In this document: positions 1 through 64,000 of the stretch, one piece after another
Layout of the letters: the number at the start of each line of letters is the position of its first letter
Position numbering within the stretch: position 1 is the stretch's first letter
Made by a program: the position numbers and the translations under genes
The notes under the pieces: generated by a model
Database searches by the model: none
What the model saw: the letters and a program-made list of their open reading frames with translations, nothing else
What the model was told of the DNA's origin: nothing
From: Flavobacteriales bacterium
GTDB taxonomy: Bacteria > Bacteroidota > Bacteroidia > Flavobacteriales > UBA7312
Reading direction: 5' to 3'
Assembly: GCA_016779995.1 (NCBI GenBank)
Contig: JADHMO010000001.1
Location: 213,308 to 277,307, forward strand
Length of the DNA: 64,000 bases

Positions 1-136
1 TGTTTAACGCTCTTTCATATGTAGCATAAACAGTACCATCTAAAAAATGGAAAGGACTAATTTTTACTAAAACATCTTGCGAGAATACAAAAGTGGATGC
101 CATAGAAAGGCAAAGAATAAGAGTAATTTTTTTCAT
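1..136 (-). CDS. N-terminal part of a secreted or outer-membrane protein (DUF3575-like beta-barrel?), runs off the window start
   Basis: Manual translation from ATG at 136: MKKITLILCLSMASTFVFSQDVLVKISPFHFLDGTVYATYERALN. It has a Sec signal peptide and a TACTTTTG -7 element upstream. Not in the ORF track. Confidence 0.6.
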   Translation of the reverse strand, partial: MKKITLILCLSMASTFVFSQDVLVKISPFHFLDGTVYATYERALN

Positions 137-208
137 TTTTAAAGTTTTAAGTTAGATAATTCTCAGCAAAAGTAAAGAAATATTTTATTCTAACACAAAA
201 AAAATGAA

Positions 209-2620
209 TTAGATAAGGGCAATGTTAATAACATCATTCATTTTACTGACATAATGAAAACTCAACCCTTTCAAATATCGCTCGTTAATTTCGTCAACAT
301 CTTTTTTATTTTGTTCGCAAAGAATAATTTCTTTAACCCCTGCCCTTTTAGCAGCGAGTATTTTCTCTTTTATACCGCCTACAGCTAGTACTTTACCTCT
401 TAATGTTATTTCTCCCGTCATCGCTAACTTAGCTTTGACTTTTTTTCCTGTAAATAAGGACACTAAAGCCGTAAGCATTGTAATACCCGCTGAAGGGCCA
501 TCTTTTGGAGTTGCTCCCTCAGGAACATGAAGATGAACATCATTTGTATTTAAGTCATCAGGATTTATACCTAATTCTTTAGCGTGAGACTTTATGTATT
601 GCATAGCAATTGTGGAAGATTCTTTCATCACATTACCAAGGTTTCCAGTAATACTCATTTTACCTTTTCCCGCACTTTTACTGCTTTCTATAAATAATAT
701 ATCTCCTCCTACAGCCGTCCAAGCTAAGCCTGTTACTACTCCAGGAATATCATTGTTCAAATGACGTTCTTTATCAAATGGAGCAGCACCAAGTATTTCT
801 TTTAAATCCGATATGTCAGGACTATGATTATAGTCTTGTTCCATTGCTATGGATTTGGCAGCATAGCGAACCAATTTGGCAACCATTTTATCAAGACCTC
901 TAACTCCAGATTCTCTTGTGTAGCCATCTATAACAGATTCAAAAACTTTATTACTTAACTTTAAATCAGAGTTTTTTAAACCATGTTCTTTGATTTGTTT
1001 AGGAAGTAGGTGTTTTTTAGCAATCTGCACTTTTTCTTCAATAGTATAACCGTTTATCTCTATAATTTCCATTCTATCTCTTAGAGCAGGTTGAATACTT
1101 GATAAGGAATTAGCAGTTGCCACAAACATAACTTTAGATAAGTCATATCCTACCTCTAAATAATTATCGTGAAATGAGCTATTTTGCTCAGGGTCTAGAA
1201 CTTCAAGCATTGCCGAAGAAGGATCTCCATGCGAATCTCTTGTAATCTTATCTATTTCGTCTAGTACAAATACAGGATTAGAAGAATTGGCCTTTTTAAT
1301 GGATTTAATAATTCTACCCGGCATTGCCCCGATATACGTTTTACGATGACCTCTGATTTCAGACTCATCACGTAATCCACCAAGTGAAACACGCTCGTAT
1401 TTTCTACCTAGGGCTTCAGCAATAGACTTCCCTAAAGACGTTTTACCTACACCCGGCGGACCATATAAACACAAAATAGGTGCTTTCATATCGCCTTTGA
1501 GTTTCAATACGGCTAGATGTTCTAGGATACGTTCTTTAACTTTTTCAAGACCAAAATGGTCTCTATCTAATATTTTTTTAGCTTTATCTAAATCAAAATT
1601 ATCTTTTGTGTATTCGTTCCAAGGTAAATCCAAAAATAATTCAAGGTAGGCTCTTTGTACAGAGTAATCTGCCATAGCAGGATTAATACGCTGTAATTTT
1701 TTGATTTCTTTTTCAAAATTATCAGACACCTCTTTGTTCCATTTTTTAGATTTAGCTCTAGTACGCATTTCCTCAATTTCTTGATCTGCCGAACCTCCTA
1801 ATTCTTCTTGTATGGCTTTGAGTTGTTGATTTAGAAAATATTCCCTCTGTTGTTGGTCTAAGTCGTGTTTAACCTTGTGTTGAATTTCATTTTTCATCTC
1901 AAGGCGTTGCAATTCTTTGCTAATAATTTCCAGTGTTTCTTGCGAACGACTTTTTAAATTAAAGACCTCAAGTAAATCCTGCTTTTTTTTCATGTCAACA
2001 TCCATATTGGAACAAACAAAGTTGACTAAATAAGAAGGGGATTCTATATTTTGAATTGCTAATTGAGCTTCTGAAGGAATGTTAGGAGATTCTTTAACAA
2101 TTTGCAAAGCAATATCTTTTATCGAATCAACAAGGGCGATAAATTGCTCATCATCCTTTTCAGGTTTTTCTTCAGATAACTCAGCAACGGTAGCTTTCAA
2201 ATAAGGTTCTTCTTGAACCATTTCTTGTAGCTCAATTAATTTTCTACCTTGAATAATAACAGTGATATTTCCATCTGGCATTCGTAACATTTTCATAATG
2301 TGTGCCACTGTACCGATAGTGTTTAAATCACCAAAGCTTGGGTCTTCTATATCAAACTTCTTTTGAGATACAACTCCTATCGTTTTAGAACCTTTGTAAA
2401 CCTCCTTAATAAGCTTAACTGATTTATCTCTTCCAACTGTTATGGGAATTATTACACCAGGGAAAAGAACCGTATTTCTAAGAGGTAAAATAGCTAAGGA
2501 TTTAGGGACTTCTTCCTTATTTATTTTCTCCTCATCAACGCTACTAAGTAGTGGAAAGAAATCCGATTCGTCATCAAAATTTGCCCCAGCAAAAGAATCT
2601 AAAAACATGTCTTTTTTCAT
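209..2620 (-). CDS. lon: ATP-dependent Lon protease
   Basis: LPLRNTVLFP N-domain, Walker A GPPGVGKT, catalytic motif PKDGPSAG and KILAAKRAG. Confidence 0.98.
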   Translation of the reverse strand: MKKDMFLDSFAGANFDDESDFFPLLSSVDEEKINKEEVPKSLAILPLRNTVLFPGVIIPITVGRDKSVKLIKEVYKGSKTIGVVSQKKFDIEDPSFGDLNTIGTVAHIMKMLRMPDGNITVIIQGRKLIELQEMVQEEPYLKATVAELSEEKPEKDDEQFIALVDSIKDIALQIVKESPNIPSEAQLAIQNIESPSYLVNFVCSNMDVDMKKKQDLLEVFNLKSRSQETLEIISKELQRLEMKNEIQHKVKHDLDQQQREYFLNQQLKAIQEELGGSADQEIEEMRTRAKSKKWNKEVSDNFEKEIKKLQRINPAMADYSVQRAYLELFLDLPWNEYTKDNFDLDKAKKILDRDHFGLEKVKERILEHLAVLKLKGDMKAPILCLYGPPGVGKTSLGKSIAEALGRKYERVSLGGLRDESEIRGHRKTYIGAMPGRIIKSIKKANSSNPVFVLDEIDKITRDSHGDPSSAMLEVLDPEQNSSFHDNYLEVGYDLSKVMFVATANSLSSIQPALRDRMEIIEINGYTIEEKVQIAKKHLLPKQIKEHGLKNSDLKLSNKVFESVIDGYTRESGVRGLDKMVAKLVRYAAKSIAMEQDYNHSPDISDLKEILGAAPFDKERHLNNDIPGVVTGLAWTAVGGDILFIESSKSAGKGKMSITGNLGNVMKESSTIAMQYIKSHAKELGINPDDLNTNDVHLHVPEGATPKDGPSAGITMLTALVSLFTGKKVKAKLAMTGEITLRGKVLAVGGIKEKILAAKRAGVKEIILCEQNKKDVDEINERYLKGLSFHYVSKMNDVINIALI

Positions 2621-2717
2621 TCAAAATTTTTTTTATCAATCATGACAATTATGTTATTCGAAAATAATAATGACAAGAATTGTGCCATTATAAATATCAT
2701 TTAAAAGACTGACAAAA

Positions 2718-3872
2718 CTAGTCTTTTCGGTACGACTTTGTCAGTTCAAAAACCTCAGCTAAAATATCTTTTTCTACTTGATTAAACTCTATAGCTCGGC
2801 GTTGCATCACTTTTTCTGCCACTTCGAAGACTTTATTTAAGCGATAAGTCATATAACCTGCTGAACCACCCCATGAGAAGGAAGAAACAAAATTACGAGG
2901 AAAACCTGCTCCAAAAACGTTAGCACTAACTCCTACAACCGTTCCAGTGTTAAACATTGTATTGATTCCACATTTTGAATGGTCGCCCATTATAAGACCA
3001 CAAAATTGAAGTCCTGTATTTACAAAGCGTTCAGATGGATAATTCCATAATTTAACCTCAGCATAATTGTTTTTTAAATTGGAATTATTCGTGTCGGCTC
3101 CTAAATTGCACCATTCTCCTAATACAGAATTACCTAAGAAGCCGTCATGTCCTTTGTTGGAATATCCCAACAATACAGAGTTGTTTACTTCTCCCCCAAC
3201 TTTACAATAAGGACCTAAGGTAGTTGCCCCATAAATTTTCGCCCCCATTTTAAGCACTGAGTTTTCGCACATAGCTAATGGTCCTCTGACAATACTTCCT
3301 TCCATAATTTCAGCATTTTTGCCTACATAAATTGGTCCTGTCGAAGCATTAAGAATAGCATGTTCTACTTTTGCACCATCTTCAAGAAAAATATTTTCTG
3401 GATTAGTACAAGCGTTAGTTTCGCTAATGAGTTGAGATGTCCTTCCTGCTGTAAGTAGCTTAAAATCGGATTGAATACATGCATCATTGTACTCAAAAAT
3501 ATGCCACAGTTGTGAAACTTGCATAAAATCGTCTTCATAGGGTATTACCTCATTAGGAATACTTTCCTTACTTCTGTAAGCAATAAGTGTTTCATTCTGC
3601 TTTAAACACTGATTTTCTGATAAAGATTTAATTGCGTCAACTAGATTAATGTCAGGGCAAATAGAACCATTTATCCAAAGGTTATCCTCATTACTAATCA
3701 GAGAAAATTTTTGTTGCAAATAATCTTCTGTATAAAATGAACATTTCGTATTCAAAAAGTGTTCCCATTTCTCAGTTATGGTAAGTATACCAATACGAAT
3801 TTCAGAAACAGGTCGAGTGTATGTTAAAGGAAGAAGATTCCCTCTAGTGTCATCAAATAAAATGTAATTCAT
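2718..3872 (-). CDS. GlmU-like putative sugar nucleotidyltransferase with left-handed beta-helix (Bacteroidota family)
   Basis: LLPLTYTRPVSEIRIGILTI N-terminus, hexapeptide repeats, SNKGHDGFLGNSVLGEWCNLGA. Confidence 0.85.
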   Translation of the reverse strand: MNYILFDDTRGNLLPLTYTRPVSEIRIGILTITEKWEHFLNTKCSFYTEDYLQQKFSLISNEDNLWINGSICPDINLVDAIKSLSENQCLKQNETLIAYRSKESIPNEVIPYEDDFMQVSQLWHIFEYNDACIQSDFKLLTAGRTSQLISETNACTNPENIFLEDGAKVEHAILNASTGPIYVGKNAEIMEGSIVRGPLAMCENSVLKMGAKIYGATTLGPYCKVGGEVNNSVLLGYSNKGHDGFLGNSVLGEWCNLGADTNNSNLKNNYAEVKLWNYPSERFVNTGLQFCGLIMGDHSKCGINTMFNTGTVVGVSANVFGAGFPRNFVSSFSWGGSAGYMTYRLNKVFEVAEKVMQRRAIEFNQVEKDILAEVFELTKSYRKD

Positions 3873-3893
3873 AACAACAAATGTAATAATTAC

Positions 3894-3930
3894 AAAAAAA
3901 GCAAAACTATCATAACTGATAATTTTGCTT
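3894..3930 (-). terminator. Intrinsic terminator downstream of the 3959-4435 gene
   Basis: Hairpin AAGCAAAA-c-TATCA-taac-TGATA-a-TTTTGCTT, followed on the minus strand by a T-run (A7 at 3894-3900 on plus). Confidence 0.6.
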
Positions 3931-3958
3931 TCATAGATGTATTTTATTCTAATTTAAT

Positions 3959-4435
3959 CTAGATACCAAAGCTAAAAACTCCATTTTCTATAACAACACT
4001 ATCTAAATTATTAGCTATGTTATGCAAAGTAGCCGAAAAGCTTCCCGAAATTTCATCTCCATCACTCACCTTCAAATTTATAACAAATCGACTGTTTGAA
4101 TTTTTAGTGTAAGTGTATAAATTATCGTTTTTATCATTAAAATTTATTGAATAACCACTCAATGAATTTACATAATCGGCTTGATCAAAAACTCCAACTC
4201 TAACGGTATCTATTATAAGTTCTAATTGCCCTACATCATCGTTTCTTCCCCAAAATATAGATTGGTTAGAAATTACTCTATCTCCAATGGCAAAAGCTGG
4301 ACAATTCACTTTCTGTGAATTTAATTCATAGGTAAATACATTAGGCACAGATTTCTTCTTTTTACAAGAAGTGTTTAGAAGAAAGAAAATAGAAAGCAAA
4401 ATAAATGCGAAACTAGCAAGATTTAATTTTTTCAT
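3959..4435 (-). CDS. Hypothetical lipoprotein
   Basis: Hydrophobic signal ending in LNTSC followed by KKKK. No family recognised. Confidence 0.7.
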   Translation of the reverse strand: MKKLNLASFAFILLSIFFLLNTSCKKKKSVPNVFTYELNSQKVNCPAFAIGDRVISNQSIFWGRNDDVGQLELIIDTVRVGVFDQADYVNSLSGYSINFNDKNDNLYTYTKNSNSRFVINLKVSDGDEISGSFSATLHNIANNLDSVVIENGVFSFGI

Positions 4436-4532
4436 TTTTTAAGTTATAATTAGTTTTATGAAGAGCACCTTGCTCTTTCATGCGAATCTAGAAGAGTTAG
4501 TGCAATGAAATGTATGACTTAAATCATATTCT

Positions 4533-5630
4533 TTAAGTATTGAACCTAAAATGCATAATATCACCATCGGCAACAACATACTCCTTGCCTTCCACTGACA
4601 TTTTACCATTTTCTTTGCATGCTAATTCAGAACCTAACTCTACAAAATCTGTATATTTAATGACCTCGGCACGAATAAAACCTTTCTCAAAGTCGGTATG
4701 TATTACTCCTGCAGCTTGTGGAGCTTTCATTCCCTCTTTAATGGTCCATGCTCTAACCTCTTTAACTCCTGCCGTAAAATAAGTGGAAAGATTTAACAAC
4801 TGATATGCTGAACGAATAAGTTTACTCACCCCAGGCTCGTCTAAGCCCATATCCTCTAGAAACATTTGGCGTTCTTCATAACTATCAAGTTCTGTTATAT
4901 CTGCTTCTGTAGATGCCGCAATCATTAAAACAGAAGCATCTTCATCTTTTACAATTTCCTTCACTCTATCAACATGAGGATTGCCATTTTTTATGGAAGC
5001 TTCATCAACATTACACACATACATTATTGGTTTATCAGTAAGTAACATTAAGTCAGCAACGTGTTCTTTTTCTTTATCTTCTAAATCTATACTTCTAACT
5101 GATTTACCTTGTTCTAAATGAGCTTTGTATTTGGCTAGAACATCAACAACTTTTCTAGAGTCTTTGTCACCTGTTCGAGATAGCTTTTCATACTTCAGTA
5201 GCTTTTTATCAACAGCTTCTAAATCTTTTAATTGCAATTCTATGTCTATGGTTTCTTTATCTCTAATTGGGTCAACTGAACCATCTACATGAACAATATT
5301 ATCATTTTCAAAACACCTCAACACATGAATAATAGCGTCTGTTTCTCTAATATTAGCTAAGAATTTATTCCCTAAGCCTTCTCCTTTACTAGCTCCTTTT
5401 ACCAATCCAGCAATATCTACAATTTCTATAGTAGTTGGTTGGACTTTTTCAGGTTGTACTAAACGTTCTAACTCATTAAGTCTTTTGTCTGGCACACTAA
5501 TAACACCTACGTTAGGTTCAATAGTACAAAAGGGGAAATTTGCCGATTGCGCTTTGGCATTAGACAAACAATTAAATAATGTCGATTTTCCAACATTTGG
5601 CAAACCTACTATACCACACTTCAAAGCCAT
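4533..5630 (-). CDS. ychF: Redox-regulated ATPase YchF
   Basis: GIVGLPNVGKSTLFN, NFPFCTIEPN, DIAGLVKGASKGEGLGNKFL, HTDFEKGFIRAE. Start moved to MALKCG (5630) because a -7 element lies at 5649-5656. Confidence 0.98.
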   Translation of the reverse strand: MALKCGIVGLPNVGKSTLFNCLSNAKAQSANFPFCTIEPNVGVISVPDKRLNELERLVQPEKVQPTTIEIVDIAGLVKGASKGEGLGNKFLANIRETDAIIHVLRCFENDNIVHVDGSVDPIRDKETIDIELQLKDLEAVDKKLLKYEKLSRTGDKDSRKVVDVLAKYKAHLEQGKSVRSIDLEDKEKEHVADLMLLTDKPIMYVCNVDEASIKNGNPHVDRVKEIVKDEDASVLMIAASTEADITELDSYEERQMFLEDMGLDEPGVSKLIRSAYQLLNLSTYFTAGVKEVRAWTIKEGMKAPQAAGVIHTDFEKGFIRAEVIKYTDFVELGSELACKENGKMSVEGKEYVVADGDIMHFRFNT

Positions 5631-5648
5631 ATCAAAATATATTTTTCG

Positions 5649-5656
5649 CAAAGATA
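5649..5656 (-). promoter_or_regulatory. Bacteroidota sigma-A -7 element for ychF
   Basis: TATCTTTG on the minus strand matches TAnnTTTG, 19 nt upstream of the ATG. Confidence 0.7.
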
Positions 5657-5718
5657 ATCAGCTATTTAAACATTTTTGAAAAAATATTAACAATTGTAAT
5701 TTCCCCTACTAAAAGAAT

Positions 5719-5726
5719 TACATTTG
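5719..5726 (+). promoter_or_regulatory. -7 element for the transketolase operon
   Basis: TACATTTG, 21 nt upstream of the ATG at 5747. Confidence 0.7.
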
Positions 5727-5746
5727 AGAATTAAACTAATTAGACC

Positions 5747-6586
5747 ATGAGTGAGGATTTAAAGGCTATTTGCAATCAAGTTAGAAGAGATATTGTTCGT
5801 ATGGTACATGCTCAAAATTCAGGTCATCCTGGTGGCTCACTCGGTTGCGTTGAGTATTTTGTAGCTCTATATTTCGAAGTTATGAAGCATAATACTGACT
5901 TTGAGATGAATGGTATTGATGAAGATTTATTTTTTCTATCCAACGGTCATATCTCCCCTGTCCTTTATAGTGTGTTAGCAAGAAGAGGATATTTTGATGT
6001 TAAAGAATTATCGACTTTCAGAACCATAAACTCAAGACTTCAGGGACACCCTACCACTCACGATAAACTTCCTGGCGTACGAATTGCCTCAGGCTCTTTA
6101 GGTCAAGGTATGTCAGTAGCAATTGGTGCAGCACTTACTAAAAAATTAAATAATGATTCGTCCATCGTATATAGTTTGCACGGAGATGGTGAATTGCAAG
6201 AAGGGCAAATTTGGGAGGCTGCTATGTATGCTTCTGGCAACAAAGTCGATAATCTAATTTGTACAATTGACTACAATCAAAAGCAAATTGATGGCTCATT
6301 AGAGGAGGTTCTTCCCATGGGAAATATTTCTAATAAATTTAAAGCCTTTGATTGGGAAGTGTTAGAAATAAAGGACGGCAACAACATTTATGATGTTATT
6401 GACGTTTTAAATAAGGCTAAATCATTGTGTGGTAATGGAAAACCCATTTGTATAATTATGCATACTGAAATGGGAAATGGCGTTGATTTCATGATGGGAA
6501 CACACAAATGGCATGGTGTTGCGCCTAACGATGAACAGTTAGCAGATGCTCTGAGTCAAAATCCTGAATCACTTGGTGATTATTAA
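5747..6586 (+). CDS. Transketolase, N-terminal (TPP-binding) subunit
   Basis: SGHPGGSL, LSNGH, LQGHP, GSLGQG, GDGELQEGQIWEA, WHG. Confidence 0.96.
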   Translation: MSEDLKAICNQVRRDIVRMVHAQNSGHPGGSLGCVEYFVALYFEVMKHNTDFEMNGIDEDLFFLSNGHISPVLYSVLARRGYFDVKELSTFRTINSRLQGHPTTHDKLPGVRIASGSLGQGMSVAIGAALTKKLNNDSSIVYSLHGDGELQEGQIWEAAMYASGNKVDNLICTIDYNQKQIDGSLEEVLPMGNISNKFKAFDWEVLEIKDGNNIYDVIDVLNKAKSLCGNGKPICIIMHTEMGNGVDFMMGTHKWHGVAPNDEQLADALSQNPESLGDY

Positions 6587-7963
6587 ATGTTAAATTTAAA
6601 CAAACATATCTTATTAGCTATACTGATAATTTGTATCAGTTTATTAAACCCCTACAAAACCTTTGCCCAAAAAGATAAACCCGTAACTCGTGTTTTATTC
6701 ATATTTGATGCTTCTCAGAGTATGTACGCTCAATGGGACGGAAATAGTAGAATGGAAATTGCCAAAGAATTGCTTAGCAATATGTTAGATAGTCTTGACA
6801 ATAAAGAAAACTTGCAAGTGAGTTTACGATGCTATGGTCATCAAAAACCATCACCGCCTCAAGATTGTAGAGATACTAGGCTAGAAGTTGCTTTTGGAAA
6901 CAATACTATACCTGCCATAAAAAACAGATTAAAAACACTTCGACCAAAAGGCACTACCCCAATTGCAAAAGCACTAGAATCAGGTGCTTTAGATTTTCCT
7001 GCCGTCACCTCCAACTCTAGAAATATCGTTATTCTAATTACAGATGGTATAGAAGAATGTGGCGGAGACCCATGCGCTGTATCTAGACTATACCAAGAGA
7101 AAAAAATCATTCTTAAACCTTTTGTTATTGGTATTGGTCTTAGTGAAGAATACAAGAAAAATTTTGAATGTGTGGGTACTTTTTACGATGCCAGAAATCC
7201 TGATGAATTCAAAAACATTTTAGATGTAGTCATTTCTCAAGTGCTAAACTCAACCACTGCCCAAGTTAATCTACTGGACGAAAATGAAATGCCTACCGAA
7301 ACAAATGTACCCCTCAGCTTTTACGATTCTTTTTCAGGGATTCTACAATACAATTTTATACACACTATGAACAGTAGAGGAAATCCTGATACCTTGAATA
7401 TTGATCCAGTGCTAAGTTATAAAGTTGTTGCCCATACCATACCACAGACAGAAGCAGAAGGAGATTGGAAATTAATACCAGGCAAACACACTACAATACC
7501 AATAAAATGCCCACAAGGCACATTAAGTATTAGTTCTGCAGTTAATAAAACTAAAGTAGAATGTATTGTTAGAGAAAAAGGCAAAACCGAAACCCTAAAC
7601 GTTCAACAACTAAATACTAAACAAAGGTATTTAACAGGTGAATATGAGCTAGAAATTCTGACTTTACCTCGTATTTATGAAACTGTTAAAGTCAATCAAA
7701 GTGAATCTACCAATGTAAAAATTCCTGAACCAGGTTTAGTCGTTTTATCGGCCTCATCATCACCTTATGGAAGTATATTTGAAGTAAGCAATGAACTGAA
7801 ATGGGTTTGCGATTTGAATATCAACAAAGGAAGGCAAGCACTTTACGTATTACCAGGAAAATACAAGGTAGTGTATAGGGCAAAAAATGCCTCTTCTAGC
7901 GAATACACCAAAGAAAAAACATTTAAAGTAAGTTCTATAAAAACCGTATCTCTAAAACTATAA
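6587..7963 (+). CDS. Secreted VWA (MIDAS) domain protein
   Basis: Signal peptide, FIFDASQSM (DxSxS), GTTP, ILITDGIEECGGDPC. Confidence 0.88.
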   Translation: MLNLNKHILLAILIICISLLNPYKTFAQKDKPVTRVLFIFDASQSMYAQWDGNSRMEIAKELLSNMLDSLDNKENLQVSLRCYGHQKPSPPQDCRDTRLEVAFGNNTIPAIKNRLKTLRPKGTTPIAKALESGALDFPAVTSNSRNIVILITDGIEECGGDPCAVSRLYQEKKIILKPFVIGIGLSEEYKKNFECVGTFYDARNPDEFKNILDVVISQVLNSTTAQVNLLDENEMPTETNVPLSFYDSFSGILQYNFIHTMNSRGNPDTLNIDPVLSYKVVAHTIPQTEAEGDWKLIPGKHTTIPIKCPQGTLSISSAVNKTKVECIVREKGKTETLNVQQLNTKQRYLTGEYELEILTLPRIYETVKVNQSESTNVKIPEPGLVVLSASSSPYGSIFEVSNELKWVCDLNINKGRQALYVLPGKYKVVYRAKNASSSEYTKEKTFKVSSIKTVSLKL

Positions 7964-7965
7964 TA

Positions 7966-8901
7966 ATGGAAATGAAAGACACACGCTCAGGATTTGGAGC
8001 AGGATTAACTGAACTTGGAAAAAGCAATCCTAATGTTGTGGCATTATGCGCTGACCTCACAGGTTCGTTGAAGATGAATGAATTTGCAGATAATCATCCT
8101 GAACGTTTTTTTCAAGTAGGTATAGCAGAAGCTAATATGATGGGCATAGCAGCAGGATTAACCATAGGAGGTAAAATCCCTTTCACTGGTACTTTTGCCA
8201 ACTTCTCCACATCCAGAGTTTATGACCAAATCAGACAATCTATAGCCTACTCAGAAAAAAATGTCAAAATATGCGCTTCTCACGCTGGTCTAACTTTAGG
8301 AGAAGATGGTGCTACTCACCAAGTTTTAGAAGATATAGGTATGATGAAAATGTTGCCAGGCATGGTTGTTATCAATCCGTGCGATTATAACCAAACTAAG
8401 GCCGCAACAATAGCCATAGCAGAACATAATGGGCCTGTTTACCTGCGTTTTGGCAGACCTAATGTGCCTAATTTTACCCCTGAAAACCAAAAGTTTGAAA
8501 TAGGAAAAGCGATTTGTCTAAAAGAAGGAAAAGACGTTAGCATTTTTGCTACTGGTCATTTGGTTTGGGAGGCTATGGAAGCACAAAAAGCTTTAGAAGA
8601 ACAAGGAATAAGTGCTGAAATAATAAACATACACACCATTAAGCCACTAGATGAAAAAGCAATTTTAGAGTCTGTAGCCAAAACAAAATGTGTGGTAAGT
8701 GCCGAAGAACATATGTTAAATGGTGGACTTGGCGATAGCATAGCACAATGTCTTTCAAGAAATAACCCCACTCCTATCGAAATGGTAGGTGTAAACGATA
8801 CATTTGGTGAAAGTGGAAAGCCCAAAGAGCTTATGGCTAAATATGGATTAGACTCTCATAATATTGTTAAGGCTGCATTAAAAGTTGTCAAAAGAAAGTA
8901 A
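7966..8901 (+). CDS. Transketolase, C-terminal (pyrimidine-binding) subunit
   Basis: GIAEANM, GEDGATHQ, GPVYLRFGR, TIKPLD, EEH. Confidence 0.96.
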   Translation: MEMKDTRSGFGAGLTELGKSNPNVVALCADLTGSLKMNEFADNHPERFFQVGIAEANMMGIAAGLTIGGKIPFTGTFANFSTSRVYDQIRQSIAYSEKNVKICASHAGLTLGEDGATHQVLEDIGMMKMLPGMVVINPCDYNQTKAATIAIAEHNGPVYLRFGRPNVPNFTPENQKFEIGKAICLKEGKDVSIFATGHLVWEAMEAQKALEEQGISAEIINIHTIKPLDEKAILESVAKTKCVVSAEEHMLNGGLGDSIAQCLSRNNPTPIEMVGVNDTFGESGKPKELMAKYGLDSHNIVKAALKVVKRK

Positions 8902-10090
8902 ATATACAATAGGGCAAAATGTATTTTTTAACCATCAAGCCCAAACTACACCCTTTGCAAATGGTATGGAAATTTCTCATGCCGAAGGAATCTATATTTA
9001 TGACGTCAATAACAAAAAATATTTAGACTTAGTTGCTGGAGTATCTGCCTGTACATTAGGACATAGTCACCCAGCAATTGTACAAAGCGTTAATGAACAA
9101 ATGCAACTTTATGCACATGTAATGGTGTACGGTGAGTATGTTCAATCTCCTCAGTACAAACTTTCACAACTACTAATAGAAAACTTGCCTGAAAGTTTAA
9201 ACTGTACCTACTTAGTAAACTCTGGAACAGAAGCTATTGAAGGTGCTATGAAATTAGCTAAACGTATTACTTCAAAAAATAAGATAATATCTTTTAATAA
9301 CAGTTATCACGGTAGCACACATGGAGCTCTTAGTATTATGGGTAAGGAGCTATATAAAACCAACTACCGCCCACTACTCCCCGATTGTGAATTAATTGAT
9401 TACGATAGCATAGAACAGCTAGTATTAATAGACCACTTAACAGCTGCTGTAGTTGTTGAGCCAATTCAAGGCGCAACAGGATTTAAAGTTCCATCTATAA
9501 AATGGTTAGAAGCTCTCAGACAACGTTGTGATGAAGTAGGTGCGCTGCTCATTTTTGACGAAATACAAACTGGTTTTGGAAGAACTGGTCAATTATTTGC
9601 TATAAACACTTTTGGCGTAACTCCTGATATCCTATGTATAGCTAAAGGCATGGGTGGCGGTATGCCTATTGGTTGTTTCATCAGTTCCAAAAAGAATATG
9701 GATAAACTTAAAGATAATCCTAAACTAGGTCATATTACAACCTTTGGGGGGCATCCCGTTTGTTGTGCTGCATCACTTGCTACTTTAAGTACTCTAATAG
9801 AAGACAGAAACATCATTCAATCTATAGAATATAAAGAGCAGATTTTTAGAGAAAATTTACAACACCCCAAAATTAAAGAAGTGAGAGGCAAAGGCTTAAT
9901 GTTAGCTATAGAATTAGATAGTGAAAAAATCTGTCAATACCTTGTAGAAAAAGGGTACGAACATGGCTTAATTATGTTCTTTTTCTTGTTTACTAATACG
10001 GCAGTACGTTTATCTCCACCACTTATTATTTCTGAAGAAGAAATTATTAAGGCTTGTAATACTATCAAAGACATTTTAAACGAAATATAG
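8885..10090 (+). CDS. Class III PLP aminotransferase (acetylornithine aminotransferase-like)
   Basis: NSGTEAIEGAMK, SYHGST, VEPIQG, DEIQTGFGRTG, AKGMGGG, TTFGGHP. The TTG start overlapping the upstream gene is uncertain. Confidence 0.9.
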   Translation: MSKESKYTIGQNVFFNHQAQTTPFANGMEISHAEGIYIYDVNNKKYLDLVAGVSACTLGHSHPAIVQSVNEQMQLYAHVMVYGEYVQSPQYKLSQLLIENLPESLNCTYLVNSGTEAIEGAMKLAKRITSKNKIISFNNSYHGSTHGALSIMGKELYKTNYRPLLPDCELIDYDSIEQLVLIDHLTAAVVVEPIQGATGFKVPSIKWLEALRQRCDEVGALLIFDEIQTGFGRTGQLFAINTFGVTPDILCIAKGMGGGMPIGCFISSKKNMDKLKDNPKLGHITTFGGHPVCCAASLATLSTLIEDRNIIQSIEYKEQIFRENLQHPKIKEVRGKGLMLAIELDSEKICQYLVEKGYEHGLIMFFFLFTNTAVRLSPPLIISEEEIIKACNTIKDILNEI

Positions 10091-10093
10091 ATT

Positions 10094-10612
10094 ATGAAAA
10101 ACATTCTTTTTTTAGCCACAATTTTTGCGTTCTCTATTGCCTGTGGCACCAATGAAGACAACAGAGGCTACAAGCTTAAAGTTGGTGACAGTTGTCCAGA
10201 TTTCAGCATGGAACTGTTAGATGGAACGACAATTACCAACGAATCGCTACTAGGAAAGGTAAGTGTGATACAATTTACAGCCTCTTGGTGTGGTGTTTGC
10301 AGAAAAGAGATGCCTCATTTGGAAACCGAGGTATGGCAAGAATTTAAAGATGAAGATTTCATTCTTTTAGGGGTAGACTTGAAAGAATCGAAAGAAAAAA
10401 CAACAACATTCATTGAAGAAATGCAAGTAACTTATCCCATAGCATTGGACACAAATGGTCGAGTGTTTGAACAATTTACTCTTCCTAAAGCTGGAGTAAC
10501 ACGAAATATCGTTTTGGATAGAAACGGTAAAATAATCTTCCTTACTCGTTTATTTGATAAAGTGGAGTTTCATCAAATGATTGAAGTTATAAGAAAAGAA
10601 TTAGAGCAATAA
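10094..10612 (+). CDS. TlpA/redoxin family thiol-disulfide oxidoreductase lipoprotein
   Basis: Lipobox SIAC and FTASWCGVC (CxxC). Confidence 0.88.
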   Translation: MKNILFLATIFAFSIACGTNEDNRGYKLKVGDSCPDFSMELLDGTTITNESLLGKVSVIQFTASWCGVCRKEMPHLETEVWQEFKDEDFILLGVDLKESKEKTTTFIEEMQVTYPIALDTNGRVFEQFTLPKAGVTRNIVLDRNGKIIFLTRLFDKVEFHQMIEVIRKELEQ

Positions 10613-10855
10613 CTACTTTTGATTAGAAGACTTAAAGCGTCCTTTTACAAAACTTCTTAAAGAAAGATGTTTGGTCTTTCTACTCTTAACCCGTTTTCGC
10701 CACATTACAAAAGAAGAACGTTTCATGTGTTTACGCATTAGCTGACGAACCTCATTTTCTTTAAGATTATACTGTAACTCAATAGCATCAAAAGGTGTTC
10801 TATCTTCCCACGCCATTTCTATTATCCTATCGATATCTTTTTCGGAGAGTACCAA
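10613..10855 (-). CDS. TIGR03643/DUF2805 family protein
   Basis: RIIEMAWEDRTPFDAI...SSFVMWRKRV signature. Confidence 0.85.
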   Translation of the reverse strand: MVLSEKDIDRIIEMAWEDRTPFDAIELQYNLKENEVRQLMRKHMKRSSFVMWRKRVKSRKTKHLSLRSFVKGRFKSSNQK

Positions 10856-10857
10856 AA

Positions 10858-13077
10858 CTATTGCTTTATGAGTTTTTTAATAGAGTTATTAAATTCAATG
10901 AGGTAAATTCCAACCTCTAAATCTTGTATGTCTATAGAGTGTTTGAAATCACTTTTTACAGACGAATGAACCTCTTGCCAAATGGTGTTATATATTCTTA
11001 TTTGACCATTGATATTACTCTCAAGAACAAAAGCTCCGTAAGTAGGATTAGGGAATAAATCAAACTGTGTTGTATTAGTACTATAATCTGAAGTTGACAA
11101 AGCAGATTCGACGCAAAAATTAAGCGTTATATCATCACCAAAATCAGAATTAGGCTCGTTTAATTCAGCAAGAATATTATCGTCATTATCATAAATAGTA
11201 AAGTCTCCATCAAATTCACAAGTATGTTGTGAACCGTACAAACCATCGCCATACTCATCTTCAACCACAAATTTATAGCAGCCGTCCATTAAACACCAAT
11301 TTTCAATAACACTTTGAGGATTAGGCTCCATATCCTGAGCAGAATTTCCGCCCGGATAGTAACCATTAGAAACTGAATAGATTACCTGACCATTAGTGCT
11401 TTGTAATTCCCAAGAAGTTTCTTGACCATAGCAATCAGGCAAGAAGTCTAACTCCACTAAATTGGCAGCTACGTTTATATAGTCTGTCATGGTATAGTCA
11501 TCTGTATTTTCTGTGCCAGAAACACTTAAAGAGACATCGTAAGTGCCTGGTGAATTGTAGTTCACAGTATGCGGTCCAGGACCATTAGCAGAAGCTGGCG
11601 AACCACCAGGGAATTGCCAATTATATGACGTTATTTCTCCAGTAGATAAAGATGAATAAGTAACCGATGAGTTTAAGCAAACATTAGTCTCTGAGCTATT
11701 GAAAGCAGCTGTTACAGTAGCACTTTGATTACAATATATGCCATTTAATGAAATCGCATTGGTGTTAGCAGGGTCTAACCATGGTTTTAGCTGTTCGGAA
11801 GTAGAGTTACCTACCTGATCCCAGCCGTGCCATAGTTTTCCGTAAATATCCGTTTGATTGGTAGCGTCACAAAAAGATGAACCACCAGTTAATACACCTA
11901 CCAATAAAGAGTTCTGATTGTATATTGGCGAACCTGAAGAACCTCCTTCTGTTACACCATGACCATTATCCGTTTGAGACCATTGCACTTGCCAATGTGT
12001 TGTATTATCATTACCCCATCCTAAACCACTAGATGTTGTCAAACTATTAGTAAAAGTAGAAATCTTCATTATATCTCCACTAGGATGGTGAATACTAACA
12101 CCACTAGTAGCAGGGGTATTTGAACGATTCCATCCAGAAAAATAGGGATCAAAATCAGGTTCACTATTCAACTCAACTAAAAAGAAATCAGGATCACCAA
12201 CTCCACCTTCACCTCCACTATTAGCAAGTTTAGAACAACCCGTAATGGAGTAAGTATTATTTGGAACAGAATTATTACAATTTGGCGAACGGTAGTTAAA
12301 ATAAAAAATAGATTGATTGAGTTCATTATCACTAATATCTCCACCACTAAAGCAATGGTCAGCAGAAAGTACGTAAGGTGTACAATTGTTCAGTGTATTA
12401 TTAACTAATGCACCTGTGCATAAACCAACATTCCAACCTGAACCAATTTGAATTCTACAAACAGATTTTTTTTGGTTTTCCCAAGCGTCACCTTCGGAGC
12501 AATTGGCATTGACTTGGCAATCTTCAGAAGAATTGTAACCTCCAAGTTGCCCACCACTAATATCCCTGTAAGCATAGGCAAAGCGATTAATAGATAATCT
12601 TAAATCACTTAACTCAGTATTAGGCTGAAAATACTCAAGAATTAACATATCGCCACTAATAAGCTCTGTTGCGAAAAGACCAGAACTGTGGTTATGTTTT
12701 GAAGTAAAAGGACCTATTCTTTGAGTGTACGAAGGGTTGTATATGTATAATTCTCCAGATGATGGTATCCAAAAATCGTCATAATACAATGAAATGCCTT
12801 TAGCATCGGTAGCTGCTATAGCTAATGTCCAAACCTTTCCACCATCTACCTCAGTCCATAAACCATCATCAGAACTCGAAATATCACACAACACAAATTT
12901 ACCAAAGTTGAACATTTGACCTTTGACCACTTCTGCGTTTAATAACTCATCGATATCAGCAGGTTTATCAAAAGTTAATAACGGTATTTCATTACCAGAA
13001 TCTAAAAAAAGAGACTCAATGTTTTGTGCTGTTAAAAAATTGAAACTCAATAATAATGTTAGTAAGAGCTTATACAT
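10858..13077 (-). CDS. Lysyl-endopeptidase-like trypsin-family serine protease with PKD domain and T9SS sorting tail
   Basis: Catalytic triad motifs SADHC / DFFLVEL / GGSSGSP, PKD WQFPGG, C-terminal FPNPT...GIYLI...KLIK. Start moved to MYKLLL (13077). Confidence 0.88.
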   Translation of the reverse strand: MYKLLLTLLLSFNFLTAQNIESLFLDSGNEIPLLTFDKPADIDELLNAEVVKGQMFNFGKFVLCDISSSDDGLWTEVDGGKVWTLAIAATDAKGISLYYDDFWIPSSGELYIYNPSYTQRIGPFTSKHNHSSGLFATELISGDMLILEYFQPNTELSDLRLSINRFAYAYRDISGGQLGGYNSSEDCQVNANCSEGDAWENQKKSVCRIQIGSGWNVGLCTGALVNNTLNNCTPYVLSADHCFSGGDISDNELNQSIFYFNYRSPNCNNSVPNNTYSITGCSKLANSGGEGGVGDPDFFLVELNSEPDFDPYFSGWNRSNTPATSGVSIHHPSGDIMKISTFTNSLTTSSGLGWGNDNTTHWQVQWSQTDNGHGVTEGGSSGSPIYNQNSLLVGVLTGGSSFCDATNQTDIYGKLWHGWDQVGNSTSEQLKPWLDPANTNAISLNGIYCNQSATVTAAFNSSETNVCLNSSVTYSSLSTGEITSYNWQFPGGSPASANGPGPHTVNYNSPGTYDVSLSVSGTENTDDYTMTDYINVAANLVELDFLPDCYGQETSWELQSTNGQVIYSVSNGYYPGGNSAQDMEPNPQSVIENWCLMDGCYKFVVEDEYGDGLYGSQHTCEFDGDFTIYDNDDNILAELNEPNSDFGDDITLNFCVESALSTSDYSTNTTQFDLFPNPTYGAFVLESNINGQIRIYNTIWQEVHSSVKSDFKHSIDIQDLEVGIYLIEFNNSIKKLIKQ

Positions 13078-13166
13078 AATAATATTGTTAAGGTTTTGAT
13101 AAACTAGGACAAAGTACAAAAATAATGAATTGCAAATTAATCGACACAATTTTGATGCTTAACCAT

Positions 13167-13174
13167 TATATTTG
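13167..13174 (+). promoter_or_regulatory. -7 element for the ABC transporter gene
   Basis: TATATTTG 12 nt before the ATG at 13186. Confidence 0.6.
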
Positions 13175-13185
13175 CCAATCATATT

Positions 13186-14928
13186 ATGACAAAAAACAAA
13201 AAAACATCACTTAAACGCGCTGGTCGTTTATTTCAATATATAAAACCTTACAGAATAGAATTTTCCTTCGGGCTTTTCTTCTTGTTGTTATCTACTGCAG
13301 CCTCGTTAATTTTTCCTGCTTTAATGGGTAATCTTGTTGATTCAGCCTCCGATAAGCTAGTGAATAACATCAACCAAATAGCAATAGCACTTTTAGTGTT
13401 ATTTGCCTTACAAGCCATATTTTCCTATTTCAGAATAGTGTTATTTGTTAATGTTACTGAAAAAACTTTAGCAGTAATACGACAAGAAACCTATGCGCAC
13501 CTTATAAAACTGCCTATGAATTTCTTTTCAAAAAGACGTGTAGGTGAATTGAATAGCCGTATTGCCTCTGACATATCCTTATTACAAGAAACTTTTACTA
13601 CCGATTTAGCTGAATTTTTAAGACAAGTTCTTATCATTATAGGTGGTATTGTATTTCTTTCTTTGACCTCTGTCAAGCTGACCTTATTTATGTTAGCCAT
13701 AATTCCCGCCATGATGTTAGCTGCGGTCTTTTTTGGAAGATATATTAAACGATTCTCCAAGCAAGTACAAGAAAAAGTAGCTGAATCTAACACTATAATA
13801 GAAGAAACTTTACAAGGTATTTCCAACGTCAAAGCCTTTACCAATGAGTTTTTTGAAATAGGACGATACACTAAAAAAACGAATGAAGTGATGCAAATTG
13901 CCAAAAAAGGCGGTCGTTATCGTGGTGCTTTTGCTTCATTCATCATCTTTTGTTTGTTTGGCTCTATTGTTGCAGTTATTTGGTATGGCGTATTAATGAT
14001 TAACTCAAACGAACTAAGTATAGGTGAGTTGTTTACGTTTATACTATACTCGGTTTTTATTGGTGCATCTGTAGGTGGTATGGCCGACATCTACGCAAAA
14101 CTTCAAAAAGCTATTGGAGCAACAGAACATTTGATGGATATTCTTGAAGAAGAAAAAGAAGAAATCCATTCAACATTTAGTGCTGATGCCGTTAAAGGTC
14201 ATATAAAATTTCACAATTTAAGTTTTGCCTACCCAAGTAGACCAGATGTACAAGTATTGAATAATTTAAATTTTGAAGTTCAACAAGGTCATAACATAGC
14301 GTTGGTAGGCCCAAGTGGCGCAGGAAAAACCACATTAGCCTCTATCCTATTTGGTTTTTATAAAATAGAAGACGGTCAAATTAGTATTGACGGAAAAAAT
14401 ATTGAAGAATACGACTTACACTTTTTAAGGAAGCAGATTGCTATTGTCCCTCAAGATATCATTTTATTTGGTGGTAGCATTAAAGAAAATATTGCATACG
14501 GCAAATTAGACGCTTCTGAACAAGAAATTGAAGAAGCAGCTAAAAAAGCTAATGCTCTTAACTTCATTAATGATTTCCCTGAAAAAATGGAAACACTTGT
14601 TGGTGAGCGTGGCATACAACTTTCAGGTGGACAAAGACAACGAATAGCCATTGCTAGAGCTTTGCTAAAAAATCCTAGTATATTAATTTTAGACGAAGCA
14701 ACTAGTGCTTTAGACTCTGAATCCGAAAAGCTGGTTCAGGAAGCTATGGACGTGCTCATGAAAGGAAGGACTTCTATAGTTATCGCACATCGACTTTCTA
14801 CCATTAAAAATGCAGATTGTATATTAGTGCTCGAAAACGGACAAATTATCGAGCAAGGAACCCATCAAGAGCTTCAAAAAAATGAAGGCTTATATAAGCA
14901 ACTCTCTGATATGCAGTTCAACCATTAA
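13186..14928 (+). CDS. ABC exporter, fused permease/ATPase (MsbA-like)
   Basis: Six-TM domain, GPSGAGKT, LSGGQRQR, ILDEATSALD, AHRLST. Confidence 0.95.
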   Translation: MTKNKKTSLKRAGRLFQYIKPYRIEFSFGLFFLLLSTAASLIFPALMGNLVDSASDKLVNNINQIAIALLVLFALQAIFSYFRIVLFVNVTEKTLAVIRQETYAHLIKLPMNFFSKRRVGELNSRIASDISLLQETFTTDLAEFLRQVLIIIGGIVFLSLTSVKLTLFMLAIIPAMMLAAVFFGRYIKRFSKQVQEKVAESNTIIEETLQGISNVKAFTNEFFEIGRYTKKTNEVMQIAKKGGRYRGAFASFIIFCLFGSIVAVIWYGVLMINSNELSIGELFTFILYSVFIGASVGGMADIYAKLQKAIGATEHLMDILEEEKEEIHSTFSADAVKGHIKFHNLSFAYPSRPDVQVLNNLNFEVQQGHNIALVGPSGAGKTTLASILFGFYKIEDGQISIDGKNIEEYDLHFLRKQIAIVPQDIILFGGSIKENIAYGKLDASEQEIEEAAKKANALNFINDFPEKMETLVGERGIQLSGGQRQRIAIARALLKNPSILILDEATSALDSESEKLVQEAMDVLMKGRTSIVIAHRLSTIKNADCILVLENGQIIEQGTHQELQKNEGLYKQLSDMQFNH

Positions 14929-14942
14929 AAAAAATATAACCC

Positions 14943-15713
14943 ATGAAATACATAATAAGCTTAGTAACACGATTAATACCTCGACATTACCTACACCACA
15001 TTAGTCATTTTTTTCTAAGAATATTTTCTCTATTTATGAGAGGTAATCAATTCGAAGACCCAATTAATGGATATACTTATAGAAAATTGCTACCCTACGG
15101 AAGGCTAAGATCTAGAGAAAATGCCATAGCACCAGATAGTATGTCTTTAGAAAGACACCGACTAATTTGGTTATACCTTAAAGAGAAAACTAATTTCTTT
15201 AGTGATAATTTAAAATTTTTGCACATTGCCCCAGAATACTGCTTTATTAAGCTATTCAAAAATCAAAAGAATTTGGACTACACTACAGCCGATTTAAATT
15301 CGCCTTGGGCAGATGTAAAAATGGACGTTCACGATATTCCTTTCGAGGATAATAGCTTTGATGTCATTATGTGTAATCACGTTTTGGAGCATGTGCAAGA
15401 TGACAGAAAAGTGATGAAAGAATTTTACAGAGTGATTAAAAAAGGTGGTTGGGGAATTTTTCAAGTACCTATCGATACTAATCGAAAAGAAACCTTCGAC
15501 GACCCTAGCATAACAGACCCAAAAGAAAGGGAAAAACACTATTGGCAAGACGATCACGTCAGACTTTATGGCTTAGATTATGGTAATATTCTTAGTGAAG
15601 CTGGTTTTGAAGTTATTGAAGATGACTACATCAATACCCTAGACCCTAAGTTGGTAGAACGTTATGCCTTACCAAAAGGAGAAATTATATATTTCTGTAA
15701 AAAGATAGATTAA
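14943..15713 (+). CDS. Class I SAM-dependent methyltransferase
   Basis: SLERHRL, LHIAPE, FDVIMCNHVLEHV, QDDHVRLYG (conserved Bacteroidota family). Confidence 0.85.
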   Translation: MKYIISLVTRLIPRHYLHHISHFFLRIFSLFMRGNQFEDPINGYTYRKLLPYGRLRSRENAIAPDSMSLERHRLIWLYLKEKTNFFSDNLKFLHIAPEYCFIKLFKNQKNLDYTTADLNSPWADVKMDVHDIPFEDNSFDVIMCNHVLEHVQDDRKVMKEFYRVIKKGGWGIFQVPIDTNRKETFDDPSITDPKEREKHYWQDDHVRLYGLDYGNILSEAGFEVIEDDYINTLDPKLVERYALPKGEIIYFCKKID

Positions 15714-16336
15714 ACCATCTGCACATAAACAACCTTTTTAGTATCAAAAAAGTCTTGGCTGAAATAATCTGAAAGATTAAAAGAATGGTGATGATAGGTT
15801 ACTTGACTCATTTCTTCGGTCAAGTCACCTCCTTTAAGGTAAAGAACACCATTAGGAAAAGTGTTTTTACAATTAAGAGAAAATTTATCTTCAATCCACT
15901 TTAGAAAAGCAGGCATACGGGTTACCGCTCGGCTCACTACAAAATCAAATTTTCCGTTGATATTTTCTGCTCTTTCATGTGCTGTTTTGACATTTTTCAA
16001 GCCTAACTCCTGAGCCACTGCACGAACTACTTTAATTTTTTTGCCAATACTATCCACCAATAAAAAATCTACCTTGGGAAATAATATAGCTAATGGAATA
16101 CCTGGAAAGCCTCCCCCAGTACCCACATCTAGTACCTTAGTACCATCTTCGAAGTTCATTATTTTGGCTATTCCTAAAGAATGTAAAACGTGACGCTCTA
16201 AAAAGTCATTCATATCCTTCCTAGAAACCACATTTATTTGAGCGTTCCAAAACCCATACAAATCAGAAAGAGCAGAGAATTGCTTTTTTTGAATATCTGT
16301 TAAATCTGGAAAATGTGTAAAAATGATATTAGCCAT
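15710..16336 (-). CDS. rsmG: 16S rRNA m7G527 methyltransferase RsmG
   Basis: WNAQINVVSRKD, HVLHSL, DVGTGGGFPGIPLAI, SRAV, YLKGGDL. Confidence 0.96.
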   Translation of the reverse strand: MANIIFTHFPDLTDIQKKQFSALSDLYGFWNAQINVVSRKDMNDFLERHVLHSLGIAKIMNFEDGTKVLDVGTGGGFPGIPLAILFPKVDFLLVDSIGKKIKVVRAVAQELGLKNVKTAHERAENINGKFDFVVSRAVTRMPAFLKWIEDKFSLNCKNTFPNGVLYLKGGDLTEEMSQVTYHHHSFNLSDYFSQDFFDTKKVVYVQMV

Positions 16337-16941
16337 TAAAAGATATCTTTTTTACCAGAAAGTATCTTAAACAACTGCTCTCTTGAGCGAAATAATTGAG
16401 CTTTAACTGTTCCAATAGGTATCTCTAACTCTAAAGAAATTTCTTCATAACTGTATTCTTTAAAGTAACGTAACTTAACTAATTCTCTGTAGTTTGGTTT
16501 TAGTTGTTCGACTATATTTCTTAAAATTTGAATACGTTGCTTATTCATCATCTTTTTCTCTGGTCCATCACCATGATAGGGAATGTCTATTGCTGTTTGT
16601 GAACCTTCATCGTGATCTATCATAGCATCTATTGAGTAAGTCGGTAATTTTTTCTTTCTCAAATAATCAATACAGTTGTTTCTTGCAATGCTAAACAACC
16701 ATGTACTAAAAGCAAAATTAGGCGTGTAAGAATCTAACTTATTAAAGGCTTTACCAAAGGCTTCTATGGTTAGTTCCTTAGCAAGTTCTCTGTCGTTGAC
16801 TCTTTCATAAAGCATAAAAAAGATGGGGTCTCTGTATTTAGACATCAAGGTATTATAGGCACGAGGATCTCCTTTGGTCAATGCCAATTCGATGATTTTT
16901 AAATCCTCCTTTGCTTTTTCTGTAAGTTCTTTGTTTACCAA
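16336..16941 (-). CDS. ECF RNA polymerase sigma-70 factor
   Basis: Region 2 FAFSTWLFSIARNNCIDYLRKK and region 4 SYEEIS...IGTVKAQLFR. The likely start is TTG at 16941, overlapping the upstream TGG-TAA. The longer ORF-track extension overlaps the glycosyltransferase gene. Confidence 0.9.
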   Translation of the reverse strand: MVNKELTEKAKEDLKIIELALTKGDPRAYNTLMSKYRDPIFFMLYERVNDRELAKELTIEAFGKAFNKLDSYTPNFAFSTWLFSIARNNCIDYLRKKKLPTYSIDAMIDHDEGSQTAIDIPYHGDGPEKKMMNKQRIQILRNIVEQLKPNYRELVKLRYFKEYSYEEISLELEIPIGTVKAQLFRSREQLFKILSGKKDIF

Positions 16942-18032
16942 AACCTTTTCTTTTTTATTGTTCTGTTGACTATAAAGATAAAGTAAAAAATAATAAATAG
17001 TAGTTCTAAAAATGGATACAGAAAGATTAAATCTTTTTCTACTAGTTTTTTCATTATTGGATACGACACCAACATTTGAACTGCTAAACGTAGCATAAAC
17101 AAAGAAACAATAAAATGTAAAAAGGGTTGCCAAAACAGTAAAACCAAAAATAACAGCCAAAATAAGGCTTGACTAAGTGTCCATAAACCCAACATCATCT
17201 TGTGATAGTTTTTATAATAAACTCCAGTACTAAGATGTCTACTTTTTTGTCTTATCCAAGACTTCCAAGTGGTTTTTGGAACAGATAAGGTGTGTGAAGA
17301 ATTCGCAATACTTACAGCAGTATTATGGGGACTTGCTACTTCTTTAATAAATAAATCATCATCTCCTGAAGGTAAGTGCAAGTGAGTAGCAAAGCCTTTA
17401 TTATCAAAAAACAAAGACTTTTTGTAGGCTAAATTTCTACCTACACCCATATAGGTTTTGCCAATTAAAGCGTAGGAAAAATACTGCATAGCCACTTGAA
17501 ATGTGTCAAACCTTACTAACTTATTCAACAAGCCTTTATGCTTTTCATAAGCACCATATCCAAGTACAATAGTCTTATTAGAAAAATGTTGAGTCATAGT
17601 ACTAATCCAATCCTTATCTCTCGGGTAGCAATCGGCATCAGTCAAAAGAAGGTAGTCATACTTAGCGGCTTTGATACCTAAGGTTAAGGCAAACTTTTTA
17701 CCCAATCCTTTTTTAATATCTTCTCCTATGTCAACAAGTTTTATTTTAGGATGGTTTTCCCATTGCTTAAAAATAAATTTTGTGTTGTCTGTAGATTGGT
17801 CATTAACCAATACTATTTCAAAATTAGGATAGTCTTGTTCTAACAGTTTATCCACTAAAGCCTCCCAGTACTGTTCTTCGTTATAACCACACACAACAAC
17901 AGAAACGGCTTTAGAAAAGGTCTTTTTTTGTTCTTTATGTCTTGCTAACTTTAAATAAATAAAAAGATAATAGCACAATTGTACTAGAAAGAGAAAAGAA
18001 AAAATCACTAAGCATACAGTAGCTATATCCAT
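16935..18032 (-). CDS. GT2 family glycosyltransferase (membrane-associated)
   Basis: VVVCGYNEE, VNDQSTD, KKFALTLGI, TDADC, GRNLAY, SGDDDLF, QKSRH, C-terminal TM helices. Confidence 0.92.
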   Translation of the reverse strand: MDIATVCLVIFSFLFLVQLCYYLFIYLKLARHKEQKKTFSKAVSVVVCGYNEEQYWEALVDKLLEQDYPNFEIVLVNDQSTDNTKFIFKQWENHPKIKLVDIGEDIKKGLGKKFALTLGIKAAKYDYLLLTDADCYPRDKDWISTMTQHFSNKTIVLGYGAYEKHKGLLNKLVRFDTFQVAMQYFSYALIGKTYMGVGRNLAYKKSLFFDNKGFATHLHLPSGDDDLFIKEVASPHNTAVSIANSSHTLSVPKTTWKSWIRQKSRHLSTGVYYKNYHKMMLGLWTLSQALFWLLFLVLLFWQPFLHFIVSLFMLRLAVQMLVSYPIMKKLVEKDLIFLYPFLELLFIIFYFIFIVNRTIKKKRFW

Positions 18033-18098
18033 AGACTACAATGATACGGATATTTAATTTTTTTATGCCCTATAAAATAGATGTTATTAAGACTTAAC

Positions 18099-18106
18099 TA
18101 TCTTTG
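18099..18106 (+). promoter_or_regulatory. -7 element for tgt-lptF/G
   Basis: TATCTTTG, which supports the ATG at 18122 as the start. Confidence 0.65.
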
Positions 18107-18121
18107 GCGAAATTTGCATTT

Positions 18122-19252
18122 ATGGATTTTAAGCTGATTAAAAAAGATAGTGCCTCAAAAGCACGTTTAGGAGAACTGACAACTGCACACGGAAAAATCC
18201 AAACCCCTATTTTTATGCCTGTCGGAACGGCAGCAACAGTCAAGGGCGTTCATCAGCATGAAGTAGATAAAGATACTCAAGCACAAATTATCTTAGGTAA
18301 CACTTACCATTTGTACTTAAGACCAGGTCTTGAAGTGTTAGAAAAAGCAGGAGGAATACACCAATTTATGAATTGGCAAAAGCCCATTCTTACCGATAGT
18401 GGTGGTTATCAAGTATATTCTCTATCAGGAAAACGTAAAATTAAGGAAGAAGGTGTGAAGTTTCAATCCCATATAGATGGCTCTTACCACCTTTTTACTC
18501 CAGAAAATGTAATGGATATTCAGCGAACTATCGGTGCTGATATCATTATGGCATTTGATGAATGTACGCCTTACCCTTGCGATTATAACTACGCTAAAAA
18601 GTCTATGCACATGACTCACCGTTGGCTAAAGCGTTGTTGTGAACGATTTGATAGTACCGAAGCAAAATACGGCTTTGAACAAACCCTTTTTCCTATTGTT
18701 CAGGGAAGTGTATATAAAGATTTGAGAAAACAATCGGCAGAAAAAATAGCCTCTTTTGAGCGTGAAGGTAATGCCATAGGTGGCTTATCTGTGGGTGAAC
18801 CTCATGAGCTTATGTATGAAATGACGGAAATAGTATGTAACGTACTACCTGAAGATAAGCCCCGCTATCTAATGGGCGTAGGAACGCCAACCAATTTATT
18901 AGAAAACATTGCTCTAGGTGTAGATATGTTCGATTGTGTTATGCCTACTAGAAATGCTAGAAATGGTATGATATTTACAAGTGAAGGGACTATTAATATC
19001 AAAAATAAAAAATGGGCTGACGACTTTTCTCCAATAGATGAAAATGGCACTTCATATGTGGACTCTACTTATAGTAAAGCTTATGTGCGTCACTTATTTA
19101 CTGTCAACGAAATGTTGGGTAAACAAATAACAACTTTACACAATATTCGTTTTTACCTATGGTTAATGGAACAGGCTAGAGAACATTTGGCTGCTGGGAC
19201 ATTTACAGAATGGAAAAATAAAATGGTTAAAAAACTTGACAGACGTCTGTAA
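18122..19252 (+). CDS. tgt: tRNA-guanine transglycosylase (queuine tRNA-ribosyltransferase)
   Basis: TPIFMPVGT, ILGNTYHL, TDSGGYQV, FDEC, YLMGVG, DMFDCVMPTRNARNG, HN. Confidence 0.98.
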   Translation: MDFKLIKKDSASKARLGELTTAHGKIQTPIFMPVGTAATVKGVHQHEVDKDTQAQIILGNTYHLYLRPGLEVLEKAGGIHQFMNWQKPILTDSGGYQVYSLSGKRKIKEEGVKFQSHIDGSYHLFTPENVMDIQRTIGADIIMAFDECTPYPCDYNYAKKSMHMTHRWLKRCCERFDSTEAKYGFEQTLFPIVQGSVYKDLRKQSAEKIASFEREGNAIGGLSVGEPHELMYEMTEIVCNVLPEDKPRYLMGVGTPTNLLENIALGVDMFDCVMPTRNARNGMIFTSEGTINIKNKKWADDFSPIDENGTSYVDSTYSKAYVRHLFTVNEMLGKQITTLHNIRFYLWLMEQAREHLAAGTFTEWKNKMVKKLDRRL

Positions 19253-20329
19253 ATGCAAAAGTTAGATTGGTATATTATAAAAAAGTTTTTGGGGACGTTT
19301 TTCTTCTCTATATCACTGATATTACTGATTGTTGTAGTATTTGACATCTCCGAAAAGATTGATGATTTTATAGAAAAAGATGCGCCACTCAAGGGGATTA
19401 TTTTCGACTATTACCTCAATTTTATCCCCTACTTCGGTAACCTTTTCAGTCCTTTATTCACTTTTGTCGCTGTCATCTTTTTCACTTCTAAAATGGCTAA
19501 TAATACAGAAGTCATCTCCATTTTAAGCAGTGGCATAAGCTTCAATAGATTTTTACGACCTTTTATGTTATCTGCTGGATTTTTAGCTGTCCTATCATTC
19601 ACACTTAGCAACTTCATAATACCACCTGCCAATAGTGAACGCTTAGAATTTGAAAACACCTATATAAAAAACCCTTACAAAAACAGAGATAAGGATATAC
19701 ATATGCAAATAAAACCTGGTCAGTTTATCTACATGCAATCTTATAACACCAAACGAAACATTGGCTATAAATTTTCAATGGAAGAATTTGAGAATAACGA
19801 ACTCCAAGAAAAGCTGTTTTGCAATTATATCAAATGGAATGAAACTACAGAAAATTGGACGGTGCACAACTATTTCATTCGTAAAATAGACCATTTAAAT
19901 GAAGAAATAATCGAAGGCGACACCCTAGTTTTAACGATTAATCTGCACCCTAATGATTTTAACGTCAGGCGAAGTATGGTAGAAACTATGAATATGTTTC
20001 AGCTTAACCATTATATCAAGGAAGAACGGATGAAAGGCTCTAAAAATTTAGTTTTTCATATCATCGAGCAACAAAAACGTTTTGCTTATCCCTTTGCAAC
20101 TCTCATACTTACCATTGTTGCTGTGGCTATGGCATCACGAAAAGTTAGAGGAGGAATTGGTTTGCATCTAGGGCTAGGGCTACTCATTAGCTTTGCTTAC
20201 ATACTTTTTATGCAAGTTTCTACAACATTTGCAACTAATGGTGACTTATCTCCTGTCATTGCCGTATGGATTCCCAATTTGCTGTTTGCCAGTTTAGGAC
20301 TTTACCTACTCAAAAAAGCACCTAAATAG
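19253..20329 (+). CDS. LptF/LptG family LPS export permease
   Basis: KLDWYIIKKFL, NTEVISILSSGISF, multiple TM helices, WIPNLLF. Confidence 0.9.
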   Translation: MQKLDWYIIKKFLGTFFFSISLILLIVVVFDISEKIDDFIEKDAPLKGIIFDYYLNFIPYFGNLFSPLFTFVAVIFFTSKMANNTEVISILSSGISFNRFLRPFMLSAGFLAVLSFTLSNFIIPPANSERLEFENTYIKNPYKNRDKDIHMQIKPGQFIYMQSYNTKRNIGYKFSMEEFENNELQEKLFCNYIKWNETTENWTVHNYFIRKIDHLNEEIIEGDTLVLTINLHPNDFNVRRSMVETMNMFQLNHYIKEERMKGSKNLVFHIIEQQKRFAYPFATLILTIVAVAMASRKVRGGIGLHLGLGLLISFAYILFMQVSTTFATNGDLSPVIAVWIPNLLFASLGLYLLKKAPK

Positions 20330-21086
20330 TTTTAGCCTCGTTCCAATACACATCCATCTCTTTCAAAGTTAAATCTGATAGCTCTTGTCCTTTAGATTTT
20401 ATTTGTTTTTCCATGTATTGAAAGCGTTGAATAAACTTTTTGTTAGTTTTTTCTAATGCATCCTCAGGGTTTACATTCACAAATCGAGCATAATTAATAA
20501 GTGAAAAAAGTAAGTCACCAAATTCCTCGGTAGTCTTCTGCTCATCGCCTTTATCCACTTCGGCTTTTAGTTCCATTAATTCCTCTTGAACCTTATCCCA
20601 CACTTGTTGTTTATCGTCCCAATCGAAACCAACACCACGAGCTTTTTCTTGAATTCGAATAGACTTTACCATAGCTGGTAAAGACTTAGGCACCCCTTCT
20701 AGAACAGAAGTCTTACCTTCTTTTAGTTTTAACTTTTCCCAATTGGCTTTCACCTCTGCCTCATCGGCTACTTCAACGTCTCCATATATGTGAGGATGAC
20801 GATGAATCAACTTTTCACAAACACCATTAAGCACATCTGTAATATCGAAGGTATTTGTTTCAGAAGCTATCTTAGAATAAAAAACAAGATGTAACATAAT
20901 GTCTCCCAATTCTTTCTTTATTTCTTGCATATCACCATCGACTATGGCATCAGACAATTCATAGACCTCCTCTAAGGTTAAGTAACGTAAACTATCAGTA
21001 GTTTGCTTCATATCCCAAGGGCATTTAGCCCTTAAATCGTCCATTATATTCAATAATCTTTCAAAAGCTACAAGCCGTGCGTCCAT
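20322..21086 (-). CDS. mazG: Nucleoside triphosphate pyrophosphohydrolase MazG
   Basis: LRAKCPWD, EEVYEL, KELGDIMLH, KLIHRHPHIYG, EEFGDLLF. Start moved to MDARL (21086). Confidence 0.96.
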   Translation of the reverse strand: MDARLVAFERLLNIMDDLRAKCPWDMKQTTDSLRYLTLEEVYELSDAIVDGDMQEIKKELGDIMLHLVFYSKIASETNTFDITDVLNGVCEKLIHRHPHIYGDVEVADEAEVKANWEKLKLKEGKTSVLEGVPKSLPAMVKSIRIQEKARGVGFDWDDKQQVWDKVQEELMELKAEVDKGDEQKTTEEFGDLLFSLINYARFVNVNPEDALEKTNKKFIQRFQYMEKQIKSKGQELSDLTLKEMDVYWNEAKTI

Positions 21087-21149
21087 AAATAAAATTTTTA
21101 GCAAAAGTAGTATAACAATTTCATACCTTTGCAACCTATTGAATTTTGT

Positions 21150-21350
21150 ATGAAAGTCGTTTTATTAGCAATAGCATTATTAGCTATAGGTTTTGCAGGA
21201 ATAGCCATTAAGATACTCGTCAAGAAAGACGGTAAATTTTCTGGTACTTGTGCTAGTAACAGCCCATTCCTTAACAAAGAAGGAGAAAATTGTGGATTTT
21301 GTGGTGCTAGCCCTGACGAAATGTGCAAAAAAGAAGAAGTGGCTAGTTAG
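21150..21350 (+). CDS. Small single-TM, 4-Cys protein (candidate NqrM-like; see findings)
   Basis: MKVVLLAIALLAIGFAGIAIKIL (TM helix), then GKFSGTCAS...CGFCG...C. Confidence 0.75.
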   Translation: MKVVLLAIALLAIGFAGIAIKILVKKDGKFSGTCASNSPFLNKEGENCGFCGASPDEMCKKEEVAS

Positions 21351-22332
21351 TCACTAGTGATTTAAAACCTTCTGTAGACCAATTCTCCCAGCTTTTATCA
21401 GCATTAGTAAATATCAAAAAAGCCTCTAAATTGGGGTGTTTACTTAAAAAGTCTTTAGTCTGCTCCACTCCCATAACCATAAAAGTAGTGGCATAAGCAT
21501 CTGCCGTCATACAATCGTCTGCAATTACAGTAGCACTTAATAGAGAATGCTGAACAGGATAAGCTGTTTTAGGGTTAATAGTATGAGAATATATCTGACC
21601 ATCTTTTTCGTAAAAGTTTCTGTAATTACCAGAAGTTGCTAACGATTTATTGTGAAGGTTTAATATTATTTGAAAGCGGTCGTTTACATCAATCTCATTA
21701 GAAGGTTTGTCTATACCTACTCTCCATTTTTTGTTTCTAGAATTATATCCTTTTGCTCTGAGTTCTCCACCCAATTCAATTAGATAGTCCGAAACTAAAT
21801 GTGAATCCAAAAGCTCAGCAATGACATCTACTGTATAACCTTGAGCAAGAGCATTAAAATCCATAGTTTTTTGTTGAGGATTAGAAAGTAAGCTATCTCC
21901 TTTAAGCCATAAATCCTGATAACCAACCTGTTGTAATAAAGTGGCTATGTGTAAAGAATCGACCTCTTGTCCGTCATTAGGACCAAAACCCCAAGCCTCA
22001 ACTAATGGTGCTACAGTACAATCAAATAATCCATTGCTGAGTGAAGAAATATGCTGAGAGGCTTTAAAAACACGTACAAAATGGGTGTCTAACAACAAAC
22101 TAGTATCACCTGAATTCAATTGACTTAATAATGAATTGGTATTGTAAGTAGATAATGAATGATCAATAACCGTAAGAAGACTGTCTATTTCATGATGATA
22201 ATCCTCTGAACTCATGTATTTGATACTGTATGAAGTACCTTGAGCAAAACCAACATTATGAATCAAGCTTCTAGAGCTATCTAGTCCTTTACAGCCAAAA
22301 AATAAACAAACAATAAAAAACAAGTATCTCAT
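21343..22332 (-). CDS. apbE: FAD:protein FMN transferase ApbE
   Basis: Lipobox FFGC, AQGTSYSIKY, DFNALAQGYTVD, ELGGE, ATSGNYR, HTINPKT, ADAYAT. Confidence 0.95.
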   Translation of the reverse strand: MRYLFFIVCLFFGCKGLDSSRSLIHNVGFAQGTSYSIKYMSSEDYHHEIDSLLTVIDHSLSTYNTNSLLSQLNSGDTSLLLDTHFVRVFKASQHISSLSNGLFDCTVAPLVEAWGFGPNDGQEVDSLHIATLLQQVGYQDLWLKGDSLLSNPQQKTMDFNALAQGYTVDVIAELLDSHLVSDYLIELGGELRAKGYNSRNKKWRVGIDKPSNEIDVNDRFQIILNLHNKSLATSGNYRNFYEKDGQIYSHTINPKTAYPVQHSLLSATVIADDCMTADAYATTFMVMGVEQTKDFLSKHPNLEAFLIFTNADKSWENWSTEGFKSLVTN

Positions 22333-22377
22333 TACACAAAATTATACATTTGTTTCATAGAATTTAAAATATAAGTA

Positions 22378-22833
22378 ATGAAAATTGATGCAATTTCAGT
22401 AGATGATTATTTTGATAAAATTCCTGAAGAAAGGAAGGATATAATGAATAAAATAAGAGCCATTATTAATGCCAATCTTCCTAATGGTTTTGAAGAATGT
22501 TTGGGCTATGGAATGCCTAGTTGGGTAGTGCCTCATTCTATATATCCTCATGGATATCATGTTAGCCCTCAGCTACCATTACCTTTTATGAGTATAGCCT
22601 CACAAAAAAACTTTATTGGACTATATCACATGGGAATATACGCCGACTCAAAATTATTTAAATGGTGGACAGAAGAATATGCTAAGCATTGTAAAAGGAA
22701 GCTAGATATGGGGAAAAGTTGTGTTAGACTTAAGTATTTAGATGAAATACCTTATGATTTAATTGCCGAACTATGTAAAAAAATAAGTGTTAAGGATTGG
22801 ATTAACACCTATGAAAATAGTTTAAAGAGGTAG
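22378..22833 (+). CDS. DUF1801 domain protein
   Basis: GYGMPSWVVPHSIYPHGYH, ASQKNFIGLYHMG, LDMGKSCVR. Confidence 0.88.
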   Translation: MKIDAISVDDYFDKIPEERKDIMNKIRAIINANLPNGFEECLGYGMPSWVVPHSIYPHGYHVSPQLPLPFMSIASQKNFIGLYHMGIYADSKLFKWWTEEYAKHCKRKLDMGKSCVRLKYLDEIPYDLIAELCKKISVKDWINTYENSLKR

Positions 22834-23043
22834 CTATTTCTTTTTAAGATACATTGTTTTAAGTACCACTCGTGTGCCATTCACTTTACAATCAACTTCG
22901 TTAGCATCATCTGTCAAACGGATGTTTTTGACTTTAGTGCCCTTTTTTATGACTAAAGGAGAACCTTTGACGTCAAGAGTTTTAATAACAATGACTGAGT
23001 CACCATTAGATAAAGAATTACCATTACAATCATTTACATCCAT
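22834..23043 (-). CDS. PhnA/YjdM C-terminal domain-only protein
   Basis: DCNGNSLSNGDSVIVIKTLDVKGS...KGTKVKNIRL...LKK. Confidence 0.8.
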   Translation of the reverse strand: MDVNDCNGNSLSNGDSVIVIKTLDVKGSPLVIKKGTKVKNIRLTDDANEVDCKVNGTRVVLKTMYLKKK

Positions 23044-23135
23044 AATTTAATCTTTGAAACAAATGTAACTAAAGTCATTGGCTAAACTGAAAAAAATATC
23101 TAATTTTAAATCGTAATTTTTAAATCCCTTAAACC

Positions 23136-23360
23136 TTGAAAATAATAAAGTATATCAACTTTTTAATGATAGTTGCGTTTGTTATTCTAATTCTTTTAAA
23201 AATACTTTCAGTTTTAGAATTGGGAATAAAAAAAGATACTATAATAAATCCCGATCAATCATTTCTAGTAGAAATTTGTAGTGATAATAAACTAGAAATA
23301 GGCATAGTAGCTATACTACTGCTAATAGTCTTATCTGTTTATCAAATACTAAAAAAATAA
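23136..23360 (+). CDS. Hypothetical 2-TM small protein
   Basis: 74-aa ORF (TTG start) with two hydrophobic segments. No family recognised. Confidence 0.5.
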   Translation: MKIIKYINFLMIVAFVILILLKILSVLELGIKKDTIINPDQSFLVEICSDNKLEIGIVAILLLIVLSVYQILKK

Positions 23361-23366
23361 ATAATC

Positions 23367-23564
23367 TTATTCATTAGATTGCTTATCGCTAGGTAGAACT
23401 GGGATAAATGATTTTTTTATTTTCTGACCACAACTAATGCAGTTTATAAGAATTGAACGAGGCTCGTCTTGGTAATAGTACCTACTAGAAAATGAAGATT
23501 CATCTTTTACTACTTTTCTCTTAAACCTACAAGAACAAAAACCTTGTTTTCTTACTATTTTCAT
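23367..23564 (-). CDS. Hypothetical basic protein with CxC and CxxC (possible zinc ribbon)
   Basis: 65-aa ATG ORF with FCSC and NCISCG. It fills an otherwise empty gap. Confidence 0.5.
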   Translation of the reverse strand: MKIVRKQGFCSCRFKRKVVKDESSFSSRYYYQDEPRSILINCISCGQKIKKSFIPVLPSDKQSNE

Positions 23565-23580
23565 AAATGATGTATAGTAA

Positions 23581-23701
23581 GGGGGGATTTTGTGCGTCTA
23601 AACACGAGAAAACAACCAAAGGCTCTTAACCCACCCCCCCTAATTAAAGGAAAATAAGGTTAAGAGAAAAATCATAAAGTTTGGTTGAATTGTGTTTAGA
23701 C
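23581..23701 (-). ncRNA. Putative structured RNA or leader (rod-like, three nested helices) containing an 11-codon ORF
   Basis: Perfect complementary pairs 23596-23605/23692-23701 (10 bp), 23613-23620/23680-23687 (8 bp) and 23623-23631/23658-23666 (9 bp). A -7-like TATATTAG lies just upstream on the minus strand. Confidence 0.6.
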
Positions 23702-23746
23702 TTCGCTAATATAAGTTAAAAAAGACAACTCTATTAGTGAAAAAAT

Positions 23747-23784
23747 AAAAAAAACCTCACTTATTTCAAGTGAGGTTTTTTTTT
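23747..23784. terminator. Intrinsic terminator of the nqr operon (bidirectional-type)
   Basis: A8-CCTCACTT-atttc-AAGTGAGG-T9 hairpin directly after the nqrF stop. Confidence 0.9.
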
Positions 23785-23800
23785 AAAATAATAAATTTTA

Positions 23801-25105
23801 TTATCCACCGAAATCATCAAAACGGACATTCTCATCAGGAATACCCCAATCATCAGCCATCTTTAAAACAGCTTGGTTCATAAGTGGTGGACCACAGAAA
23901 TATAATTCTATATCTTCAGGTGCTTCATGTTTGGTTAGGTATTGATCAATTACAGCTTGGTGTACAAAACCAACAAAACCATCACCCTCCTTATCGTCTA
24001 AATCTTTCTTAGGCGTCCAATTATCTTCTTCTAATGGCTCAGACAAAACAATTTCAAAATTAAAGTTTGAAAATTCTTTTTCTAAGCTATAAAAGTGGTC
24101 CAAGTAGAATAACTCTCTCTTTGACCTACCGCCGTACCAATAACTTACTTTTCTACCAGTCTTCAAAGTTTTGAATAACTCATAAAGGTGTGAACGCATT
24201 GGTGCCATTCCTGCACCACCACCGATATATAGCATCTCCGCTTCAGAATTATTGATAAAAAATTCACCGTAAGGCCCTGAAATAGTAACCTTATCTCCAG
24301 CTTTTCTGCTAAAGATGTAAGAAGACGCTACACCTGGATTTACGTCAGCCCATGTATTTTTTGCTCTGTCCCAAGGTGGTGTGGCAACACGAACGTTTAG
24401 CATAACACGTCTACCTTCAGCAGGATAAGAGGCCATAGAGTATGCTCGAACCACTTCTTCATCATTCTTCATCTTAAGTGACCATAAACCGAATTTATCC
24501 CACTCCAATTTGAATTTTTCTGCCTCATCGTGTTCATCAGGATGTGCCGTAATGTCCATATCGGCATAATTGATTTCACAATCAGGAATTTCAATCTGTA
24601 TGTATCCACCTGCTTCGTAGGGCATATCCTCAGGAATTTCTACAATAAACTCCTTAATGAAAGAAGCAACATTATAGTTAGAAACAACTGTGGCTTCCCA
24701 TTTTTTTACACCAAAAACTTCTTCAGGAATAGATATTTCCATATCCTCTTTTACCTTAACCTGACATCCTAAACGGTAGTTGTCTGCAATTTCTTTTTTA
24801 GAGAAGTGTGGTTCTTCAGTAGGTAAGATACCACCACCACCATTATGCACTTGGCAAGTACATTGAATACAGGTACCACCACCACCACAAGCAGACGGTA
24901 AGAATATACCTTCATTACTTAAGGTGTTAAGTAAAGTAGAACCTCCATCGACTTCTATTTCTTTTTCTCCATTGATGGTAATTTTAACTTTACCAGATGG
25001 CATCAGCTTGGCTTTGGCAAATAAAAGAATACCTACCAAGGCGAAAATTACCAATAAAAAAATGGCTATACTTGAAACTATTGTTGTTGTACTTAATATT
25101 ATCAT
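23801..25105 (-). CDS. nqrF: Na+-translocating NADH:quinone reductase subunit F
   Basis: [2Fe-2S] motif [10 protein letters not shown]...[41 protein letters not shown]. Confidence 0.98.
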
Positions 25106-25127
25106 TTGTGTGTTTGTTCTAAACGAA

Positions 25128-25745
25128 TTATAATTTGATTCCCATAAAGCTCATAAACGCAATACCCATAAGACCTGTAATAATAAAGGTGATACCTAGA
25201 CCTCTTAATGGAGCAGGTACATGAGAATAACGTATTTTTTCACGGATAGCGGCAATAGCTACAATAGCTAAAAACCAACCAATTCCAGAACCTAGACCAA
25301 ATACTGTAGCTTCTACAATACTGGTATATGCTCTTTCTTGCATAAATAATGAACCACCCAAAATAGCACAGTTAACGGCTATAAGTGGCAGGAAAATACC
25401 TAAAGAGCCATATAAAGCAGGAGAAAACTTCTCTACAATCATTTCTACTAATTGAACCATAGAAGCAATGATGGCAATGAACATAATGAAACTCAAAAAG
25501 CTTAGGTCTACATCAACGAAAGATTCGCTAAGCCAAACCAAAGCCCCTTGTTTCAAAATGAAATTTTCTAATAAATAGTTGATAGGAATGGTAAAGCCCA
25601 ACACAAAGATGACGGCAAAGCCCATACCAACTGATGTTTTTACTGTTTTGGATACTGCCAAATAGGAACACATCCCTAAAAAGTAGGCGAATATCATATT
25701 GTCAATGAATATCGACTTGATAAATATATTTGCTAATTCTTGCAT
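25128..25745 (-). CDS. nqrE: Na+-NQR subunit E
   Basis: [35 protein letters not shown]. Confidence 0.97.
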
Positions 25746-25755
25746 AGTATCAATA

Positions 25756-26403
25756 TTAAGATTCGATTAAATCTCTGTTTTTCATTCTTTGTATCCAGAT
25801 AATTATACCTACTGTAATAAGTGCCATAGGAGGTAAAATCATCATACCATTGTTTTCGTAACCCATTTCGTAAAGTCCCATTTTTTCAAGTACTGGATAA
25901 CCAAATAGTGTACCAGCACCTAGCAACTCTCTAAAGAATGCTACGACAATTAGTATCCAACCATAACCAAAGGCGTTACCTAAACCATCTAAAAATGATT
26001 TCCAAGGACGGTTTCCTAAAGCAAATGCTTCAAGACGACCCATAATTATACAATTGGTAATGATAAGTCCAACAAATACGGACAGTTCCTTACTTACATC
26101 GTAAACAAAGGCTTTAAGCACTTGGTCAACTAAAATTACTAGAGCAGCAATTACTACTAACTGTACAATAATTCTAATTCTTGATGGAATTAAATTTCTC
26201 ATAAAAGATACCAACACATTGGCAACTGATAGCACCACCAAAACAGAAATAGCCATTACAATAGCTGGTTTCAACTGAACCGTAATTGCTAAAGCAGAAC
26301 AAATACCCAATACTTGAGTAGTAACAGGGTTATTGTCGTTCAAAGGATCTATTAATAGTTTTCTATTTTTCTTAGAAAACAAAGCTTCTTTTTTATCGCT
26401 CAT
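25756..26403 (-). CDS. nqrD: Na+-NQR subunit D
   Basis: [39 protein letters not shown]. Confidence 0.97.
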
Positions 26404-27170
26404 TATTGTATAGTATTTAAATTAAATGCCATTGTACTATCTACTACTAAAGAGTCTGTTGGCAATTCTATCATTTCAGACATTTTTTTATTGAAGAATG
26501 CTAAATACTGACCAAAACGCTCAGCTAACATATCAGTTACACCGTCAGAAGTTATTGTACCACCTGAAATACCATCAACAGCGTGCATATCATCTTCTTT
26601 AGCACCACCCTTGACAACATTGATAGAAACTAACTCCGTTCCTTCAAAAATTGTTTTTCCAATAAACGGCTCTTGAAACCAACCTAATGAAATTTCCGCC
26701 CCTAAACCTGGAGTTTCTGATTTATGATCAAAGACCGCACCAGAAATAGTACTCATATCTTCTTTAAGAGCTACAAAACCCCAGATTGGACCCCATAAAC
26801 CTTTACCTCTCATTGGAAGAATATAAATCTTTTCACCATCTTGTTGACTTTCGAAAACAGGAAGCAATTGTTGATCGGCTGACTTTTTGAGTTCAACTCC
26901 CAAATCAACCGTAAAAGCGTCTCCTTCTACTTCTTCTCCTTTGTTATTAAGAACATAGGTATTGACGATGTTTTTCTCGTAAGCGGCTGCCGCATCTTCA
27001 CGACTAACTTCGATACCAACTGTAGAAAGTATATTCTGTTTCTTTTCCGACTCTATATTTTTGTCTTGAAATGGTTTTAGGCTAATAGCAGCAGCAGATA
27101 GCAAAGTAGCTACCAAGACAACCATTATTGCAGCAAAACCAAAAGTGTAGGAATTTTTATTTACATCCAT
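26403..27170 (-). CDS. nqrC: Na+-NQR subunit C
   Basis: GKGLWGPIWG, ETPGLGAEI, flavinylation motif DGISGGTITS. Confidence 0.97.
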   Translation of the reverse strand: MDVNKNSYTFGFAAIMVVLVATLLSAAAISLKPFQDKNIESEKKQNILSTVGIEVSREDAAAAYEKNIVNTYVLNNKGEEVEGDAFTVDLGVELKKSADQQLLPVFESQQDGEKIYILPMRGKGLWGPIWGFVALKEDMSTISGAVFDHKSETPGLGAEISLGWFQEPFIGKTIFEGTELVSINVVKGGAKEDDMHAVDGISGGTITSDGVTDMLAERFGQYLAFFNKKMSEMIELPTDSLVVDSTMAFNLNTIQ

Positions 27171-27174
27171 AATA

Positions 27175-28320
27175 TTAAGCGTTAGCTCGTTTTAATCTTC
27201 TTTTAATATTTCCTTGAATAACGAAATGATCTACTAATGGTGCAAAGATGTTCATTAATAGAATTGCCAACATCATTCCCTCAGGGTATGCTGGGTTAAA
27301 TACACGAATAACTATGGCAAATACACCGATTAGAAATCCGTATATATATTTTCCTCTATTCGTTTGTGAACCTGTCACAGGGTCTGTTGCCATAAATACA
27401 GCACCAAAAGCAAAACTTCCAATGATTAAGTGAATCTCAGCAGGTGTTGCCATCAATTCGTTTGCACCCCACATATTAAATAGTGTTGCCATAACAAAAC
27501 CTCCAACAAAGGTAGAAAGGATAATTCTCCAACTCCCAATACCTGTAGCTATAAGTATAAGAGCTCCTATCATAATAGCAATGAATGAAGTCTCTCCTAC
27601 TGAACCAGGAATAGTTCCCATCATCATATCAAAAGGATTGAACGATAGGGATTGCCAATTAGCAGATGCTGCTAACTCTCCTAAGATAGTAGAACCCGAG
27701 TGACCATCAACCATAGCGTTGTGTACCCATACTTTATCACCCGACATATATATAGGATAGGCAAAGAATAAAAACGCTCTGGCAGTAAGTGCTGGGTTTA
27801 AAATATTCATACCTGTACCACCAAACACTTCCTTTCCTATTACAACAGCGAAGATGACTGAAATGGCTAACATCCACAATGGTACATCAATTGGCATAGT
27901 AAGAGGAATTAATAATCCTGTTACCAAATATCCTTCGTTTACAGAGTGACCACGATAAATAGCGAAAGCAAATTCAACAGCTAATCCTACTGCATAGGAA
28001 ACAATAATGAGGGGTAAAAACTTCCAAAATCCGAAAATAAAATTCTCAACTAATGTAGCAGTCTCTCCAATAGCAAGGTGGTATTGATAACCAACATTCC
28101 ACATCCCGAATAATAAACATGGAATTAAGGCTACTATAACCATAAACATGGTACGTTTCAAATCAATAGCATCTCTTACGTGAGCACCCTTGTGAGTAGT
28201 ATGATCTGGCACAAACAAAAAGGTCTCAAAAGCATCGTATGCAGGATACAATTTTTCAAGTTTTCCACCTTTTTCAAAGTGAGGTTTTACCGAACCCAAT
28301 AAATTTTTAAATAATTTCAT
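27175..28320 (-). CDS. nqrB: Na+-NQR subunit B
   Basis: DLKRTM, GKEVFGGTGMNILNPAL, DGHSGST flavinylation motif, FMATDPVT, YPEGMMLAIL. Confidence 0.97.
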   Translation of the reverse strand: MKLFKNLLGSVKPHFEKGGKLEKLYPAYDAFETFLFVPDHTTHKGAHVRDAIDLKRTMFMVIVALIPCLLFGMWNVGYQYHLAIGETATLVENFIFGFWKFLPLIIVSYAVGLAVEFAFAIYRGHSVNEGYLVTGLLIPLTMPIDVPLWMLAISVIFAVVIGKEVFGGTGMNILNPALTARAFLFFAYPIYMSGDKVWVHNAMVDGHSGSTILGELAASANWQSLSFNPFDMMMGTIPGSVGETSFIAIMIGALILIATGIGSWRIILSTFVGGFVMATLFNMWGANELMATPAEIHLIIGSFAFGAVFMATDPVTGSQTNRGKYIYGFLIGVFAIVIRVFNPAYPEGMMLAILLMNIFAPLVDHFVIQGNIKRRLKRANA

Positions 28321-28331
28321 AGTAAATAATT

Positions 28332-29681
28332 CTAACTACATTCTTTTTTAACCAAATCTAAGCCTTCACGAATAATGCTTTGAACTTCCATTTTAGAAGT
28401 ACATACAAATTCGCAAAGTGCCATGTCTTCTGCAGACACTTCATAGATACCCAATTGCTCCATAGCATCGATATCTTCAATCATGCACGCTTTGACAAGC
28501 TGCATAGGATAAATATCCATAGGCAAGACTTTTTCGTACTGCCCCGTAACTACATAAGCTCTTTCTTCACCATTGTAGTTTGTATTCAAATTGTATTTCT
28601 TAGCTGGTGTTAACCACGAAAAATACGACTTAGACATCGAGAATTTTTGTAAACCTGGAGCAATCCAACCTAAAAATTCTTGCTCATTACCCTCTGGAAT
28701 TACAGTAATCTGAGAATCGTAAAAGCCAATACAACCGTCAGCAGAAATTTGAGTACCAGTAAGCACATTGCCACTAATAAATCGGTTGCTACCATCTTTA
28801 ATAGAATTTTCAGATATCATATTGGAGATAGATGCGCCAGAAATTGTTCTGTAATAACGTGGTCTTTCAACTTGTGAACCAGTCAAAGCAACAATGCGAG
28901 ATACATCGTATTTGCCATCAGTAAACAAACGTGCAATAGTCAAAACATCTTGTGGATACAAATACCACACCACATCGCCTTTGTTAATAGGGTCTATGTG
29001 ATGAACTTGCACACCAACATTACCTGCTGGGTGAGAGCCAGAAATTTTGTTGATTTCCACTCCTTTACAATCCGTAAATACTTTGGATGGATTGGTATTA
29101 CCATCAACATTGAGGTGTACCTTACCGTCTGTCAATTTCTTAATAACCTCTATTCCTACTTGGAACTCCTTGTCTAAACCATGTAAAACGAAATCGTTAT
29201 CTGGTGCTAAAGGAGCAGTATCAAATGTAGAAATAAATATGGCTTTAGGATTGTCCGAAGGGTTAGCAATCGTATCAAATGGCTTTTGACGAATAAATGG
29301 CCAAACGCCACTATCCAATAAGCCTTTAATAACTTGCTCTCTAGAGGCCTTAGCGTCTAGAGAAAAACTTTCATAACTAACTTCTGAATCGGCAGCAATT
29401 TTAACCTCCATAATTCTACGCTTAGCACCACGAACAATTTCTGTCACTTCACCACTAACAGGCGATGAAAAACGAATGCGTTCGTCATACTTATCGAAGA
29501 ACAAGCACGTACCAGCTTTGACTTTATCACCCTCTTTAACAACCATTTTGGGTGTCAGAGCGTGAAAGTCTGTTGGTTTAATACTAAAATTTTGAGATCG
29601 AGGAATACTGGCGTAAACTTTATCGGCCTCCCCTTGTAGGTTGATATTAAGGCCTTTTTTTAATCTGATATCTTTTGACAT
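28332..29681 (-). CDS. nqrA: Na+-NQR subunit A
   Basis: IRLKKGLNINLQG, SPVSGEV, HPAGNVG, EDMALCEFVCTSK. Confidence 0.97.
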   Translation of the reverse strand: MSKDIRLKKGLNINLQGEADKVYASIPRSQNFSIKPTDFHALTPKMVVKEGDKVKAGTCLFFDKYDERIRFSSPVSGEVTEIVRGAKRRIMEVKIAADSEVSYESFSLDAKASREQVIKGLLDSGVWPFIRQKPFDTIANPSDNPKAIFISTFDTAPLAPDNDFVLHGLDKEFQVGIEVIKKLTDGKVHLNVDGNTNPSKVFTDCKGVEINKISGSHPAGNVGVQVHHIDPINKGDVVWYLYPQDVLTIARLFTDGKYDVSRIVALTGSQVERPRYYRTISGASISNMISENSIKDGSNRFISGNVLTGTQISADGCIGFYDSQITVIPEGNEQEFLGWIAPGLQKFSMSKSYFSWLTPAKKYNLNTNYNGEERAYVVTGQYEKVLPMDIYPMQLVKACMIEDIDAMEQLGIYEVSAEDMALCEFVCTSKMEVQSIIREGLDLVKKECS

Positions 29682-29712
29682 CTCTTTTTGTAAAAATTGT
29701 GATTTTCGTGCG

Positions 29713-29720
29713 CAAAAATA
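29713..29720 (-). promoter_or_regulatory. -7 element for the nqr operon
   Basis: TATTTTTG on the minus strand, 32 nt upstream of nqrA. Confidence 0.6.
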
Positions 29721-29767
29721 TACATTTGTAGCAAACTAAACGCACCACATTTCAATAAGAGTTTTTA

Positions 29768-29786
29768 ATTTATAATGATTCTAAAT
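29768..29786. promoter_or_regulatory. Fur/PerR-family-like palindromic operator
   Basis: ATTTATAAT-G-ATTCTAAAT. The core TTATAATGATTCTAA has one mismatch to the 7-1-7 Per box TTATAATnATTATAA. Confidence 0.5.
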
Positions 29787-29859
29787 AAGAGTGGGTTTTC
29801 TTGCTTGAAAAGGTGGTAATAAATGAGTAAAATAGTAGTTAATAATAAAAAATAAGACT

Positions 29860-31245
29860 TTGAAAAATACTTTAGCACTATCAATATTCTGTTGTGGATT
29901 ACTTTTTTCTTGCGGCGGCTCTAAAAAAACAGCACAATTTGACGAATCTTTATACGATGATGAAAGCTCTGAAAGTTTAGCAATCGATGAAATAGAAGAA
30001 GTCGATACGATTAGCCAAGACCTTATTTTAGAAAATACTTTACGTTATGAAAATGCCATTTATGAGCCTTCTATTCACAGTGTACAGCTTCATCCCCTAC
30101 GTTTTGAAATGGGAAATCCACTCATACACCTTTCTTTCAAAGACAGTCTTCTACTCTCTTTTGATGACCTTAGTAGCGACCCACAAAACTACGCCTACAC
30201 CCTAATTCATTGTAATGCCGACTGGACGCCTTCCGACCTCATGGAGAGTGAATATTTAGAGGGTTTTTATGAAGAACCCATCACAGATTATCAATTTTCA
30301 TTTAACACCATACAAAATTATGTCCATTACCAAACTGTTATCCCTAGTGCTAACTTAAAACCTAGCCTTTCTGGAAATTACCTGCTTATTGTTTTTCCAG
30401 AAAATCAAAGAGACCAACCTATCCTTAGTCAAAGAATGATGATAATGGACGAAAAAGTATCGGTTAAAGGCAGTGTCAAACGAGCCACAGATTTAGAACA
30501 ACGCAACTACCAACACGAAATAGACTTTAGCATACATCACAGCGGCTATGAGATAGAAAATCCATTCGGTGACATAATGCCTGTTATCACTCAAAATTCT
30601 AGATGGGACAATGCCATTAGCGGTTTACAAGCTGTCTTTGTAAAAGATGAAGAAATCGTTTACGATTACGAAGACGAAAACCTTTTTGACGGCGGTAACG
30701 AATACCGATTTTTTGATATACAAAGTTTGCGTTATCTTTCTGAACGATTAGCCGATATTAGCTTTGAATCCGACACCCACAAAGTAGTATTAAGAACTGA
30801 CGAAGCTAGACGTTTTCAACGTTACTCGGGCTTAGTACAAGACATCAATGGTAAGCGTTTGATACGAGTACAAGAAGGCTCAAGAAATGCCATAGAAGCC
30901 GATTATGCTTTAGTACGTTTTACACTTCCGTACGAGCATGAAATTAGTCATGGTGACCTTTATGTTTTCGGACAAATTAGCGACTATGGTTTTCCAGAAA
31001 GTCATCGCATGACTTACAATGCAGAAAAAAACCAATACGAAACCAATATATACCTCAAACAAGGTTATTATAATTACGAATACGTCCTTAAAAAATACGA
31101 AGGTGGCAATATCAACAAATTCATAGAAGGCACACATTACCAAACTGTAAACGATTACCACATATATATATATCATAGACCAACAGGAGAATCGTACGAC
31201 CAGTTGATAGGAATTCAAAAACTGACTTCAAAAGACTTGTTATGA
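29860..31245 (+). CDS. DUF5103 family lipoprotein (T9SS plug-like)
   Basis: Lipobox LFSC, LSFDDL, YTLIHCNADWTPSDL, SGNYLL, GGNEYRFFD, KQGYYNYEY. The link to the T9SS plug is from memory. Confidence 0.75.
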   Translation: MKNTLALSIFCCGLLFSCGGSKKTAQFDESLYDDESSESLAIDEIEEVDTISQDLILENTLRYENAIYEPSIHSVQLHPLRFEMGNPLIHLSFKDSLLLSFDDLSSDPQNYAYTLIHCNADWTPSDLMESEYLEGFYEEPITDYQFSFNTIQNYVHYQTVIPSANLKPSLSGNYLLIVFPENQRDQPILSQRMMIMDEKVSVKGSVKRATDLEQRNYQHEIDFSIHHSGYEIENPFGDIMPVITQNSRWDNAISGLQAVFVKDEEIVYDYEDENLFDGGNEYRFFDIQSLRYLSERLADISFESDTHKVVLRTDEARRFQRYSGLVQDINGKRLIRVQEGSRNAIEADYALVRFTLPYEHEISHGDLYVFGQISDYGFPESHRMTYNAEKNQYETNIYLKQGYYNYEYVLKKYEGGNINKFIEGTHYQTVNDYHIYIYHRPTGESYDQLIGIQKLTSKDLL

Positions 31246-31258
31246 TGGTATATTCCTA

Positions 31259-31266
31259 TAAATTTG
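31259..31266 (+). promoter_or_regulatory. -7 element for pruA
   Basis: TAAATTTG 29 nt upstream of the ATG. Confidence 0.6.
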
Positions 31267-31294
31267 CACCAATTACTAAATAAACTAAAAAAAT

Positions 31295-32920
31295 ATGTCA
31301 AAAGGCGTTTTTAATGTACCCGTAGCTACTAACGAACCCGTAAAATCATACGAGCCAGGTAGTCCTGAACGAGAAGAATTATTGAGCACATACCAAGCTA
31401 TGTATAATTCAACCATAGATGTACCACTATACATTGGTGGTAAAACAATTCACACATCAGAAAAAATCAATATGGTTCCTCCACATGATCATCAACATGT
31501 TTTAGGACAATACAGTATGGCTACTGCAGAACACGTCAATATGGCTATTGATGCGGCCTTAGAGGCTAGAGAGGAATGGGCATCTATGCCTTGGCACCAA
31601 AGGGTGGCTATCTTTTTAAAAGCTGCCGATTTATTGGCTGGACCGTTCCGAGCAAAAATTAATGCTGCTACTATGTTAGCACAATCCAAAAATGTCTTTC
31701 AAGCCGAGATAGATGCCGCTTGTGAACTCATAGACTTTTTCAAATTCAATGCGGAATACGTCACTCAATTGTATGGTGAGCAACCCGAATCTGCACCGGG
31801 CATGTGGAACAGATTAGAACACCGACCATTGGAGGGTTTTGTTTTGGCCATTACACCTTTTAACTTCACTTCTATCTGTGCTAACCTTTGTGCTGCACCT
31901 GCTATGATGGGTAATGTCATTGTATGGAAACCGGCTGGCACTCAAGTATATTCGGCTAAGGTCATAATGGATTTGTTTAAAGCCGCAGGACTTCCTGATG
32001 GCGTTATTAATTTAGTACCAGTAAGCGGTCCTGTTTTAGGCGATGTGGTATTCAATCACAAAGATTTTGCCGGCTTACATTTTACGGGTTCTACAGGCGT
32101 ATTCAGACACCTTTGGAAAACCATAGGTAACAACATAGAAAAATACAGAAGCTACCCCAGAATAGTTGGCGAAACAGGTGGTAAGGACTTTATCGTAGCT
32201 CACGAATCGGCAGTTCCTGCTGAAGTGGCTACAGGTATTTCAAGAGGTGCTTTTGAGTACCAAGGACAAAAATGTTCGGCAGCATCAAGAGCTTATATCC
32301 CTTCTAATATGTGGGAAGAAGTCAAAACTCAAATTGTGGCAGATGCCAACTCCTTTAAAATGGGAAGTCCTGAAGACCCTTCCAACTTCATCAATGCTGT
32401 CATAGACGAAAAGGCATTCGATAGAATTGCACAATACATTGACTACGTCAAGGAACAATCCGATGCTGAAATTATTGTTGGTGGTGGATACGATAAATCT
32501 AAAGGCTACTTCATAGAACCAACCATAGTGCTGACGAGCAATCCTAAATTCAGAACCTTGTGTGAAGAAATTTTTGGACCTGTCATTACCATTTACGTTT
32601 ACGAGCCTAAAGATTGGAAGGCCACTCTAGAATTGGTGGACAATACAAGTGAATACGCGCTTACAGGTGCTATTTTCTCTACTGACAGATATGCTATTGA
32701 AGAAGCCTCTAAAGCTTTGGAAAATGCAGCCGGTAACTTCTACATCAACGATAAGCCAACAGGGGCTGTTGTAGGACAACAACCTTTTGGTGGTGCTAGA
32801 GGTTCTGGAACTAACGATAAGGCAGGGTCTATACTCAACCTATTGCGTTGGGTATCGCCACGCACCATTAAGGAAACCTTTGTTCCTGCTCAAGACTACA
32901 GGTATCCATTTTTAGGATAA
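31295..32920 (+). CDS. pruA: L-glutamate gamma-semialdehyde (P5C) dehydrogenase
   Basis: NEPVKSYEPGSPER, FTGST, GETGGKDF, FEYQGQKCSAASR, EEIFGP, QQPFGGARGSGTNDK. Confidence 0.97.
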   Translation: MSKGVFNVPVATNEPVKSYEPGSPEREELLSTYQAMYNSTIDVPLYIGGKTIHTSEKINMVPPHDHQHVLGQYSMATAEHVNMAIDAALEAREEWASMPWHQRVAIFLKAADLLAGPFRAKINAATMLAQSKNVFQAEIDAACELIDFFKFNAEYVTQLYGEQPESAPGMWNRLEHRPLEGFVLAITPFNFTSICANLCAAPAMMGNVIVWKPAGTQVYSAKVIMDLFKAAGLPDGVINLVPVSGPVLGDVVFNHKDFAGLHFTGSTGVFRHLWKTIGNNIEKYRSYPRIVGETGGKDFIVAHESAVPAEVATGISRGAFEYQGQKCSAASRAYIPSNMWEEVKTQIVADANSFKMGSPEDPSNFINAVIDEKAFDRIAQYIDYVKEQSDAEIIVGGGYDKSKGYFIEPTIVLTSNPKFRTLCEEIFGPVITIYVYEPKDWKATLELVDNTSEYALTGAIFSTDRYAIEEASKALENAAGNFYINDKPTGAVVGQQPFGGARGSGTNDKAGSILNLLRWVSPRTIKETFVPAQDYRYPFLG

Positions 32921-32929
32921 TTAAATTTT

Positions 32930-32962
32930 AAGCGTTGGGTTATGAATCCAACGCTTTTTTTT
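32930..32962 (+). terminator. Intrinsic terminator of pruA
   Basis: AAGCGTTGG-gttatgaat-CCAACGCTT followed by a T-run. Confidence 0.88.
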
Positions 32963-32975
32963 ACTTTTGAGAACA

Positions 32976-33284
32976 ATGTTGAAAGAGTATTACGATAAAT
33001 TACCCCCTATCTTGAAGAACAAGTTTATACTTGTTACGCTAATCCTTATCGTATGGGTAGCCTTTTTTGACTCCAACAACTGGATAAAACAAGCCAAACT
33101 GAAATCCGAAATTGAGGATTTGAAAGAACAAAAAAATTACTACCAAGACGAAATAGAAAAAGATAGTATTGCTCTATTCGACCTGACCAACAATCAAGAA
33201 ACGCAAGAGAAATTTGCTAGAGAAAAGTACTTGATGAAAAAGGAAAACGAAGACGTCATAGTTATCATAGATTCGGATGAATAA
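32976..33284 (+). CDS. ftsB: FtsB/septum formation initiator family protein
   Basis: TM helix WVAFFDSNN, coiled coil, [16 protein letters not shown]. Start set at ATG 32976. Confidence 0.85.
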
Positions 33285-36273
33285 ATTATTTTCAGAATTT
33301 GCTGCTGTTAGCAGTCAGCAATGGAAAGACAAATTATGTGCCGACCTAAAAGGTAAAACCTTTGAGAGTCTTATTAGCTCAGAGGGTACGCTTCCTTTTT
33401 ACCATTCCGACACCCACAAGCACTTTAAACCCCTACCAATTACTGAAAGTTGGGAATCGGTACAATGGATAGATGGCTCAGATCCTAAAAAAGGCAATCA
33501 ACAAGCTTTGGAAGCCTTGCAAAATGGCATGACGGCTTTGTGCTTTTCCAATCCACAAGAATTAAAAACACTACTTCAAGATGTACTCATACAACATATC
33601 CGAGTAGATTTTGAAAATTATTCCAAAGAAAGCATACAAGAGTTTGAGGATTTAGTCCAAGAAAGAGGGCTTAACCCTGAAGACATATTAGGTGCTTTTC
33701 ACGGACAAGAAAACAAAGGAAATCTTCCGAATTACGTTTACCATACGGTTTTTGTCGATGACATTTACCAAGCCATTGAAGAAGGTCAACTAAGCTCACA
33801 ATATGTGTTTACCATAGGTAGCGATTACTTCAAAGAAATAGCAAAAATGAGGGCTTTCTTCATAGCCTTTGAAACAATAAATAAGACCATACCCTTTATC
33901 TTGGCACAAACTACTTTAGCCAATAAAACGACTGAACAGCCTTACAACAATTTATTGCGAACGACTACCGAAAGTATGTCGGCTATTTTTGGGGGTTGTG
34001 ATGCTCTTATGATACGCCCATACAACCAATCTTTTGAGGAAGTCACCGACTTTTCGAACCGTTTGGCACGTAACCAACATCATATCCTGAGGGAAGAAAG
34101 TTTTTTAGAAAAAGTACAAGACCCTAGTGCAGGAAGCTACTACCTAGAAGCCCTAACCCAAGGCTTTTTACAATCCGAAAGACAAGAAGGCAAGGTTGAA
34201 AATATAGAACAACCTTTGTGGCATACGGCAGAGCAAATAGCCGTCAAAAGCAAGTACACTAAAGAAGATATTCAAGACCTTGAGCACATTCATTTTGGGG
34301 CTGGTATAGCTCCCAATTTGAGAGGGCCTTATTCGTCTATGTACGTCAGTCGCCCGTGGACTATTCGTCAGTATGCTGGTTTTTCTACGGCACAAGAATC
34401 CAATGCCTTTTACAGAAGAAACCTAGCCGCTGGGCAAAAAGGCTTATCGGTAGCTTTTGATTTAGCTACCCATAGGGGTTATGATTCCGACCACCCTAGA
34501 GTAGAAGGCGATGTTGGCAAAGCTGGTGTAGCCATAGACTCCATCACCGATATGAACGTCTTATTTGATGGTATTCCTTTAGATAAAATGTCCGTTTCTA
34601 TGACTATGAATGGTGCGGTATTGCCCATTATGGCCTTTTATATTGTAGCCGCCCAACAGCAAGGTGTAGACCAAAAAGACTTAGCGGGAACTATACAAAA
34701 CGATATCCTTAAAGAATTTATGGTGCGTAACACTTACATCTATCCGCCCCAACATTCTATGCGTATCATTTCGGATATTTTCAAATACACTTCTGAGCAC
34801 ATGCCCAAATTCAACAGCATCAGTATTTCGGGCTATCACATGCAAGAGGCTGGTGCTACGGCAGATATAGAATTAGCCTACACCTTAGCCGATGGTTTAG
34901 AATACATACGCAAGGGTATAGAGGCTGGTATGGACATTGACACCTTCGCTCCTCGCCTGTCTTTCTTTTGGGGCATTGGCATGAATCACTTTATGGAAAT
35001 TGCCAAAATGCGAGCCGCTCGTATGCTATGGGCAAAAATTGTAAAGCAATTCAATCCTAAAAACCCTAAATCTTTGGCTCTAAGAACCCATTGCCAAACG
35101 AGTGGTTGGAGTTTGACCGAGCAAGACCCCTTTAACAATATCAGCCGTACCTGTATTGAGGCCATGTCAGCCGTTATGGGTGGCACACAATCTTTGCATA
35201 CCAACGCTTTGGACGAAGCCATCGCTTTGCCTACCGATTTTTCAGCTAAAATTGCTAGAGATACACAGATTTACCTACAAAACGATATTGGCTTATGCCA
35301 AACAGTAGATCCTTGGGGCGGTTCATACTACGTAGAAAAGCTAACTCACGACATCGCCCAAAGAGCATGGGAACACATACAAGAAATTGAGGAATTGGGT
35401 GGTATGGCAAAAGCCATAGAAACGGGCTTACCTAAAATGCGTATTGAAGAAGCCGCCGCTAGAAAACAAGCCCGAATAGACAGTGCAAAAGATACCATTG
35501 TTGGGGTTAATGCTTATAAGAACAAATCCGAAGAACAAGACTTGGATATTTTGGAAGTGGACAATACAGCAGTCCGTTTATCTCAGATAAAAAAACTCCA
35601 AGAACTCAAAGACCAACGCGATGAAGTCGCTGTACAACAAGCCCTAGATGCCATTAGCCAAGCCTGTGAAAATGGGGAGGGCAACCTATTGGCTTTGGCT
35701 GTAGAAGCCGCCCAAAAAGGTGCTACTTTGGGCGAAATTTCGTATGCTTGTGAAACGGTTTTTGGTCGCTATCAGGCACAAAACAATTCGATATCAGGTG
35801 TTTATAAGATGGAAATAGAAGACAACCCCCATTTCAAAGCAGCTTTAGAGCTGAGTGCTACTTTTGAAAAGCAAAAAGGAAGACGTCCCCGTTTGATGGT
35901 CGCTAAGATGGGACAAGATGGCCACGATAGAGGTGCTAAAGTGGTAGCCACCTCCTTTGCAGATTTGGGCTTTGATGTAGATATGGGTCCTTTGTTCCAA
36001 ACGCCTAAAGAAGCCGCCAAACAGGCCATAGAAAATGACGTGCATATTTTGGGCGTATCTTCTCTAGCAGCAGGACACAAAACCTTAGTCCCACAAGTCA
36101 TTAGTGAACTTGAGGCTATGGGGCGTGGCGATATATTAGTTATTGCTGGTGGCGTGATTCCACAACAAGACTACGATTTCTTGTACCAAGCTGGAGTAAG
36201 TGGTATTTTTGGACCTGGAACAGTCATTGCCCAAGCGGCTATTGACATATTAAAGCAATTGCTCGATGAATAA
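33277..36273 (+). CDS. scpA: Methylmalonyl-CoA mutase: fused small(beta)-like and large catalytic subunit
   Basis: About 300-aa beta-like N-terminus ([32 protein letters not shown]), then the catalytic subunit ([31 protein letters not shown]12 motif). Confidence 0.92.
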
Positions 36274-37213
36274 GCTCAGTCAAGAGGTTATAGCAGGGAA
36301 TCGTTCGGCATTGGCTAGAGCCATTACCCTAGTGGAAAGTACACTTGCCGAGCATCAACAAGAAGCCCAAATCATCCTACAAGACATATTACCCCATAGC
36401 GGACAATCTTTGCGTATAGGCATAACGGGAGTTCCTGGAGTAGGCAAAAGCACTTTTATAGAAGCCCTAGGTAAGCACCTTACAGCCCAAGGCATTAAGG
36501 TAGCCGTTTTAGCTATTGACCCCTCTAGCGAAAAATCAGGAGGTAGCATATTGGGTGACAAAACCCGTATGCACGAATTGTCGGTTGATGATTTGGCATT
36601 TATTCGCCCCTCACCAACGGCAGGTTCTTTGGGTGGCGTAGCTAAAAAAACACGAGAAAGCATACTCCTTTGCGAGGCTGCTGGTTATGAAGTCATACTC
36701 ATAGAAACGGTAGGCGTAGGACAATCCGAAACAGCCGTTCATTCTATGGTGGACGTCTTTGTATTGCTCATGTTGGCTGGGGCTGGTGACGAGCTACAAG
36801 GCATCAAACGAGGCATTATGGAAATGGCAGATATCTTACTCATCAACAAAGCCGATGGGGATAACCTCATTCCAGCTAAAAAAGCCCAAGCCCAATACAA
36901 AACAGCCTTACACCTTTTCCCTCCTAACCCCAACGGTTGGACTCCACAGGTGGGGATTTGTTCGGCATTGGAAAAACAACACATTGACCAAGCTTGGGAA
37001 ACTATCGAGGCTTATCGCAAATGGACCCAAGAACGAGGGACTTTACAAAGCCAACGCCAAGAGCAAAACCGCTATTGGTTTCATCAGATGATAAAAGCCC
37101 GTTTGCACGATGACTTTTATAGCCAACACCAAAGCCAAATAGCCCAATTGGAACAGCAAGTTATTGAAGCTAAACTCAGCCCATCACAAGCCTTACAACA
37201 ACTCTTTCAGTGA
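36266..37213 (+). CDS. meaB: Methylmalonyl-CoA mutase-associated GTPase MeaB
   Basis: [51 protein letters not shown]. Confidence 0.96.
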
Positions 37214-38055
37214 AAAAAGGCGTCTTTTATATGCTAGGTTCTACCCTAGCTTTTGCCCTCATGCAAATCTGTGTGAAGTACTTGCCTCATATTCCAGCCC
37301 ACGAACTCATTTTATTCCGTTCCATCATCTCTATCGTATTGAGTGTGGCTATGCTCCAAAAATTAGGCATACCCCTATTGGGCAACAATAAAAAGGTCTT
37401 ATTGATGCGAGGTATTTTTGGCACTACTGCCCTATTGTTATTTTTCTATACTTTACAAAACATACCCCTAGCCAGTGCAGTGACTTTGCAATACCTCTCG
37501 CCCATCTTTACTGCCCTCTTTGCGGCTATCTTTCTCAAGGAAAAAATGCAAATCAAACAATGGCTTTACTTTGGCATTTCCTTTGCTGGAGTAGCCTTGA
37601 TAAAAGGGTTTGACGAGCGTATTTCCCTAACTTTTATGCTCATAGGTATATGCTCGGCTATGTTTTCAGGTATGGCATACACTTGCATACGCCAACTCAA
37701 AGACACGGAACACCCTGTGGTGGTAGTCTTGTACTTCCCTTTGGTGGCCATTCCCATTATGTCGGTACTGTCCTATTTGAATTGGGTGACACCTCAAGGC
37801 ACAGACTGGCTGTACCTTTTACTGATGGGACTGTTTACTCAAATTGCCCAAATACTGATGACTAAGGGCATACAAAGTGGTGTAGCCAACAAGATGATAA
37901 GTCTTAAGTACGTGGGTACCATTTACGCCTTAGCCATTGGCTACCTCCTCTTTGGGGAAAGTTATGGCATCATGAGTCTATTGGGTATTGCTATGGTTAT
38001 TTCGGGTGTGGTGCTGAATTTGTGGAAGAAAAGGGCGATTAAAAAAAGCACCTAA
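37210..38055 (+). CDS. DMT/EamA family transporter
   Basis: Ten hydrophobic segments with duplicated EamA pattern, FLKEK. Confidence 0.9.
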   Translation: MKKGVFYMLGSTLAFALMQICVKYLPHIPAHELILFRSIISIVLSVAMLQKLGIPLLGNNKKVLLMRGIFGTTALLLFFYTLQNIPLASAVTLQYLSPIFTALFAAIFLKEKMQIKQWLYFGISFAGVALIKGFDERISLTFMLIGICSAMFSGMAYTCIRQLKDTEHPVVVVLYFPLVAIPIMSVLSYLNWVTPQGTDWLYLLLMGLFTQIAQILMTKGIQSGVANKMISLKYVGTIYALAIGYLLFGESYGIMSLLGIAMVISGVVLNLWKKRAIKKST

Positions 38056-38101
38056 GCGGCTAGAATGTAGATGCTTACAAGAAAATACCTATCTTTAGTG
38101 C

Positions 38102-38770
38102 ATGCAATTATCTACTGACATTTTTTCATTTTTTAGCAAATTAGAAGAAAACAATAACCGCGAGTGGTTTGAGCCAAACAAAGCCGAATTTAAAGCTTTG
38201 GAGAAATCTGTCAAGCAGTTTGGCGAGACTCTAAAAGACCAACTCAATACCCACGATAGCGTAGACGGTTTTAAGCTTTTTCGCATCTACCGCGATGTGC
38301 GCTTTTCCAAAAATAAAACACCCTACAAAACCCATTTTGGACTTAACTGGCACCGAAGCAAACCCGAGTTAAGAGGAGGCTACTACCTACACCTCAGCCC
38401 CAATGATATTTTCTTAGCCTGTGGCTTTTGGGATCCTAGCCCAGCAGATCTCCAACGCATCCGCCAAGAATTAGCCGTAGATGGCGATGAGTACCGCCAA
38501 CTGATAAACAAAGCCAACTTTAAAACCATTTGGGGTGAGCTTCACGGCGATGCCGTAAAAACCGCTCCCAAAGGCTTTGCTAAAGACCACCCACACATAG
38601 ACCTATTGCGTTTTAAGCAACACCTCTTTAGTGTACGCTACAGCCAAAGTCAAGCTACTGCACCCGACTTTTTGCAGCGTCTAAACACCGACCTAAAGGC
38701 TGTACGCCCATTTTTAGATTATATGAGTAGTGTGCTAACCAGCAATAGCAATGGGGAGTCTTTGCTCTAA
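38102..38770 (+). CDS. DUF2461 (TIGR02453) family protein
   Basis: NNNREWF, FRIYRDVRFSKNKTPYK, KTAPKGF, HIDLLR. Confidence 0.93.
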   Translation: MQLSTDIFSFFSKLEENNNREWFEPNKAEFKALEKSVKQFGETLKDQLNTHDSVDGFKLFRIYRDVRFSKNKTPYKTHFGLNWHRSKPELRGGYYLHLSPNDIFLACGFWDPSPADLQRIRQELAVDGDEYRQLINKANFKTIWGELHGDAVKTAPKGFAKDHPHIDLLRFKQHLFSVRYSQSQATAPDFLQRLNTDLKAVRPFLDYMSSVLTSNSNGESLL

Positions 38771-38836
38771 GGAATAAGTGTTTTTGTGGTACAAGAAGAT
38801 GCTCGCGCTAGCGGGGGGTATTAAGATTTAAGCTTG

Positions 38837-41365
38837 TTAGTTACTACCAATTGGAATAATTTCAAAATGAAAGTTTACTGGTGTCGAATAGCTTATTTTT
38901 TCAAAATTCCTGTGAAATTTTTTAAACTCATGAAGATATTTTAAATCAAATCTCATTAAACTTATCAAAAATGGTTTGAATAAATGTTTACCGCTAAAAA
39001 GAATATCGACAACTTCGAAAATATAATATTTATCTGATCTATAGTCTTTTTTAATCAAACTTAATAAAAACTGATCGTAATCTTTCTTAACGAATTCTAA
39101 CATTATTTCAATAGCTTCTGTCCAATAAATTTTGTGCCTATCATTAACATCAAAACAACAATAAAACAACCTATATACTTCATCATCTATTGATTCAATT
39201 TGCTCTGTATATTTTGTTAAATAATTAAGCATAATTCTTTTTCTATCACATGAATTTAAAACAACATTTGAATTAAATTCGTTCAAACGTCGTAATACAC
39301 CAGACTCAAAATAATATGGAGGATTTGCATTTTGAAATTGTTTAATTAAAAACTCATAAAACGGTTCTTTTTCCTTCGAATAATATTTGTTTACAATACA
39401 GTTTTCATAATTATTTAACTTATTTATCAAGTTAGTATCATCATATCTTACATTTACTCTATATTTTAATAGATTAGATTTTTGGTTTACTAAATAAAAA
39501 ATACTTGAAATTACTTTTTCATAATCATCTCTATTGTCATATTGCCTTATTATTTCTAGTTCTCTTGCAATTTCTAACTCTAATCCATCAGATATCCACT
39601 TATCAATTGAGTTTTTAAAATCATTAAAACTGCTTCTCCTAGCTTTAGAAAATTGTATTCGAGGAATTTTTGAAATTGGAATCATATATGAAAAATAAAT
39701 ATCAAACATACTTGGATAAACTATAGAAAGTTTATCACTTGAAAAACTTCTACAAAATAAATTTTCATCTAAGTGTGAACTGATTTTTTCTATTTCATTT
39801 GAAGAAAGAAAATATTTTAAACTATTCTCTTCCAAGTAACGATATAAAGTTATTTTTAGCGGTAGGCTATCAACATTATTTTCTTTTTTTAATTTATATG
39901 TAAAATCATTTCCACTTGATTGTGTTTCAAAAAATTCAAGTGGCTTATCTTTAATTAAATCATATACATCTGGGTAGAAAACTCTCAAAACTTCAATGCT
40001 GAAGAAGTCATATAAATCGACATTCCCAATTAATTTTCCAAAATTTAAACAAAAAGAATTTGACAGTCTTGTTACATCTCTTTTAGATTTTAGCCAGTCA
40101 TTTAAAATTTTTCTAATCTTATTATCATATTTATAACCTTTAAAATAAAAAAACTGTTCCTTCTCAATAATATCTGGAAATACTTCTTTAACATTAATAT
40201 AAAACTGTTGCTCAAGTACATTCTTTGGGATTAAAGGCAAACTGATTTCTAGTTGAAAAATCTTTTCTAAGTACTTTCTTTCATTGAAGCAATTGTGTGA
40301 CTTAATAGCACTTACCACATAGTTTCTGTCATATGCAACTAAAAAAAAGGTATTTCGGAAGTTTGCTGTATTACGAATCAATTTCAAAACCTCAATAATT
40401 TCACTAGTTGAAAGTCTATCAACATCATCAATAAAAATAATTAACTTTTTATCTATAGCTGAAAGAGTTGTATTTATTTCGCTATATAAAGTGTCAGTTG
40501 ATAAAGGTTTAAAAAAATATATCAAAAATTCATGTATTAATTTGATAGCAAGGTTAGAATTCAAATTTTGTACTTCTTTTGAATATCTTCTTATCAGTCT
40601 ACTTAAAGATAAGCTGTAAACTCTCAAATTTTCATCTAATATTTTAAAGAAATTCTGAACAATCGAATTAGAGTTTTTACTAGCCCAAACATTAAATTCA
40701 ATTGTTATAACATCGTCATTTTTCAATTTCTTTTGAAGTAAATCAATAAAAGATGTTTTCCCCATTCCCCAACTAGCATTAAGACCTATTGCAAAAGAAT
40801 TATCAAAATTGCTTTCCAATATTTTTTTTGATAATTGTGAAACATAATTAGAATATCCAAATTCATCCTCCCCATTTTCTCCTAATGATTCCTCATTAAA
40901 AAAGGCATCTTTAGAATTTAAAGGATTAATTACAGCTAATTTGCTTGTGTGAAGCACTAACCTAAATAATGTCAATAGAAGTATTACATCTAAATAATAA
41001 AAATTATCATTTAAAAAAAACTCTTCAAACCTCCATACTGAATCAACTTTAAATCTGTAAAAACTTAAATATATTAAGCTAATTAAAATTAATATTTTAC
41101 TAAAGTTTTTTGAAGGTTTGAATCTTTTGAAATCATAAATCATTGTAATAATTCCAATTAAAACTAGAATAATAAAAATCAAATCGACAGGATATGATTT
41201 TTCGATAAATGAAAATAAATACTCAACTAATGAGTTTGAAATAATATTTTCGATCAATCTTTTAAATAAAATAAATAATGAAATTGAAATAAAAAAGAAT
41301 AAGAAGTCACTTGATATTATAAACCTATATATTTTATTTATCCAATTTTTAGAATAAATTTTCAT
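38837..41365 (-). CDS. KAP family P-loop NTPase with four N-terminal TM helices
   Basis: AIGLNASWGMGKTS (Walker A), LIIFIDDVDRL (Walker B), FLVAYD, YLEKIFQ, RDVTRLSN. Confidence 0.88.
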   Translation of the reverse strand: MKIYSKNWINKIYRFIISSDFLFFFISISLFILFKRLIENIISNSLVEYLFSFIEKSYPVDLIFIILVLIGIITMIYDFKRFKPSKNFSKILILISLIYLSFYRFKVDSVWRFEEFFLNDNFYYLDVILLLTLFRLVLHTSKLAVINPLNSKDAFFNEESLGENGEDEFGYSNYVSQLSKKILESNFDNSFAIGLNASWGMGKTSFIDLLQKKLKNDDVITIEFNVWASKNSNSIVQNFFKILDENLRVYSLSLSRLIRRYSKEVQNLNSNLAIKLIHEFLIYFFKPLSTDTLYSEINTTLSAIDKKLIIFIDDVDRLSTSEIIEVLKLIRNTANFRNTFFLVAYDRNYVVSAIKSHNCFNERKYLEKIFQLEISLPLIPKNVLEQQFYINVKEVFPDIIEKEQFFYFKGYKYDNKIRKILNDWLKSKRDVTRLSNSFCLNFGKLIGNVDLYDFFSIEVLRVFYPDVYDLIKDKPLEFFETQSSGNDFTYKLKKENNVDSLPLKITLYRYLEENSLKYFLSSNEIEKISSHLDENLFCRSFSSDKLSIVYPSMFDIYFSYMIPISKIPRIQFSKARRSSFNDFKNSIDKWISDGLELEIARELEIIRQYDNRDDYEKVISSIFYLVNQKSNLLKYRVNVRYDDTNLINKLNNYENCIVNKYYSKEKEPFYEFLIKQFQNANPPYYFESGVLRRLNEFNSNVVLNSCDRKRIMLNYLTKYTEQIESIDDEVYRLFYCCFDVNDRHKIYWTEAIEIMLEFVKKDYDQFLLSLIKKDYRSDKYYIFEVVDILFSGKHLFKPFLISLMRFDLKYLHEFKKFHRNFEKISYSTPVNFHFEIIPIGSN

Positions 41366-42135
41366 TTTTTCACTGCTTTATAACCCATTGTAGATAAACT
41401 TCCCTTATTATCATACAAGGTCATATTCATTTCATCATCAATCACATAATATTCGCCGTCTTTACTTCCAATTACAAAATATTTATTACCTATTTTTTCT
41501 AATCTTTCAATTTTATTATTAAAGTCAGGAATAATGCCCTTATATTCTCCATTTGACACATGAATCTCATAGGTATATGAGAAATTAGCTGAAGTATTTA
41601 TAATCGTCCACTTACCAAATAAATTAGATTCAGTTTGAGGTGTTGGCTTTTGTTCATCTACTACCACCTGATTATCTGATGAAAATGCTTGACTAAAAAT
41701 TTGACTAAAATTTCTTGTTATTTCATTTTCTTGTCCTTTTGAATCAACATAAGCTAATGCTAATTGTTCTAAGTCACCTACAACAATTCTTTTTTTAATT
41801 AATAAATCAGAAGCAGGGTTGTTTTTAAGCACATACAACTTTATTAACCAATCGTTATATGGTCCTCCATTACCTAATCCATACGTTTTAAAATCGTCTT
41901 CATCTTTAAATTCGACTAACTGATAATAAAGTGATTTAAATTCTTCAAATACTATTTCAAATTTTTCTTCATCATTCAATTTCGGCTTGTTGTTCTTTTT
42001 CTTTTTAACTATTGTATTCTCTAGTTTTTGCTCAGTTATCGCTTCCTCAGTCTTATTTTTTGAATTGTCACTTTCATCTTTAGTTAAGTATACTATTACA
42101 GCACTTACAATAATTATAAAATATATTTTTTTCAT
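41362..42135 (-). CDS. Hypothetical membrane-anchored protein, translationally coupled to the KAP NTPase
   Basis: N-terminal hydrophobic anchor. Its stop overlaps the KAP start by 4 nt (ATGA). Confidence 0.7.
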   Translation of the reverse strand: MKKIYFIIIVSAVIVYLTKDESDNSKNKTEEAITEQKLENTIVKKKKNNKPKLNDEEKFEIVFEEFKSLYYQLVEFKDEDDFKTYGLGNGGPYNDWLIKLYVLKNNPASDLLIKKRIVVGDLEQLALAYVDSKGQENEITRNFSQIFSQAFSSDNQVVVDEQKPTPQTESNLFGKWTIINTSANFSYTYEIHVSNGEYKGIIPDFNNKIERLEKIGNKYFVIGSKDGEYYVIDDEMNMTLYDNKGSLSTMGYKAVKK

Positions 42136-42202
42136 GCTTTCATTTTTTCATATTCCTAAATGAGGGATATCAAAAATGAAGTGTTAAGGTTTGGAGTTGT
42201 AT

Positions 42203-42634
42203 TTATGTTTCTTCACGAACTACATATTCTTTAATAGTTTGGGTGCGTTTGGCTATGCGTTCTTTCAGTTCTTCCAAATTATCTGAATACTCAAAATCCA
42301 TCAAGTGGGGGTTGTTGGGGTTGAGGTTGTTATTCAGATTAAAATAGATGATTTTTAAGTGTTTGGTATAGCCTGGCATAATGGTACAACCCAAATATTT
42401 TATTTCTGGGCTTTTCTTTAAATGGTTTTCCAAATGGCGTTTGCAAGGCTTATAATGAGGAAACTTTATCACTCTATATTCTATGCAGTAAGTTTCATAA
42501 CTAAAATCGTGGGCATAAATACCTGGGCAATCGACCCAAAACCACCACCATTTTTTTATTTGTGCCCAAAATTCTTCTCTACTTTTTCCGTAGGCATCCG
42601 TATATATTCTTTTTTTAATTCTAAATTTATCCAT
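42203..42634 (-). CDS. Hypothetical protein (Trp-rich, possibly phage-like)
   Basis: 143-aa ATG ORF with FWAQIKKWWWFW motif, in line with the neighbouring minus-strand genes. Confidence 0.6.
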   Translation of the reverse strand: MDKFRIKKRIYTDAYGKSREEFWAQIKKWWWFWVDCPGIYAHDFSYETYCIEYRVIKFPHYKPCKRHLENHLKKSPEIKYLGCTIMPGYTKHLKIIYFNLNNNLNPNNPHLMDFEYSDNLEELKERIAKRTQTIKEYVVREET

Positions 42635-42640
42635 AGTACT

Positions 42641-43351
42641 TTACTCTATCCCAAATCTGACAAAGACCGAGGATTGTAGTTTTATCTTTTGAAACTGTAT
42701 AGTTCCTTTAAATTTGCCTTGGCTAGTGCTTTGCACCCCTTCAGAAAAAACACTTATAGCATCTGTAAATTGTGCCCTTAGGTTTCTCTCGTAGGGTCTT
42801 ATGTCCGAATTGCTTTCTTTTACTTGCATGGCTTTACCCCTACGTTCGCCAATAGCTTCTAAGAGGTAATCGGCTCTATCTTTAGCGTCTTTAATGGCTT
42901 GTATGCGTATGTCTTTTTCAAAGGCTTTTATCTTGGAATGGCTAACTTTTACTATACGTGCGTCTTTTATGTTGAGTTTATCCAATTGCTCAAATACCTT
43001 GCTTAGCATAAAAGCATCGCCCACCTTCAAACGGTAATCGGTTCGGCTAATAACATTTTTCTTGCGCCATTTTATACGAATATAATCGGCATTGGCATCG
43101 GAAAGTTCCAAATTATTGAGATTTATTCCCAAGGCTCGCAAAGCGTCTTTCAAATTGCTTTCTTGCTGTTCTACTGTCAATACCTCTCTGCCTTCTGTCC
43201 GTTCGTGAATACTTATGGCTATATATATTTCATCGGGTACCACTTCCATTTCGGCAGTGCCACTAACATCTATGTGTGGGGGGCTGTGTTCTTGAGCAGA
43301 TACAGCAATGCTCAAAAGGAAAAATAGGCTTAGAATCAATTGTTTTTTCAT
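42641..43351 (-). CDS. SIMPL domain (DUF541) protein
   Basis: Signal peptide, IDVSGTAEMEVVPDEIY, AIKDAKDRA, IKLQSSVFVRF. Confidence 0.88.
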   Translation of the reverse strand: MKKQLILSLFFLLSIAVSAQEHSPPHIDVSGTAEMEVVPDEIYIAISIHERTEGREVLTVEQQESNLKDALRALGINLNNLELSDANADYIRIKWRKKNVISRTDYRLKVGDAFMLSKVFEQLDKLNIKDARIVKVSHSKIKAFEKDIRIQAIKDAKDRADYLLEAIGERRGKAMQVKESNSDIRPYERNLRAQFTDAISVFSEGVQSTSQGKFKGTIQFQKIKLQSSVFVRFGIE

Positions 43352-43376
43352 GGTTTTTTAAGTCTTTAAAATAAGG

Positions 43377-43400
43377 AACCCATGCGGTTAAACATGGGTT
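43377..43400. terminator. Hairpin between the HAD and SIMPL genes (possible terminator or processing site)
   Basis: AACCCATG-cggttaaa-CATGGGTT. No clean T-tail on the minus strand. Confidence 0.35.
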
Positions 43401-43467
43401 GCTTCATAAAAAAACTTGAAAAATTAAGCTTGTTATTAGCGGTTAAGCTATTCCAAATATAAGTTAT

Positions 43468-44115
43468 TTATTGTAACGGAAATTCTTTTTTTATCAACAA
43501 TTGCAAATCGTGGCAAGTATCCACGACATAATGGGGCTGATGTTCTGAAAAATTACCGTGTCCGTAGCTGACACCAACACAAAGCATGTGGTGGTTTTTG
43601 GCTCCAATAATATCAAATTTAGTATCGCCAATCATCAAACAGTCTTTGGGTTCTAGGGCGTACTTTTCAAGGATATAAGCTATAATTTCTGTTTTGTCGC
43701 TACGGCTATTGTCCAAATTACTACCTACTATCTCCACAAAGTATTTGTCTAAAGCGTGTTCTGCTAATATTTCTTTCGCAAAGACTGTCGGCTTAGAAGT
43801 CGCTACATATAGGGTATAGCCTTCTTGTTTGAGGGCATGTAAGACATCGGCAATGCCTGTAAACAAAGCGTTTTGGTGTATGCCCGTTTCAGCATAAAAA
43901 CGTCTGAAATGACTGACTGCCTCCAAAGCTTGTTCATAGCTTAGCTTTAACTTCTCTTGAAAAGAATCCATTATGGGAGGTCCTATGAATTGGTGCAGCT
44001 CCTCCTCGCTAGGCATCACTACACCCATCAAATCGGCAGCATGACGTATGGAATTGACAATGCCTTCTTTGGGCTCTATGATAGTGCCGTCAAGGTCAAA
44101 TAAAAGGTGTTTCAT
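43468..44115 (-). CDS. HAD-superfamily hydrolase (phosphoglycolate phosphatase/nucleotidase-like)
   Basis: LFDLDGTI, FIGPPI, VATSKP, MIGDTKFDI. Start moved to MKHLLF (44115). Confidence 0.92.
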   Translation of the reverse strand: MKHLLFDLDGTIIEPKEGIVNSIRHAADLMGVVMPSEEELHQFIGPPIMDSFQEKLKLSYEQALEAVSHFRRFYAETGIHQNALFTGIADVLHALKQEGYTLYVATSKPTVFAKEILAEHALDKYFVEIVGSNLDNSRSDKTEIIAYILEKYALEPKDCLMIGDTKFDIIGAKNHHMLCVGVSYGHGNFSEHQPHYVVDTCHDLQLLIKKEFPLQ

Positions 44116-44202
44116 CGCTAATAAAAAAATATTTAAAAAAGCTATCAAGAGCTTGAGCTACTGAAAGCATAGAAAAGGTAAAGTAAAAGAAAAAAATAAA
44201 CA

Positions 44203-45159
44203 TTATTGGTAGGAAAAAACTGGACGTAGTGCTGGACGTTCACTAATTTCATGAAAACAAATGGCGTCTTTGGCGTAATAGTGAAATACCATACTTTTTC
44301 TACTAGATTGGGGATTTTGTATAGGTTCACCCCCGTGTAGCAAATTGGCATGCCATATCAGTACATCGCCCTTTTTGGGTAAGAAAATTTCTTTATGTAG
44401 TTGTTTTTCGGCAATAATCTGTTCTATTTTATCTTCGTAGTCGCAATAGTCCTTTTTTCCATTTCTAAAAGCCGTTCCTATATTGTCAAAATCGGCATTA
44501 AGAACCAAAGGCAATTTATGAGACGAGGGATAATAAAATATGGGACCGCTATCAGGAATTATATCTTCTAAAGCCACCCATACAGCAATGATGTTATTTT
44601 GTGGGTAAGTAGTCATATGCACAAAATCAGAGTGGGCTTTCTGCTGACTACCTTTCAAAAAATTAATACTCTGAAAAACAGACATTTTTTTTCCTACTAG
44701 CATCTCTAAAATACTCATCAACTGGGGATTGGTAGCGGATTCAAATAAGGGTTTGGACTGACGTATAGCAAACATGATTTTTTGAGCATAGCCCCAATTA
44801 ACCTGATTGGTATCGAGCAAATGCTGTATCTCTGCATTATAACGTTCTACTTCATCTTCGCTGAAGAAATTTTCTAAAATGGCATAGCCATTTTTCGACC
44901 AAGGCAAGAGTGCCGATTGTAAATTCTCGTCCAAAGCTTTGAAAGCTGCCATCTTGGGCAATTCTTGTGCGCTATCTAGTCTATCCAAAAGTGGTTTGGG
45001 GTTATCCAAATGCTTGAAGTCTTCTGAAGTTATGGAGGAATAATACTTTTTTTTAAGGCCGTATTTCTTGTACAAAGGAACGTTATGAAGTAATTCTTTT
45101 CTTTTGAAAAGATTGTAAAGTTGAATACTCCACTTGAACGAACGAATCCAATTTATCAT
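44203..45159 (-). CDS. Phytanoyl-CoA dioxygenase (PhyH) family 2OG-Fe(II) oxygenase
   Basis: QKAHSD (HxD), VWVALED, SGPIFYYPSSH, KGDVLIWHANLLHGG, SRKS. Confidence 0.88.
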   Translation of the reverse strand: MINWIRSFKWSIQLYNLFKRKELLHNVPLYKKYGLKKKYYSSITSEDFKHLDNPKPLLDRLDSAQELPKMAAFKALDENLQSALLPWSKNGYAILENFFSEDEVERYNAEIQHLLDTNQVNWGYAQKIMFAIRQSKPLFESATNPQLMSILEMLVGKKMSVFQSINFLKGSQQKAHSDFVHMTTYPQNNIIAVWVALEDIIPDSGPIFYYPSSHKLPLVLNADFDNIGTAFRNGKKDYCDYEDKIEQIIAEKQLHKEIFLPKKGDVLIWHANLLHGGEPIQNPQSSRKSMVFHYYAKDAICFHEISERPALRPVFSYQ

Positions 45160-45161
45160 AA

Positions 45162-47228
45162 TTAATTGGCTGTAATTTCAAACTCTGTTCTTCTGTTATT
45201 GGCTCTACCTGCTTTGGTATTGTTAGTATCTACTGGACGACTTGCCCCATAACCCATAGCCGTTACTCTACTCCCATCTACAGAACGAGAAACTAAATAG
45301 GCTCTAACGGCTTCTGCACGTCTTTGGGATAGCTTTTGATTGGCAACATCGCCACCCACATTGTCGGTATGTCCAGAAAGCTCAATCTTAAGACTTGGTA
45401 CATCGGTCATCAGTTGTATCAAACGGTCTAACTCAGGATAAGAATCTATCTTAACCTCAGCTCTTCCTGTGTCAAAGAATACATTTCTCAAAGCAATTTT
45501 ACTACCAATATCGATGTTCTTCAATTCAATGTCTTTGTTAATCATGTTGTAGGCTGAGCCTTCAGGTAAATTGAAGTTTTCTGAATGAAACAAATAGCCT
45601 TCAGCCTCCACCGAAATACCATAATTCAATCCCGATGGTAAAGACAATAAGAATTTGCCCGTAGCACTGTTAGAACGCATTACGGCATACACATCTCCCG
45701 TAGCATTATCAAATATTTTTATTTCTGCTTCTATAGGGTCTTGCAACAGACCGTCTAAAATACGCCCTTTGAAAACAGTTAAGCTATTGGCTACGGTAAC
45801 TTCCACACTTTCTGGTATATAAGTATCTTCTATAGGCGAAGCAATACTGGCAATGAGGTTGTCCTCACTAGCTACCGTCGGTTTTTTAGGTTCGCCCCAA
45901 AAGGTAGCACAATAGATATCCATACCACCATTACCTCCATCTCTATTGGAAGCGAAATAGGCATTTTTTCCGTTAGCAGAAATACTAAAATACAATTCAT
46001 CATAAGGGGTATTTATAGGATAACCCATATTGATAGGTTCGCCCCAAAGCCCCAATTCGTTACGGTAAGAAACAAAAACGTCATAGCCTCCTATGGAGGT
46101 ATGCCCCTGTGAACAGAAATACATAGTTTTGCCATCGGGTGCCATATATACCGAACCTTCTTGAAAACCTGAATTGACCTCTTGCCCTGCACTCTGTGCT
46201 TTTCCCCAAAAGGTTTCTTCCATATCTTTTTTACCACTAAAACTGATGTTCTTATCGCCACCATAGCCACCATCGGTAATGAAATAAACTTTGATATCTT
46301 GAGGGTCGTAAGAAGCAAAAGTTTCATTGGCTTCGGTATTGACCACCTTTGACATCTTAAGCTCGGGCTCACTCCATTCCGTTCCCTTGAGTTTAGATTC
46401 ATAAATATCACTTTGACCATCGGTGTATTTGAATAACAACAAACGCTGACCGTCATAGGCTAAAGAAGAAGATACATCGTCGCCCTCGCTATTTAGACTG
46501 TTTAGGGCTTTTATAGATTGCCACTTTCTCTTTTTGCGCTCGGCTGAGTATATATCAAAATTACCACTCTTGTTGGTGTTGAAGATAATCTCCGAACCAT
46601 CAGCAGAAATACTCGGTGCTATGTCATCGTAAAAGGAATTTAACTCCTTAACGTTATCTACCCATACTCTAGTTTTCATAGCGAAAATCTCAGCACCACT
46701 CTTGCTTTCTGATATGTGCTTTCTGTTCAACTTTTTGTAGGGTTCTAATTCTTTATCATTAGCTAAAGTACCATAGCGTAAAAACGACTTTTCGGCTTGT
46801 TCAAAATCCTGTTCTAGCTGATAGGCTTTACCCAATAAAAAATATAAAAAAGGTACTGCCTCATCTCCTGCCAACTCTAAAGATTTTTTAAGGAATGGCA
46901 TAGCCTTATAAGGGGTATTGGTATACAAATAGGCGTGACCTACTTTTCTATTTAAATCTGCATTATTTGGGTTAAACTCTTGGGCTGGCAAATAAAATTC
47001 TAAGGCTTTGGAGTACTCATTAGCGGCGTACACCATAGCTAATACTTTAGCCTTTCCTTTCTCCAACCATTCGTCACCCAACTCTAAATTGGCTTTGGCT
47101 TCTTCAAAACCTGCTTTATCGTCTTTAAAATTACCTTTCTTGAAAGCTACATCTTGAGCGAATAAGCTACAGGTCATTATGAAAAATACTAGTGTAAAAA
47201 ACTGTTTCATATCTCTTTTTATTCGCAA
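45162..47228 (-). CDS. TPR + PD40 + OmpA family envelope protein (PorE-like architecture)
   Basis: N-terminal TPRs, PD40 repeats (PSISADG, MAPDGKTMYF, SIGGYDVF), OmpA C-terminus GHTDNVG...LSQRRA...NRRTEF. Confidence 0.9.
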   Translation of the reverse strand: MRIKRDMKQFFTLVFFIMTCSLFAQDVAFKKGNFKDDKAGFEEAKANLELGDEWLEKGKAKVLAMVYAANEYSKALEFYLPAQEFNPNNADLNRKVGHAYLYTNTPYKAMPFLKKSLELAGDEAVPFLYFLLGKAYQLEQDFEQAEKSFLRYGTLANDKELEPYKKLNRKHISESKSGAEIFAMKTRVWVDNVKELNSFYDDIAPSISADGSEIIFNTNKSGNFDIYSAERKKRKWQSIKALNSLNSEGDDVSSSLAYDGQRLLLFKYTDGQSDIYESKLKGTEWSEPELKMSKVVNTEANETFASYDPQDIKVYFITDGGYGGDKNISFSGKKDMEETFWGKAQSAGQEVNSGFQEGSVYMAPDGKTMYFCSQGHTSIGGYDVFVSYRNELGLWGEPINMGYPINTPYDELYFSISANGKNAYFASNRDGGNGGMDIYCATFWGEPKKPTVASEDNLIASIASPIEDTYIPESVEVTVANSLTVFKGRILDGLLQDPIEAEIKIFDNATGDVYAVMRSNSATGKFLLSLPSGLNYGISVEAEGYLFHSENFNLPEGSAYNMINKDIELKNIDIGSKIALRNVFFDTGRAEVKIDSYPELDRLIQLMTDVPSLKIELSGHTDNVGGDVANQKLSQRRAEAVRAYLVSRSVDGSRVTAMGYGASRPVDTNNTKAGRANNRRTEFEITAN

Positions 47229-48316
47229 TTGTTAATGTAATATTCATTGGCTTTTTCCATACCCAGTTGATAGGCTTTTTGCCAGTCTTGACATGCACCG
47301 TCAACATCTCTTAGCATTTCTCGAGTAATGCCTCTATTGAGTAAAGCTGTGGCATTGTTGGGTTGTAGCTTAACCGCTTGTTCCAAATCTGCTAAAGCTC
47401 CAGTATAATGCTCTTGCAAATGATAGATGGCGGCTCTATTGCATAGTGCCATAGCATAATCGGAATTTATCTCTATCGCTTTCTTGAAGTCTTTGAGTGC
47501 CATATCGTAGTTTTCGGATTCAAAATAGACCGTCCCTCTGTTGTTGTATGCCATTTCATAATTGGCATCGGATTGTATGGCTTTGGTATAAAAGTCAATG
47601 GCTTGGTCTTTATCTCCTGCTTTTCGATAAGCACTTGCTAAATTGTTAAAAATAAAGGCTTGGGCATCATTCTTACTAGCTTCCAAATAATCGGCTATGG
47701 CTTTGTCATAGTCTTCTAATGCTCGATAACAACTTCCCCTATCGTTTAGTGCATAAGCATAAGATGGGTCTATCTTTATGGCCTTAGAATAGGCTTTGAT
47801 AGCATTATCATAATCCTTTTGCAAATAGTACAATACGCCTTGGTTGTATGCCGCCTCAGCACGACTAGGCTCTATGGACAATAAACGATCATAAGTGCTT
47901 AGGGCTAGTTCCTTATTATTCAATAATTCGTAACACTTGGCAATATTAAAAATAGCATCAAAATAGCTGTCGTCTATGCTAAAAGTACTTTCAAAATCAG
48001 AAATAGCTAGTTCATAATTCTTTAACTCCTTGTGGGATAAACCTTTATTGAAGTAAGCGTCCGCATTAGCAGAATCCAAAACAATAACAGATTCAAAAGA
48101 CGTAATAGCTTTCTCAAAGTTAGATGACGCAAAAGCCTCTATACCAGCATTATAAGATTCTTGTATCTCTTGAATTAAAGCGTTATTGGTGTTGATAGCC
48201 GCTATAGAATCTCTAAATTGGATTTCTTCGGTCGTAAGCGTACTATCAGCTTCTTGTTGTCCGTACACCCAAAAAAAGCCCATAGTAAAGACTACGGACA
48301 TAAAATAATTCTTCAT
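47219..48316 (-). CDS. Tetratricopeptide repeat protein
   Basis: Multiple TPRs (AYFNKG, AYNQG, ALNDRG, AYNNRG, ALLNRG) after a signal-like N-terminus. Confidence 0.92.
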   Translation of the reverse strand: MKNYFMSVVFTMGFFWVYGQQEADSTLTTEEIQFRDSIAAINTNNALIQEIQESYNAGIEAFASSNFEKAITSFESVIVLDSANADAYFNKGLSHKELKNYELAISDFESTFSIDDSYFDAIFNIAKCYELLNNKELALSTYDRLLSIEPSRAEAAYNQGVLYYLQKDYDNAIKAYSKAIKIDPSYAYALNDRGSCYRALEDYDKAIADYLEASKNDAQAFIFNNLASAYRKAGDKDQAIDFYTKAIQSDANYEMAYNNRGTVYFESENYDMALKDFKKAIEINSDYAMALCNRAAIYHLQEHYTGALADLEQAVKLQPNNATALLNRGITREMLRDVDGACQDWQKAYQLGMEKANEYYINNCE

Positions 48317-48389
48317 TTTATTTTTTTTCTAAAATTAAAAATAGTGTTTGACTTTAAAGAAATTTAATACTAAAGTTTTCTACAATTTA

Positions 48390-48602
48390 TCAACGCTTCC
48401 AAGTGGCTGAATAAACCAATACTTCCGTATCTTCTTTAGGGAAAATTTTAAGGGATTTGTATTCAGTTCCTTGCTTTTCATTATGCTCTCGATGGGCATT
48501 GTCACAATAGGGTAAGTTTTTACTCAACCCACAACTGCAAAAACTGTATCGCTTGCCTTCTAATAATTTTACCTTAATGGCTTCTGCTGTTTTATCAATC
48601 AT
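48390..48602 (-). CDS. CDGSH iron-sulfur domain protein
   Basis: FCSCGLSKNLPYCDNAH, the C-x-C-x2-S-x3-P-x-C-D-x2-H motif. Confidence 0.88.
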   Translation of the reverse strand: MIDKTAEAIKVKLLEGKRYSFCSCGLSKNLPYCDNAHREHNEKQGTEYKSLKIFPKEDTEVLVYSATWKR

Positions 48603-49872
48603 TTTTAAAAAGTTTAAAGGTTCGTACTTCTTCTTGTGCTACTAAATTAGCAATATAATATCCGTTTGGCAAATGACTAAAATTGATACGCTCTAGTCCT
48701 ACTATATCTTTACTGAACACCAATTGTCCTTGTAAATTGTGTAAGCTAAAGTGCATAACATTCTTGCCACCTTCAATAGTAAGGTAATCGTTCAATGGCG
48801 TAGGATACACTTTGATTGTTTCTTCCGAATTTGAAAAAACAGTAGTATTCGTGGTATCGTTAGAATTGGTGGTATCGTTGGAAGAAATATTTATTTCAAA
48901 GGATTCTTTCTTGACTAAACAGCCACCATTGGAAAAAACACTCAAGTCCACTGTGTACTGACCAGCAGAAAAGGTATGCGAGGCATTAAGTGTATTGGCT
49001 GTATTCCCATTGCCAAAATTCCACTCCACATTGTCGTAATTGGAAGCAGTAGCACTAAATGAATAAGTACTGTCATTGGTAGAAGATGTGTCGGCAGATT
49101 GAATAGCGAACATGTTCCACACCCAAGTGCTATCGAGTACGGTATTGGAAGCTATACTTTGTAATGTAGCTGCATCCTCTGTTGAAAGTCCATTGGGCAC
49201 ATAACTAGAGCCCTCGCAACTTTTTTGAAAAAGAGTGCAATAAAAAGTACAGGCCGCAAGGTATGAACCCGCTAAATTAGGGTGTCCTTCATCAGGATTA
49301 TATAATTCAAAGTCAGGGTTATCAGCAATGGATTTTTTCCAAGCCATTCCAACTGGTGCTACTGTAGCCTCATTGTCCATACCCATTTCTAAATAGGATT
49401 CTCTTAGTCGTTGTTGCATACCTAGGTAGGTAGAAATAATAGGGTATTGCTGACCATTAATAGGATCTCCATATTTACGCCCCCATGTCATAAAAAAGAC
49501 AGGCTCTGTACAACTGTCATTGACAGCAATGGAGTCAACCAATGCTTGGGCATAAGGGTAAACTTCTTCTTCAACTTGCCATTCTGGTACACTTGGCTCA
49601 TTACTTTGTGCTTGAAGAATTACAAAGTCCCAGGCTTGCTGTCTGATTTTTTGCATACTCGAAGAATTGGCTTCAGCATGATTCATAAAACGCCAACCTC
49701 CGGGGGTGTTACTCTCTACATTAAGGGTATCGCCCATAGAGGTTGCAATGGAAGATGCCATAGTAGGCATATTGTTGTAAAAGGTATATGAATTACCTAA
49801 AAACAAGGCATCATAGGATTGGGAAAATAAAGCAAAGGGAGTCAATAGGAATAATAATAGTACTTTTTTCAT
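48595..49872 (-). CDS. SGNH-hydrolase-like (DUF4886) + PKD + T9SS sorting tail
   Basis: FLGNSYT, LQAQS, DEGHPN, WNFGNG PKD, VYPTP...GYY...FKLFK. Confidence 0.82.
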   Translation of the reverse strand: MKKVLLLFLLTPFALFSQSYDALFLGNSYTFYNNMPTMASSIATSMGDTLNVESNTPGGWRFMNHAEANSSSMQKIRQQAWDFVILQAQSNEPSVPEWQVEEEVYPYAQALVDSIAVNDSCTEPVFFMTWGRKYGDPINGQQYPIISTYLGMQQRLRESYLEMGMDNEATVAPVGMAWKKSIADNPDFELYNPDEGHPNLAGSYLAACTFYCTLFQKSCEGSSYVPNGLSTEDAATLQSIASNTVLDSTWVWNMFAIQSADTSSTNDSTYSFSATASNYDNVEWNFGNGNTANTLNASHTFSAGQYTVDLSVFSNGGCLVKKESFEINISSNDTTNSNDTTNTTVFSNSEETIKVYPTPLNDYLTIEGGKNVMHFSLHNLQGQLVFSKDIVGLERINFSHLPNGYYIANLVAQEEVRTFKLFKND

Positions 49873-49944
49873 GTCATTGTTTTAATTTGTTCTTCGTAAA
49901 AATACAATAATAAAATGATTTCCAAAAAAAACTATTTTTGTGAG

Positions 49945-51339
49945 ATGAACACTTTGTATTTCAAACTCATTTTAAGCTCACTTCTAATCTTGACCTTAGT
50001 AAGTTGTGACACGCCAAAATCATTGACCAAAAAGGGCGATAAATTCTCTGAAAAGAATCTGTATCAAGATGCTAGTATTCAGTACATGAAAGCCCTAGAT
50101 AAAAAAGGAGATTTTATTGCTGCTAAAGAAGGGCTTCGATCTTCAGGACAAAAGCAAGTCAATTCCTACCTCGATGAATTTTTCAAGTCTAAAAACTTTG
50201 GCGATAAAAGAGCTGCTATCTATCATTATAGAAATGCTAATGACACAAAAGAAAAAATAAAAAAGTATAACATCGCTATAGATATCCCTAGCACATACAC
50301 CACCGATTACAACAGATTAGTTGATGAGTACGTCAGTACCATATATGTTGAAGCTATGGACTTATTAGAACAAGAGAATTTTTCTGAGTCTGAAAAACTA
50401 CTAAAAGAGGTAGCCCTACTCAAGCCTAACTTCAAAGATGTTAACGACCTTAAAAACGTTGCTACTTTTGAGCCTATCTACAGAAAAGCTAATGAATTTC
50501 TAGAGTTAGAAAAGTTCCGCTCTGCCTACTACGAGTACGACAAAATACCTGACTCTTACCAAGAAACCAAACAAAGAAAAGCACTAGCTCTAGAGGCTGG
50601 ACTATTTACTATTGCTATCGTAGAATTTCAAAACGCCACACTACAAAGTGGTGGCGAATCGGCTATATCGGCACTAGTGAGTGATAAATTGATGAAACTC
50701 AATAACCCTTTCATCAAACTTGTTGACAGAACTTACACCCAAAATTTTATAGACGAACAAATTATGGGACTTAGTGGTCAAGTAGCAGAAAATACTAACG
50801 CCCAAGCGGGTGAGCTAATCGGTGCTAAAGCTATCATTTCTGGTAAACTAGTCAGCTTTTCTAAACAAAAAAACCCAATAGTTAAAACTGAAAAAAAGGC
50901 TTGGGCAGAAAGGAAAGTTCGTAAGTATGACGAAGAAACAGAAAAGTATTTTTACGAAACGGTATATGACAAAATAAAATACCAAGAGTACAGAGGAAAT
51001 ACTAGCGTACAAGTAGGCTTTCAATTTCAGCTTATCTCTACCGAAAGTGGCGAGATACTATTGACTAAACTCATTAATTTAAACCGTCGAGATGAAGTCC
51101 ATTTTGCTGAATCCAACACCAACTACAATAATATTGTTCCTGGTAATTGGAGATGGCAAAATAAACAAAGTCCTAACGATATTGTAGAAACCTCATACTC
51201 CCAAAAGAGAGCCTTAAGAAACTTGTTTAAAAACAAGAAAACTCTCCTATCAGTGAACGCTTTGGCCAACGATATCTACCAAGAAATTGCAACAGAAGTG
51301 AGTCAAATGGTTAATAATTATAATCCAGAAAATGAATAA
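49945..51339 (+). CDS. Lipoprotein with TPR-like region and CsgG/HfaB-like domain
   Basis: Lipobox LVSC, TIAIVEFQN, LVDRT...EQIMGLSG, GELIGAKAIISG. Start ATG 49945, after TATTTTTG at 49933-49940. Confidence 0.65.
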   Translation: MNTLYFKLILSSLLILTLVSCDTPKSLTKKGDKFSEKNLYQDASIQYMKALDKKGDFIAAKEGLRSSGQKQVNSYLDEFFKSKNFGDKRAAIYHYRNANDTKEKIKKYNIAIDIPSTYTTDYNRLVDEYVSTIYVEAMDLLEQENFSESEKLLKEVALLKPNFKDVNDLKNVATFEPIYRKANEFLELEKFRSAYYEYDKIPDSYQETKQRKALALEAGLFTIAIVEFQNATLQSGGESAISALVSDKLMKLNNPFIKLVDRTYTQNFIDEQIMGLSGQVAENTNAQAGELIGAKAIISGKLVSFSKQKNPIVKTEKKAWAERKVRKYDEETEKYFYETVYDKIKYQEYRGNTSVQVGFQFQLISTESGEILLTKLINLNRRDEVHFAESNTNYNNIVPGNWRWQNKQSPNDIVETSYSQKRALRNLFKNKKTLLSVNALANDIYQEIATEVSQMVNNYNPENE

Positions 51340-52693
51340 ACTATCCCTACTCCTTCTCAGCCTTTTTATCATTTCTTGCCAATCCTCAAAACAGACTAGC
51401 GAGCTAGATGCTGGTATTCCTGCTTGGGTAAAAGAATATCCCGTTTCTGACAGCCATTATATTGGGATAGGCATAGCCGATAGAAGTACACATCCCCAAG
51501 ACTATATTCAAGTTGCTCAACAAAATGCACTGCAAAACCTTAGCTCTCAAATCAAAGTCAGTATTTCTTCCCAATCTGTATTTCTACAAATGGATAGAGA
51601 ATATGGCTACGAAGAAGATTTTAAATCTAACATCGAGGTAAAAGCTAACGAAATCCTTGAGGGCTACGAAATGGCAGGTACGTTCACACAACAAAATGAA
51701 TATTGGGTGTATTACCGACTCAGCAAACAACTGTATCAAGAAACTAGAACGGCTAGAATACAAGAAGCCATAGAAGAATCCAAATACTTTTTGAACAAAG
51801 CCATTATGTATTATACGCCACTCAAGGAAAAATACATTTACTACGTCAAAGCCTTAGATGTTTTAGAACCCTACCTTAGTGAGCCGTTAAAAACTGAGTT
51901 TGACAGAGAAACCGTTTTTCTAGGCAGTGAAATCATTGCTCGTTTTCGCTCATACATAGACGACTACCAAATCTTTTGCCAAAGCAAAAAGATAAAAGCT
52001 ATGATTGGCAACTCTGTAGATAGAATTAAATTAACCGTACAACACGAAGGTAATCTACTAGCTGACATACCCCTCATCACTTCATCTGTATTTCTTGAGT
52101 TAAAAGACATCAGCCAAAGTACCGATACCAATGGTGTTTTTATCACTTCTGTACCCAAAATTAAAAGCGTTGAGACCGTACAAAAAATAGAAGTCGGAAT
52201 AGATTTTCAGGCTTGGCTAGACGAAGGTAGCGATAGCGACTTCATAAAGAAACTGTTTAAAAGCATTAAGACTCACCAAATCAATGTGCCAGTTTATGTA
52301 TATACGCCAACAATATATGTGCAAACTGAAGAAAAACATTTTGGTAAAGATGAAAAGGGCTCAGACTTACGCTTTGCTGTAGAATCTGCCCTTAGTGAAA
52401 TGAGATTCACTCCAGTAGGTAATAAAAACGACGCTCAAATATTTCTTACTGTAAAAGCCGATACTAGAAAAGGTATAGAGAAGAAAGGGCAAAAAATGTT
52501 TACGGCATTTTTGGATATGAATGTACAAGCTAAAGACTTAGAAGATAGAGTCATATTCAGTAAGACTATCAATAAAATAAAAGGCATACAGTTAGACTTT
52601 GAACAGGCAGATAAGGAGTCCTATCAACAAGCTATCAAAGAAATTAAAAAGACTATTATTCCCGAATTCGTTAATAGCTTTGTTAAAGACTAA
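51332..52693 (+). CDS. LPP20 family lipoprotein
   Basis: Lipobox IISC, PAWV, YIGIG, AQQNALQNLSSQIKVSISS. Confidence 0.75.
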   Translation: MNKLSLLLLSLFIISCQSSKQTSELDAGIPAWVKEYPVSDSHYIGIGIADRSTHPQDYIQVAQQNALQNLSSQIKVSISSQSVFLQMDREYGYEEDFKSNIEVKANEILEGYEMAGTFTQQNEYWVYYRLSKQLYQETRTARIQEAIEESKYFLNKAIMYYTPLKEKYIYYVKALDVLEPYLSEPLKTEFDRETVFLGSEIIARFRSYIDDYQIFCQSKKIKAMIGNSVDRIKLTVQHEGNLLADIPLITSSVFLELKDISQSTDTNGVFITSVPKIKSVETVQKIEVGIDFQAWLDEGSDSDFIKKLFKSIKTHQINVPVYVYTPTIYVQTEEKHFGKDEKGSDLRFAVESALSEMRFTPVGNKNDAQIFLTVKADTRKGIEKKGQKMFTAFLDMNVQAKDLEDRVIFSKTINKIKGIQLDFEQADKESYQQAIKEIKKTIIPEFVNSFVKD

Positions 52694-52695
52694 AA

Positions 52696-52717
52696 AAACT
52701 CGCCCGAAGGCGAGTTT
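52696..52717. terminator. Terminator between convergent lipoprotein genes
   Basis: AAACTCGCC-cgaa-GGCGAGTTT flanked by A and T runs. Confidence 0.8.
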
Positions 52718-52743
52718 AAATTTTCAAAAAAATGGGCTATTTG

Positions 52744-53313
52744 TTAGTATCCCTTGGATAGCTTTTCCATTTCCTTTTCAAAGGTTTCTTTAAACTTCTC
52801 ATAGTTATAATCTGCCTTTATTTTTTCATCTTTAGAAAGTCTTTCATGATACTTTGAAGCTAATTTTTCAGCAGCTAGCTCCAATGCCATATAGCACTTG
52901 TACTTGCCATCAGATGTCTTAGTCATCTTCTCACAAATCGTAACAACACCGTTTAATGTTTCATCAACTACAGTTCTACTCATTTCATTGAAGGTTTCCG
53001 TTACTTCTTCCTTATTGTTAAACTCAGTAGAGTTCACATAATTATCTCCAACAATTTTCATCGTTGAACTAATAGTTTTAGCCAATTCAGCCTGGGCATT
53101 AGAACGTGCTTTCTTCTTTGCAGTCATTTGGTCTAGACTTTCCCCTAATGCATTACCTCTAAATGTATTTTTATCAGAAAAATACTCGTCTCCAGAACAA
53201 TACTGCTCTATCAATACTTCGCCTTGGTCTTCTACGCTCAATCCTTGATTAGATTTGCAAGAATATATTGTTGCTACTGCAAACAATAATAAAATATAAT
53301 TACTCAGTTTCAT
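52744..53313 (-). CDS. LPP20-like lipoprotein
   Basis: Lipobox IYSC, AKKKARSNAQAELAKTI. Confidence 0.65.
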   Translation of the reverse strand: MKLSNYILLLFAVATIYSCKSNQGLSVEDQGEVLIEQYCSGDEYFSDKNTFRGNALGESLDQMTAKKKARSNAQAELAKTISSTMKIVGDNYVNSTEFNNKEEVTETFNEMSRTVVDETLNGVVTICEKMTKTSDGKYKCYMALELAAEKLASKYHERLSKDEKIKADYNYEKFKETFEKEMEKLSKGY

Positions 53314-53468
53314 AAGTTATAAAAATTAGTTTGTGCTCAAATTTAAACTTTTTTATCAAACTTTTATTTTGTGAAACATCAATTTAAATTATACTGATGA
53401 TAGATATTAAATCTATTTTTTAACGATATTTGTAACACTTTGACCATTATAATAACAAACTCATCATT

Positions 53469-54896
53469 ATGAATAAGTACCTAATTCTATTAGTTGTTAC
53501 ATTACTAGTTAGCAACACCTTTGCTCAAGTTCAAGTTGGTAACACCACCCTTACTGAAAGAGAAGTTATCGGAGGACTCGATGTTCCTTGGGAAATAAAA
53601 TGGGGGCCAGATGACCATATTTGGGTTACCGAACGTTCTGGTATCGTTAGTCGTGTAAACGTAGAAACTGGAGAACAATATATCCTATTAAACCTCGCCC
53701 CTCAGTTGTACGATCAATACGAATCAGGGCTATTAGGCATGGAAATACATCCTGATTTCAACAATGGTGCGCCCTATGTATTTATGGCATACACCTATTA
53801 TTCTGCTGGTGGTGCTAGTGAAAAAATTGTGTACTATGAATACGATTTTGATAACGATGCCCTCATCAATGAAACCATAATGGTAGATGATATTGATGGT
53901 AACAGCACACACATTGGTTGCCGACTTCTAGCTATTGACAACACAACCTTATTAGTCACTACTGGTGATGCACAGGATTGGATGGCTTCCCAAGATGAAA
54001 CTGCTTTAACGGGTAAAACTCTCCGTATAGATATTGATGCTAATGGTGGTAACTTCGGACAGCCTAAAGCCGATAATCCAAGTCCATATAGCTATGTGTG
54101 GTCTATTGGTCATAGAAATGCACAGGGTTTAGCTCTAGGACCAAACGGTATTATTTACAGCTCTGAACACGGTCCTAGTAATGACGATGAATTAAACATC
54201 TTAGAGGCTAATGGAAACTTTGGTTGGCCTAACGTTCAAGGCTTTTGCGACAACATTTCAGTAGATTATAGCTACGCTGAAGATTTGACAAGCAATTTTA
54301 CTGAAAGTGATTACTGCCAAGAAAATAATGTAATAGAACCTTTGTGGAGTAGTGGTACTTCTACCATAGCACCATCGGATATAATATGGTACGACCACCC
54401 TTCTATACCTGAATTTCAGAATACTCTACTAATGACTGTATTGAAAGGCAAGAAATTGGTTCGTTTTGAATTTAACTCTTCTGGGGACGAAATTATTGGC
54501 GAAACAGACTTTTTCAATAATAAATGGGGGCGTTTGAGAGATATTTGCGTTAGCCCTGACGGTAAGATTTATCTTGCTACTAACGGTTTCAACTGGCCAA
54601 GTCAAGGTCCTAATGAAATTATTGAACTTTATAATGCTGAATATGATGCTACTAGTATTGAAGAAAATGAGCAAGAAAATGTAAAGTTCTATCCCAACCC
54701 TATTGCTAAAGATGGTGTGCTAAACTTCCAAAATTACGATTACCCTTTCCATTTGAATATTTCTAATTTACAAGGACAAATAGTTTACTCTAATAAAGCA
54801 CAAGAAAGAAGTCTATTGATACAAGGTCTGTTAGAAAGTGGTATTTACTTCCTCAGAAGCAATAATGATAATAACACTAAACTAATCGTAAAATAA
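53469..54896 (+). CDS. PQQ-dependent sugar dehydrogenase (glucose/sorbosone family) with T9SS tail
   Basis: LDVPWEI, VTERSG, HIGCRL, VTTGDA, SIGHRNAQG, SEHGP, GRLRD, FYPNP...GIYFL...KLIVK. Confidence 0.9.
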   Translation: MNKYLILLVVTLLVSNTFAQVQVGNTTLTEREVIGGLDVPWEIKWGPDDHIWVTERSGIVSRVNVETGEQYILLNLAPQLYDQYESGLLGMEIHPDFNNGAPYVFMAYTYYSAGGASEKIVYYEYDFDNDALINETIMVDDIDGNSTHIGCRLLAIDNTTLLVTTGDAQDWMASQDETALTGKTLRIDIDANGGNFGQPKADNPSPYSYVWSIGHRNAQGLALGPNGIIYSSEHGPSNDDELNILEANGNFGWPNVQGFCDNISVDYSYAEDLTSNFTESDYCQENNVIEPLWSSGTSTIAPSDIIWYDHPSIPEFQNTLLMTVLKGKKLVRFEFNSSGDEIIGETDFFNNKWGRLRDICVSPDGKIYLATNGFNWPSQGPNEIIELYNAEYDATSIEENEQENVKFYPNPIAKDGVLNFQNYDYPFHLNISNLQGQIVYSNKAQERSLLIQGLLESGIYFLRSNNDNNTKLIVK

Positions 54897-54898
54897 AG

Positions 54899-56020
54899 AT
54901 GAAATACCTATTCACATTTACTTTACTTTTAGGTTTTTCAAGTCTTTTTGCTCAATCCTACAATAGCCCTGAAAGTGTCGATTATGATAGTTATGGACAA
55001 CGTTATTTAGTATCTAACTCTAGTCAAGGTCAAATACTTTCATACGATGCCATTAACGATGAATTGGATGTTTTTGTTTCAGGTGTTGGCTCTGGTCCTC
55101 ACGGACTAGAAGTAATAGGTGAAGAAGTGTTTGCTTGTAGCGGCAGTCGACTAAAAGCCTATAACCTAGTTACCGAAGAACAAACCGTAAACGTAAATCT
55201 AGGCGCATCTTTTGCAAATGGCATCACCCATAAAGGCAACGATGTATTCGTTACGGATTTTAGTGGTAAAGATATCTATCGCTACAATACAGTTAGTGGT
55301 AACTTCAATATGTATATAGAAGATCTTCCTAGAAAGCCCAATGGCATATTTTATGACGATATAGAAGACCGATTAATTGTGGTTTGTTGGGATAGTAATG
55401 CCCCCATTTATGAAATCAATATGTCGGATTCTAGCTATACTACAGTAGCAAATACCAATCTAGGAAATTGCGATGGTATTGCTATGGATAATAACGGAGA
55501 TTTTTATGTATCTGCATGGAGCAATAATGCGATTAGTAAATTCAACAGCGACTTCAGTGGCGGTTCAACGGTAGTTGTTCCCAATATGAGCTACCCTGCT
55601 GATATATATTACAACAGAGCAACGGACACTTTAGCCATACCAAACTCGGGCAATAATACTGTTGTGTTTGTAGGCTTCGGTGCTCCTGTCACTTCCTACA
55701 TGTGTGTGGATGAAGGTTGTGTTGAGCTGAGTAGTGCCGATGGCGACTATGCCACATTAGAAGATTGTGAGACCGTATGCCAAACGACAGATATTGAAGA
55801 AAAAGAATTGCCATCTAGCCTATTCTACCCTAACCCTATTATGAATGGTGAGACTATTACAATTAACCCAACAGAAAGTGTAGTCTTATACACTATGCAA
55901 GGGCATATAGTTTTTGAAAAGGAATTGAAGAATAATTTTTCTTTTGAACTACCATATCTCAAAAAAGGCTTTTATTTGCTTAAGACAAATGAAGAAATCG
56001 GAAAAATTCTAATTCAATAA
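54899..56020 (+). CDS. SMP-30/gluconolactonase-like beta-propeller with T9SS tail
   Basis: SPESV, ANGI, KPNGI, CDGIAMD, PADI repeats, FYPNP...GFYLL...KILIQ. Confidence 0.8.
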   Translation: MKYLFTFTLLLGFSSLFAQSYNSPESVDYDSYGQRYLVSNSSQGQILSYDAINDELDVFVSGVGSGPHGLEVIGEEVFACSGSRLKAYNLVTEEQTVNVNLGASFANGITHKGNDVFVTDFSGKDIYRYNTVSGNFNMYIEDLPRKPNGIFYDDIEDRLIVVCWDSNAPIYEINMSDSSYTTVANTNLGNCDGIAMDNNGDFYVSAWSNNAISKFNSDFSGGSTVVVPNMSYPADIYYNRATDTLAIPNSGNNTVVFVGFGAPVTSYMCVDEGCVELSSADGDYATLEDCETVCQTTDIEEKELPSSLFYPNPIMNGETITINPTESVVLYTMQGHIVFEKELKNNFSFELPYLKKGFYLLKTNEEIGKILIQ

Positions 56021-56024
56021 AGCT

Positions 56025-57302
56025 ATGCAGTCTCCCCCTTTAGCCGAACGATTACGCCCCAAATCTTTAGATGATTTTATAGGACAAGAACACCTTATTG
56101 GCGATAATGGTGTATTGCTAAAAACATTAAAAAATAATGTCATACCCTCTATCATTTTTTGGGGTCCTCCCGGTGTAGGCAAAACTACTCTAGCCAACAT
56201 CATAGCCAATCAGTTAGATAGACCTTTTTACACCCTTAGTGCCATCAATTCAGGTGTGAAAGACGTTAGAGATGTCATTACTAAAGCCGCTTCATTGGGC
56301 TTATTTGGCAAGAATGTGCCCATACTATTTATCGATGAAATACATCGATTTAGCAAATCCCAACAAGACTCATTACTTAATGCCGTTGAAAAAGGAATCG
56401 TTACTCTCATAGGCGCTACTACTGAAAATCCATCTTTCGAAGTGATATCGGCTTTATTATCACGCTGTCAAGTGTATGTATTGGAAAGTTTAGATAAATC
56501 TCACCTCATTCAATTACTGGAACAAGCCATTACTAAAGACGAGATACTGAAAACAAAACGTATCAACATAAAAGAAACAGATGCCCTACTCCGTCTATCA
56601 GGTGGCGATGGCAGAAAATTACTTAATGTTTTTGAGCTAGTTATCAATACCCAAAACACCATAGATATTAGCATTACTAACGAATTGGTCATGGCATCGG
56701 CTCAAGAAAATGTGGCACTCTACGACAAAACAGGCGAACAACATTACGACATCATATCAGCCTTTATCAAGTCCATACGAGGAAGTGACCCTAATGCAGC
56801 AGTTTATTGGTTAGCTCGTATGCTTGAAGGTGGCGAGGACATCAAATTCATCGCAAGACGTATGATTATTTTAGCCTCAGAAGATATCGGTAATGCCAAC
56901 CCCACAGCCTTAGTTATGGCTAACAATTGTTTTCAGTCCATAAATGTCATAGGAATGCCTGAAGCAAGAATTATACTATCGCAAACAGCTATTTACTTAG
57001 CCTCGTCAGCTAAAAGCAACGCCTCCTATATGGCTATTAATATGGCACAAGAAAGTGTACGAGAAAAAGGTGCTTTATCCGTTCCTCTAGAACTAAGAAA
57101 TGCCCCTACTAAACTGATGAAAGACTTGAATTATGGCAAAGAATACGATTACGCTCATAATTACGAGAATAACTTTGTCAAACAAGAATATATGCCAGAT
57201 GAAATTAAAGGACAAACTTTTTATGAACCTGGCAATAACGACAGAGAACGACAAATAAGAAAATTCCTAAAAGAGCGTTGGAATGGTAAGTACAATTATT
57301 AA
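56025..57302 (+). CDS. rarA: Replication-associated recombination protein A
   Basis: PLAERLRP, WGPPGVGKTT, FIDEIHRF, GATTENP, SAFIKSIRGSDP, ASEDIGNA. Confidence 0.97.
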   Translation: MQSPPLAERLRPKSLDDFIGQEHLIGDNGVLLKTLKNNVIPSIIFWGPPGVGKTTLANIIANQLDRPFYTLSAINSGVKDVRDVITKAASLGLFGKNVPILFIDEIHRFSKSQQDSLLNAVEKGIVTLIGATTENPSFEVISALLSRCQVYVLESLDKSHLIQLLEQAITKDEILKTKRINIKETDALLRLSGGDGRKLLNVFELVINTQNTIDISITNELVMASAQENVALYDKTGEQHYDIISAFIKSIRGSDPNAAVYWLARMLEGGEDIKFIARRMIILASEDIGNANPTALVMANNCFQSINVIGMPEARIILSQTAIYLASSAKSNASYMAINMAQESVREKGALSVPLELRNAPTKLMKDLNYGKEYDYAHNYENNFVKQEYMPDEIKGQTFYEPGNNDRERQIRKFLKERWNGKYNY

Positions 57303-57357
57303 TTATCCCTAAAGACTAAAATTAAATGTACTAGATTTGTATAAATTTGCCATTAGA

Positions 57358-59391
57358 ATGAAATACACCCCATACCTTTTACTTCTTTGTATCCTTTTTT
57401 CATGTCGCCACGATTTTGAAAAACCCACTTGGGATACTGATATTAGTGCGCCTATAGCTTATACTACTTTAAATCTTACGGATATTGTTAACGATAGCAG
57501 TATACAATTTGACACACTAGCTGATAACAGCTTAAAATTTATCTATCAAAAAGAAATTATCAACTATAATTTCGATAGTCTGATTCATTTAAAACCCATT
57601 AGCACGACTAAAAATGTTAAGCTAGAAAGCATCAATTTTTCAAATACAACAGTCACTCATTCCATAACTATGGGAAACTTAATTTCCTCAATAGATTTTG
57701 GCACGATTTTATTTCCTAATGGTGGCACAGCAGTTATCCCTGCCTATTCAGACTTGCTCAATGAAACCTTTCCTATTGATGCTAACGACTATTTTGAGGA
57801 AATGACCTTCACCGATGGATACCTAGATTTGACCATTGAAAATGGACTACCTACCGATTTGAGTAATGTCGTTATAGAACTTCGTAATGAGGGTGAAACC
57901 AACAACATTATTACGATGAATATTCCCTTACTGCCAAGTGGAGAAAGTGAGACAACCACAGAATCTTTAGCTGGTCAAACATTATTCGGCAATTTAGAGG
58001 CTGAGATAATTAGTGCCGATATTGTGGGAACAGCACCCAATCCTGTAACTATTGATTATAGCGATGCTCTAACGGCTAAAATCGTAATTCGTGATATCGA
58101 ACTCCAAGAAGGAATTGCCGTTTTCCCAAGTCAAGAAATTTTTGATGAAGATACTGTCGTATCCTTTGATATTGGAGATGTAAAACTAAAAAGAGTATTG
58201 GTGGCAGAAGGTGGCGTAGAAGTTGTAGGCGTAAGCACCATACAAGATACCCTAAAGATAGAATATAAAATTCCTGGAACTACTTTAAATGGTCAGCCTT
58301 TTGAATTTTATTTCGAACTACCTCCTGCTCCTGAGGGGGGCTCAATTAGTGAAACCAAACTTTTCGACTTTTCTGGGTACGAAATAGATATGACAGGTAA
58401 ATATGGAGATACTATCAATACCATATACACCGAATCAAGAGGCTGGATTGACTCATCAGGTGTTGTCACTCACATTTCACTAGAAGATAGCGTATTTAAT
58501 ACTATTACCATCAAGGAAATAATTCCTGAAAAAGCTTGGGGTTATATGGGTAAAGACACCATCAATGAAAGTCAAGAATTAGATTTTAGCGATTTTTCAG
58601 ATTTCAGCGGACAGTTTGATTTAGAACATATCGAAGTGAAACTATTGACTCAAAACTCCATAGGTGCTAAGGCAGATGTGCGTATTAATACTTTTAAAAG
58701 TACAAGTGACCAAAATGAAATTGTGTTGAATAGCGATGTGCTATCCTCTGCTATCTCTATTGGTTCAGCCACAGAAAACCCCAACTCTATCCCAGAAGTA
58801 TCTCCTAGCAATAGTACGGTAGTATTTAACGAAGTGAATTCTAACATAGACGAACTCATAGAAGATAAACCCCATACCTTAGGTGTCGATTTTGAGCTAT
58901 TGCTCAATCCTGATGACAATCAAGAAGATGGTTTTTTATTCAAAAACTACGGTGTTAAATCAGAGCTGCAAATTGAAATACCCTTATCCTTTTCTGGCTC
59001 AAACATTGTCTTAAAAGATACAGTAGATGTTTCTTTTTCAATAGATAATATTGAACAGGCTTCCTTCACTCTACTAGCACAAAATAGCTACCCCATCGAT
59101 GCCGAAATAAAAATGTATTTGCTAGACCAAAACAATATGGTATTAGAAAGTCTTCTTTCTGAACAAATCGTTCAAGCTAGTGAAGTCGATGCTAACGGCA
59201 AAACTAGTTCTAGTACCTCTAGTGAATTGACCTTCGCTTTCACTAATATCAGCGAAAGCTTATCGCTATGTAAAAAAATAGCTTTTGAAGTTACTCTCAA
59301 TACACAACCCTCAAACCAATTCGTCACTATTTACAGTAACTATGCCATGGATCTAAAACTCGTTGCTAACTTTAATTATACCGTAGAATAA
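57358..59391 (+). CDS. Large beta-rich hypothetical lipoprotein
   Basis: Lipobox LFSC, PTWDTDISAPI. Start ATG 57358, after TAAATTTG at 57342-57349. Confidence 0.75.
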   Translation: MKYTPYLLLLCILFSCRHDFEKPTWDTDISAPIAYTTLNLTDIVNDSSIQFDTLADNSLKFIYQKEIINYNFDSLIHLKPISTTKNVKLESINFSNTTVTHSITMGNLISSIDFGTILFPNGGTAVIPAYSDLLNETFPIDANDYFEEMTFTDGYLDLTIENGLPTDLSNVVIELRNEGETNNIITMNIPLLPSGESETTTESLAGQTLFGNLEAEIISADIVGTAPNPVTIDYSDALTAKIVIRDIELQEGIAVFPSQEIFDEDTVVSFDIGDVKLKRVLVAEGGVEVVGVSTIQDTLKIEYKIPGTTLNGQPFEFYFELPPAPEGGSISETKLFDFSGYEIDMTGKYGDTINTIYTESRGWIDSSGVVTHISLEDSVFNTITIKEIIPEKAWGYMGKDTINESQELDFSDFSDFSGQFDLEHIEVKLLTQNSIGAKADVRINTFKSTSDQNEIVLNSDVLSSAISIGSATENPNSIPEVSPSNSTVVFNEVNSNIDELIEDKPHTLGVDFELLLNPDDNQEDGFLFKNYGVKSELQIEIPLSFSGSNIVLKDTVDVSFSIDNIEQASFTLLAQNSYPIDAEIKMYLLDQNNMVLESLLSEQIVQASEVDANGKTSSSTSSELTFAFTNISESLSLCKKIAFEVTLNTQPSNQFVTIYSNYAMDLKLVANFNYTVE

Positions 59392-60560
59392 TGCCAAAGT
59401 ATTTTTCGATGTTCTTAGTGGCTCTTACTTTATCGGCCTATTCGCAAGAAAGCTCATTAGAGTTTAATACAGATATTGGTTTGTTTAACAGTAGCATCAA
59501 CGCCCAATTACTGTCACAGTCCTATGGCTTTTTAGATGCTATGGAAAAGAACAACATCATAGACGCTTTAAAAGCAGAAAATAATATTGCCTTTGAAAGT
59601 AATAACACTTTTGTTTATCAAAATAAAAAAGGCTGGGGGCTGAGTTTATCTAACCATATAGGAGCATACGCCACCTACTCAAAATCATTAGTAGAATTGA
59701 GTCTGTTGGGAAACACTCCATTCAAGGGTGAAAACCTTAAACTAGACCCCTTTGATATTACTGCTTTTAACTACTCACAACTAGATTTTTCATATCAATG
59801 GAGTAGAAAAATACAAACGAGTGTAGGGCTACTTTTGGGACACCATTTTCTAGATGCTACTGTCAATGAAGCTCGTTTTTACACCCATCCTCAAGCTGCT
59901 TTCATTAACTATCAAGTGGATTATGAGGCTCACTACACGGATACAATAGATTTTTTACAAAAACCTTTTAGCAAGAACGGTTATGGTGCTGTTTTTGGAA
60001 TGACATACAAAGACAGTATCAGTAAGGGACAAATCGAGTTATCGATTAGTGATTTAGGATTTATTAGGTGGAACGATAAGACTAGCAATATGCATATTGA
60101 AAGTCAGTATGAATTTGAAGGCATCAATGTTGATGACTTTCTCAGTTTTAGCGATAGCATCATCAGAAATGAACTAGATAGTCTACAATCGGATTTACAA
60201 AGTAATATAAAGGAAAGCTATACGTGGCAACTTCCTACTAGGTTTAGACTAAGTATAAATCAGCCTTTATACAATTCAATAATTCAAGGCTACTCCCTAT
60301 CCATTGAACACCGAATGAACCTTTATAATATTCCAAAACTGACTTTAGAAGTTCATAAAAAAATGAAAAAACATCGTTTGGCATTAGGTTATCATATTGG
60401 TGGTATTGAGCATAATGGTTTTCAATTCAGCTACCTTTATGGTGGAGAAAAAACCCATTTCCACATTTACACCAAACAGTTTAATGCTGGTATTCCCACT
60501 TTAAGCTATGGTCTTCATATAGGTATTGGCATAAAAAGAGTATTTTCGAGCAGTAAATAA
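59391..60560 (+). CDS. Outer-membrane beta-barrel protein (DUF5723-like)
   Basis: Signal peptide, amphipathic strands, SDLGFIRWN, LPTRF. Overlaps the upstream stop by 1 nt. Confidence 0.65.
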   Translation: MPKYFSMFLVALTLSAYSQESSLEFNTDIGLFNSSINAQLLSQSYGFLDAMEKNNIIDALKAENNIAFESNNTFVYQNKKGWGLSLSNHIGAYATYSKSLVELSLLGNTPFKGENLKLDPFDITAFNYSQLDFSYQWSRKIQTSVGLLLGHHFLDATVNEARFYTHPQAAFINYQVDYEAHYTDTIDFLQKPFSKNGYGAVFGMTYKDSISKGQIELSISDLGFIRWNDKTSNMHIESQYEFEGINVDDFLSFSDSIIRNELDSLQSDLQSNIKESYTWQLPTRFRLSINQPLYNSIIQGYSLSIEHRMNLYNIPKLTLEVHKKMKKHRLALGYHIGGIEHNGFQFSYLYGGEKTHFHIYTKQFNAGIPTLSYGLHIGIGIKRVFSSSK

Positions 60561-60568
60561 GCGATACC

Positions 60569-61360
60569 GTGATAAGTAAATTAAAATTTAAAGACTCCTT
60601 TTTTCTGATTGCTGGGCCCTGTGCTATTGAAAGCGAAGAAATGGCTTTTGATATTGCTAGACACGTCAAAGCAATTTGTGAAAAATTAGAAATTCCTTTT
60701 GTTTTTAAAGGTTCTTATCGAAAAGCTAATCGTTCACGTTTAGACTCTTTTACAGGTATTGGTGATGAAAAAGCACTTACTATTCTGAAGAATATTAGAA
60801 AAGAGCTAGATATTCCCGTAACTACAGATATACATTCTGTAGAGGAGGCAAAATTAGCTGCTAAACACGTGGATATTTTACAAATTCCAGCTTTCTTGTG
60901 CCGCCAAACTGACTTGATAGTAGCTGCTGCCAAAACGGGCAAAACCGTTAATATCAAGAAAGGTCAATTCTTGTCACCCCAAGCTATGCAATTTGCCGTA
61001 CAAAAGGTAAAAGATAGCGACAACAATTGTGTGCTAATTACGGAAAGAGGCAGTCAGTTTGGTTATCATGAATTGGTAGTGGATTTTAAAGGGATACCTC
61101 TTATGCAAGAATACGCCCCTGTTGTAATGGACGTTACACATTCCCTACAACAGCCCAACCAAAGTAGCGGTGTTACAGGAGGTCAACCTCAACTAATAGA
61201 AACCATAGCTAAAGCAGCTATTGCTAGTGGTGTAGATGGTATTTTTATAGAAACTCACCCCAAACCCCAAGAGGCTAAATCTGATGGTGCGAATATGCTA
61301 CCCCTAGACCAATTGGAAGACTTATTGTATAAGTTAGTGCGACTGAAAAAAGCCCTTTAA
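60569..61360 (+). CDS. kdsA: 3-deoxy-8-phosphooctulonate (KDO8P) synthase
   Basis: IAGPCAIES, KANRSR, QIPAFLCRQTDL, NIKKGQF, ERG, DVTHSLQ, FIETHP...SDG. Confidence 0.97.
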   Translation: MISKLKFKDSFFLIAGPCAIESEEMAFDIARHVKAICEKLEIPFVFKGSYRKANRSRLDSFTGIGDEKALTILKNIRKELDIPVTTDIHSVEEAKLAAKHVDILQIPAFLCRQTDLIVAAAKTGKTVNIKKGQFLSPQAMQFAVQKVKDSDNNCVLITERGSQFGYHELVVDFKGIPLMQEYAPVVMDVTHSLQQPNQSSGVTGGQPQLIETIAKAAIASGVDGIFIETHPKPQEAKSDGANMLPLDQLEDLLYKLVRLKKAL

Positions 61361-61370
61361 TTTTTGTAAA
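61271..61370 (+). repeat. Direct repeat copy 1 (kdsA 3' end plus 10 nt)
   Basis: Ungapped 100-bp alignment to 63026-63125 with 14 mismatches. Confidence 0.92.
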
Positions 61371-61479
61371 TTTGATTTAATAAAAATTTAAAGCCACTCT
61401 CCTTTTTTACATTTTCATTTATGATGCAATTGACTAATCAGAAAGACTGATGCTCAATTAGAATTGTATTATACTTAAA

Positions 61480-63033
61480 ATGGAAAAAACGCTTACTCAT
61501 AAAAGTCAAATCAAAAAAAGTATCAGTGAAACAGAATTTTTAAAACAATTTGTTTTTACTCCCTTTAAAATAGACGACTTAAAAAACTTCAATTCAAAAA
61601 AAATTGGAAATCATTATTTATCATTTCATGACAAACTAAACATTTGCGATTTTCAAAATGATAGTTTTGAATGTATTATAGTGGGAGATTTGTATGACTA
61701 CCAATATACAGATTTTGATAATGAGCACATATTGGAAAATATTTGCCGTACCTATTTACACAAAGAAATATTTGATTTTGTTCAATTATTTGAAAAATAC
61801 TGTGGAAGTTATCTTGTATTCTTCTATGATAAAGAATTAGACAATACCTTCGTTTTTACAGATGCAACAGGTACAAGAGAATGTTATTATCATACAACCG
61901 ATAATAATCAACTCATAGCAGCATCTCAAGCTGTTACAATAAACTCTATTTGTTCACTTGAGATTGATGATAGTGAAGAAGCTAAAAGCTTTTTTAATTC
62001 TAAAGCCTTTCAAAAGCGAATGACCTTTGTTGCTGACACCACAAATTTTAAAGGAGTTAAACGACTAAAACCAAACTATCTATTAGACCTTAATAAAAAG
62101 TTATCAATTAGGTATTTTCCATATGAAAAGCTCCAAAGAAGTGATGTGGATTCAACTGCTAAGATAGCAGCAGAAATGATTAAAGGATATATTACCTCTG
62201 CAAGTAAAAGATATAAAATGGCTATTCCAGTAAGTGGTGGTTGGGAAAGTAGAGTTTTACTTGCTGCTAGTAAAGACATTAGCGATAAAACTTATTATTT
62301 TGTTTATAAGCATAGTAATTATTCTGATAATCATCCTGATATTAAATATCCAAAGATGCTATTAGAACAATTAGGATTAACATTACATATTTTTGAATGC
62401 TCAAAAAATATTTCTGAAGAACACCATAACAATCTTGGTAAAATTTTATCATTTCCTAGATTTTCAAATTTCAATTATTTATTTAGTGCAGTCAATCAGC
62501 ATATACCTAACTATCTAATACTAAATGGCAATGTAAGTGAAATTTGTAGAATGCAATGGGATGAAATCAAAATTAAAGATGAGTATAGAATAGCTTTTCT
62601 AGAGAACTATCCATATCAACAATTTGCACTAAAGCATTATAAAAAATGGTTAGAGGACAACAATCCAACATTCGAGAAATATAATTATAGAGCTTCAGAT
62701 ATGCTATACTGGGAAGAAAATTCTGCGAATTGGGTGGGAAAAGCTAATAGTGAAACAAGAATTATTGCAGATGCATTACAACCTTTTAACTCAAAAAAAC
62801 TCATTAAAACATTAATGTCTGTGGACAAGAAATATAGACAAAAACAACACCCTATTCTCTATAAAAAAATAATAGAAACCTTATGGGCTGAATGTCTCTC
62901 TGTTCCAATAAATCCAGGTTTCAAGAAGAAAACAATACGATTTATGCAAATTATCGGTATCTATGGGATTTATAGAGAACTGTATATAAATTTACAATTA
63001 AAACTAGCCAAAATAAAATCTAAAAGAAGCTAA
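61480..63033 (+). CDS. Asparagine-synthetase-like (N-type ATP pyrophosphatase) protein, low GC
   Basis: FTDATGTRECYY (GATase-II-like) and IPVSGGWESRVLLA (PP-loop-like). A TAAATTTG -7 element lies at 61367-61374. Confidence 0.65.
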   Translation: MEKTLTHKSQIKKSISETEFLKQFVFTPFKIDDLKNFNSKKIGNHYLSFHDKLNICDFQNDSFECIIVGDLYDYQYTDFDNEHILENICRTYLHKEIFDFVQLFEKYCGSYLVFFYDKELDNTFVFTDATGTRECYYHTTDNNQLIAASQAVTINSICSLEIDDSEEAKSFFNSKAFQKRMTFVADTTNFKGVKRLKPNYLLDLNKKLSIRYFPYEKLQRSDVDSTAKIAAEMIKGYITSASKRYKMAIPVSGGWESRVLLAASKDISDKTYYFVYKHSNYSDNHPDIKYPKMLLEQLGLTLHIFECSKNISEEHHNNLGKILSFPRFSNFNYLFSAVNQHIPNYLILNGNVSEICRMQWDEIKIKDEYRIAFLENYPYQQFALKHYKKWLEDNNPTFEKYNYRASDMLYWEENSANWVGKANSETRIIADALQPFNSKKLIKTLMSVDKKYRQKQHPILYKKIIETLWAECLSVPINPGFKKKTIRFMQIIGIYGIYRELYINLQLKLAKIKSKRS

Positions 63034-63125
63034 ATAAAATGGTGCTAATAGGCTACCCCTTGACCATTTGGAAGACTTATTGAAAAAGTTATTACGGCTG
63101 AAAAAAGCCCTTAAATTTTTGTAAA
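63026..63125 (+). pseudogene. Remnant duplicate of the kdsA 3' end (direct repeat copy 2)
   Basis: In the kdsA frame it reads EAK*NGANRLPLDHLEDLLKKLLRLKKAL, versus kdsA EAKSDGANMLPLDQLEDLLYKLVRLKKAL. Confidence 0.88.
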
Positions 63126-63129
63126 CTAA

Positions 63130-63651
63130 TTGACTGAGCCTCTTAACATAAATCAAATGAGTATTATTGATATAGAACTCCTACCCCTAAACAAAAACGA
63201 TAGCAAACTCTTATACGCACTGTTTAATGATGAAAAAGTACTCCAATCATATCGGCGAGAATCTTTACTAAGTCAAAAGCAAAGTGATGATTTTTTACAA
63301 AAAATTACTAGCAGAGGATGTTGGACATGGAAAATACTTAATTACAAGGAAAAAAATAGTTTTTTAGGCATCTGTTCCTTGCACCACTACGACCAAGAAA
63401 ACAAAACAATAGAAATTGGAGGTACTCTTTTTTCAATTTATTGGGGTAAAGGAATAATGGTAAGCGCATTTATTCAATTGATTGAAAAAGCTAGAAAAGA
63501 ATTCAATATCAATAAAGTCATTGGCAAAACACATATCTCAAATAAAAAGGCAATACAAATGGTACATAAATTAGGCTTCACTATCTTACAAAAAGATGAC
63601 GAAGAAGTAGTTTTAATTAAAGAAATAAACCAAAAAACTACTTCACCCTAA
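63130..63651 (+). CDS. GNAT (RimJ/RimL family) N-acetyltransferase
   Basis: LGICSLH, IEIGGTL...YWGKGIM, NKKAIQMVHKLGF. Start codon uncertain. Confidence 0.8.
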   Translation: MTEPLNINQMSIIDIELLPLNKNDSKLLYALFNDEKVLQSYRRESLLSQKQSDDFLQKITSRGCWTWKILNYKEKNSFLGICSLHHYDQENKTIEIGGTLFSIYWGKGIMVSAFIQLIEKARKEFNINKVIGKTHISNKKAIQMVHKLGFTILQKDDEEVVLIKEINQKTTSP

Positions 63652-64000
63652 AGGCTGTTCTTCTGTTAGTGGCTCTACCCTCGTCTGTATCGTTAGTAGC
63701 GATGGGCTGACTTGCACCAAAGCCTTTGAAAGTCATTCTGCTGGCACTTATGCCATTTTCTACTAGAAAATCATAAACGGCTTTGGCTCTATTTTCTGAA
63801 AGTTTAAGGTTATGCGATTCTGCACCTACATTATCGGTGTGTCCTTCTATTTCTACCTCAAGACTCGCATTATTATTCATAAAATTAACCAAGGTATTGA
63901 GCTCTACCTCGGATTCATTTTTTAGGGTATAAGCATCGGTATCAAAGAAAATATTTTTCAATACAATCTTACTTCCTTTATTGAGTCGTTGCAATGGTAT
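63638..64000 (-). CDS. C-terminal OmpA domain of an envelope protein (continues beyond the window)
   Basis: LKNIFFDT, IEGHTDNVG, LSENRAKAV, NRRTAF. Confidence 0.9.
   Translation of the reverse strand: MPLQRLNKGSKIVLKNIFFDTDAYTLKNESEVELNTLVNFMNNNASLEVEIEGHTDNVGAESHNLKLSENRAKAVYDFLVENGISASRMTFKGFGASQPIATNDTDEGRATNRRTAFRVK

What the first reader, a model, noticed from the sequence alone, without database searches (positions are those of the whole stretch)
21150..21350. Candidate NqrM-type Na+-NQR maturation factor next to apbE
The 66-aa protein has one N-terminal TM helix followed by G-T-C and three more cysteines (GTCAS...CGFCG...C). Gammaproteobacterial NqrM (DUF539) has this architecture: a TM helix, GSC and four Cys, encoded next to apbE, and required for the Fe centre of NqrD/E. 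Here the gene overlaps the apbE stop, about 2.5 kb from nqrF. NqrB (SGST) and NqrC (SGGT) carry the ApbE flavinylation motifs. In Flavobacteria such genes are, to my recollection, annotated only as 'membrane or secreted protein'.
Basis: partly seen in the sequence, partly recalled or inferred. Interest (0 to 1): 0.65.

Follow-up and report, generated by a model that had tools for sequence, protein, structure and literature searches.

The report
NQR-linked four-cysteine membrane peptide
This is a real, strongly conserved 66-residue membrane protein with four invariant cysteines, found only in Bacteroidota that carry the sodium-pumping NADH dehydrogenase (Na+-NQR). It is probably their unannotated counterpart of the assembly factor NqrM, although no sequence test shows it belongs to the NqrM family.

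Summary
The ORF at 21150-21350 (+) is as described: 66 aa, one N-terminal TM helix, then GTC-x13-C-x2-C-x7-C. Its stop overlaps the apbE stop by 8 nt, but tail to tail, and it lies 2.45 kb from nqrF.

It is a real gene. There are 1755 protein clusters, at least 599 species carry it, and third codon positions vary most.

It does not match Pfam NqrM (PF04400) or any NCBIfam model. Profile-profile similarity to NqrM comes mostly from the TM helix, and the tail adds little (3 of 100 shuffles reach the real score).

The link to NQR is very strong:
- In 301 Bacteroidota genomes it occurs in 59 of 76 nqrA+ genomes and 0 of 225 nqrA- genomes, including 0 of 115 apbE+ nqrA- genomes.
- Canonical NqrM occurs in none of the 301.
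- Four genera are polymorphic, and X matches NQR exactly in each.
- In one genus (probably Flavobacterium) the murB-GT2 slot holds X only in an NQR+ species.
- Where X adjoins apbE (35 of 80 species), it is always convergent.
- Seven NQR+ genomes without X carry a different TM+4Cys ORF in the canonical nqrM slot.

Verdict: an NQR-specific factor that most likely works like NqrM. Homology is unproven. I class it as a new variant of a known kind.

The parts
21150..21350 (+). Gene X: 66-aa bitopic membrane protein with four conserved Cys (candidate NqrM counterpart)
   Evidence: Translation; 1755 homologous clusters; purifying selection; strict co-occurrence with nqrA
21153..21221 (+). Codons for the N-terminal transmembrane helix (residues 2-24)
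   Evidence: AF2 helix 2-24, pLDDT about 95. The basic flank K21, K25, K26, K29 follows it, so the tail is inferred to be cytoplasmic (positive-inside rule, inference)
21237..21326 (+). Codons for the conserved tail F30-x-G-T-C34 ... C48-x2-C51-G ... C59
   Evidence: C48, C51, C59 invariant; F30, G32, C34, G52 at least 90% conserved in 90 non-redundant members
21124..21131 (+). TAccTTTG, a match to the Bacteroidetes -7 promoter element, 18 nt before the ATG
   Evidence: Pattern search. The motif is not enriched in the window overall (90 found, 93.6 expected), so this rests on position only. Similar boxes precede apbE (22337-22344, minus strand), mazG, DUF1801 and nqrA
21343..22332 (-). apbE (FAD:protein FMN transferase, lipoprotein-type N-terminus), convergent with X, stops overlapping by 8 nt
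   Evidence: PF02424 E 1.1e-80. The convergent X/apbE pair recurs in 19 of 30 and 30-35 of 80 loci of other species
23801..29681 (-). nqrABCDEF operon (nqrA 28332-29681, nqrB 27175-28320, nqrC 26403-27170, nqrD 25756-26403, nqrE 25128-25745, nqrF 23801-25105)
   Evidence: ORF translations. NqrD ([15 protein letters not shown]) and NqrE ([15 protein letters not shown]) keep the two Cys pairs that, from my knowledge of the Vibrio cholerae enzyme, ligate the intramembrane Fe-S centre. NqrB and NqrC keep the flavinylation motifs

Best explanation
X is an NQR-specific accessory protein of Bacteroidota (Flavobacteriales, Balneolaceae, some Sphingobacteriales and others) that does the job NqrM does in Proteobacteria. 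One TM helix anchors it in the inner membrane, N-terminus out. Its short cytoplasmic tail presents four cysteines (G-T-C34 ... C48-x2-C51 ... C59). These would bind iron, or a nascent Fe-S unit, and pass it to the four-Cys site formed by NqrD and NqrE during assembly of the pump. Shown here: the gene is real, has this architecture, is absent wherever NQR is absent, is present in nearly all NQR+ genomes of its lineages, is often placed next to nqrF-apbE, and moves with the nqr cluster. Inferred: the topology, the metal binding and the hand-over to NqrD/E. Open: whether X is a very diverged homologue of PF04400 or an independent analogue.
For: (1) Architecture matches canonical NqrM sequences read from Providencia, Klebsiella, Leisingera, Aeromonas, Neisseria and Qingshengfaniella: TM helix, basic flank, G-S/T-C about 9 residues after the helix, four Cys in all. 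The alphaproteobacterial form has C-x11-C-x2-C, close to X's C-x13-C-x2-C. (2) A gene is missing. PF04400 is absent from the window's genome and scores above cut-off in 0 of 301 Bacteroidota genomes, yet NqrD and NqrE keep their Cys ligands. (3) Phyletic pattern. X is in 59 genomes and nqrA in 76. All 59 are nqrA+, and 0 of 225 nqrA- genomes has X (Fisher p 1e-47). ApbE is in 191 genomes, and none of the 115 apbE+ nqrA- genomes has X. (4) Polymorphic genera g2, g71, g79 and g117 match exactly (chance about 2e-7 given set sizes). (5) Same slot, with and without. In g2, NQR+ G187 has murB-X-GT2, while NQR- G263 and G203 have murB-GT2 abutting. NQR+ G239 carries X behind nqr-apbE instead. (6) In an independent named sample, 49 of 50 species whose X is more than 8 kb from nqr have nqrA elsewhere, and 23 further species have nqr in the flank. 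(7) Neighbourhood: nqrF-apbE followed by convergent X in 19 of 30 and 30 of 80 loci, spanning Bacteroidia and Rhodothermia. A 42%-identical relative also lies 2.3 kb from apbE-nqrFEDCBA. (8) Complementarity: the 7 NQR+ genomes of family f30 that lack X carry another TM+4Cys ORF (KYK..SGCCGGG[NH]C..C) directly after apbE on the same strand, in the canonical nqrM slot. (9) hhalign against NqrM gives Prob 93, P 2e-7, with the tail adding about +3.5 sd over tail-shuffled controls.
Against: There is no HMM-level similarity to PF04400 for X or any of 90 relatives, and BLASTP finds nothing. Most of the hhalign score is the TM helix. With the tail columns shuffled the mean score is 28-30 against 36-37 real, and 1 of 200 and 3 of 100 shuffles reach the real score. 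The tails alone score 11.1 against 8.1 (sd 1.9). X is convergent with apbE and nqr, so it is not co-transcribed with them as nqrM is in Vibrio (PMC12174285). In Flavobacteriaceae X sits in a murB / ECF-sigma / anti-sigma-like / sigma / NRAMP / lipA block, far from nqr. Ten NQR+ genomes of one genus (g67) have no detectable small Cys peptide of either kind, so such a factor is not universally required. Five NQR+ genomes carry distant relatives that have lost three of the four Cys. There is no expression or biochemical data (one search found only DNA metagenomes).
Confidence: 0.65

Rival explanations
1. X is a small accessory subunit, or a stabilising or regulatory partner, of the mature Bacteroidota NQR complex. 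It would stay bound to the membrane subunits instead of acting transiently in cofactor insertion.
For: Co-occurrence and neighbourhood fit a subunit as well as an assembly factor. The protein is very strongly conserved, 65-79% identity between Flavobacteriales and Balneolaceae. Cys-poor relatives persist in NQR+ genomes, which argues that metal binding is not always the point.
Against: X is never inside the nqr operon and is always on the opposite strand when adjacent, which is unusual for a stoichiometric subunit. The four Cys are invariant across the main family. From my own knowledge, Vibrio NQR structures contain six subunits and no NqrM-like chain. A profile search of PDB sequences finds no such chain.
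Confidence: 0.2
2. X is a metal- or redox-sensing membrane peptide that works with a sigma / anti-sigma pair or a metal transporter. Its tie to NQR would be indirect, for example through shared ecology or iron economy.
For: In many Flavobacteriaceae X lies between an anti-sigma-like gene and a sigma-70/ECF-type gene, followed by NRAMP and lipA. A CGCG-type relative is followed by an ECF sigma gene. Ten of 90 members give weak hits to FeoB-associated Cys-rich peptides (PF12669), best E 0.087.
Against: That neighbourhood is confined to Flavobacteriaceae and is a housekeeping block (murB, lipA) that exists without X in NQR- congeners. Elsewhere X sits beside apbE-nqr. X has no anti-sigma domain and no H-x3-C-x2-C motif (sequence). 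The exact within-genus match to NQR is hard to explain by ecology alone.
Confidence: 0.08
3. X is a true, highly diverged member of the PF04400 NqrM family, that is, a homologue and not merely an analogue. This refines the best explanation and does not oppose it.
For: hhalign Prob 93%, aligning the TM helix, the basic flank and G-T-C with G-S-C. X has the same number of Cys. Cys spacing is plastic within X's own family (C-x6-C-x-C-x9-C in G131; C-x-C forms P0388 and P0394) and within NqrM (C-x-C in gamma, C-x2-C in alpha forms).
Against: The controls show the tail contributes only marginally (3 of 100 shuffles). The CxC-type sub-profile does no better (4 of 100). X shows no signal against the variant in the canonical nqrM slot beyond the TM helix. 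My NqrM profile was shallow (Neff about 2.9, two orders plus three single sequences).
Confidence: 0.3

Closest known systems
NqrM (DUF539, Pfam PF04400), the Na+-NQR maturation factor of Vibrio and Klebsiella (Kostyrko et al. 2016, J Bacteriol 198:655; not held in the library, cited from memory and via PMC12174285 and PMC6209661)
   Same: About 60-80 aa; a single N-terminal TM helix followed by Lys/Arg; G-S/T-C shortly after the helix; four conserved Cys; found only in NQR-bearing genomes; often next to apbE and nqrF.
   Different: No PF04400 HMM match. GTCAS(N/Q)(N/S)P stands in place of GSCGG. Spacing is C-x13-C-x2-C-x7-C, against C-x11-C-x-C-x3-C (gamma) or C-x11-C-x2-C-x16-C (alpha). X is convergent with apbE, not co-directional, and in Flavobacteriaceae it is unlinked from nqr. 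Its function has not been tested.
Second Bacteroidota variant found here (alignment A3: TM-KYK-x-SGCCGGG[NH]C-x(n)-C), encoded directly after nqrF-apbE on the same strand in the seven NQR+ genomes of family f30
   Same: Same size, TM helix and four Cys. It occurs with strong scores only in NQR+ genomes (weak hits, E 3e-4 to 4e-3, in four nqrA- genomes), and its distribution is complementary to X.
   Different: No detectable sequence relation to X beyond the TM helix. It occupies the canonical nqrM position and strand. It gives weak hits to PF12669, not to PF04400.
FeoB-associated Cys-rich membrane protein (Pfam PF12669)
   Same: A small bitopic peptide with a Cys-rich cytoplasmic tail, linked to an iron-handling membrane system. 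Ten of 90 X relatives give weak hits.
   Different: Best E 0.087, far below the 27-bit cut-off. X has no feoB neighbour in the window. X tracks NQR.

Membership tests
NqrM (PF04400 / DUF539) | Scores above the PF04400 gathering cut-off (22 bits) | tested here: not met
   No hit at E<=1 for X. PF04400 is not among the 25 families matched by most of the 90 relatives at E<=10 and is not hit by 10 divergent relatives scanned singly. No six-frame hit in the genome at E<=10.
NqrM (PF04400 / DUF539) | Profile-profile similarity to bona fide NqrM beyond the generic TM helix | tested here: inconclusive
   hhalign Prob 93, score 36-37. Tail-shuffled controls give mean 28-30, sd 1.6-2.0, with 1 of 200 and 3 of 100 reaching the real score. 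Tails alone score 11.1 against 8.1 (sd 1.9).
NqrM (PF04400 / DUF539) | Single N-terminal TM helix followed by a basic flank | tested here: met
   AF2 helix 2-24. The sequence KILVKKDGK compares with YIIKRKSIQ in Providencia NqrM.
NqrM (PF04400 / DUF539) | Four conserved Cys in the tail | tested here: met
   C34 at least 90% conserved; C48, C51, C59 invariant in 90 members.
NqrM (PF04400 / DUF539) | GSCGG signature and the family's Cys spacing | tested here: not met
   X has GTCAS and C-x13-C-x2-C-x7-C. NqrM has GSCGG and C-x11-C-x1/2-C-x3/16-C.
NqrM (PF04400 / DUF539) | Gene co-directional downstream of nqrF/apbE (co-transcribed in V. cholerae, PMC12174285) | tested here: not met
   X is adjacent to apbE but convergent in the window and in every adjacent case elsewhere (19 of 19; 35 of 35).
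NqrM (PF04400 / DUF539) | Present only in genomes that encode Na+-NQR | tested here: met
   59 of 59 X+ genomes are nqrA+ and 0 of 225 nqrA- genomes has X. 49 of 50 in a second sample.
NqrM (PF04400 / DUF539) | Required for production of functional NQR; the first Cys essential | not testable with these tools
   Needs genetics and biochemistry.
FeoB-associated Cys-rich membrane protein (PF12669) | Scores above the PF12669 cut-off (27 bits) | tested here: not met
   Best 13.5 bits, E 0.087, in 10 of 90 members. X itself has no hit.
Zinc-binding anti-sigma factor (ZAS) | N-terminal cytoplasmic anti-sigma domain with H-x3-C-x2-C | tested here: not met
   The sequence starts with the TM helix, and the protein has no His. 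No Pfam anti-sigma hit.

The most novel reading that the evidence does not exclude
X, the CCGGG variant found here and proteobacterial NqrM may be independent inventions, or divergences past recognition, of one solution: a membrane-anchored Cys4 peptide dedicated to loading the buried Fe-S centre of NqrD/E. In that case almost every NQR lineage has its own chaperone, and X is the first such factor identified for the marine Flavobacteriia and Balneolaceae. The conserved tail-to-tail overlap with apbE might further couple the expression of the two maturation factors through convergent transcription.
Probability: 0.3. Interest if true: 0.65.

Novelty: new variant of a known kind. Interest (0 to 1): 0.55.

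Why it matters
Na+-NQR is the main respiratory NADH dehydrogenase of many marine Flavobacteriia, Balneolaceae and host-associated Bacteroidota, and its only known Fe-centre assembly factor (PF04400) is absent from the whole phylum. The family found here spans at least 599 species and is so far named only 'membrane or secreted protein' or 'hypothetical'. It gives a concrete candidate for that missing step and a gene to co-express when producing Bacteroidota NQR in E. coli. It is also a clear target for a new Pfam or NCBIfam model. Finally, it suggests that the need for a small Cys4 membrane helper is general while its sequence is not.

Tried and rejected
- Pfam and NCBIfam scans of X, 90 relatives and 18 close relatives found no NqrM, only sub-threshold zinc-ribbon, FeoB-associated and FixS noise.
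- BLASTP of X against Providencia and Leisingera NqrM found nothing.
- hhalign looked good (Prob 93) until column-shuffle controls showed the TM helix carries it. A CxC-type sub-profile did not help.
- The AF2 model is confident only for the helix, and Foldseek against PDB and a PDB sequence profile found nothing.
- Four long proteins in the representative search (P0248, P0345, P0363, P0377) are spurious multi-stretch hits without the motif.
- I searched for X or another Cys peptide in the ten g67 genomes, near nqr, near apbE and genome-wide with a loose threshold. This found only CcoS/FixS-like peptides.
- Weak PF04400 six-frame hits in Bacteroidota (L005, L008) are not family members.
- ApbE linkage as the real driver is rejected: 115 apbE+ nqrA- genomes lack X.
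- The small 4-Cys ORF directly after nqrF in the window (23367-23564) was considered as an alternative NqrM candidate. It is rejected as general because only 3 of 25 relatives have it.
- The original NqrM papers (PMC4751810, PMC6964743) are not held.
- No RNA runs exist for this organism.
- The listing of cluster members gave no taxon names for distant members.

Full report
**The observation**

The window holds an ORF at 21150..21350 on the plus strand. It encodes MKVVLLAIALLAIGFAGIAIKILVKKDGKFSGTCASNSPFLNKEGENCGFCGASPDEMCKKEEVAS.
- A TTG 21 nt upstream would give 73 aa, but homologues mostly begin at the M-K start.
- Residues 2-24 form a hydrophobic helix (AF2 pLDDT about 95).
- The helix is followed by four lysines and then four cysteines at 34, 48, 51 and 59.
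- The stop codon (21348-21350) overlaps by 8 nt the stop of apbE (21343..22332, minus strand; PF02424 E 1e-80). The two genes are therefore tail to tail.
- Upstream, mazG (20322..about 21086, minus strand) is divergent.
- nqrF ends at 23801, and nqrA-F occupy 23801..29681 on the minus strand.
- A DUF1801 gene, a yjdM/phnA-type gene and two small ORFs lie between apbE and nqrF.
- NqrB (DGHSGST) and NqrC (DGISGGT) have the flavinylation motifs.
- NqrD and NqrE keep the two Cys pairs that, from my knowledge of the Vibrio enzyme, hold the intramembrane Fe-S centre.

It did not mention the convergent orientation.

**It is a real gene**

- A word-indexed search found 1755 homologous 90% clusters. 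None has a Pfam domain, and where NCBI names them it calls them 'membrane or secreted protein'.
- An exhaustive phmmer search over 1.84 billion representatives found 228 clusters at E<=1e-3. Four long proteins among them are spurious.
- In 90 non-redundant members, C48, C51 and C59 are invariant. F30, G32, C34 and G52 are at least 90% conserved.
- The consensus is TM - K(K)DG(K/E)F.GTCAS(N/Q)(N/S)P.L...G..C..CG..P.E.C.
- Among 80 orthologues, codon-position entropy is 0.67/0.32/1.48, and 58% of differing codons are synonymous.
Named examples come from Flavobacteriaceae, Cryomorphaceae, Crocinitomicaceae, Schleiferiaceae, Salibacteraceae, Vicingaceae, Weeksellaceae, Sphingobacteriales and Balneolaceae.

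**Is it a member of the NqrM family?**

Sequence tests fail or are marginal:
- I found no PF04400 or NCBIfam hit for X, for 90 relatives or for the most divergent relatives.
- A six-frame scan of the whole genome also found no PF04400 match.
- I took real NqrM sequences from annotated nqr loci in PLSDB: Providencia, Klebsiella, Leisingera, Aeromonas, Neisseria and Qingshengfaniella. I added about 230 more from two protein searches.
- BLASTP finds nothing.
- hhalign of the X family against NqrM gives Prob 93%, P 2-4e-7 over 50 columns, aligning G-T-C with G-S-C.

The controls weaken that last result. With the NqrM helix kept and the tail columns shuffled, the score is still 28-30 (sd 1.6-2.0) against 36-37 real. 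One of 200 and 3 of 100 shuffles reach the real score. The tails alone give 11.1 against 8.1 (sd 1.9).

Homology is therefore suggestive, not shown. My NqrM profile was shallow.

What is shared is the architecture: size, one TM helix, a basic flank, G-S/T-C about nine residues after the helix, and four Cys. The alphaproteobacterial NqrM spacing (C-x11-C-x2-C) is close to X's (C-x13-C-x2-C). Spacing also varies inside X's own family, for example FKKTC-x6-C-S-C-x9-C in G131, which sits at the same mazG-adjacent position, and the C-G-C forms.

**The link to NQR**

I searched the same 301 Bacteroidota genomes four ways.

| Query | Genomes with a match |
|---|---|
| PF04400 above cut-off | 0 |
| X family | 59 |
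| NqrA | 76 |
| ApbE | 191 |

- Every X+ genome is nqrA+, and none of the 225 nqrA- genomes has X (Fisher p about 1e-47).
- None of the 115 apbE+ nqrA- genomes has X, so X follows NQR, not ApbE.
- The match does not depend on deep phylogeny alone. In four genera that are polymorphic for NQR, the X+ set equals the NQR+ set: g2 (2 of 11), g71 (4 of at least 17), g79 (2 of 5) and g117 (1 of 4). The chance of this is about 2e-7 given the set sizes.
- In g2, which is in Flavobacteriaceae (f2) and by its gene order matches the named Flavobacterium loci, NQR+ G187 has murB-X-GT2.
  - NQR- G263 and G203 have murB and GT2 abutting.
  - Six further NQR- species have other DNA in that slot but no X.
  - NQR+ G239 carries X behind its nqr-apbE cluster instead.
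- In a second sample of 50 named species whose X has no nqr gene within 8 kb, 49 have nqrA elsewhere. The exception is a 1.5-Mb MAG.

**Neighbourhood**

- In 19 of 30 loci from the genome sample and 30 of 80 named species, the order is nqrF, apbE, then X on the opposite strand. The gaps run from 6 to about 160 nt.
- In five more species apbE is within 3.2 kb, again convergent.
- No adjacent case has the two genes on the same strand.
- This arrangement spans Flavobacteriales families and Balneolaceae. I identified f29 as Balneolaceae and f2 as Flavobacteriaceae through 100% identical named loci.
- A 42%-identical relative from an unidentified 5-Mb genome lies 2.3 kb from apbE-nqrFEDCBA.
- In Flavobacteriaceae X sits in a conserved block: murB, then in some an ECF sigma and a 252-aa anti-sigma-like gene, X, in some GT2, a sigma-70-type gene, in some NRAMP, then lipA. 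This is far from nqr. In several other families murB also precedes X.
- In the window and in f7 genomes the upstream neighbour is a divergent mazG.
- A TAnnTTTG box lies 18 nt before the ATG, which fits an own promoter. The motif is not enriched in the window as a whole, so this is weak evidence.

**NQR+ genomes without X**

There are 17 such genomes.
- The seven of family f30 carry another small ORF directly after nqrF-apbE on the same strand, in the canonical nqrM slot. It has a TM helix followed by KYK-x-SGCCGGG(N/H)C-x(n)-C.
- A profile of these six sequences gives strong hits only in those seven genomes. It shows no relation to X beyond the helix, and a marginal tail signal against NqrM (2 of 100 shuffles).
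- The ten of genus g67 have nqr with apbE elsewhere. I found no small Cys peptide near either gene, nor with loose genome-wide searches.
- Six of the 59 X+ calls are weak hits (E 6e-8 to 1e-3). One (G131) is the C-x-C variant noted above. The other five are distant relatives that keep the helix and the K-K-x-G-K-F segment but have only one Cys in the tail. All six are in NQR+ genomes.

So a small bitopic peptide accompanies NQR in most lineages, but its sequence is not fixed. Neither the four Cys nor the peptide itself is universal.

**Mechanism**

The best-supported reading is that X works like NqrM.
- It is anchored with the N-terminus out.
- The lysine-rich flank places the Cys tail in the cytoplasm (inference from the positive-inside rule).
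- There the four thiols would bind Fe or a nascent Fe-S unit and deliver it to the NqrD/E Cys4 site during assembly.

The role of NqrM itself is taken from the literature (PMC12174285, PMC6209661, and my memory of Kostyrko et al. 2016). Only the NQR-specific association and the architecture are shown here. Metal binding and transfer are inferred.

The main rival is a small accessory subunit or stabiliser of the mature complex, which genomic data cannot separate from a chaperone. A sigma-factor-linked sensor role is suggested by the flavobacterial neighbourhood, but it does not explain the NQR-exact distribution.

**Comparison and novelty**

The closest known protein is NqrM (PF04400). X shares its architecture, its phyletic logic and partly its location. 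It differs in signature motif, Cys spacing, strand arrangement and failure of every family model. I therefore do not file it as a PF04400 member. I rate it as a new variant of a known kind.

I found no paper in the held library that describes an NqrM counterpart in Bacteroidota.

Earlier unchecked notes of this scan report the same family beside apbE or upstream of an ECF sigma gene in other genomes. They also report other NqrM-like peptides in nqr and rnf clusters. I used these as leads only. The ECF/NRAMP lead was checked.

**Verdict**

| Question | Result |
|---|---|
| Observation | confirmed |
| Confidence that X is NQR-specific | about 0.95 |
| Confidence that X acts as an NqrM-like maturation factor | about 0.65 |
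| Interest | 0.55 |

Noticed in passing
window 23367-23564 (-): A 65-aa ORF lies directly downstream of nqrF on the same strand. It has four Cys (C-x-C ... C-x2-C) and no TM helix. It has no Pfam hit and was found in only 3 of 25 relatives, so it is lineage-specific or spurious.
   Followed up: partly
L055 8531-8731 (-), L058 6905-7114 (+), L059 8357-8575 (-), L061 6914-7120 (+), L062 8649-8861 (-), L063 6897-7124 (+): A second unannotated NqrM-like family (TM-KYK-x-SGCCGGG[NH]C-x(n)-C) lies directly after nqrF-apbE, co-directional, in seven NQR+ genomes of one Bacteroidota family (f30). It is missed by PF04400 and gives weak PF12669 hits.
   Followed up: partly
L186 3037-3270, L187 2978-3214, L188 2968-3252, L189 3043-3258, L190 2941-3249 (all +): These are Cys-poor distant relatives of X (TM-KKNGKFPNxHIGxN...GIxC, one Cys in the tail). 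They sit in NQR+ genomes of other orders and are not near nqr or apbE. Their function relative to X is unexplained.
   Followed up: partly
genomes G021, G050, G078, G086, G114, G202, G206, G214, G274, G298 (loci L047-L054, L056, L057, L082-L091): One genus (g67) has nqrA-F with apbE unlinked and no detectable small Cys-rich membrane peptide. Either NQR matures there without such a factor or a third variant exists.
   Followed up: partly
L125, L143, L158-L160, L164 and others, about 5300-10200: Flavobacteriaceae have a conserved block: murB, ECF sigma, a 252-aa anti-sigma-like gene, X, a sigma-70-type gene, NRAMP in some, then lipA. X sits between regulatory genes and next to iron- and Fe-S-related genes.
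   Followed up: partly
window 22337-22344 (-), 22345-22352 (+), 21102-21109 (-), 29713-29720 (-): TAnnTTTG boxes sit just upstream of apbE, DUF1801, mazG and nqrA. apbE therefore seems to have its own promoter, separate from the nqr operon.
   Followed up: no
window 22378-23043: A DUF1801 gene (+) and a yjdM/phnA-type zinc-ribbon gene (-) are inserted between apbE and nqrF. In most relatives apbE follows nqrF directly.
   Followed up: no
PLSDB records CP125156.1 (5.37 Mb Klebsiella), NZ_CP119142.1 (2.17 Mb Neisseria), NZ_OL790811.1 (4.08 Mb Proteus), NZ_AP026896.1 (4.94 Mb Aeromonas): These records are labelled as plasmids but are chromosome-sized and carry the chromosomal nqr operon. The plasmid label looks wrong.
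   Followed up: no
G199:C1:158823-160336: nqrA matches in two pieces (residues 1-266 and 248-446) in separate open frames. This may be a frameshift or an assembly error in an otherwise X+ genome.
   Followed up: no

Follow-up and report, generated by a model that had tools for sequence, protein, structure and literature searches.

The window (the whole 64,000-nt stretch of DNA that was analysed, from an uncultured marine member of the Flavobacteriales) carries on its minus strand, in this order, nqrF (25105-23801), a terminator, a spacer of ~45 nt, a long rod-shaped hairpin, 9 nt, a run of six C residues and a 65-aa ORF. Beyond this ORF lie a convergent 74-aa ORF with two TM segments (plus strand), yjdM, a DUF1801 gene (plus strand) and apbE. 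The features of the locus are, as the minus strand is read (W and H being two of the four lineages introduced further on):

23747..23783, minus strand: strong intrinsic terminator of the nqr operon, a 17-bp stem followed by a T-run; upstream boundary of the unit.
23706..23724, minus strand: putative promoter-like block, a T-run and then TTATATT(AG); it would put the 5' end at the foot of the hairpin, ~4-8 nt farther on.
23713-23706, minus strand: TATATTAG, a -7-like sequence, located where it had been claimed.
23596..23701, minus strand: the rod (HP1), 106 nt, with outer, middle and inner helices, a G-U-rich apical extension and a large 5'-sided asymmetric internal loop.
23692..23701, minus strand: 5' arm of the outer helix, GUCUAAACAC; partner 23596-23605; 100% identity over four lineages, with 9 of 10 pairs invariant.
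23680..23687, minus strand: 5' arm of the middle helix, CAACCAAA; partner 23613-23620; the least constrained helix.
23640..23675, minus strand: 11-codon ORF MIFLLTLFSFN, ATG to TAG; a chance ORF, outside the proposed mechanism.
23657..23666, minus strand: 5' arm of the inner helix, CUCUUAACCU; partner 23623-23632; 90% identity.
23633..23641, minus strand: apical UAG and G-run, AGGGGGGGU; pairs within the rod with a pyrimidine tract (23647-23655); candidate partner of the C-run.
23623..23632, minus strand: 3' arm of the inner helix, GGGUUAAGAG; no variation in any copy.
23613..23620, minus strand: 3' arm of the middle helix, UUUGGUUG; mean identity between lineages 88%.
23596..23605, minus strand: 3' arm of the outer helix, GUGUUUAGAC; a block within the metagenome search pattern, identical also in the independently found lineages W and H.
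23581..23586, minus strand: C-run CCCCCC, 9 nt past the rod; conserved together with the UUAC that follows.
23551..23581, minus strand: start-codon hairpin (HP2), CUUACUAU / AUAGUAAG, with a 15-nt loop that holds the AUG (23564-23562); -7.5 kcal/mol, z = -5.7.
23367..23564, minus strand: gene for a 65-aa Cys-rich (CxC...CxxC) basic protein, the ORF conserved in all lineages; the gene that the proposed leader would serve.
22834..23043, minus strand: yjdM, 69 aa, PhnA C-terminal domain only (PF03831, E = 1.6e-27).

A first-pass annotation of this DNA had described three nested helices, and all of their sequences are present where it had placed them: in the letters of the window, the outer helix pairs GTCTAAACAC (23596-23605) with GTGTTTAGAC (23692-23701), the middle helix CAACCAAA (23613-23620) with TTTGGTTG (23680-23687) and the inner helix CTCTTAACC (23623-23631) with GGTTAAGAG (23658-23666). 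The fold is far better than those of shuffled sequences, as the minus strand of a 141-nt stretch reaches -41.1 kcal/mol (z = -4.1, with one of 200 shuffles equally good), compared to -38.6 kcal/mol (z = -3.7) for the plus strand. The minus strand had also been favoured on account of an apex extended by G-U pairs, and this is borne out: on this strand the rod gains UUUUCCU/GGGGGGG, an apical extension of nine G-U-rich pairs that is worth -9.3 kcal/mol in the window. Moreover, the self-hit of a covariance model of the rod scores 150.7 bits on the minus strand vs 23.2 bits on the plus strand. C7 on the plus strand, which is the RNA's G-run, is the sole G or C homopolymer of at least 7 nt in the 64 kb (35.6% G+C), where G or C runs of at least six occur six times. 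The asymmetric internal loop on the 5' side, 12-18 nt in size, is conserved in form and not in sequence.

Relatives of the locus were found on GTDB species genomes with NqrF as anchor, and the hairpin is present in 14 distinct copies (that of the window and 13 others) that fall into four lineages of uncultured marine Flavobacteriales:

Lineage W: the window, L081-83 and L093.
Lineage M: L087/89.
Lineage N: L090-92.
Lineage H: L003, L004, L084, L085 and L088.

L003 and L004 were reached by similarity, seven loci via the small protein and five contigs via an exact-pattern scan of metagenomes. In all 14 copies the hairpin immediately precedes the same small Cys-rich gene, on its strand, and the neighbour farther upstream differs: lineages W, M and N have nqrF there, and H has a hemN-like gene. 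An nhmmer profile run over 92 sources (~820 kb of related loci) returned no further copy, leaving one per locus and always at the same site, and a filter-free covariance model scan found the hairpin to be single-copy in the 64 kb of the window. An exact occurrence of GTCTAAACAC at 38679, accompanied by a G6 run at 38813, was discarded as a second element, the former being inside a coding gene and the latter in the short gap after it.

The module is missing from some close relatives. In L002, whose NqrF is 99% identical, the hairpin, yjdM and all that lies between them are absent and the terminator abuts the DUF1801 stop; L001 (NqrF likewise 99% identical) is also without the hairpin and shows the same arrangement up to the end of its contig, and the nqr terminator is the only part of the unit that L001 and L002 have in common with it. 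Other deletions within the block have produced a hemN'-'zn fusion in L086 and zn'-yjdM fusions in L093. All four deeper lineages have the module; its absence from L002 is therefore best read, on gene order, as a deletion from an ancestral nqrF-(hemN)-rod-zn-yjdM arrangement. The module as a whole is dispensable.

Neutral sites have diverged widely between the lineages: four-fold degenerate sites of nqrF are 47-59% identical, which is near saturation, and the small gene is saturated at its synonymous sites (pS 0.66-0.76). We measured conservation of each region as the mean pairwise identity among the four lineages, and obtained 100% for both outer arms and the inner 3' arm, 90% for the inner 5' arm and 88% for the middle 3' arm, vs 48% for the 5' internal loop, 39% for the apical loop and 46% for the stretch to the ATG. 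The G-run and the C-run, which had been singled out as partners in a pairing, are both conserved (89%, and 95% with UUAC included). Since arms, G-run and C-run stand at 88-100% against near-saturated neutral sites, the paired parts and both homopolymer tracts are, as judged from these alignments, under purifying selection while the loops drift, and an element under selection is more than a chance palindrome. The exact pattern behind the five metagenome copies contained two of the blocks that count here as conserved, invariant ones; lineages W and H were found independently of it and are identical there. Within the variable loop the UA before the G-run is conserved, and the C-run departs from its consensus in L092 (CUCCCC, which is G-U compatible) and in L083 (CCCGCC). 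In the alignment, 93.6% of the cells are paired, compared to 38-51% when the partners are slid. Coding was rejected as the cause of the conservation of the 3' half, because the ORFs that run through it (21 aa on the plus strand, 30 aa on the minus strand) hit stops in the H lineage.

The small gene downstream of the rod is real, since its dN/dS is 0.09-0.34 in close, unsaturated comparisons. In all lineages its product, of 60-65 aa, is basic in composition and keeps four Cys residues (CxC or CxxC ... CxxC). Scans of the 65-aa protein against Pfam and NCBIfam returned no family; its AlphaFold2 model is all-beta (pLDDT 71), and a Foldseek search of the PDB with this model gave no fold match. The protein is probably zinc-binding or zinc-ribbon-like. 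The neighbouring yjdM is syntenic in lineages W, N and H and has been lost in M.

The first-pass annotation had overlooked that the ATG downstream of the rod belongs to this conserved gene and sits in a second conserved hairpin. This hairpin, HP2, is present in all four lineages with z-scores from -3.7 to -5.7. Its stem CUUACUAU/AUAGUAAG is common to W and N, that of M has 7 bp, and in H it is replaced by an 11-bp stem, CUUACUUUUUU/GAAAGAGUAAG, around a UUG start. The 3' arm of HP2 lies two codons deeper into the gene in H than in W; pairing has been kept and the position in the frame has moved. A complementarity between the 5' arm of the rod and 23506-23529, within the coding region, was dropped, as it is not conserved in L087.

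On the other side of the rod, the block made of a T-run and TTATATT, 4-19 nt upstream of it, is the sole conserved motif after the terminator: TTTTTA..TATATT is (near-)invariant in all lineages and its flanks are variable, with an additional TTTG 18 nt upstream in H. The block partially matches the Bacteroidetes -7 consensus, and the -33/-7 match is likewise partial in the W lineage. This agrees with the earlier placement of a -7-like TATATTAG just after the nqr terminator, as the rod starts a few nt past the conserved TATATT promoter-like block. From the conservation of the motif we infer a promoter and a transcription start at the base of the rod; co-transcription of the rod with the small gene is predicted as well.

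In all 14 copies, then, a putative promoter precedes the rod and the start codon of one conserved gene follows it, on the same strand. With moderate confidence we interpret it as the promoter-proximal part of a cis-acting leader RNA that would govern translation and/or stability of the small Cys-rich gene's mRNA.

A function at the level of DNA, the RNA fold being a by-product, has to be weighed against a leader RNA: the palindrome, either double-stranded (inverted repeats) or as a hairpin that is extruded or single-stranded, would be read by a regulator, by a recombinase as in attC sites or by a replication or transfer protein, or it would be the relic of a MITE. We regard this as unlikely, for reasons that concern strand, copy number and position. 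In the outer and inner helices both arms are invariant as sequences and not merely complementary, as a DNA site would be; arms of this kind indicate that a specific sequence is recognised, and a function at the level of DNA would account for this as well. The first-pass annotation had proposed covariation as a check. No two-sided compensatory change was found in the three main helices (37 pairs were counted, of which 18 never vary), the single such change being in the pair that closes the apical loop, and the covariation term of RNAalifold is -0.39; the sequences are too few and too similar, so that covariation speaks neither for nor against an RNA helix. One-sided changes compatible with G-U pairing did turn up. 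C->U changes opposite G keep their pairs in L082 (middle helix), in L084/L088 (inner helix) and in L083, as does an A->G change opposite U in the inner helix of L090/L091, and these one-sided helix changes result in G-U on the sense strand and would result in A-C on the other. In 11 of 12 copies the sense fold is stabler than the antisense one. L087 has an altered 5' arm in its middle helix, yet this arm pairs with the 3' arm, itself unchanged, to give a new helix of 8 bp in a shifted register; uncompensated mismatches affect the middle helix in L003, L093 and L083, and in L087 if the original register is kept. The sense fold, the G-U changes and the re-registering in L087 favour an RNA on the strand of the gene, and the one-sided substitutions and the apical G-U helix, being strand-specific, count against a DNA element.

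Copy number and distribution bear on the same point. A MITE or other repeated palindrome requires dispersed copies, and we found one copy in 64 kb and one per locus in ~820 kb of related loci. Plasmid and phage records searched with blastn showed no similarity to the element, and exact patterns (the G-run/inner-arm block and the outer-helix pair) had 0 matches in viral contigs. That a small-gene module is present or absent among close relatives, with several deletions, would suit a mobile or recombining element, but the pattern is best read as deletions, all four deeper lineages carrying the module. Integron attC sites have R''/R' boxes of the form RYYYAAC/GTTRRRY and lie 3' of a cassette ORF, in arrays and usually near intI. 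Akin to them, the element forms an imperfect palindrome, ~100 bp long and with AAC/GTT at its ends, in a variable small-gene block, and GTCTAAAC...GTTTAGAC resembles the R''/R' boxes. Unlike them, it is single-copy and outside any array, lies on the wrong (5') side of its linked gene and has been conserved by descent at one locus. The reading as an attC site was rejected: the ends GTCTAAAC / GTTTAGAC fail RYYYAAC/GTTRRRY by an extra A/T, and a scan of the window for this pattern gave three scattered pairs, no array, and did not return the element.

The rod, with or without the C-run, might otherwise be an independent sRNA of ~110-130 nt, with termination or processing of its own, that acts in trans through its G-run or C-run. 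A promoter-like block immediately upstream, a very stable rod with exposed and conserved G-rich and C-rich tracts, and a conservation above that of the adjacent coding gene are what such an RNA might have, but we rate it as slightly less probable still than a DNA site. No terminator-like site is found in the 32 nt between the rod (23596) and the start codon (23564), and no U-run follows the rod. The C-run abuts HP2 and its last C is the first base of that hairpin, which ties it to the downstream mRNA. Linkage to one gene is strict, and the rod degrades beside a damaged gene: L083 is the most damaged copy (seven broken pairs, a mismatch in HP2 and a change in the C-run), and the small gene that adjoins it is without its first cysteine (Cys10->Tyr). 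In L093 three pairs are broken and the adjoining gene is deletion-fused. The joint decay of leader and gene in L083 lends anecdotal support, at the level of sequence, to a functional coupling of the two.

Models built on the 11-codon ORF fare far worse. The ORF exists in the window at 23640-23675, as had been noted, with an ATG, a hydrophobic product and a start buried in the rod, which would fit either translation coupled to the fold (attenuation) or a type-I-toxin-like peptide silenced by fold-back. It is not conserved: its ATG or frame is missing from 13 of the 14 copies, with indels shifting the frame and the ATG replaced by ATA in L081, by a T-run in L082 and by ATA, a T-run or ACA across the other copies. 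The ATG is gone even within lineage W (L081, L082, L083 and L093, with NqrF 99-100% identical over the covered parts) as well as in M, N and H, and within the rod conservation is lowest over the ORF region (the 5' internal loop, at 48%). Because the ATG is not conserved and no terminator follows the rod, we reject both translation-coupled attenuation and a type-I-toxin-like mRNA, either of which we now consider extremely improbable. No terminator/antiterminator pair was found at the element, and inspection of the plus strand facing it revealed no promoter-like site and, in the window sequence, no antisense gene.

Just as implausible is an assignment to the 6S-like RNAs or to any other family already described, which a rod of ~106 nt with internal loops might suggest. 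Rfam 15 (4227 models) gave 0 gathering-score matches in the 64 kb. At E <= 10 only unrelated matches far below their gathering thresholds (HSR-omega_1, Fungi_U3, MIR396 and several sRNA models) overlap the hairpin, with 6S, 6S-Flavo and Flavo-1 not among them, and nothing appears on the H-lineage copy at E <= 1. For a 6S RNA, in addition, the element is too restricted in its distribution and its locus too dispensable. The Rfam comparison that had been advised, these three families included, thus leaves the element unclassified.

For a leader RNA of the small gene, the two conserved homopolymer tracts raise the possibility of a second conformation. The first-pass annotation had seen a switchable pairing of G7 with C6. 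As a nested alternative fold this pairing is rejected on energy, being 12.7-21.2 kcal/mol worse than the rod with a pair probability below 1e-6; it is plausible only as a pseudoknot between loop and tail. The nine-pair duplex UAG7 : C6UUA would yield -15 to -18 kcal/mol, at the cost of the apical G-U extension (9-11 kcal/mol) and of HP2 (6-10 kcal/mol), and the balance in the seven copies with an intact gene ranges from -1.4 to +2.9 kcal/mol before loop entropy and geometry. A roughly isoenergetic pseudoknot that would open HP2 is thus plausible. The CUCCCC variant of L092 keeps a G-U pair with the G-run. When pseudoknot pairs are counted on the MAFFT alignment, slid homopolymers pair almost as well, the C-run of H being one column off. 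The double change in L083 (G->U in the G-run and C->G in the C-run, giving U-G in one register) was discounted as covariation, as this copy is otherwise degenerate.

We therefore picture the leader as follows, with the translational effect, the pseudoknot and its trigger being what we infer from structure and conservation. The transcript would start a few nt at most from the base of the rod, at a position set by the TATATT block, and would carry a structured 5' leader of ~140 nt on the minus strand, composed of the 106-nt rod, the C6-UUAC tract and the start-codon hairpin. By default the rod would be closed, with its apical G-run held by the U/C tract through G-U pairs, HP2 would be formed and translation would be low. 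Flavobacteria initiate translation without Shine-Dalgarno pairing, and initiation is tuned by mRNA structure near the start (PMC6847099). As initiation in the phylum proceeds in this manner and responds to structure around the start site, HP2 would be expected to damp translation. In the alternative state the apical UAG7 would capture C6UUA, and the resulting loop-to-tail pseudoknot would unzip half of HP2 and allow initiation; for this to occur the rod would bend at the conserved asymmetric internal loop, a candidate hinge. The near-invariant sequences of the helices would suit a sequence-specific binder, the obvious candidate being the basic product of the downstream gene, which would then regulate its own expression.

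The strongest form of this proposal, namely a two-state translational switch in which the G7-C6UUA pseudoknot unzips HP2 under the control of a specific effector (the encoded protein, a ligand or a metal), is speculative, and we give it a low probability. Were it true, an encoded-protein effector would make it a new autoregulatory RNA-protein pair, and a small ligand or a metal would make it a new riboswitch class. The broader reading as a leader, if right, adds an unclassified mRNA leader in uncultured, genome-streamlined marine Flavobacteriales, in which few cis-regulatory RNAs have been described. It would also provide a compact case for start-codon structure as a means of control in a phylum that does without Shine-Dalgarno pairing, and a first way into the function of an orphan zinc-ribbon-like protein. 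Its range is narrow: a handful of closely related lineages have it, and the module has been deleted in close relatives.

Several known systems resemble the proposed leader in part. 6S-Flavo and Flavo-1 are likewise from Flavobacteriales, of comparable size and rod-like in fold, but no covariance-model match links them to the element, which is a gene-linked leader where they are stand-alone housekeeping RNAs. Stem-loops at the 5' terminus, such as those of the ompA 5' UTR and the Bacillus aprE leader, protect mRNA from decay that depends on the 5' end, and here too a helix lies ~0-5 nt from the predicted 5' end, if the spacing from TATATT is a guide; unlike these stabilisers, which need a stem only, the element extends over 106 nt and has invariant arms and conserved G- and C-runs. 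Inhibitory hairpins in 5' leaders, which block the initiation region until an alternative pairing opens them, include that of the E. coli rpoS leader, which DsrA and RprA open, and the fourU and ROSE RNA thermometers. As in these, the predicted structure is in the 5' UTR and the start codon lies in a modest hairpin (-6 to -12 kcal/mol), which in the H lineage is U-rich with G-U pairs; a competing complementary tract, here the G-run, is available upstream. In contrast to them, HP2 has no Shine-Dalgarno sequence to hide, in keeping with the phylum, the competing tract is a cis element carried by the apex of the 106-nt rod, and no sequence relationship exists. The leaders of ribosomal-protein genes are autoregulatory and are bound by the small basic protein that they precede. 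Akin to them, the element is conserved in sequence, structured and directly upstream of a small, basic protein resembling a nucleic-acid binder, and leader and gene decay together in L083; the difference is that the protein encoded here is without a recognisable family or fold match, and its binding is putative. The element most likely represents a family of its own, so far unclassified, among structured leaders that act on translation or stability, a kind that is familiar.

Clean absence of a block of ~900 nt, running from the conserved 106-nt RNA hairpin to the gene for a domain-only YjdM, distinguishes a close relative (L002, NqrF 99% identical) from the window; positions 22834-23739 of the window correspond to L002 5303-5370, where the stop codon of a DUF1801 gene lies directly after the nqrF terminator. 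The second such relative (L001) has the same arrangement, up to the end of its contig. The block, and the one feature in it that has not been introduced, are as follows.

22834-23739: block missing from L002, comprising the hairpin, the gene for the 65-aa Cys-rich protein (small Cys gene), a 74-aa ORF and yjdM
23136-23360, plus strand: ORF of 74 aa, convergent to the small Cys gene and encoding two hydrophobic segments

Because the block is retained in four deeper lineages, we read the L002 state as a probable deletion. The 74-aa ORF, for which no family match was found, occurs in the lineage of the window (W; 85-89% identity) and weakly in lineage N (42%), and is absent from lineages H and M. 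An Rfam search of the whole 64 kb (window 1-64000) gave zero matches at the gathering score, meaning that tRNAs, riboswitches and ribosomal-protein leaders all went undetected in the window.

In lineage H (L003, L004, L084, L085 and L088), a hemN-like radical-SAM gene sits between nqrF and the hairpin, in the following states.

L004 5411-6775, and L085: hemN-like gene, intact
L003 5506-6129: hemN-like gene, truncated
L084 1463-2458, and L088 2031-3025: hemN-like gene, frameshifted

These states reflect ongoing gene decay in streamlined genomes. The small Cys gene of this lineage has an apparent UUG start, aligned with the AUG of the other lineages (L088 1487-1485; L003 6315-6317). The start-codon hairpin is longer here (11 bp), with the UUG in its loop.

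Within the 65-aa coding region, a stretch of 24 nt (23506-23529) shows 79% complementarity to the inner helix's 5′ arm in the conserved hairpin (23655-23678) and could, on that account, compete with the 3′ arm of the hairpin. This complementarity is probably coincidental, since it is missing in L087 (lineage M) though similar across lineage W.

The small Cys gene has also been damaged or fused at several loci. In L086 (275-487; P0006), a deletion took the hairpin and the interiors of both hemN and the small Cys gene, and the resulting 70-aa ORF consists of the N-terminal ~44 residues of HemN joined in frame to the C-terminal ~26 of the small protein. In L083 (3001-3195 and 2860-2996), the first cysteine of the small protein is gone (Cys10 to Tyr), and the leader of the same locus has seven rod pairs broken, one mismatch in the start-codon hairpin, and both the apical G-run and the downstream C-run altered. 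In L093 (308-505; P0008, also P0009), the N-terminal 26 residues of the small protein, with the CxC knuckle, are fused in frame to the YjdM/PhnA domain, and the hairpin is still present upstream, with two middle-helix mismatches. This fusion hints at a possible joint function of the small Cys protein and the domain-only YjdM. Full-length YjdM consists of a zinc ribbon and a PhnA domain, and it is this layout that the L093 fusion recreates.

Follow-up and report, generated by a model that had tools for sequence, protein, structure and literature searches.

A recently transferred two-gene cassette of a Flavobacteriales bacterium encodes a KAP-family NTPase with a PifA-like core and a lineage-specific partner

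A low-GC islet in the genome of a Flavobacteriales bacterium (contig JADHMO010000001.1; the whole stretch of 64,000 nucleotides that was analysed is called the window hereafter) carries two genes, encoding a KAP-family NTPase and a predicted membrane-anchored partner, which recently moved horizontally as one sharply bounded cassette (Table 1). The NTPase core is homologous to that of PifA of the F plasmid, the protein belongs to a large family in Bacteroidota, and its relatives are repeatedly found among restriction and other defence genes. We see about an even chance that the KAP protein is a self-contained inner-membrane defence NTPase with a PifA-like core and that the partner is a lineage-specific accessory.

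Table 1 Features of the two-gene islet and its surroundings in the window
Feature	Position	Strand	Basis
KAP-family NTPase gene, 842 aa	38837..41365	(-)	ORF list; Pfam, PADLOC, homologues, AlphaFold model
N-terminal membrane module, aa 1-150, four predicted TM helices	40916..41365	(-)	Hydropathy, conserved columns, model helices
KAP P-loop NTPase core, aa 171-445	40031..40855	(-)	Pfam, invariant residues, PifA alignment
Post-NTPase helical regions, aa 446-842; candidate sensor/specificity part	38840..40030	(-)	Model, dN/dS
Partner gene, 257 aa, upstream of KAP gene	41362..42135	(-)	ORF list; HMMER relatives; AlphaFold model
ATGA stop/start overlap of partner and KAP gene	41362..41365	(-)	Sequence; same overlap in L001
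Recently shared two-gene cassette	38817..42141	.	blastn vs L001
20-nt junction motif CCCGCTAGCGCGAGCATCTT	38796..38815	(-)	Just beyond 3' cassette boundary
orf143, 143-aa ORF	42203..42634	(-)	ORF list; GC 0.34

An earlier note, made from the letters alone, had described a low-GC two-gene islet, and this description holds with a GC content of 24-27% against about 43-47% next door. Measured in 500-nt windows, GC is 0.21-0.28 over positions 38750-42250, 0.43-0.47 in the low-coordinate flank and 0.35-0.40 in the opposite one; the KAP gene itself has 0.239 and the partner gene 0.274. The upstream 257-aa anchored protein and its 4-nt overlap with the KAP gene, both named in that note, are read directly in the sequence: the TGA of the partner and the ATG of the KAP gene share four nucleotides (ATGA; junction sequence GTGAAAAAATGAAAATT). 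Outside the shared cassette, on the strand of the two genes and separated from the partner by 67 nt on its upstream side, lies orf143, which has no match in Pfam, PADLOC, NCBIfam or PHROGs and no counterpart in the related locus L001, where four other genes occupy its position. The islet stands alone amid housekeeping genes, the neighbours of the KAP gene being the partner, orf143 and genes for SIMPL and DUF2461 proteins. A scan with a sigma-70 model, which is not a model of Bacteroidota promoters, gave matches no commoner than after shuffling of the sequence, and a search of the window against Rfam found no RNA genes.

The Pfam profile KAP_NTPase (PF07693, gathering score 20 bits) matched residues 171-437 of the larger protein with an E-value of 2.3e-38 and 132.6 bits, over profile positions 1-285 of 293. 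Both Walker motifs reported before are intact and invariant in an alignment of 45 sequences: Walker A reads A197SWGMGKT204 (nt 40754-40777), Walker B reads L308IIFIDD314, and the Walker B/DxDR stretch covers residues 308-317 (nt 40415-40444). G200, G202, K203, D314, D316 and R317 are invariant, and the core is the best-conserved part of the family with a column identity of 0.48. The four N-terminal hydrophobic helices of the earlier description were recovered as Kyte-Doolittle segments at residues ~14-34, 58-77, 88-103 and 120-140, which coincide with helices of the AlphaFold model (mean pLDDT 82). All four lie N-terminal to the start of the KAP profile and none between Walker A and Walker B, and the 45 homologues have the same N-terminal hydrophobic segments, three to five each. 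The K/R-rich loop 78-87 fits, by the positive-inside rule, an N-in topology that places the NTPase in the cytoplasm. D61, Y99, R104, W111, Y124 and D126 are invariant or nearly so, with the invariant R104 and W111 in a predicted periplasmic loop; such conserved TM helices with invariant polar and aromatic residues argue for a role beyond that of a passive anchor. The long C-terminal part is indeed helical, as had been noted, and is modelled as confident helices (pLDDT mostly 85-95), with no domain in Pfam, NCBIfam or PADLOC past residue ~570. Neither a nuclease nor a pore or channel domain was recognisable anywhere in the protein and, therefore, an effector function of the membrane module is proposed by analogy. 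The family profile had no sequence-level match among solved structures.

The cassette became visible by blastn of the window against L001, which gave 92.6% identity over positions 38817-41651 and 85% over 41987-42141, with the flanks at 69-80%. Positions 41652-41986, which encode the middle domain of the partner, are missing from L001, but the deletion is in frame, the anchor and the C-terminal domain are retained and the 4-nt overlap is kept (genes 5561-6004 and 6001-8523). Between the two copies dS is 0.14 for the KAP gene and 0.20 for the partner gene, and 1.5-2.4 for the flanking EamA, MeaB and SIMPL genes, whose synonymous sites are saturated. The shared segment begins 6 nt before the partner ATG and ends 20 nt past the KAP stop; since its limits hug both genes, the pair moves as one unit. 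The junction motif CCCGCTAGCGCGAGCATCTT occurs as a single copy in the window (0 expected by chance), and a related copy is found immediately beyond the 5' cassette boundary in L001 and L002 and in 0 of 101 other loci. An integron- or att-like signature was rejected because there are no notable flanking direct or inverted repeats and the motif is single-copy per genome. In viral contigs the motif had three matches, which is approximately chance level by a rough estimate. A phage or prophage origin of the cassette was rejected as well: 2.9 million viral contigs contained only two partial relatives of the KAP protein and one of the partner, and the single PHROGs match was to a family of unknown function.

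The partner consists of a signal-anchor (residues 1-18, with the only hydrophobic stretch at residues 4-17), a disordered linker, a helical middle domain (~52-155) and a beta-rich C-terminal domain (~165-257), and its AlphaFold model has a pLDDT of 85. It appeared to be an orphan in a word-indexed search, which returned the query alone, but exhaustive HMMER searches recovered 378 relatives with the domains together or singly; the orphan status was thus rejected as an artefact of limited sensitivity. Most relatives bear lipoprotein-type signals, and the family is predicted to comprise exported, lipoprotein-like proteins. No match was found to families in Pfam, PADLOC or NCBIfam, to the PDB or to viral folds, and the resemblance of the beta domain to lipocalin/LolA-like folds in the structure search was weak and not significant.

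The earlier note did not recognise the combination of NTPase and partner and proposed it as a candidate new system. As a conserved pair, it does not survive the comparison of loci. Among 83 KAP loci, the partner is present only in the window and, as an 88%-identical relative, in L001/L002; in the ~80 others no relative was found within 10 kb by phmmer and jackhmmer with the whole partner or its separate domains. Conversely, all 16 partner-family loci examined, among them several contigs of 1-1.5 kb and 5 loci from a metagenome scan with a 7-sequence alignment, lack a KAP gene nearby; the partner relatives adjoin fucose genes, an EF-G-like gene or integrase-linked small genes instead. The rest of the KAP family thus evidently functions without the partner, and this, together with the dispensability of the partner middle domain in L001, makes it unlikely that the two genes form an obligate system in which the exported partner is required, either as a sensor of adsorption or injection or as a gate or inhibitor acting on the periplasmic loops of the KAP protein. 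Such a system would nevertheless account for the ATGA overlap in both known copies, for a transferred segment that spans just the two genes, and for a partner dN/dS of 0.53 along with a deletion that spares the reading frame, the anchor and the C-terminal domain; both proteins are, moreover, predicted to reside in the inner membrane, where R104 and W111 would face the periplasm. Joint travel and the conserved overlap leave room for a functional link in this lineage. We regard it as quite improbable, though, that the partner is a real extracytoplasmic component that senses or gates phage adsorption or DNA injection and signals via the periplasmic loops and TM bundle to the NTPase, i.e. that the islet is an "outside-in" two-protein sensor, carried as a precise cassette at a conserved hotspot. 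In favour of the membrane sensor-effector pair suggested before is the joint mobility of the two genes, but the soluble domains of the partner are predicted to be exported whereas the NTPase is cytoplasmic. The same separation argues against a selfish addiction or toxin-like module, in which the co-translated partner would restrain a membrane NTPase that is toxic when deregulated. A membrane-active protein could plausibly be toxic, and the tightly coupled translation and shared mobility of the two genes suit a module of this kind, which would account for the co-transfer independently of phages; since the rest of the KAP family persists without the partner and no similarity to known toxins or antitoxins was found, we consider it highly improbable. 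Our preferred view of the partner is that of an inner-membrane-anchored, periplasm-facing protein, translationally coupled and co-mobilised with the NTPase in this lineage, which would act as an accessory (a modulator or an independent envelope cargo) and not as a defining component.

The KAP protein, by contrast with its partner, belongs to a large family of Bacteroidota proteins of ~860 aa which are conserved end to end, with more than 240 full-length homologues (protein clusters); in species-representative genomes, at least 435 stretches contain relatives. Homologues were repeatedly found inside type I restriction-modification operons (HsdM-KAP-HsdS-HsdR). Others immediately follow the gene of an MmeI-type IIG enzyme, from which they are separated by 4 nt or which they overlap by 4 nt, and family members also adjoin SduA (Shedu), HNH, DUF559, KwaAB (Kiwa), DISARM and GmrSD genes. 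Per protein, PADLOC matched 1.8 families among the nearest neighbours and 1.2 at a distance of 7-10 kb, and the 50 housekeeping ORFs of the window gave 0.1; this comparison is crude and the enrichment in defence islands, which the earlier note had proposed as a check, is qualitative, because redundant families were counted, the distant control itself contains defence genes and the housekeeping ORFs of the window serve as a rough baseline. Clustering of 1070 neighbouring proteins gave no family present in more than 10 of ~80 KAP loci. In 65 of 71 loci the KAP gene exceeds its flanks in AT content, and comparison with the close relative gave a dN/dS of 0.94 for residues 446-560 and 0.59 for residues 561-842, against 0.25-0.27 for the membrane module and the core.

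These contexts also bear on a cellular function outside defence. The original description of the KAP family by Aravind et al. in 2004 reportedly proposed NTP-dependent regulation of membrane complexes, and a membrane NTPase with a role in signalling or assembly would suit the housekeeping context of the window, the homologues located beside transketolase, UvrB and CCG-domain protein genes, and the lack of a recognisable effector domain; even for PifA, phage exclusion as the primary role is doubted by some authors. The defence neighbours would then simply reflect variable regions of the genome. Repeated insertion between hsdM and hsdS/hsdR and the tight coupling to MmeI-type enzymes are, however, typical of defence cargo, as are the patchy distribution, low GC, recent horizontal transfer and fast-evolving C-terminal regions, and KAP proteins with a similar layout defend experimentally (PMC13552941). 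We therefore rate a non-defence function as rather unlikely, less so than the addiction module, but somewhat more so than the obligate pair. Taken with the AT-richness across the family, the homologues in restriction-modification operons and defence islands and the recent transfer, the defence role put forward in the earlier note is plausible for the NTPase; its extension to a novel, conserved system of two genes is not upheld.

If the KAP protein is a defence NTPase, the cytoplasmic helical C-terminal regions may recognise a phage-derived trigger, upon which the KAP core, by binding or hydrolysing nucleotide, would cause a conformational or oligomeric change. This change could be passed on to the conserved four-helix membrane module, which would shift permeability or ion balance so that the infection is aborted or arrested. 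Precedents for such a mechanism are the membrane leak caused by PifA and the export of Mg2+ by the unrelated membrane NTPase Tmn (PMC13001434). By analogy with these two proteins, a membrane sensor-effector would be the best reading of the KAP protein.

Phage protection by KAP proteins was demonstrated only in 2025-26, in Firmicutes (PMC13552941). The KAP protein of the window represents a large Bacteroidota branch with a distinct layout of four TM helices, a PifA-like core and a C-terminal region of its own. KAP NTPases are said to have been predicted in membrane-linked defence two decades ago. Should this branch be a defence family, the PifA/KAP paradigm would extend to Bacteroidota, a phylum with poorly explored phage defences, and the protein would offer a tractable model for the coupling between a P-loop switch and a membrane effector; caution would also be called for, since annotation pipelines would name such proteins "PifA" from a partial match. 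The cassette common to two diverged genomes is, in addition, a clean natural example of the exchange of defence-like cargo at a fixed hotspot.

Among described systems, membership in Qat was rejected, as the NCBIfam QatA model scored 49.7 bits against a cut-off of 600 and no Qat genes are adjacent. The best structural match of the KAP AlphaFold model was RdrA of RADAR (8hr8, E 1.5e-6), followed by Cdc6/ORC and plant NLR resistosomes, each of them a switch ATPase that oligomerises; TM-scores of the RdrA/ORC-type matches are low (0.25-0.30), and these STAND/ORC-like similarities of the model suggest an oligomerising NTPase with a helical array. RADAR itself was rejected since there is no PADLOC RdrA match, no sequence match to solved RdrA and no RdrB deaminase gene nearby. 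Tmn is a mechanistic analogue: it is a membrane P-loop NTPase with sensor and effector in one protein, a variable helical C-terminus that sets specificity, and helical C-terminal arms that act as sensor, and it has no conserved operon (PMC13001434). It belongs to the YobI family and not to KAP, however, and has two TM helices within the P-loop domain after Walker A. Membership was rejected because the window protein has no TM helix between its Walker motifs and no PADLOC Tmn match at E <= 0.1, PADLOC holding Tmn models as implied by the Tmn preprint, which identified Tmn from PADLOC results. TM helices inside the NTPase domain have reportedly been described by Aravind et al. in 2004 for eukaryotic and some bacterial KAP members; the window protein lacks such insertions.

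PifA (PADLOC "PifA", DefenseFinder "Pif") is a homologue of the core. PifA confers abortive exclusion of T7-like phages, triggered by gp1.2 or gp10. Its action is at the membrane, where it brings about depolarisation or leakage (as cited in PMC13001434 and PMC8594841). The PADLOC model PDLC02361 matched the KAP protein with an E-value of 1.3e-52 and 177 bits (160-206 bits across the family), and BLASTP against F PifA gave 24% identity (E 8e-22). Residues 171-445 align to residues 16-366 of F PifA and, with the adjoining helical region, the homology covers residues ~157-570 versus ~16-430 of PifA; hhalign gave a probability of 99.7% with only columns 157-476 aligned. The check for a described system that the earlier note had asked for thus returned a partial match, in which the core is shared and the C-terminal third and the TM module differ. 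F PifA fits the model over its whole length (963 bits, model positions 2-718 of 720), whereas the KAP family covers only ~4-460, which leaves C-terminal ~270 residues unrelated. F PifA, whose association with the membrane is peripheral, has no TM segment (maximum 19-residue hydropathy 1.27) whereas the KAP family has three to five, all N-terminal. In F, the pifC repressor gene lies immediately upstream of pifA, but the partner shows no relationship to PifC (best BLASTP E 1.1), and PifA is found in Enterobacteria while the KAP family is found in Bacteroidota. A Pif system with PifC was therefore rejected on account of the partial match, the TM helices and the unrelated upstream gene.

Proteins encoded by single genes and made up of TM helices, a KAP domain and a C-terminus of unknown function, namely EF_KAP of Enterococcus faecalis and three gut-metagenome proteins, all from Firmicutes and with diverse C-terminal regions, have been shown in 2025-26 to protect against phages in a manner that requires Walker B and the C-terminal region (PLoS Biol 2026, PMC13552941). 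EF_KAP is described with a pair of TM helices, the first N-terminal and the second within the KAP domain, unlike the window protein with its four N-terminal ones. Likened by description, the layout is otherwise the same, with TM helices, KAP domain and an uncharacterised C-terminus in one gene, and the lack of a conserved partner across the KAP loci matches the one-gene nature of these defences.

The KAP gene, which codes for an 842-aa membrane NTPase, and the partner gene directly upstream, which codes for a 257-aa anchored protein, were found as two minus-strand ORFs joined by an ATGA overlap of the TGA stop of the partner and the ATG start of the NTPase. The region is low in GC compared to the low-coordinate side (0.43-0.47) and the other side (0.35-0.40). 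A Pfam KAP_NTPase domain was detected over residues 171-437 (2.3e-38), Walker A (A197-T204) and Walker B (L308-D314) were intact and invariant across the family, hydropathy gave four N-terminal hydrophobic segments (about 14-34, 58-77, 88-103 and 120-140), and a single hydrophobic anchor was seen at the N-terminus of the partner. The anatomy read from the sequence in the earlier note was thus confirmed. SIMPL, orf143 (a 143-aa ORF), partner and KAP are all encoded on the minus strand; 6 nt separate SIMPL from orf143 and 67 nt separate orf143 from the partner, which overlaps KAP by 4 nt. A terminator-like hairpin is located between the genes for the HAD hydrolase and SIMPL, and no terminator-like site was found 3' of the KAP gene in the window. 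The four genes may form one transcription unit. The N-terminal stretch of orf143 is Trp-rich (KKWWWFWVDCPG), and its product gave no matches in Pfam, NCBIfam, PADLOC or PHROGs.

Coordinates of the features at the KAP-partner site in the window and at the related locus L001
Feature	Sequence	Position	Strand	GC, identity or motif
Interval holding the DUF2461 gene	window	38039-38816		
DUF2461 gene	window	38102-38770	+	GC 0.442
Low-GC region	window	38750-42250		GC 0.21-0.28
20-nt motif	window	38796-38815	-	CCCGCTAGCGCGAGCATCTT
Segment shared with the relative (blastn)	window	38817-41651		92.6% identity
KAP gene (842 aa)	window	38837-41365	-	GC 0.239
Partner gene (257 aa)	window	41362-42135	-	GC 0.274
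Segment shared with the relative (blastn)	window	41987-42141		85% identity
orf143	window	42203-42634	-	GC 0.340
Terminator-like hairpin	window	43377-43400	-	
Four low-GC genes	L001	2746-5487		
20-nt motif	L001	5512-5531	+	CCCGCTAACTCGAGCATCTT

The only close relative of the window KAP protein, P0002 (88% identity), is encoded at the identical chromosomal site in L001, between the SIMPL and EamA/MeaB genes as in the window. Its gene likewise overlaps by 4 nt with the gene upstream, which encodes a 147-aa form of the partner; in this form the anchor is retained at 70% identity and the C-terminal domain at 82% identity, and ~110 internal residues are missing in frame. The segment shared by the two sequences reaches from 20 nt past the KAP stop to 6 nt ahead of the partner ATG, and its flanks are only 69-80% identical or non-homologous by blastn. 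Synonymous divergence amounted to 0.14 for KAP and 0.20 for the partner versus 1.5-2.4 in the flanking genes and, therefore, the two-gene cassette was exchanged long after the two chromosomes had diverged. The dN/dS values were 0.41 for KAP and 0.53 for the partner versus 0.02-0.20 in the flanks; within KAP, residues 446-560 reached 0.94 and the C-terminal region 0.59, compared with 0.25-0.27 for the TM module and core, a pattern that fits a fast-evolving specificity region.

The SIMPL-EamA interval is a variable hotspot: in the window, orf143 lies upstream of the cassette and a DUF2461 gene downstream, but L001 has no DUF2461 gene and its cassette abuts the EamA end directly. The DUF2461 gene, between cassette and EamA, has a native-like GC content. 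At the position of orf143, L001 carries four other low-GC genes (333, 46, 95 and 377 aa), several of which encode TM segments or a signal sequence; only the 95-aa protein gave any family match, a weak one in PHROGs, and the four genes are alternative cargo at the same hotspot. A 20-nt motif, single-copy in each of the two sequences and present in 0 of 101 other loci, is located just outside the 3' end of the cassette in the window and just outside its 5' end in L001; with two observations only, it may indicate a target or recombination site, or else a cassette junction that has been circularly permuted.

The partner had no matches in Pfam, NCBIfam, PADLOC and PHROGs, and a word-indexed search found nothing. 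An exhaustive HMMER search yielded 378 relatives, of which 118 reached E <= 1e-10; among the relatives, two domains (about residues 50-155 and 165-257) occur together or singly. Since most full-length relatives start with a lipoprotein-type signal ending in Cys, the family is predicted to be exported and its soluble domains should face the periplasm; the window partner is without this Cys and resembles an uncleaved signal-anchor. AlphaFold predicts a helical domain in the middle of the window partner and a beta domain of eight strands (pLDDT 85), and the model gave no significant PDB or viral match. The coupling proposed in the earlier note did not extend to a conserved two-gene system: none of 16 partner-family loci had a KAP gene, their neighbours including genes for fucose utilisation, an EF-G-like gene and, near integrases, small unknown genes, and none of the other ~80 KAP loci had a partner relative. 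The KAP-partner pairing is, therefore, lineage-specific. The main rival reading, a requirement for the partner in this lineage, has the shared overlap and joint transfer on its side and the in-frame loss of internal residues set against it; we regard it as unlikely. That the cassette is an addiction module appears very improbable. At loci L095-L100, a conserved 106-aa gene precedes 228-231-aa partner relatives, overlapping them by 1 nt or lying 2 nt away, tyrosine-integrase genes lie a few kb off, and an ion-channel-like gene or DUF2752/bPH_1 genes adjoin. These neighbourhoods suggest that the exported partner family is itself frequent mobile-element cargo.

Homologues of the KAP protein formed >240 clusters, most of them 830-880 aa long with alignments that cover 95-99% of the length, and relatives are encoded in at least 435 stretches of species-representative genomes. 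The best 80 of these at least 435 loci are almost all from Bacteroidota (Bacteroidales, Cytophagales, Chitinophagales, Sphingobacteriales and Flavobacteriales). Across ~80 loci the gene directly upstream of KAP differed in strand, size (40-925 aa) and spacing, and no neighbour family occurred in more than 10 loci. Restriction or defence genes were frequent among the closely coupled neighbours: MmeI-type IIG enzymes (L007 and L009, 4 nt apart or overlapping by 4 nt), type I R-M operons in which KAP lies between hsdM and hsdS/hsdR (L045, L055) or directly 3' of hsdS (L082), Shedu SduA (L084), HNH (L011), a DUF559 nuclease-like protein (L073) and HATPase plus DUF4325 (L016). One further locus has Kiwa KwaAB and GmrSD a few kb away. 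Listed with the R-M-embedded homologues (hsdM-KAP-hsdS-hsdR) were also L043, L063, L018 and L020; in L043, KAP has 4-nt overlaps with an upstream calcineurin-like phosphoesterase gene and a downstream gene for a 353-aa protein of uncharacterised function, and such overlapping neighbours are possible lineage-specific partners in other KAP branches. For the 126 nearest KAP neighbours, PADLOC gave matches to 227 model families (DISARM, type I/IIG R-M, KwaB, AbiL and AriA-like proteins among them), and for 126 genes 7-10 kb away it gave matches to 149; the other 50 window ORFs, all housekeeping, matched five weak generic families. This comparison is crude and is consistent with frequent residence of the KAP family in defence islands. 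KAP was more AT-rich than the distal flanks in 65 of 71 loci (median difference -7 points). Some homologues have housekeeping neighbours; a non-defence role, which these would suit and the restriction and defence neighbours would not, is a shade less probable than a required partner.

Invariant columns were found alike in the membrane module, the P-loop core and the C-terminal region of a 45-sequence alignment; those of the membrane module are Y99, R104, W111, Y124 and D126, with D61 near-invariant, and 3-5 N-terminal TM segments are present throughout the family. By the positive-inside rule, loop 78-87, rich in lysine and arginine, and the basic N-terminus fit an N-in topology with a cytoplasmic NTPase. 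In the AlphaFold model (mean pLDDT 82), the TM helices and an alpha/beta NTPase core are followed by a long C-terminal region that is helical and confidently predicted. No sequence-level relative was found among solved structures, and the closest structures, with low TM-scores, were RdrA of RADAR, ORC/Cdc6 and NLR resistosomes, all oligomerising switch ATPases. There is about an even chance that the KAP protein is a self-contained membrane sensor-effector: a phage cue would be sensed by its helical C-terminal regions and relayed through the KAP switch to the conserved TM module, which would then perturb the membrane or ion homeostasis, and the partner would be a lineage-specific accessory. Directly established are anatomy, homology, contexts and transfer history only. 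Function and mechanism we infer by analogy with PifA, the phage-exclusion KAP protein of the F plasmid, the class of EF_KAP, a KAP defence protein of Enterococcus faecalis, and Tmn.

Among described systems, QatA scored 49.7 bits, far under the curated cut-off of 600, and neither the Tmn nor the RdrA model of PADLOC matched the KAP protein. The PADLOC PifA model matched the window KAP protein (1.3e-52) and scored 160-206 bits for other family members. F PifA (from NC_002483, where pifA is downstream of pifC) aligned with the window protein by BLASTP at 24% identity over residues 166-537 (8e-22), and profile-profile alignment with the family covered columns 157-476 only (probability 99.7%). tblastn matches in plasmids were limited to residues ~155-575 (22-26% identity). 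The PifA model is matched over its full length by F PifA (963 bits) but only at positions ~4-460 of 720 by the KAP family, and F PifA has no TM-grade hydrophobic segment. Therefore, the family shares with PifA the core and the adjacent helical region but has another C-terminal third and an additional four-helix membrane module; the protein is PifA-like at its core, yet departs from PifA in three of its defining features. PifA has been summarised as being without TM helices and causing depolarisation and leakage (PMC13001434). Tmn, a decameric membrane NTPase of the YobI family, senses phage RIIB by helical arms, exports Mg2+ and has no conserved operon (PMC13001434, 2026 preprint). Single-gene proteins with TM helices, KAP and an uncharacterised C-terminus protect Enterococcus from phages and require Walker B and the C-terminal region (PMC13552941, 2026 PLoS Biology). 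The window KAP protein fits with these recently validated single-gene TM-KAP defences, from which its family differs by a distinct TM arrangement and a different phylum.

Follow-up and report, generated by a model that had tools for sequence, protein, structure and literature searches.

The kdsA Locus and Its Duplicated 3′ End

Throughout this work, the window denotes the whole stretch of 64,000 nucleotides that was analyzed. Towards its right end, kdsA (3-deoxy-8-phosphooctulonate synthase; 60569–61360, + strand) is intact and encodes 263 amino acids. The protein has a full-length DAHP_synth_1 domain (Pfam, E 1.8e-64) and the conserved C-terminal motif KSDGANML, as expected of a KDO-8-phosphate synthase, and it is 90–97% identical to the KdsA of many marine Flavobacteriales MAGs. 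On the same strand follow a conserved intergenic region, leader 1 (61361–61479), which holds TAAATTTG and the block TTTCATTTATGATG, and then a foreign gene of low GC content, ORF517 (61480–63033; 517 amino acids), which resembles asparagine synthetase B and beta-lactam synthetase. Further to the right lie a 31-nt remnant of the 3′ end of a cytochrome c-like gene (63126–63156) and a gene for a GNAT N-acetyltransferase of 164 amino acids (63157–63651; Pfam Acetyltransf_3, E 2.6e-20), both also on the + strand. The 3′ end of a convergent gene with PD40/OmpA domains, called ompA below (63638–64000, − strand), forms the conserved right-hand flank. No tRNA or tmRNA genes and no Rfam families were detected in the window.

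The last part of kdsA is present twice. Copy 1 (61269–61370, + strand) is the 3′ end of the gene itself, i.e. the last 30 codons, the stop and 10 nt, while copy 2 (63024–63125, + strand) is found at the end of ORF517. The two align without gaps at 88 of 102 positions (repeat search and MAFFT), and at 86 of 100 over the slightly shorter span 61271–61370/63026–63125, as stated in the original prediction of a kdsA duplicate. Since only one other direct repeat of at least 40 nt is present in the whole window, a 76%-identical one between two OmpA-domain paralogues, the kdsA repeat is not due to chance.

Copy 1 encodes the conserved KdsA peptide EAKSDGANMLPLDQLEDLL.KLVRLKKAL*. It is identical at 95–97 of 102 positions to the kdsA 3′ ends of the close relatives L088, L089, L096 and L103, and some 16–25 nt beyond it also match relatives without the insert. 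A comparison with orthologous kdsA genes had been proposed with the original prediction; copy 1 is the orthologous copy, and what lies 3′ of it is native too. Copy 2, read in the kdsA frame, gives EAK*NGANRLPLDHLEDLLKKLLRLKKALKFL*, with an in-frame TAA; the invariant S, D and M are lost, and the terminal stop TAA has become AAA. The codon differences between the copies amount to 4 synonymous and 7 non-synonymous ones, and we regard copy 2 as a displaced, decaying orphan fragment. Its left edge is an illegitimate joint, at which the end of ORF517 (...AAAATCTAAAAG) adjoins kdsA codon 234. The ORF517 stop lies inside copy 2, which provides the last three codons and the stop. Both the in-frame TAA and the overlap with the stop of the intervening gene were correctly predicted.

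An assembly artefact had been named as a possible objection. Four Logan assemblies, each from its own run, match the window at 100% identity over both junctions or as far as copy 2, and a contig of another study covers 63031–63228 exactly. These data confirm that the repeat arrangement is real.

The Inserted Gene

The GC content of ORF517 is 0.285, compared to a mean of 0.359 (sd 0.039) for the open reading frames of the window, and is the third lowest of 52; in 300-nt windows it is 0.25–0.33 in the insert versus 0.36–0.40 in kdsA. The gene is missing from about 20 related loci, and its closest full-length homologue outside the clade is 56% identical. The original prediction of a foreign, low-GC gene, directly behind kdsA and bracketed by the kdsA duplicate, is thus confirmed. 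Compared to its homologues, ORF517 retains its native C-terminus to the last ~3 codons.

According to its AlphaFold model (pLDDT 93, pTM 0.92), ORF517 combines an Ntn-type N-terminal domain with a PP-loop ATP pyrophosphatase domain. The top Foldseek matches are carbapenam synthetase, beta-lactam synthetase and AsnB (1q15, 1jgt, 1ct9 and 6gq3; E 5e-16 to 1e-13, TM about 0.5–0.6), and a PP-loop-like motif, SGGWES, is encoded at about 62233–62250. In terms of sequence families the protein stays below the thresholds of Pfam Asn_synthase and TIGR01536, with weak profile matches only to GATase_7 (E 0.006) and TIGR01536 (E 2e-9, 37 bits against a cut-off of 267), and a profile search against PDB sequences gave no match. 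The N-terminal catalytic Cys of glutamine-dependent AsnB is absent from ORF517 and from its 30 aligned homologues. The N-domains of CarA and beta-lactam synthetase are inactive, and ORF517 resembles these proteins in having no such Cys. It is a predicted ATP-dependent adenylating enzyme of the AsnB/beta-lactam synthetase fold, with a degenerate glutaminase domain, and it plays no part in its own movement.

A word-index search gave only 33 homologues, but with a full HMM search the number rose to 1764 clusters (E<=1e-30), and the family cannot be called rare. It is an uncharacterized AsnB/beta-lactam-synthetase-like family with thousands of members and without a Pfam model. Elsewhere the homologues occupy unrelated contexts, and no flanking repeats were found around those in other genomes (L001–L004); bracketing by repeats is thus not an intrinsic property of the family. 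The genes next to the homologues hint at precursors of sugars or polysaccharides as candidate substrates. ORF517 had no match in phage records, two weak ones among plasmids (23% identity) and six in IMG/VR (24–30% identity), which gives no evidence of phage or plasmid carriage.

The kdsA–ompA Islet in Relatives

Relatives of the locus were gathered by protein search with contig look-ups and by a metagenome scan with the lineage-specific DUF5723 neighbor. A KdsA scan of the genome collection was uninformative on the junction; among the at least 600 matches listed, relatives were at most 74% identical. Within the species cluster, kdsA and its upstream genes are 92–97% identical, and a gene 92–97% identical to the ompA-like gene of the window comes straight after kdsA in the "empty" relatives.

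In this population of uncultured marine Flavobacteriales, the region from kdsA to the convergent ompA forms an islet whose content varies among strains. The common allele consists of kdsA, a leader of ~110 nt, a 56-aa open reading frame, a cytochrome c-like gene, the GNAT gene and the convergent ompA. The full islet is present in L090 and L104–L109, and it is empty in L088, L089, L091, L096 and L097. L095 has the leader and a truncated cytochrome c gene, in L102 the 56-aa frame is fused to GNAT, and L098, L099 and L101 carry a methyltransferase. GNAT orthologues occupy the same place before ompA in L103–L109, with a fragment in L102. Empty and alternative alleles co-occur with the filled one in the same seawater samples, in which many kdsA alleles are found together. 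The ancestral islet would be composed of the leader, the 56-aa frame, the cytochrome c-like gene and GNAT. The full, empty, partly deleted and methyltransferase states mean that GNAT is native and not the far flank of an insert. The empty or alternative alleles that the original prediction called for at the kdsA–GNAT junction do exist, but GNAT is the last gene of the ancestral islet rather than the flank of an empty site.

The leader is present behind kdsA wherever an allele has + strand genes further on (alignment of L090, L095, L102, L103, L104 and L107), which identifies leader 1 as native to the clade and not as something that arrived with ORF517. The element TAAATTTG, at 61367–61374 just past the kdsA stop, is conserved in most alleles and is also kept after copy 2 in L103; in the window it is missing from copy 2 because a deletion breakpoint falls there. 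The contrast that had been predicted, between a copy with this element and a copy without it, goes back to this breakpoint alone. Leader 1 also contains the palindrome ATCAG-N5-CTGAT (61437–61451), which occurs once in the window. RNAalifold on seven leaders gave no consensus structure, and if the palindrome has any function, a DNA site is the likelier reading. A scan for sigma-70 promoters, a model unsuited to Bacteroidota promoters, and for terminators gave no more matches than shuffled sequence.

Among about 25 related loci, a kdsA copy brackets ORF517 only, and no second kdsA tail was found around the other cargo alleles (L090, L095, L098, L104 and L107). kdsA as an attachment site for cargo, as had been proposed, is thus not shown to be general. 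The absence of an integrase from the insert was correctly noted; no integrase or recombinase Pfam family was found in it or in the flank gene tables of the relatives. The islet looks like a gene-swapping hotspot, and the arrangement looks like ordinary recombination between strains rather than a new kind of mobile element.

Other Carriers of ORF517

A second carrier, L103, has an ORF517 that is 92.7% identical at the nucleotide level, with the same joint to kdsA codon 234. The window and L103 are collinear from 57857 to 63120 at 93% identity; the left flank (95–96%) is better conserved than the right one (GNAT 88%, ompA 94%). In L103, ORF517 is followed by a second kdsA tail, a second leader, the cytochrome c gene and GNAT. 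This means that the original duplicated unit was the kdsA tail plus the leader, about 210 nt, and not the ~100-bp repeat that had been predicted. Positions 6324–6948 of L103 are absent from the window, and the 31-nt remnant corresponds to the final ~30 nt of the cytochrome c-like gene in that genome (184 aa), just 5′ of the GNAT start. The alignment shows a ~640-bp deletion in the window lineage, which took leader 2 and the cytochrome c gene and has its breakpoint at the left end of the remnant. This is why the repeat ends at 63125 and why copy 2 abuts the remnant and GNAT.

Copy 2 of L103 is still a stop-free KdsA tail, reading EANSDGANMLPLNQLEDFLKKLVQLKKAL*. Relative to copy 1 there are 7 synonymous and 5 non-synonymous codon differences, and three of the latter (D>N, Q>K, R>Q) occur in the functional alleles L091 and L095, which indicates that this tail diverged while it was part of another kdsA allele under selection, before the two were joined. 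Copy 2 in run X10 also encodes a conserved KdsA tail. Leaders 1 and 2 are of two types, each of which also occurs singly in other strains. In the window and L103 the two copies are 81–88% identical; their longest identical runs are 12–15 nt and not the same in the two genomes, and there is no shared core.

The same joint sequence was found in L103 and in contigs of runs X10, X16, X18 and X20, while the copy-2 bodies differ among the window, L103, X10 and X20. In runs X11, X12, X15 and X19, the depth is too low for joints to show. Between the window and L103, 21 of the 102 positions of copy 2 differ, compared to ~13% divergence of the genomes at four-fold sites, and about half of these differences lean to the A-type resident allele. 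It should be mentioned that the difference is just moderately above ~13%, which counts against the explanation favored below and leaves room for a purely vertical descent with neutral decay. The functional kdsA tail of L095 is a mosaic, with 56/56 A-type positions in its first part and 33/36 of the L103-copy-2 type in its last part, the expected leftover of recombination between the two copies or alleles. Few sites stand behind this allele-mosaic argument.

Run X10 contains a 1737-nt contig with overlapping ends, in the order 3′ part of ORF517, kdsA copy, short leader and 5′ part of ORF517. Its period is about 1707 nt, and the copy-to-copy spacing in L103 is 1713 nt. The contig comes from a k=31 graph, has a depth of 11.7x, and no in- or out-edges are visible. 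It would equally fit a dedicated circular intermediate, a point that counts against the favored explanation. As to the excision that the original prediction suggested looking for in reads, no excision joint was seen in X1, and this one cyclic contig corresponds to a single repeat period.

Proposed History and Alternatives

We consider it probable that the arrangement arose by one illegitimate joint combined with homologous pairing in kdsA (homology-facilitated illegitimate recombination, HFIR, or recombination of the Campbell type), and that it probably then spread by homologous recombination. In the founding event, DNA carrying kdsA, leader and ORF517 would have recombined with a chromosome bearing a different allele of the locus. 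On one side, homologous pairing would have taken place in kdsA, with kdsA and its upstream genes, 92–97% identical, as the anchor. On the other side, the very end of ORF517 would have been joined illegitimately, without extended homology, to codon 234 of the resident kdsA. The route would be HFIR or, equivalently, entry of a circularized fragment by a single Campbell-type crossover, and a dedicated recombinase would have had no part in it. The product would be kdsA (copy 1), leader 1, ORF517, orphan kdsA tail (copy 2), leader 2, cytochrome c gene and GNAT, as in L103, whose copy 2 with its own leader is the displaced resident 3′ fragment, from a different allele. A founding donor, i.e. kdsA, leader and ORF517 without the orphan copy, was not found, which speaks against this history. 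The window lineage underwent the ~640-bp deletion, and its orphan has decayed. With somewhat less certainty, the module may later have moved between strains by plain homologous recombination, and crossing-over between the copies may amplify or excise it, since ORF517 now lies between two stretches of kdsA homology. Of the predicted circle with a kdsA fragment that restored kdsA, recombination via a kdsA fragment stands as the most economical route, in line with the cyclic contig of X10, but there is no sign of an element-borne restoring tail, because copy 1 and the sequence following it are native.

An unlikely, though by no means negligible, alternative is a single ancestral insertion with vertical inheritance only, in which neutral decay, and perhaps gene conversion with copy 1 as the donor, accounts for the copy-2 differences, and members of the species cluster without the module have lost it through deletions from one repeat to the other. 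The identical joint in all carriers, the collinearity of the window and L103 and the frequent deletions at the kdsA–ompA locus are in its favor, as is the four-fold-site divergence of about 13%, near the copy-2 divergence of 20%. It accounts less well for the conserved KdsA tails that copy 2 keeps in L103 and X10, with variant sites that match natural alleles, for the convergence of about half of the window-versus-L103 copy-2 differences on A-type states, and for a right flank that is more diverged than the left. Allele matches of this kind also speak against a scenario without a second allele, in which the kdsA tail and leader were tandemly duplicated in situ, the copies diverged later and ORF517 was captured between them. 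A gene flanked by direct repeats without mobility genes is what such a duplication would leave, but the copies differ by 12–19%, compared to 4–7% between carriers in the flanks, the L103 differences are mostly synonymous or shared with other functional alleles, and the two leaders are of different types, and this scenario is thus very improbable. Even more remote is an assembly chimera of two co-occurring strains. The source is metagenomic and contains many kdsA alleles, but the junctions are reproduced by five independent assemblies from four studies, ORF517 and kdsA share only about 12 nt at the joint, too short to mislead an assembler with k>=31, and L103 has the same joint in a different context.

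That the 1.7-kb circle of kdsA tail, short leader and ORF517 is a genuine integrase-less mobile unit, repeatedly entering and leaving the kdsA 3′ end, appears doubtful. For integration it would rely on a site-specific recombinase of the host, Xer-like and acting in trans, or on homologous recombination with a single crossover. The X10 contig, with a period near the L103 spacing and no visible edges, is what it predicts, and so is a joint that remains constant in at least four backgrounds with different copy-2 bodies and downstream contexts; the leader also offers a palindrome. On the other hand, neither the unit nor its surroundings contain a recombinase gene, only one type of cargo has the repeat among the about 25 loci, and identical runs of at most 12–15 nt leave no common core. 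The cyclic contig of a k=31 graph may also reflect tandem amplification or pruned branches in a strain-rich region, and a depth of 11.7x is unexpected for a non-replicating circle. Furthermore, the filled state is fixed in the window strain, with ORF517 in 4/4 contigs with identical KdsA, and X1 lacks an excision joint.

Comparison with Known Systems

HFIR is known in transformable Acinetobacter, S. pneumoniae and P. stutzeri, and also in E. coli conjugation (PMC3240628). The favored history shares with it the entry of foreign DNA via one homologous anchor and one illegitimate joint, without an element recombinase, and an insert beside the anchor gene. It differs in that HFIR was observed experimentally, whereas the present case is inferred from natural metagenomic alleles, and in that the illegitimate end here lies inside the resident anchor gene, which yields a partial duplicate of the tail of an essential gene. 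For Rhs, CDI and T6SS effector-immunity loci, 3′-end ("C-terminal") displacement has been proposed, with HFIR as the putative mechanism (PMC5361080 and references therein). There, too, an incoming allele brings a new downstream module and the resident 3′ end is left as a downstream orphan. Those loci encode polymorphic toxins under diversifying selection and can hold arrays of several orphans, whereas the window has a housekeeping gene of the LPS pathway, a single orphan and a metabolic-enzyme module.

The locus is a clean natural case of a single foreign gene fixed beside an essential gene without mobile-element machinery, and wild populations hold the intermediates: the full islet, the insertion with an orphan that still reads as KdsA, the insertion with a decayed orphan and a deletion, and empty sites. 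Its practical importance is limited, as the mechanism is already known. A partial duplicate of a core gene may later act as a homology arm, by which the new gene would move between strains whatever lies downstream. For annotation, orphan 3′ fragments of this kind point to gene gain driven by recombination and not to integrase activity.

Integrase-mediated islands and prophages insert at the 3′ ends of genes for tRNAs, tmRNA or proteins. The direct repeat of a gene 3′ end around inserted DNA and the preservation of an intact gene are common to both situations. Here, however, the insert is a single open reading frame of AsnB-like fold, with no tyrosine or serine recombinase gene; the copies, 81–88% identical, contain no identical attL/attR core; the intact 3′ end is native and not supplied by the element, as its 95–97/102 identity to relatives without the insert indicates; and no different cargo occurs at the same site, the second kdsA tail being found at ORF517 loci only. 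Integron cassettes end in an attC imperfect inverted repeat and have intI nearby; the boundaries of ORF517 are associated with no inverted repeat, and the flanks have no integrase gene. A literature search did not find kdsA described as an integration site. Xer-dependent integrating elements and pdif modules carry small recombinase-free cargo between repeated 28-bp dif-like sites. The small cargo module without its own recombinase gene and the repeats on both sides are similar, but the repeat here is a diverged coding fragment in which no shared exact core is seen, and a pair of dif-like sites was not identified.

In a Campbell-type single crossover, as used with suicide plasmids, the homology segment is doubled around the insert, and the repeats can recombine to reverse or amplify the integration. 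The homology in the present case is only about 100–210 nt long and 12–19% diverged, while the cyclic contig of X10 has exactly the expected unit. We regard it as improbable, but worth stating, that ORF517 with one kdsA tail and the short leader is a self-targeting, recombinase-free knock-in cassette, which as a 1.7-kb circle or an amplifiable tandem unit homes to the kdsA 3′ end of any strain by homologous recombination, with the carried target fragment as its address, and leaves the gene intact. If true, marine Flavobacteriales would have gene mobility in a minimal form here.

Results and Discussion

The two kdsA tails

The direct repeat of the kdsA 3' end that was originally predicted is present in the window. 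Copy 1 (61269-61370) and copy 2 (63024-63125) align without gaps at 88/102 identical positions, and at 86/100 over the slightly shorter stretch first described. Copy 1 consists of the final 30 codons and the stop of an intact kdsA (60569-61360; Pfam DAHP_synth_1, E 1.8e-64), plus 10 nt past the stop. Copy 2 reads EAK*NGANRLPLDHLEDLLKKLLRLKKALKFL* in the kdsA frame. It contains an in-frame TAA, the kdsA stop is mutated, and S, D and M residues that are invariant across 80 KdsA sequences are all gone. The copies differ by four synonymous and seven non-synonymous codons. As was also predicted along with the TAA, the 517-aa reading frame between them (ORF517, 61480-63033) ends inside copy 2. Only one other direct repeat of at least 40 nt was found in the 64-kb window (45180-45254 and 63650-63724, 76% identical over 75 nt). 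Its two halves fall at the 3' ends of the minus-strand ORFs 45162-47228 and 63638->64000, the latter being the OmpA-domain gene, and probably represent paralogous C-terminal domains and not a scar.

An assembly artefact, named at the outset as a possible refutation, can be rejected as the source of the arrangement. The window is matched at 100% identity by four Logan assemblies, each of a separate run, one extending from 59718 through both copies to 64000, two ending in or just past copy 2 and the fourth ending within ORF517, and a contig from a different study matches exactly over 63031-63228. A contig break at 63070-63099 in sequencing run X1 is a small SNP bubble.

According to the original prediction, an element-borne tail had restored kdsA. 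The comparison with orthologous tails shows instead that the intact copy 1 is the native one, with 95-97/102 positions identical to kdsA tails from insert-free relatives; some 16-25 nt past it (TTTTTGTAAATTTGAT...) are also common to these relatives. The stretch after the first tail (leader 1) is homologous to leaders in four related loci (L090, L102, L104 and L107), where it precedes other genes. To the left of the ORF517 start codon nothing is foreign, and the foreign segment corresponds almost exactly to ORF517 itself. Its C-terminus is native by comparison with homologues except for the final three codons, which are supplied together with the stop by copy 2.

The kdsA-ompA locus in relatives

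Around 25 loci were collected from contigs of close KdsA relatives and from JGI metagenomes scanned with the lineage-specific upstream neighbour DUF5723. Close KdsA relatives (97-80% identity) are numerous in marine metagenomes. The widespread gene order is DUF5723, kdsA, a conserved leader of ~110 nt, a 56-aa ORF with a weak DUF4177 match, a 184-aa cytochrome c-like lipoprotein, an N-acetyltransferase (GNAT, 162-164 aa) and a convergent PD40/OmpA gene, and it is kept even in the distant members L104-L109 (kdsA 80% nt identity). Since this arrangement includes GNAT, the gene is native to the locus and does not form the right flank of an insertion site, as had been assumed; the true conserved right flank is ompA (fragment at 63638-64000, minus strand).

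Within the species-level cluster of the window the flanks are 92-97% identical at the nucleotide level and the islet between kdsA and ompA is highly variable. Empty and alternative alleles, which the original prediction proposed to look for, do occur. The whole islet is deleted in L088, L089, L096 and L097, leaving a 53-nt spacer; L091, with more diverged kdsA and ompA, is also empty (22-nt spacer). A SAM-methyltransferase replaces the islet genes in a more distant group (L098, L099, L101), and the likewise more distant L090 (kdsA 81% nt) lacks GNAT from an otherwise full islet. Internal deletions in three loci are independent events: in the GOS contig L102 (1290-1653) the 56-aa ORF is joined to mid-GNAT, in L095 (11970-12330) the leader is followed by a cytochrome c gene cut after ~65 codons, with GNAT absent, and in leader 1 of L103 49-50 nt are missing between two TGAT repeats. 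Compared with window 59391-64000, identity falls steeply where DUF5723 gives way to kdsA, both in L091 (DUF5723 93% nt, kdsA 86%, ompA 85%) and in L098 (90%, 81% and 75%), which suggests that recombination had a breakpoint here and that the kdsA-ompA segment is mosaic in origin.

The leader (window 61361-61479; L090 6793-6904; L104 6143-6246; L107 5018-5124; L103 6324-6449) follows kdsA in every allele with downstream plus-strand genes. Besides the invariant blocks TTTTTGTAAATTTGA, CCACTCACCT and TTTCATTTATGATG it contains the palindrome TCAG..CTGA, and the bases on either side of this palindrome co-vary in L107 (TGTCAG/CTGACA); RNAalifold gave no consensus structure among the leaders. Right after the kdsA stop, most filled alleles keep a TAnnTTTG motif, with TAGATTCG in L090; at this position the empty alleles read CAAATTTG.

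A second carrier and the probable founding event

One relative, L103, also holds ORF517, at 92.7% nt identity (GNAT 79% identical, flanks 94-96% nt). This ORF517 shows a poly-A frameshift together with a TGG>TGA change and an N gap, and is either a pseudogene or of poor sequence quality. It is preceded by kdsA and followed by a further kdsA tail (6227-6323), and the joint ...GCCAAAATAAAATCTAAAAG|AAGCTAA... is common to L103 and the window. The second tail of L103 reads EANSDGANMLPLNQLEDFLKKLVQLKKAL*, a conserved KdsA C-terminus without an internal stop, and is followed by TTTTTTTTGTAAATTTGAT, the full second leader, the cytochrome c gene, GNAT and ompA. Because this tail is followed by a complete second leader, the duplicated unit was kdsA tail plus leader, ~210 nt. 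The alignment gives no counterpart in the window for L103 6324-6948, which covers leader 2 and most of the cytochrome c gene; window 63126-63156, directly before the GNAT start, is a 31-nt remnant of the cytochrome c 3' end. The repeat edge at 63125 is therefore a secondary deletion breakpoint. The motif TAAATTTG, predicted to accompany copy 1 only, is indeed missing after copy 2 of the window, but as a result of this later deletion; L103 retains it after both tails.

Decay after duplication in situ was considered as the origin of copy 2 and rejected. The L103 copies differ at 15/90 coding positions (seven synonymous and five non-synonymous codons), and of the five replacements three (D>N, Q>K, R>Q) also occur in the functional alleles L091 and L095. 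Since the differences show a pattern of purifying selection, the divergence predates the join and arose in another functional kdsA allele. Leaders 1 and 2 are two leader types, each found singly in other strains. Together with the allele-like copy 2 of L103, this means that two alleles of the locus were joined head to tail and that ORF517 separates them. The joint between the end of ORF517 and kdsA codon 234 is illegitimate, the remainder being homology. Such a structure is expected either from homology-facilitated illegitimate recombination (HFIR) or from a circularised fragment entering by a single crossover, two routes that leave the same sequence.

The locus does resemble the attL/attR of an island in a gene 3' end, with a kdsA tail on both sides. 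However, the defining features of such islands are lacking: there is no integrase, as the original prediction had noted, the core is not identical, the intact copy is native, and among the loci collected no other cargo uses the site. All sequence-testable features of HFIR-type 3'-end displacement, on the other hand, are present. An explanation of this kind has been put forward for the orphan 3' ends of T6SS and Rhs loci (PMC5361080). The process behind the finding is a known one, of which this flexible-genome hotspot provides a new instance.

Probable spread after founding

Among carriers the ORF517|kdsA joint is constant and the body of copy 2 varies: that of the window is a decayed form resembling the resident (A-type) kdsA allele, that of L103 is L091/L095-like, run X10 has a third variant that still codes for a KdsA tail without a stop, and run X20 a fourth. 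Copy 2 of the window differs from that of L103 at 21/102 positions, compared with ~13% at four-fold sites genome-wide, and about half of the differences are L103-type states turned A-type. Divergence between the two loci is also higher on the right flank (GNAT 88%, ompA 94%) than on the left (95-96%). We read this pattern as suggesting re-assortment between strains. With kdsA to the left and a kdsA tail to the right, homologous recombination could place ORF517 in any strain, and the right crossover would fall inside the recipient's own kdsA tail. Purely vertical descent of the carriers is, in our judgement, unlikely; gene conversion of copy 2 by copy 1, or plain neutral drift, is a possible source of the differences. 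The functional kdsA tail of L095 begins as A-type (56/56) and ends as L103-copy-2-type (33/36); a crossover between the two copies or alleles would leave such a mosaic, although only three sites define it here.

The alleles co-occur in seawater runs of one study. The empty-allele joint (61386>63640) has depths of 28.9 (X10), 9.9 (X16) and 23.4 (X24), the L095-type joint (61364>63632, with 346 nt between) occurs in X24 and X25, and the depth of ORF517 in X10 is ~12. All contigs with an identical KdsA (4/4) carry ORF517, and the filled allele seems to have reached fixation in the strain of the window. In X10, an A-type kdsA tail is also joined directly to the cytochrome c remnant, followed by GNAT (depth 4.3). 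This tail belongs either to an allele of the form kdsA-deletion-GNAT that lacks ORF517 or, as copy 2, to a strain like that of the window.

A 1737-nt Logan contig of X10 (depth 11.7), corresponding to window 61456-63125, has overlapping ends (62530-62557). Its order is the ORF517 3' part, a kdsA copy, TTTGATGTAATTGACCAATCATAAAGACTGATACTCA (the short leader 1 of L103) and the ORF517 5' part, and its period of ~1707 nt is one repeat period (cf. the 1713-nt copy-to-copy spacing in L103). Another contig passes unbroken through the 31-mer between the known variant sites of the cyclic contig, which must therefore hold a further variant within that 31-mer; we infer that the k-mer chain from copy to leader is specific to the cyclic contig. 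An excised circle would produce such a contig, but a non-replicating circle at genome-like depth is improbable. Unequal crossing-over between the copies, leading to tandem amplification, or artefactual branch pruning in a strain-rich graph, is more probable, and a recombinase-free, self-targeting cassette circulating as a 1.7-kb unit appears unlikely.

The cargo

ORF517 has a GC content of 0.285, compared with an ORF mean of 0.359. No Pfam family scores above threshold (GATase_7 only, E 0.006), the match to asparagine synthase TIGR01536 is sub-threshold (E 2e-9), and a search of PDB sequences gave no match. The AlphaFold model (31 homologues; pLDDT 93.2, pTM 0.92) has its best Foldseek matches in carbapenam synthetase, beta-lactam synthetase, E. 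coli AsnB, human ASNS and TsnB9 (E 5e-16 to 1e-13). The protein has a PP-loop-like SGGWES motif and, like AsnB relatives that lost glutaminase activity, no N-terminal Cys. It is predicted to be an ATP-dependent adenylating or amide-forming enzyme and takes no part in recombination.

The family is a large one, comprising 1764 clusters at E<=1e-30. Its members (proteins P0002-P0319) are uncharacterised; they have a confident AsnB/beta-lactam-synthetase-like fold and the SGGWES PP-loop variant, lack an N-terminal Cys and are covered by no Pfam model. Homologues elsewhere have no flanking repeats, and some adjoin polysaccharide or LPS-core genes (methyltransferase, HAD, YfhO and flippase in locus L002, a heptosyltransferase-family gene in L004). 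On the minus strand at 38837-42135 lie the two ORFs with the lowest GC in the window (0.24 and 0.27); they encode a KAP-family P-loop NTPase of 842 aa and a protein of 257 aa without a Pfam match, and may form a small foreign islet of defence type.
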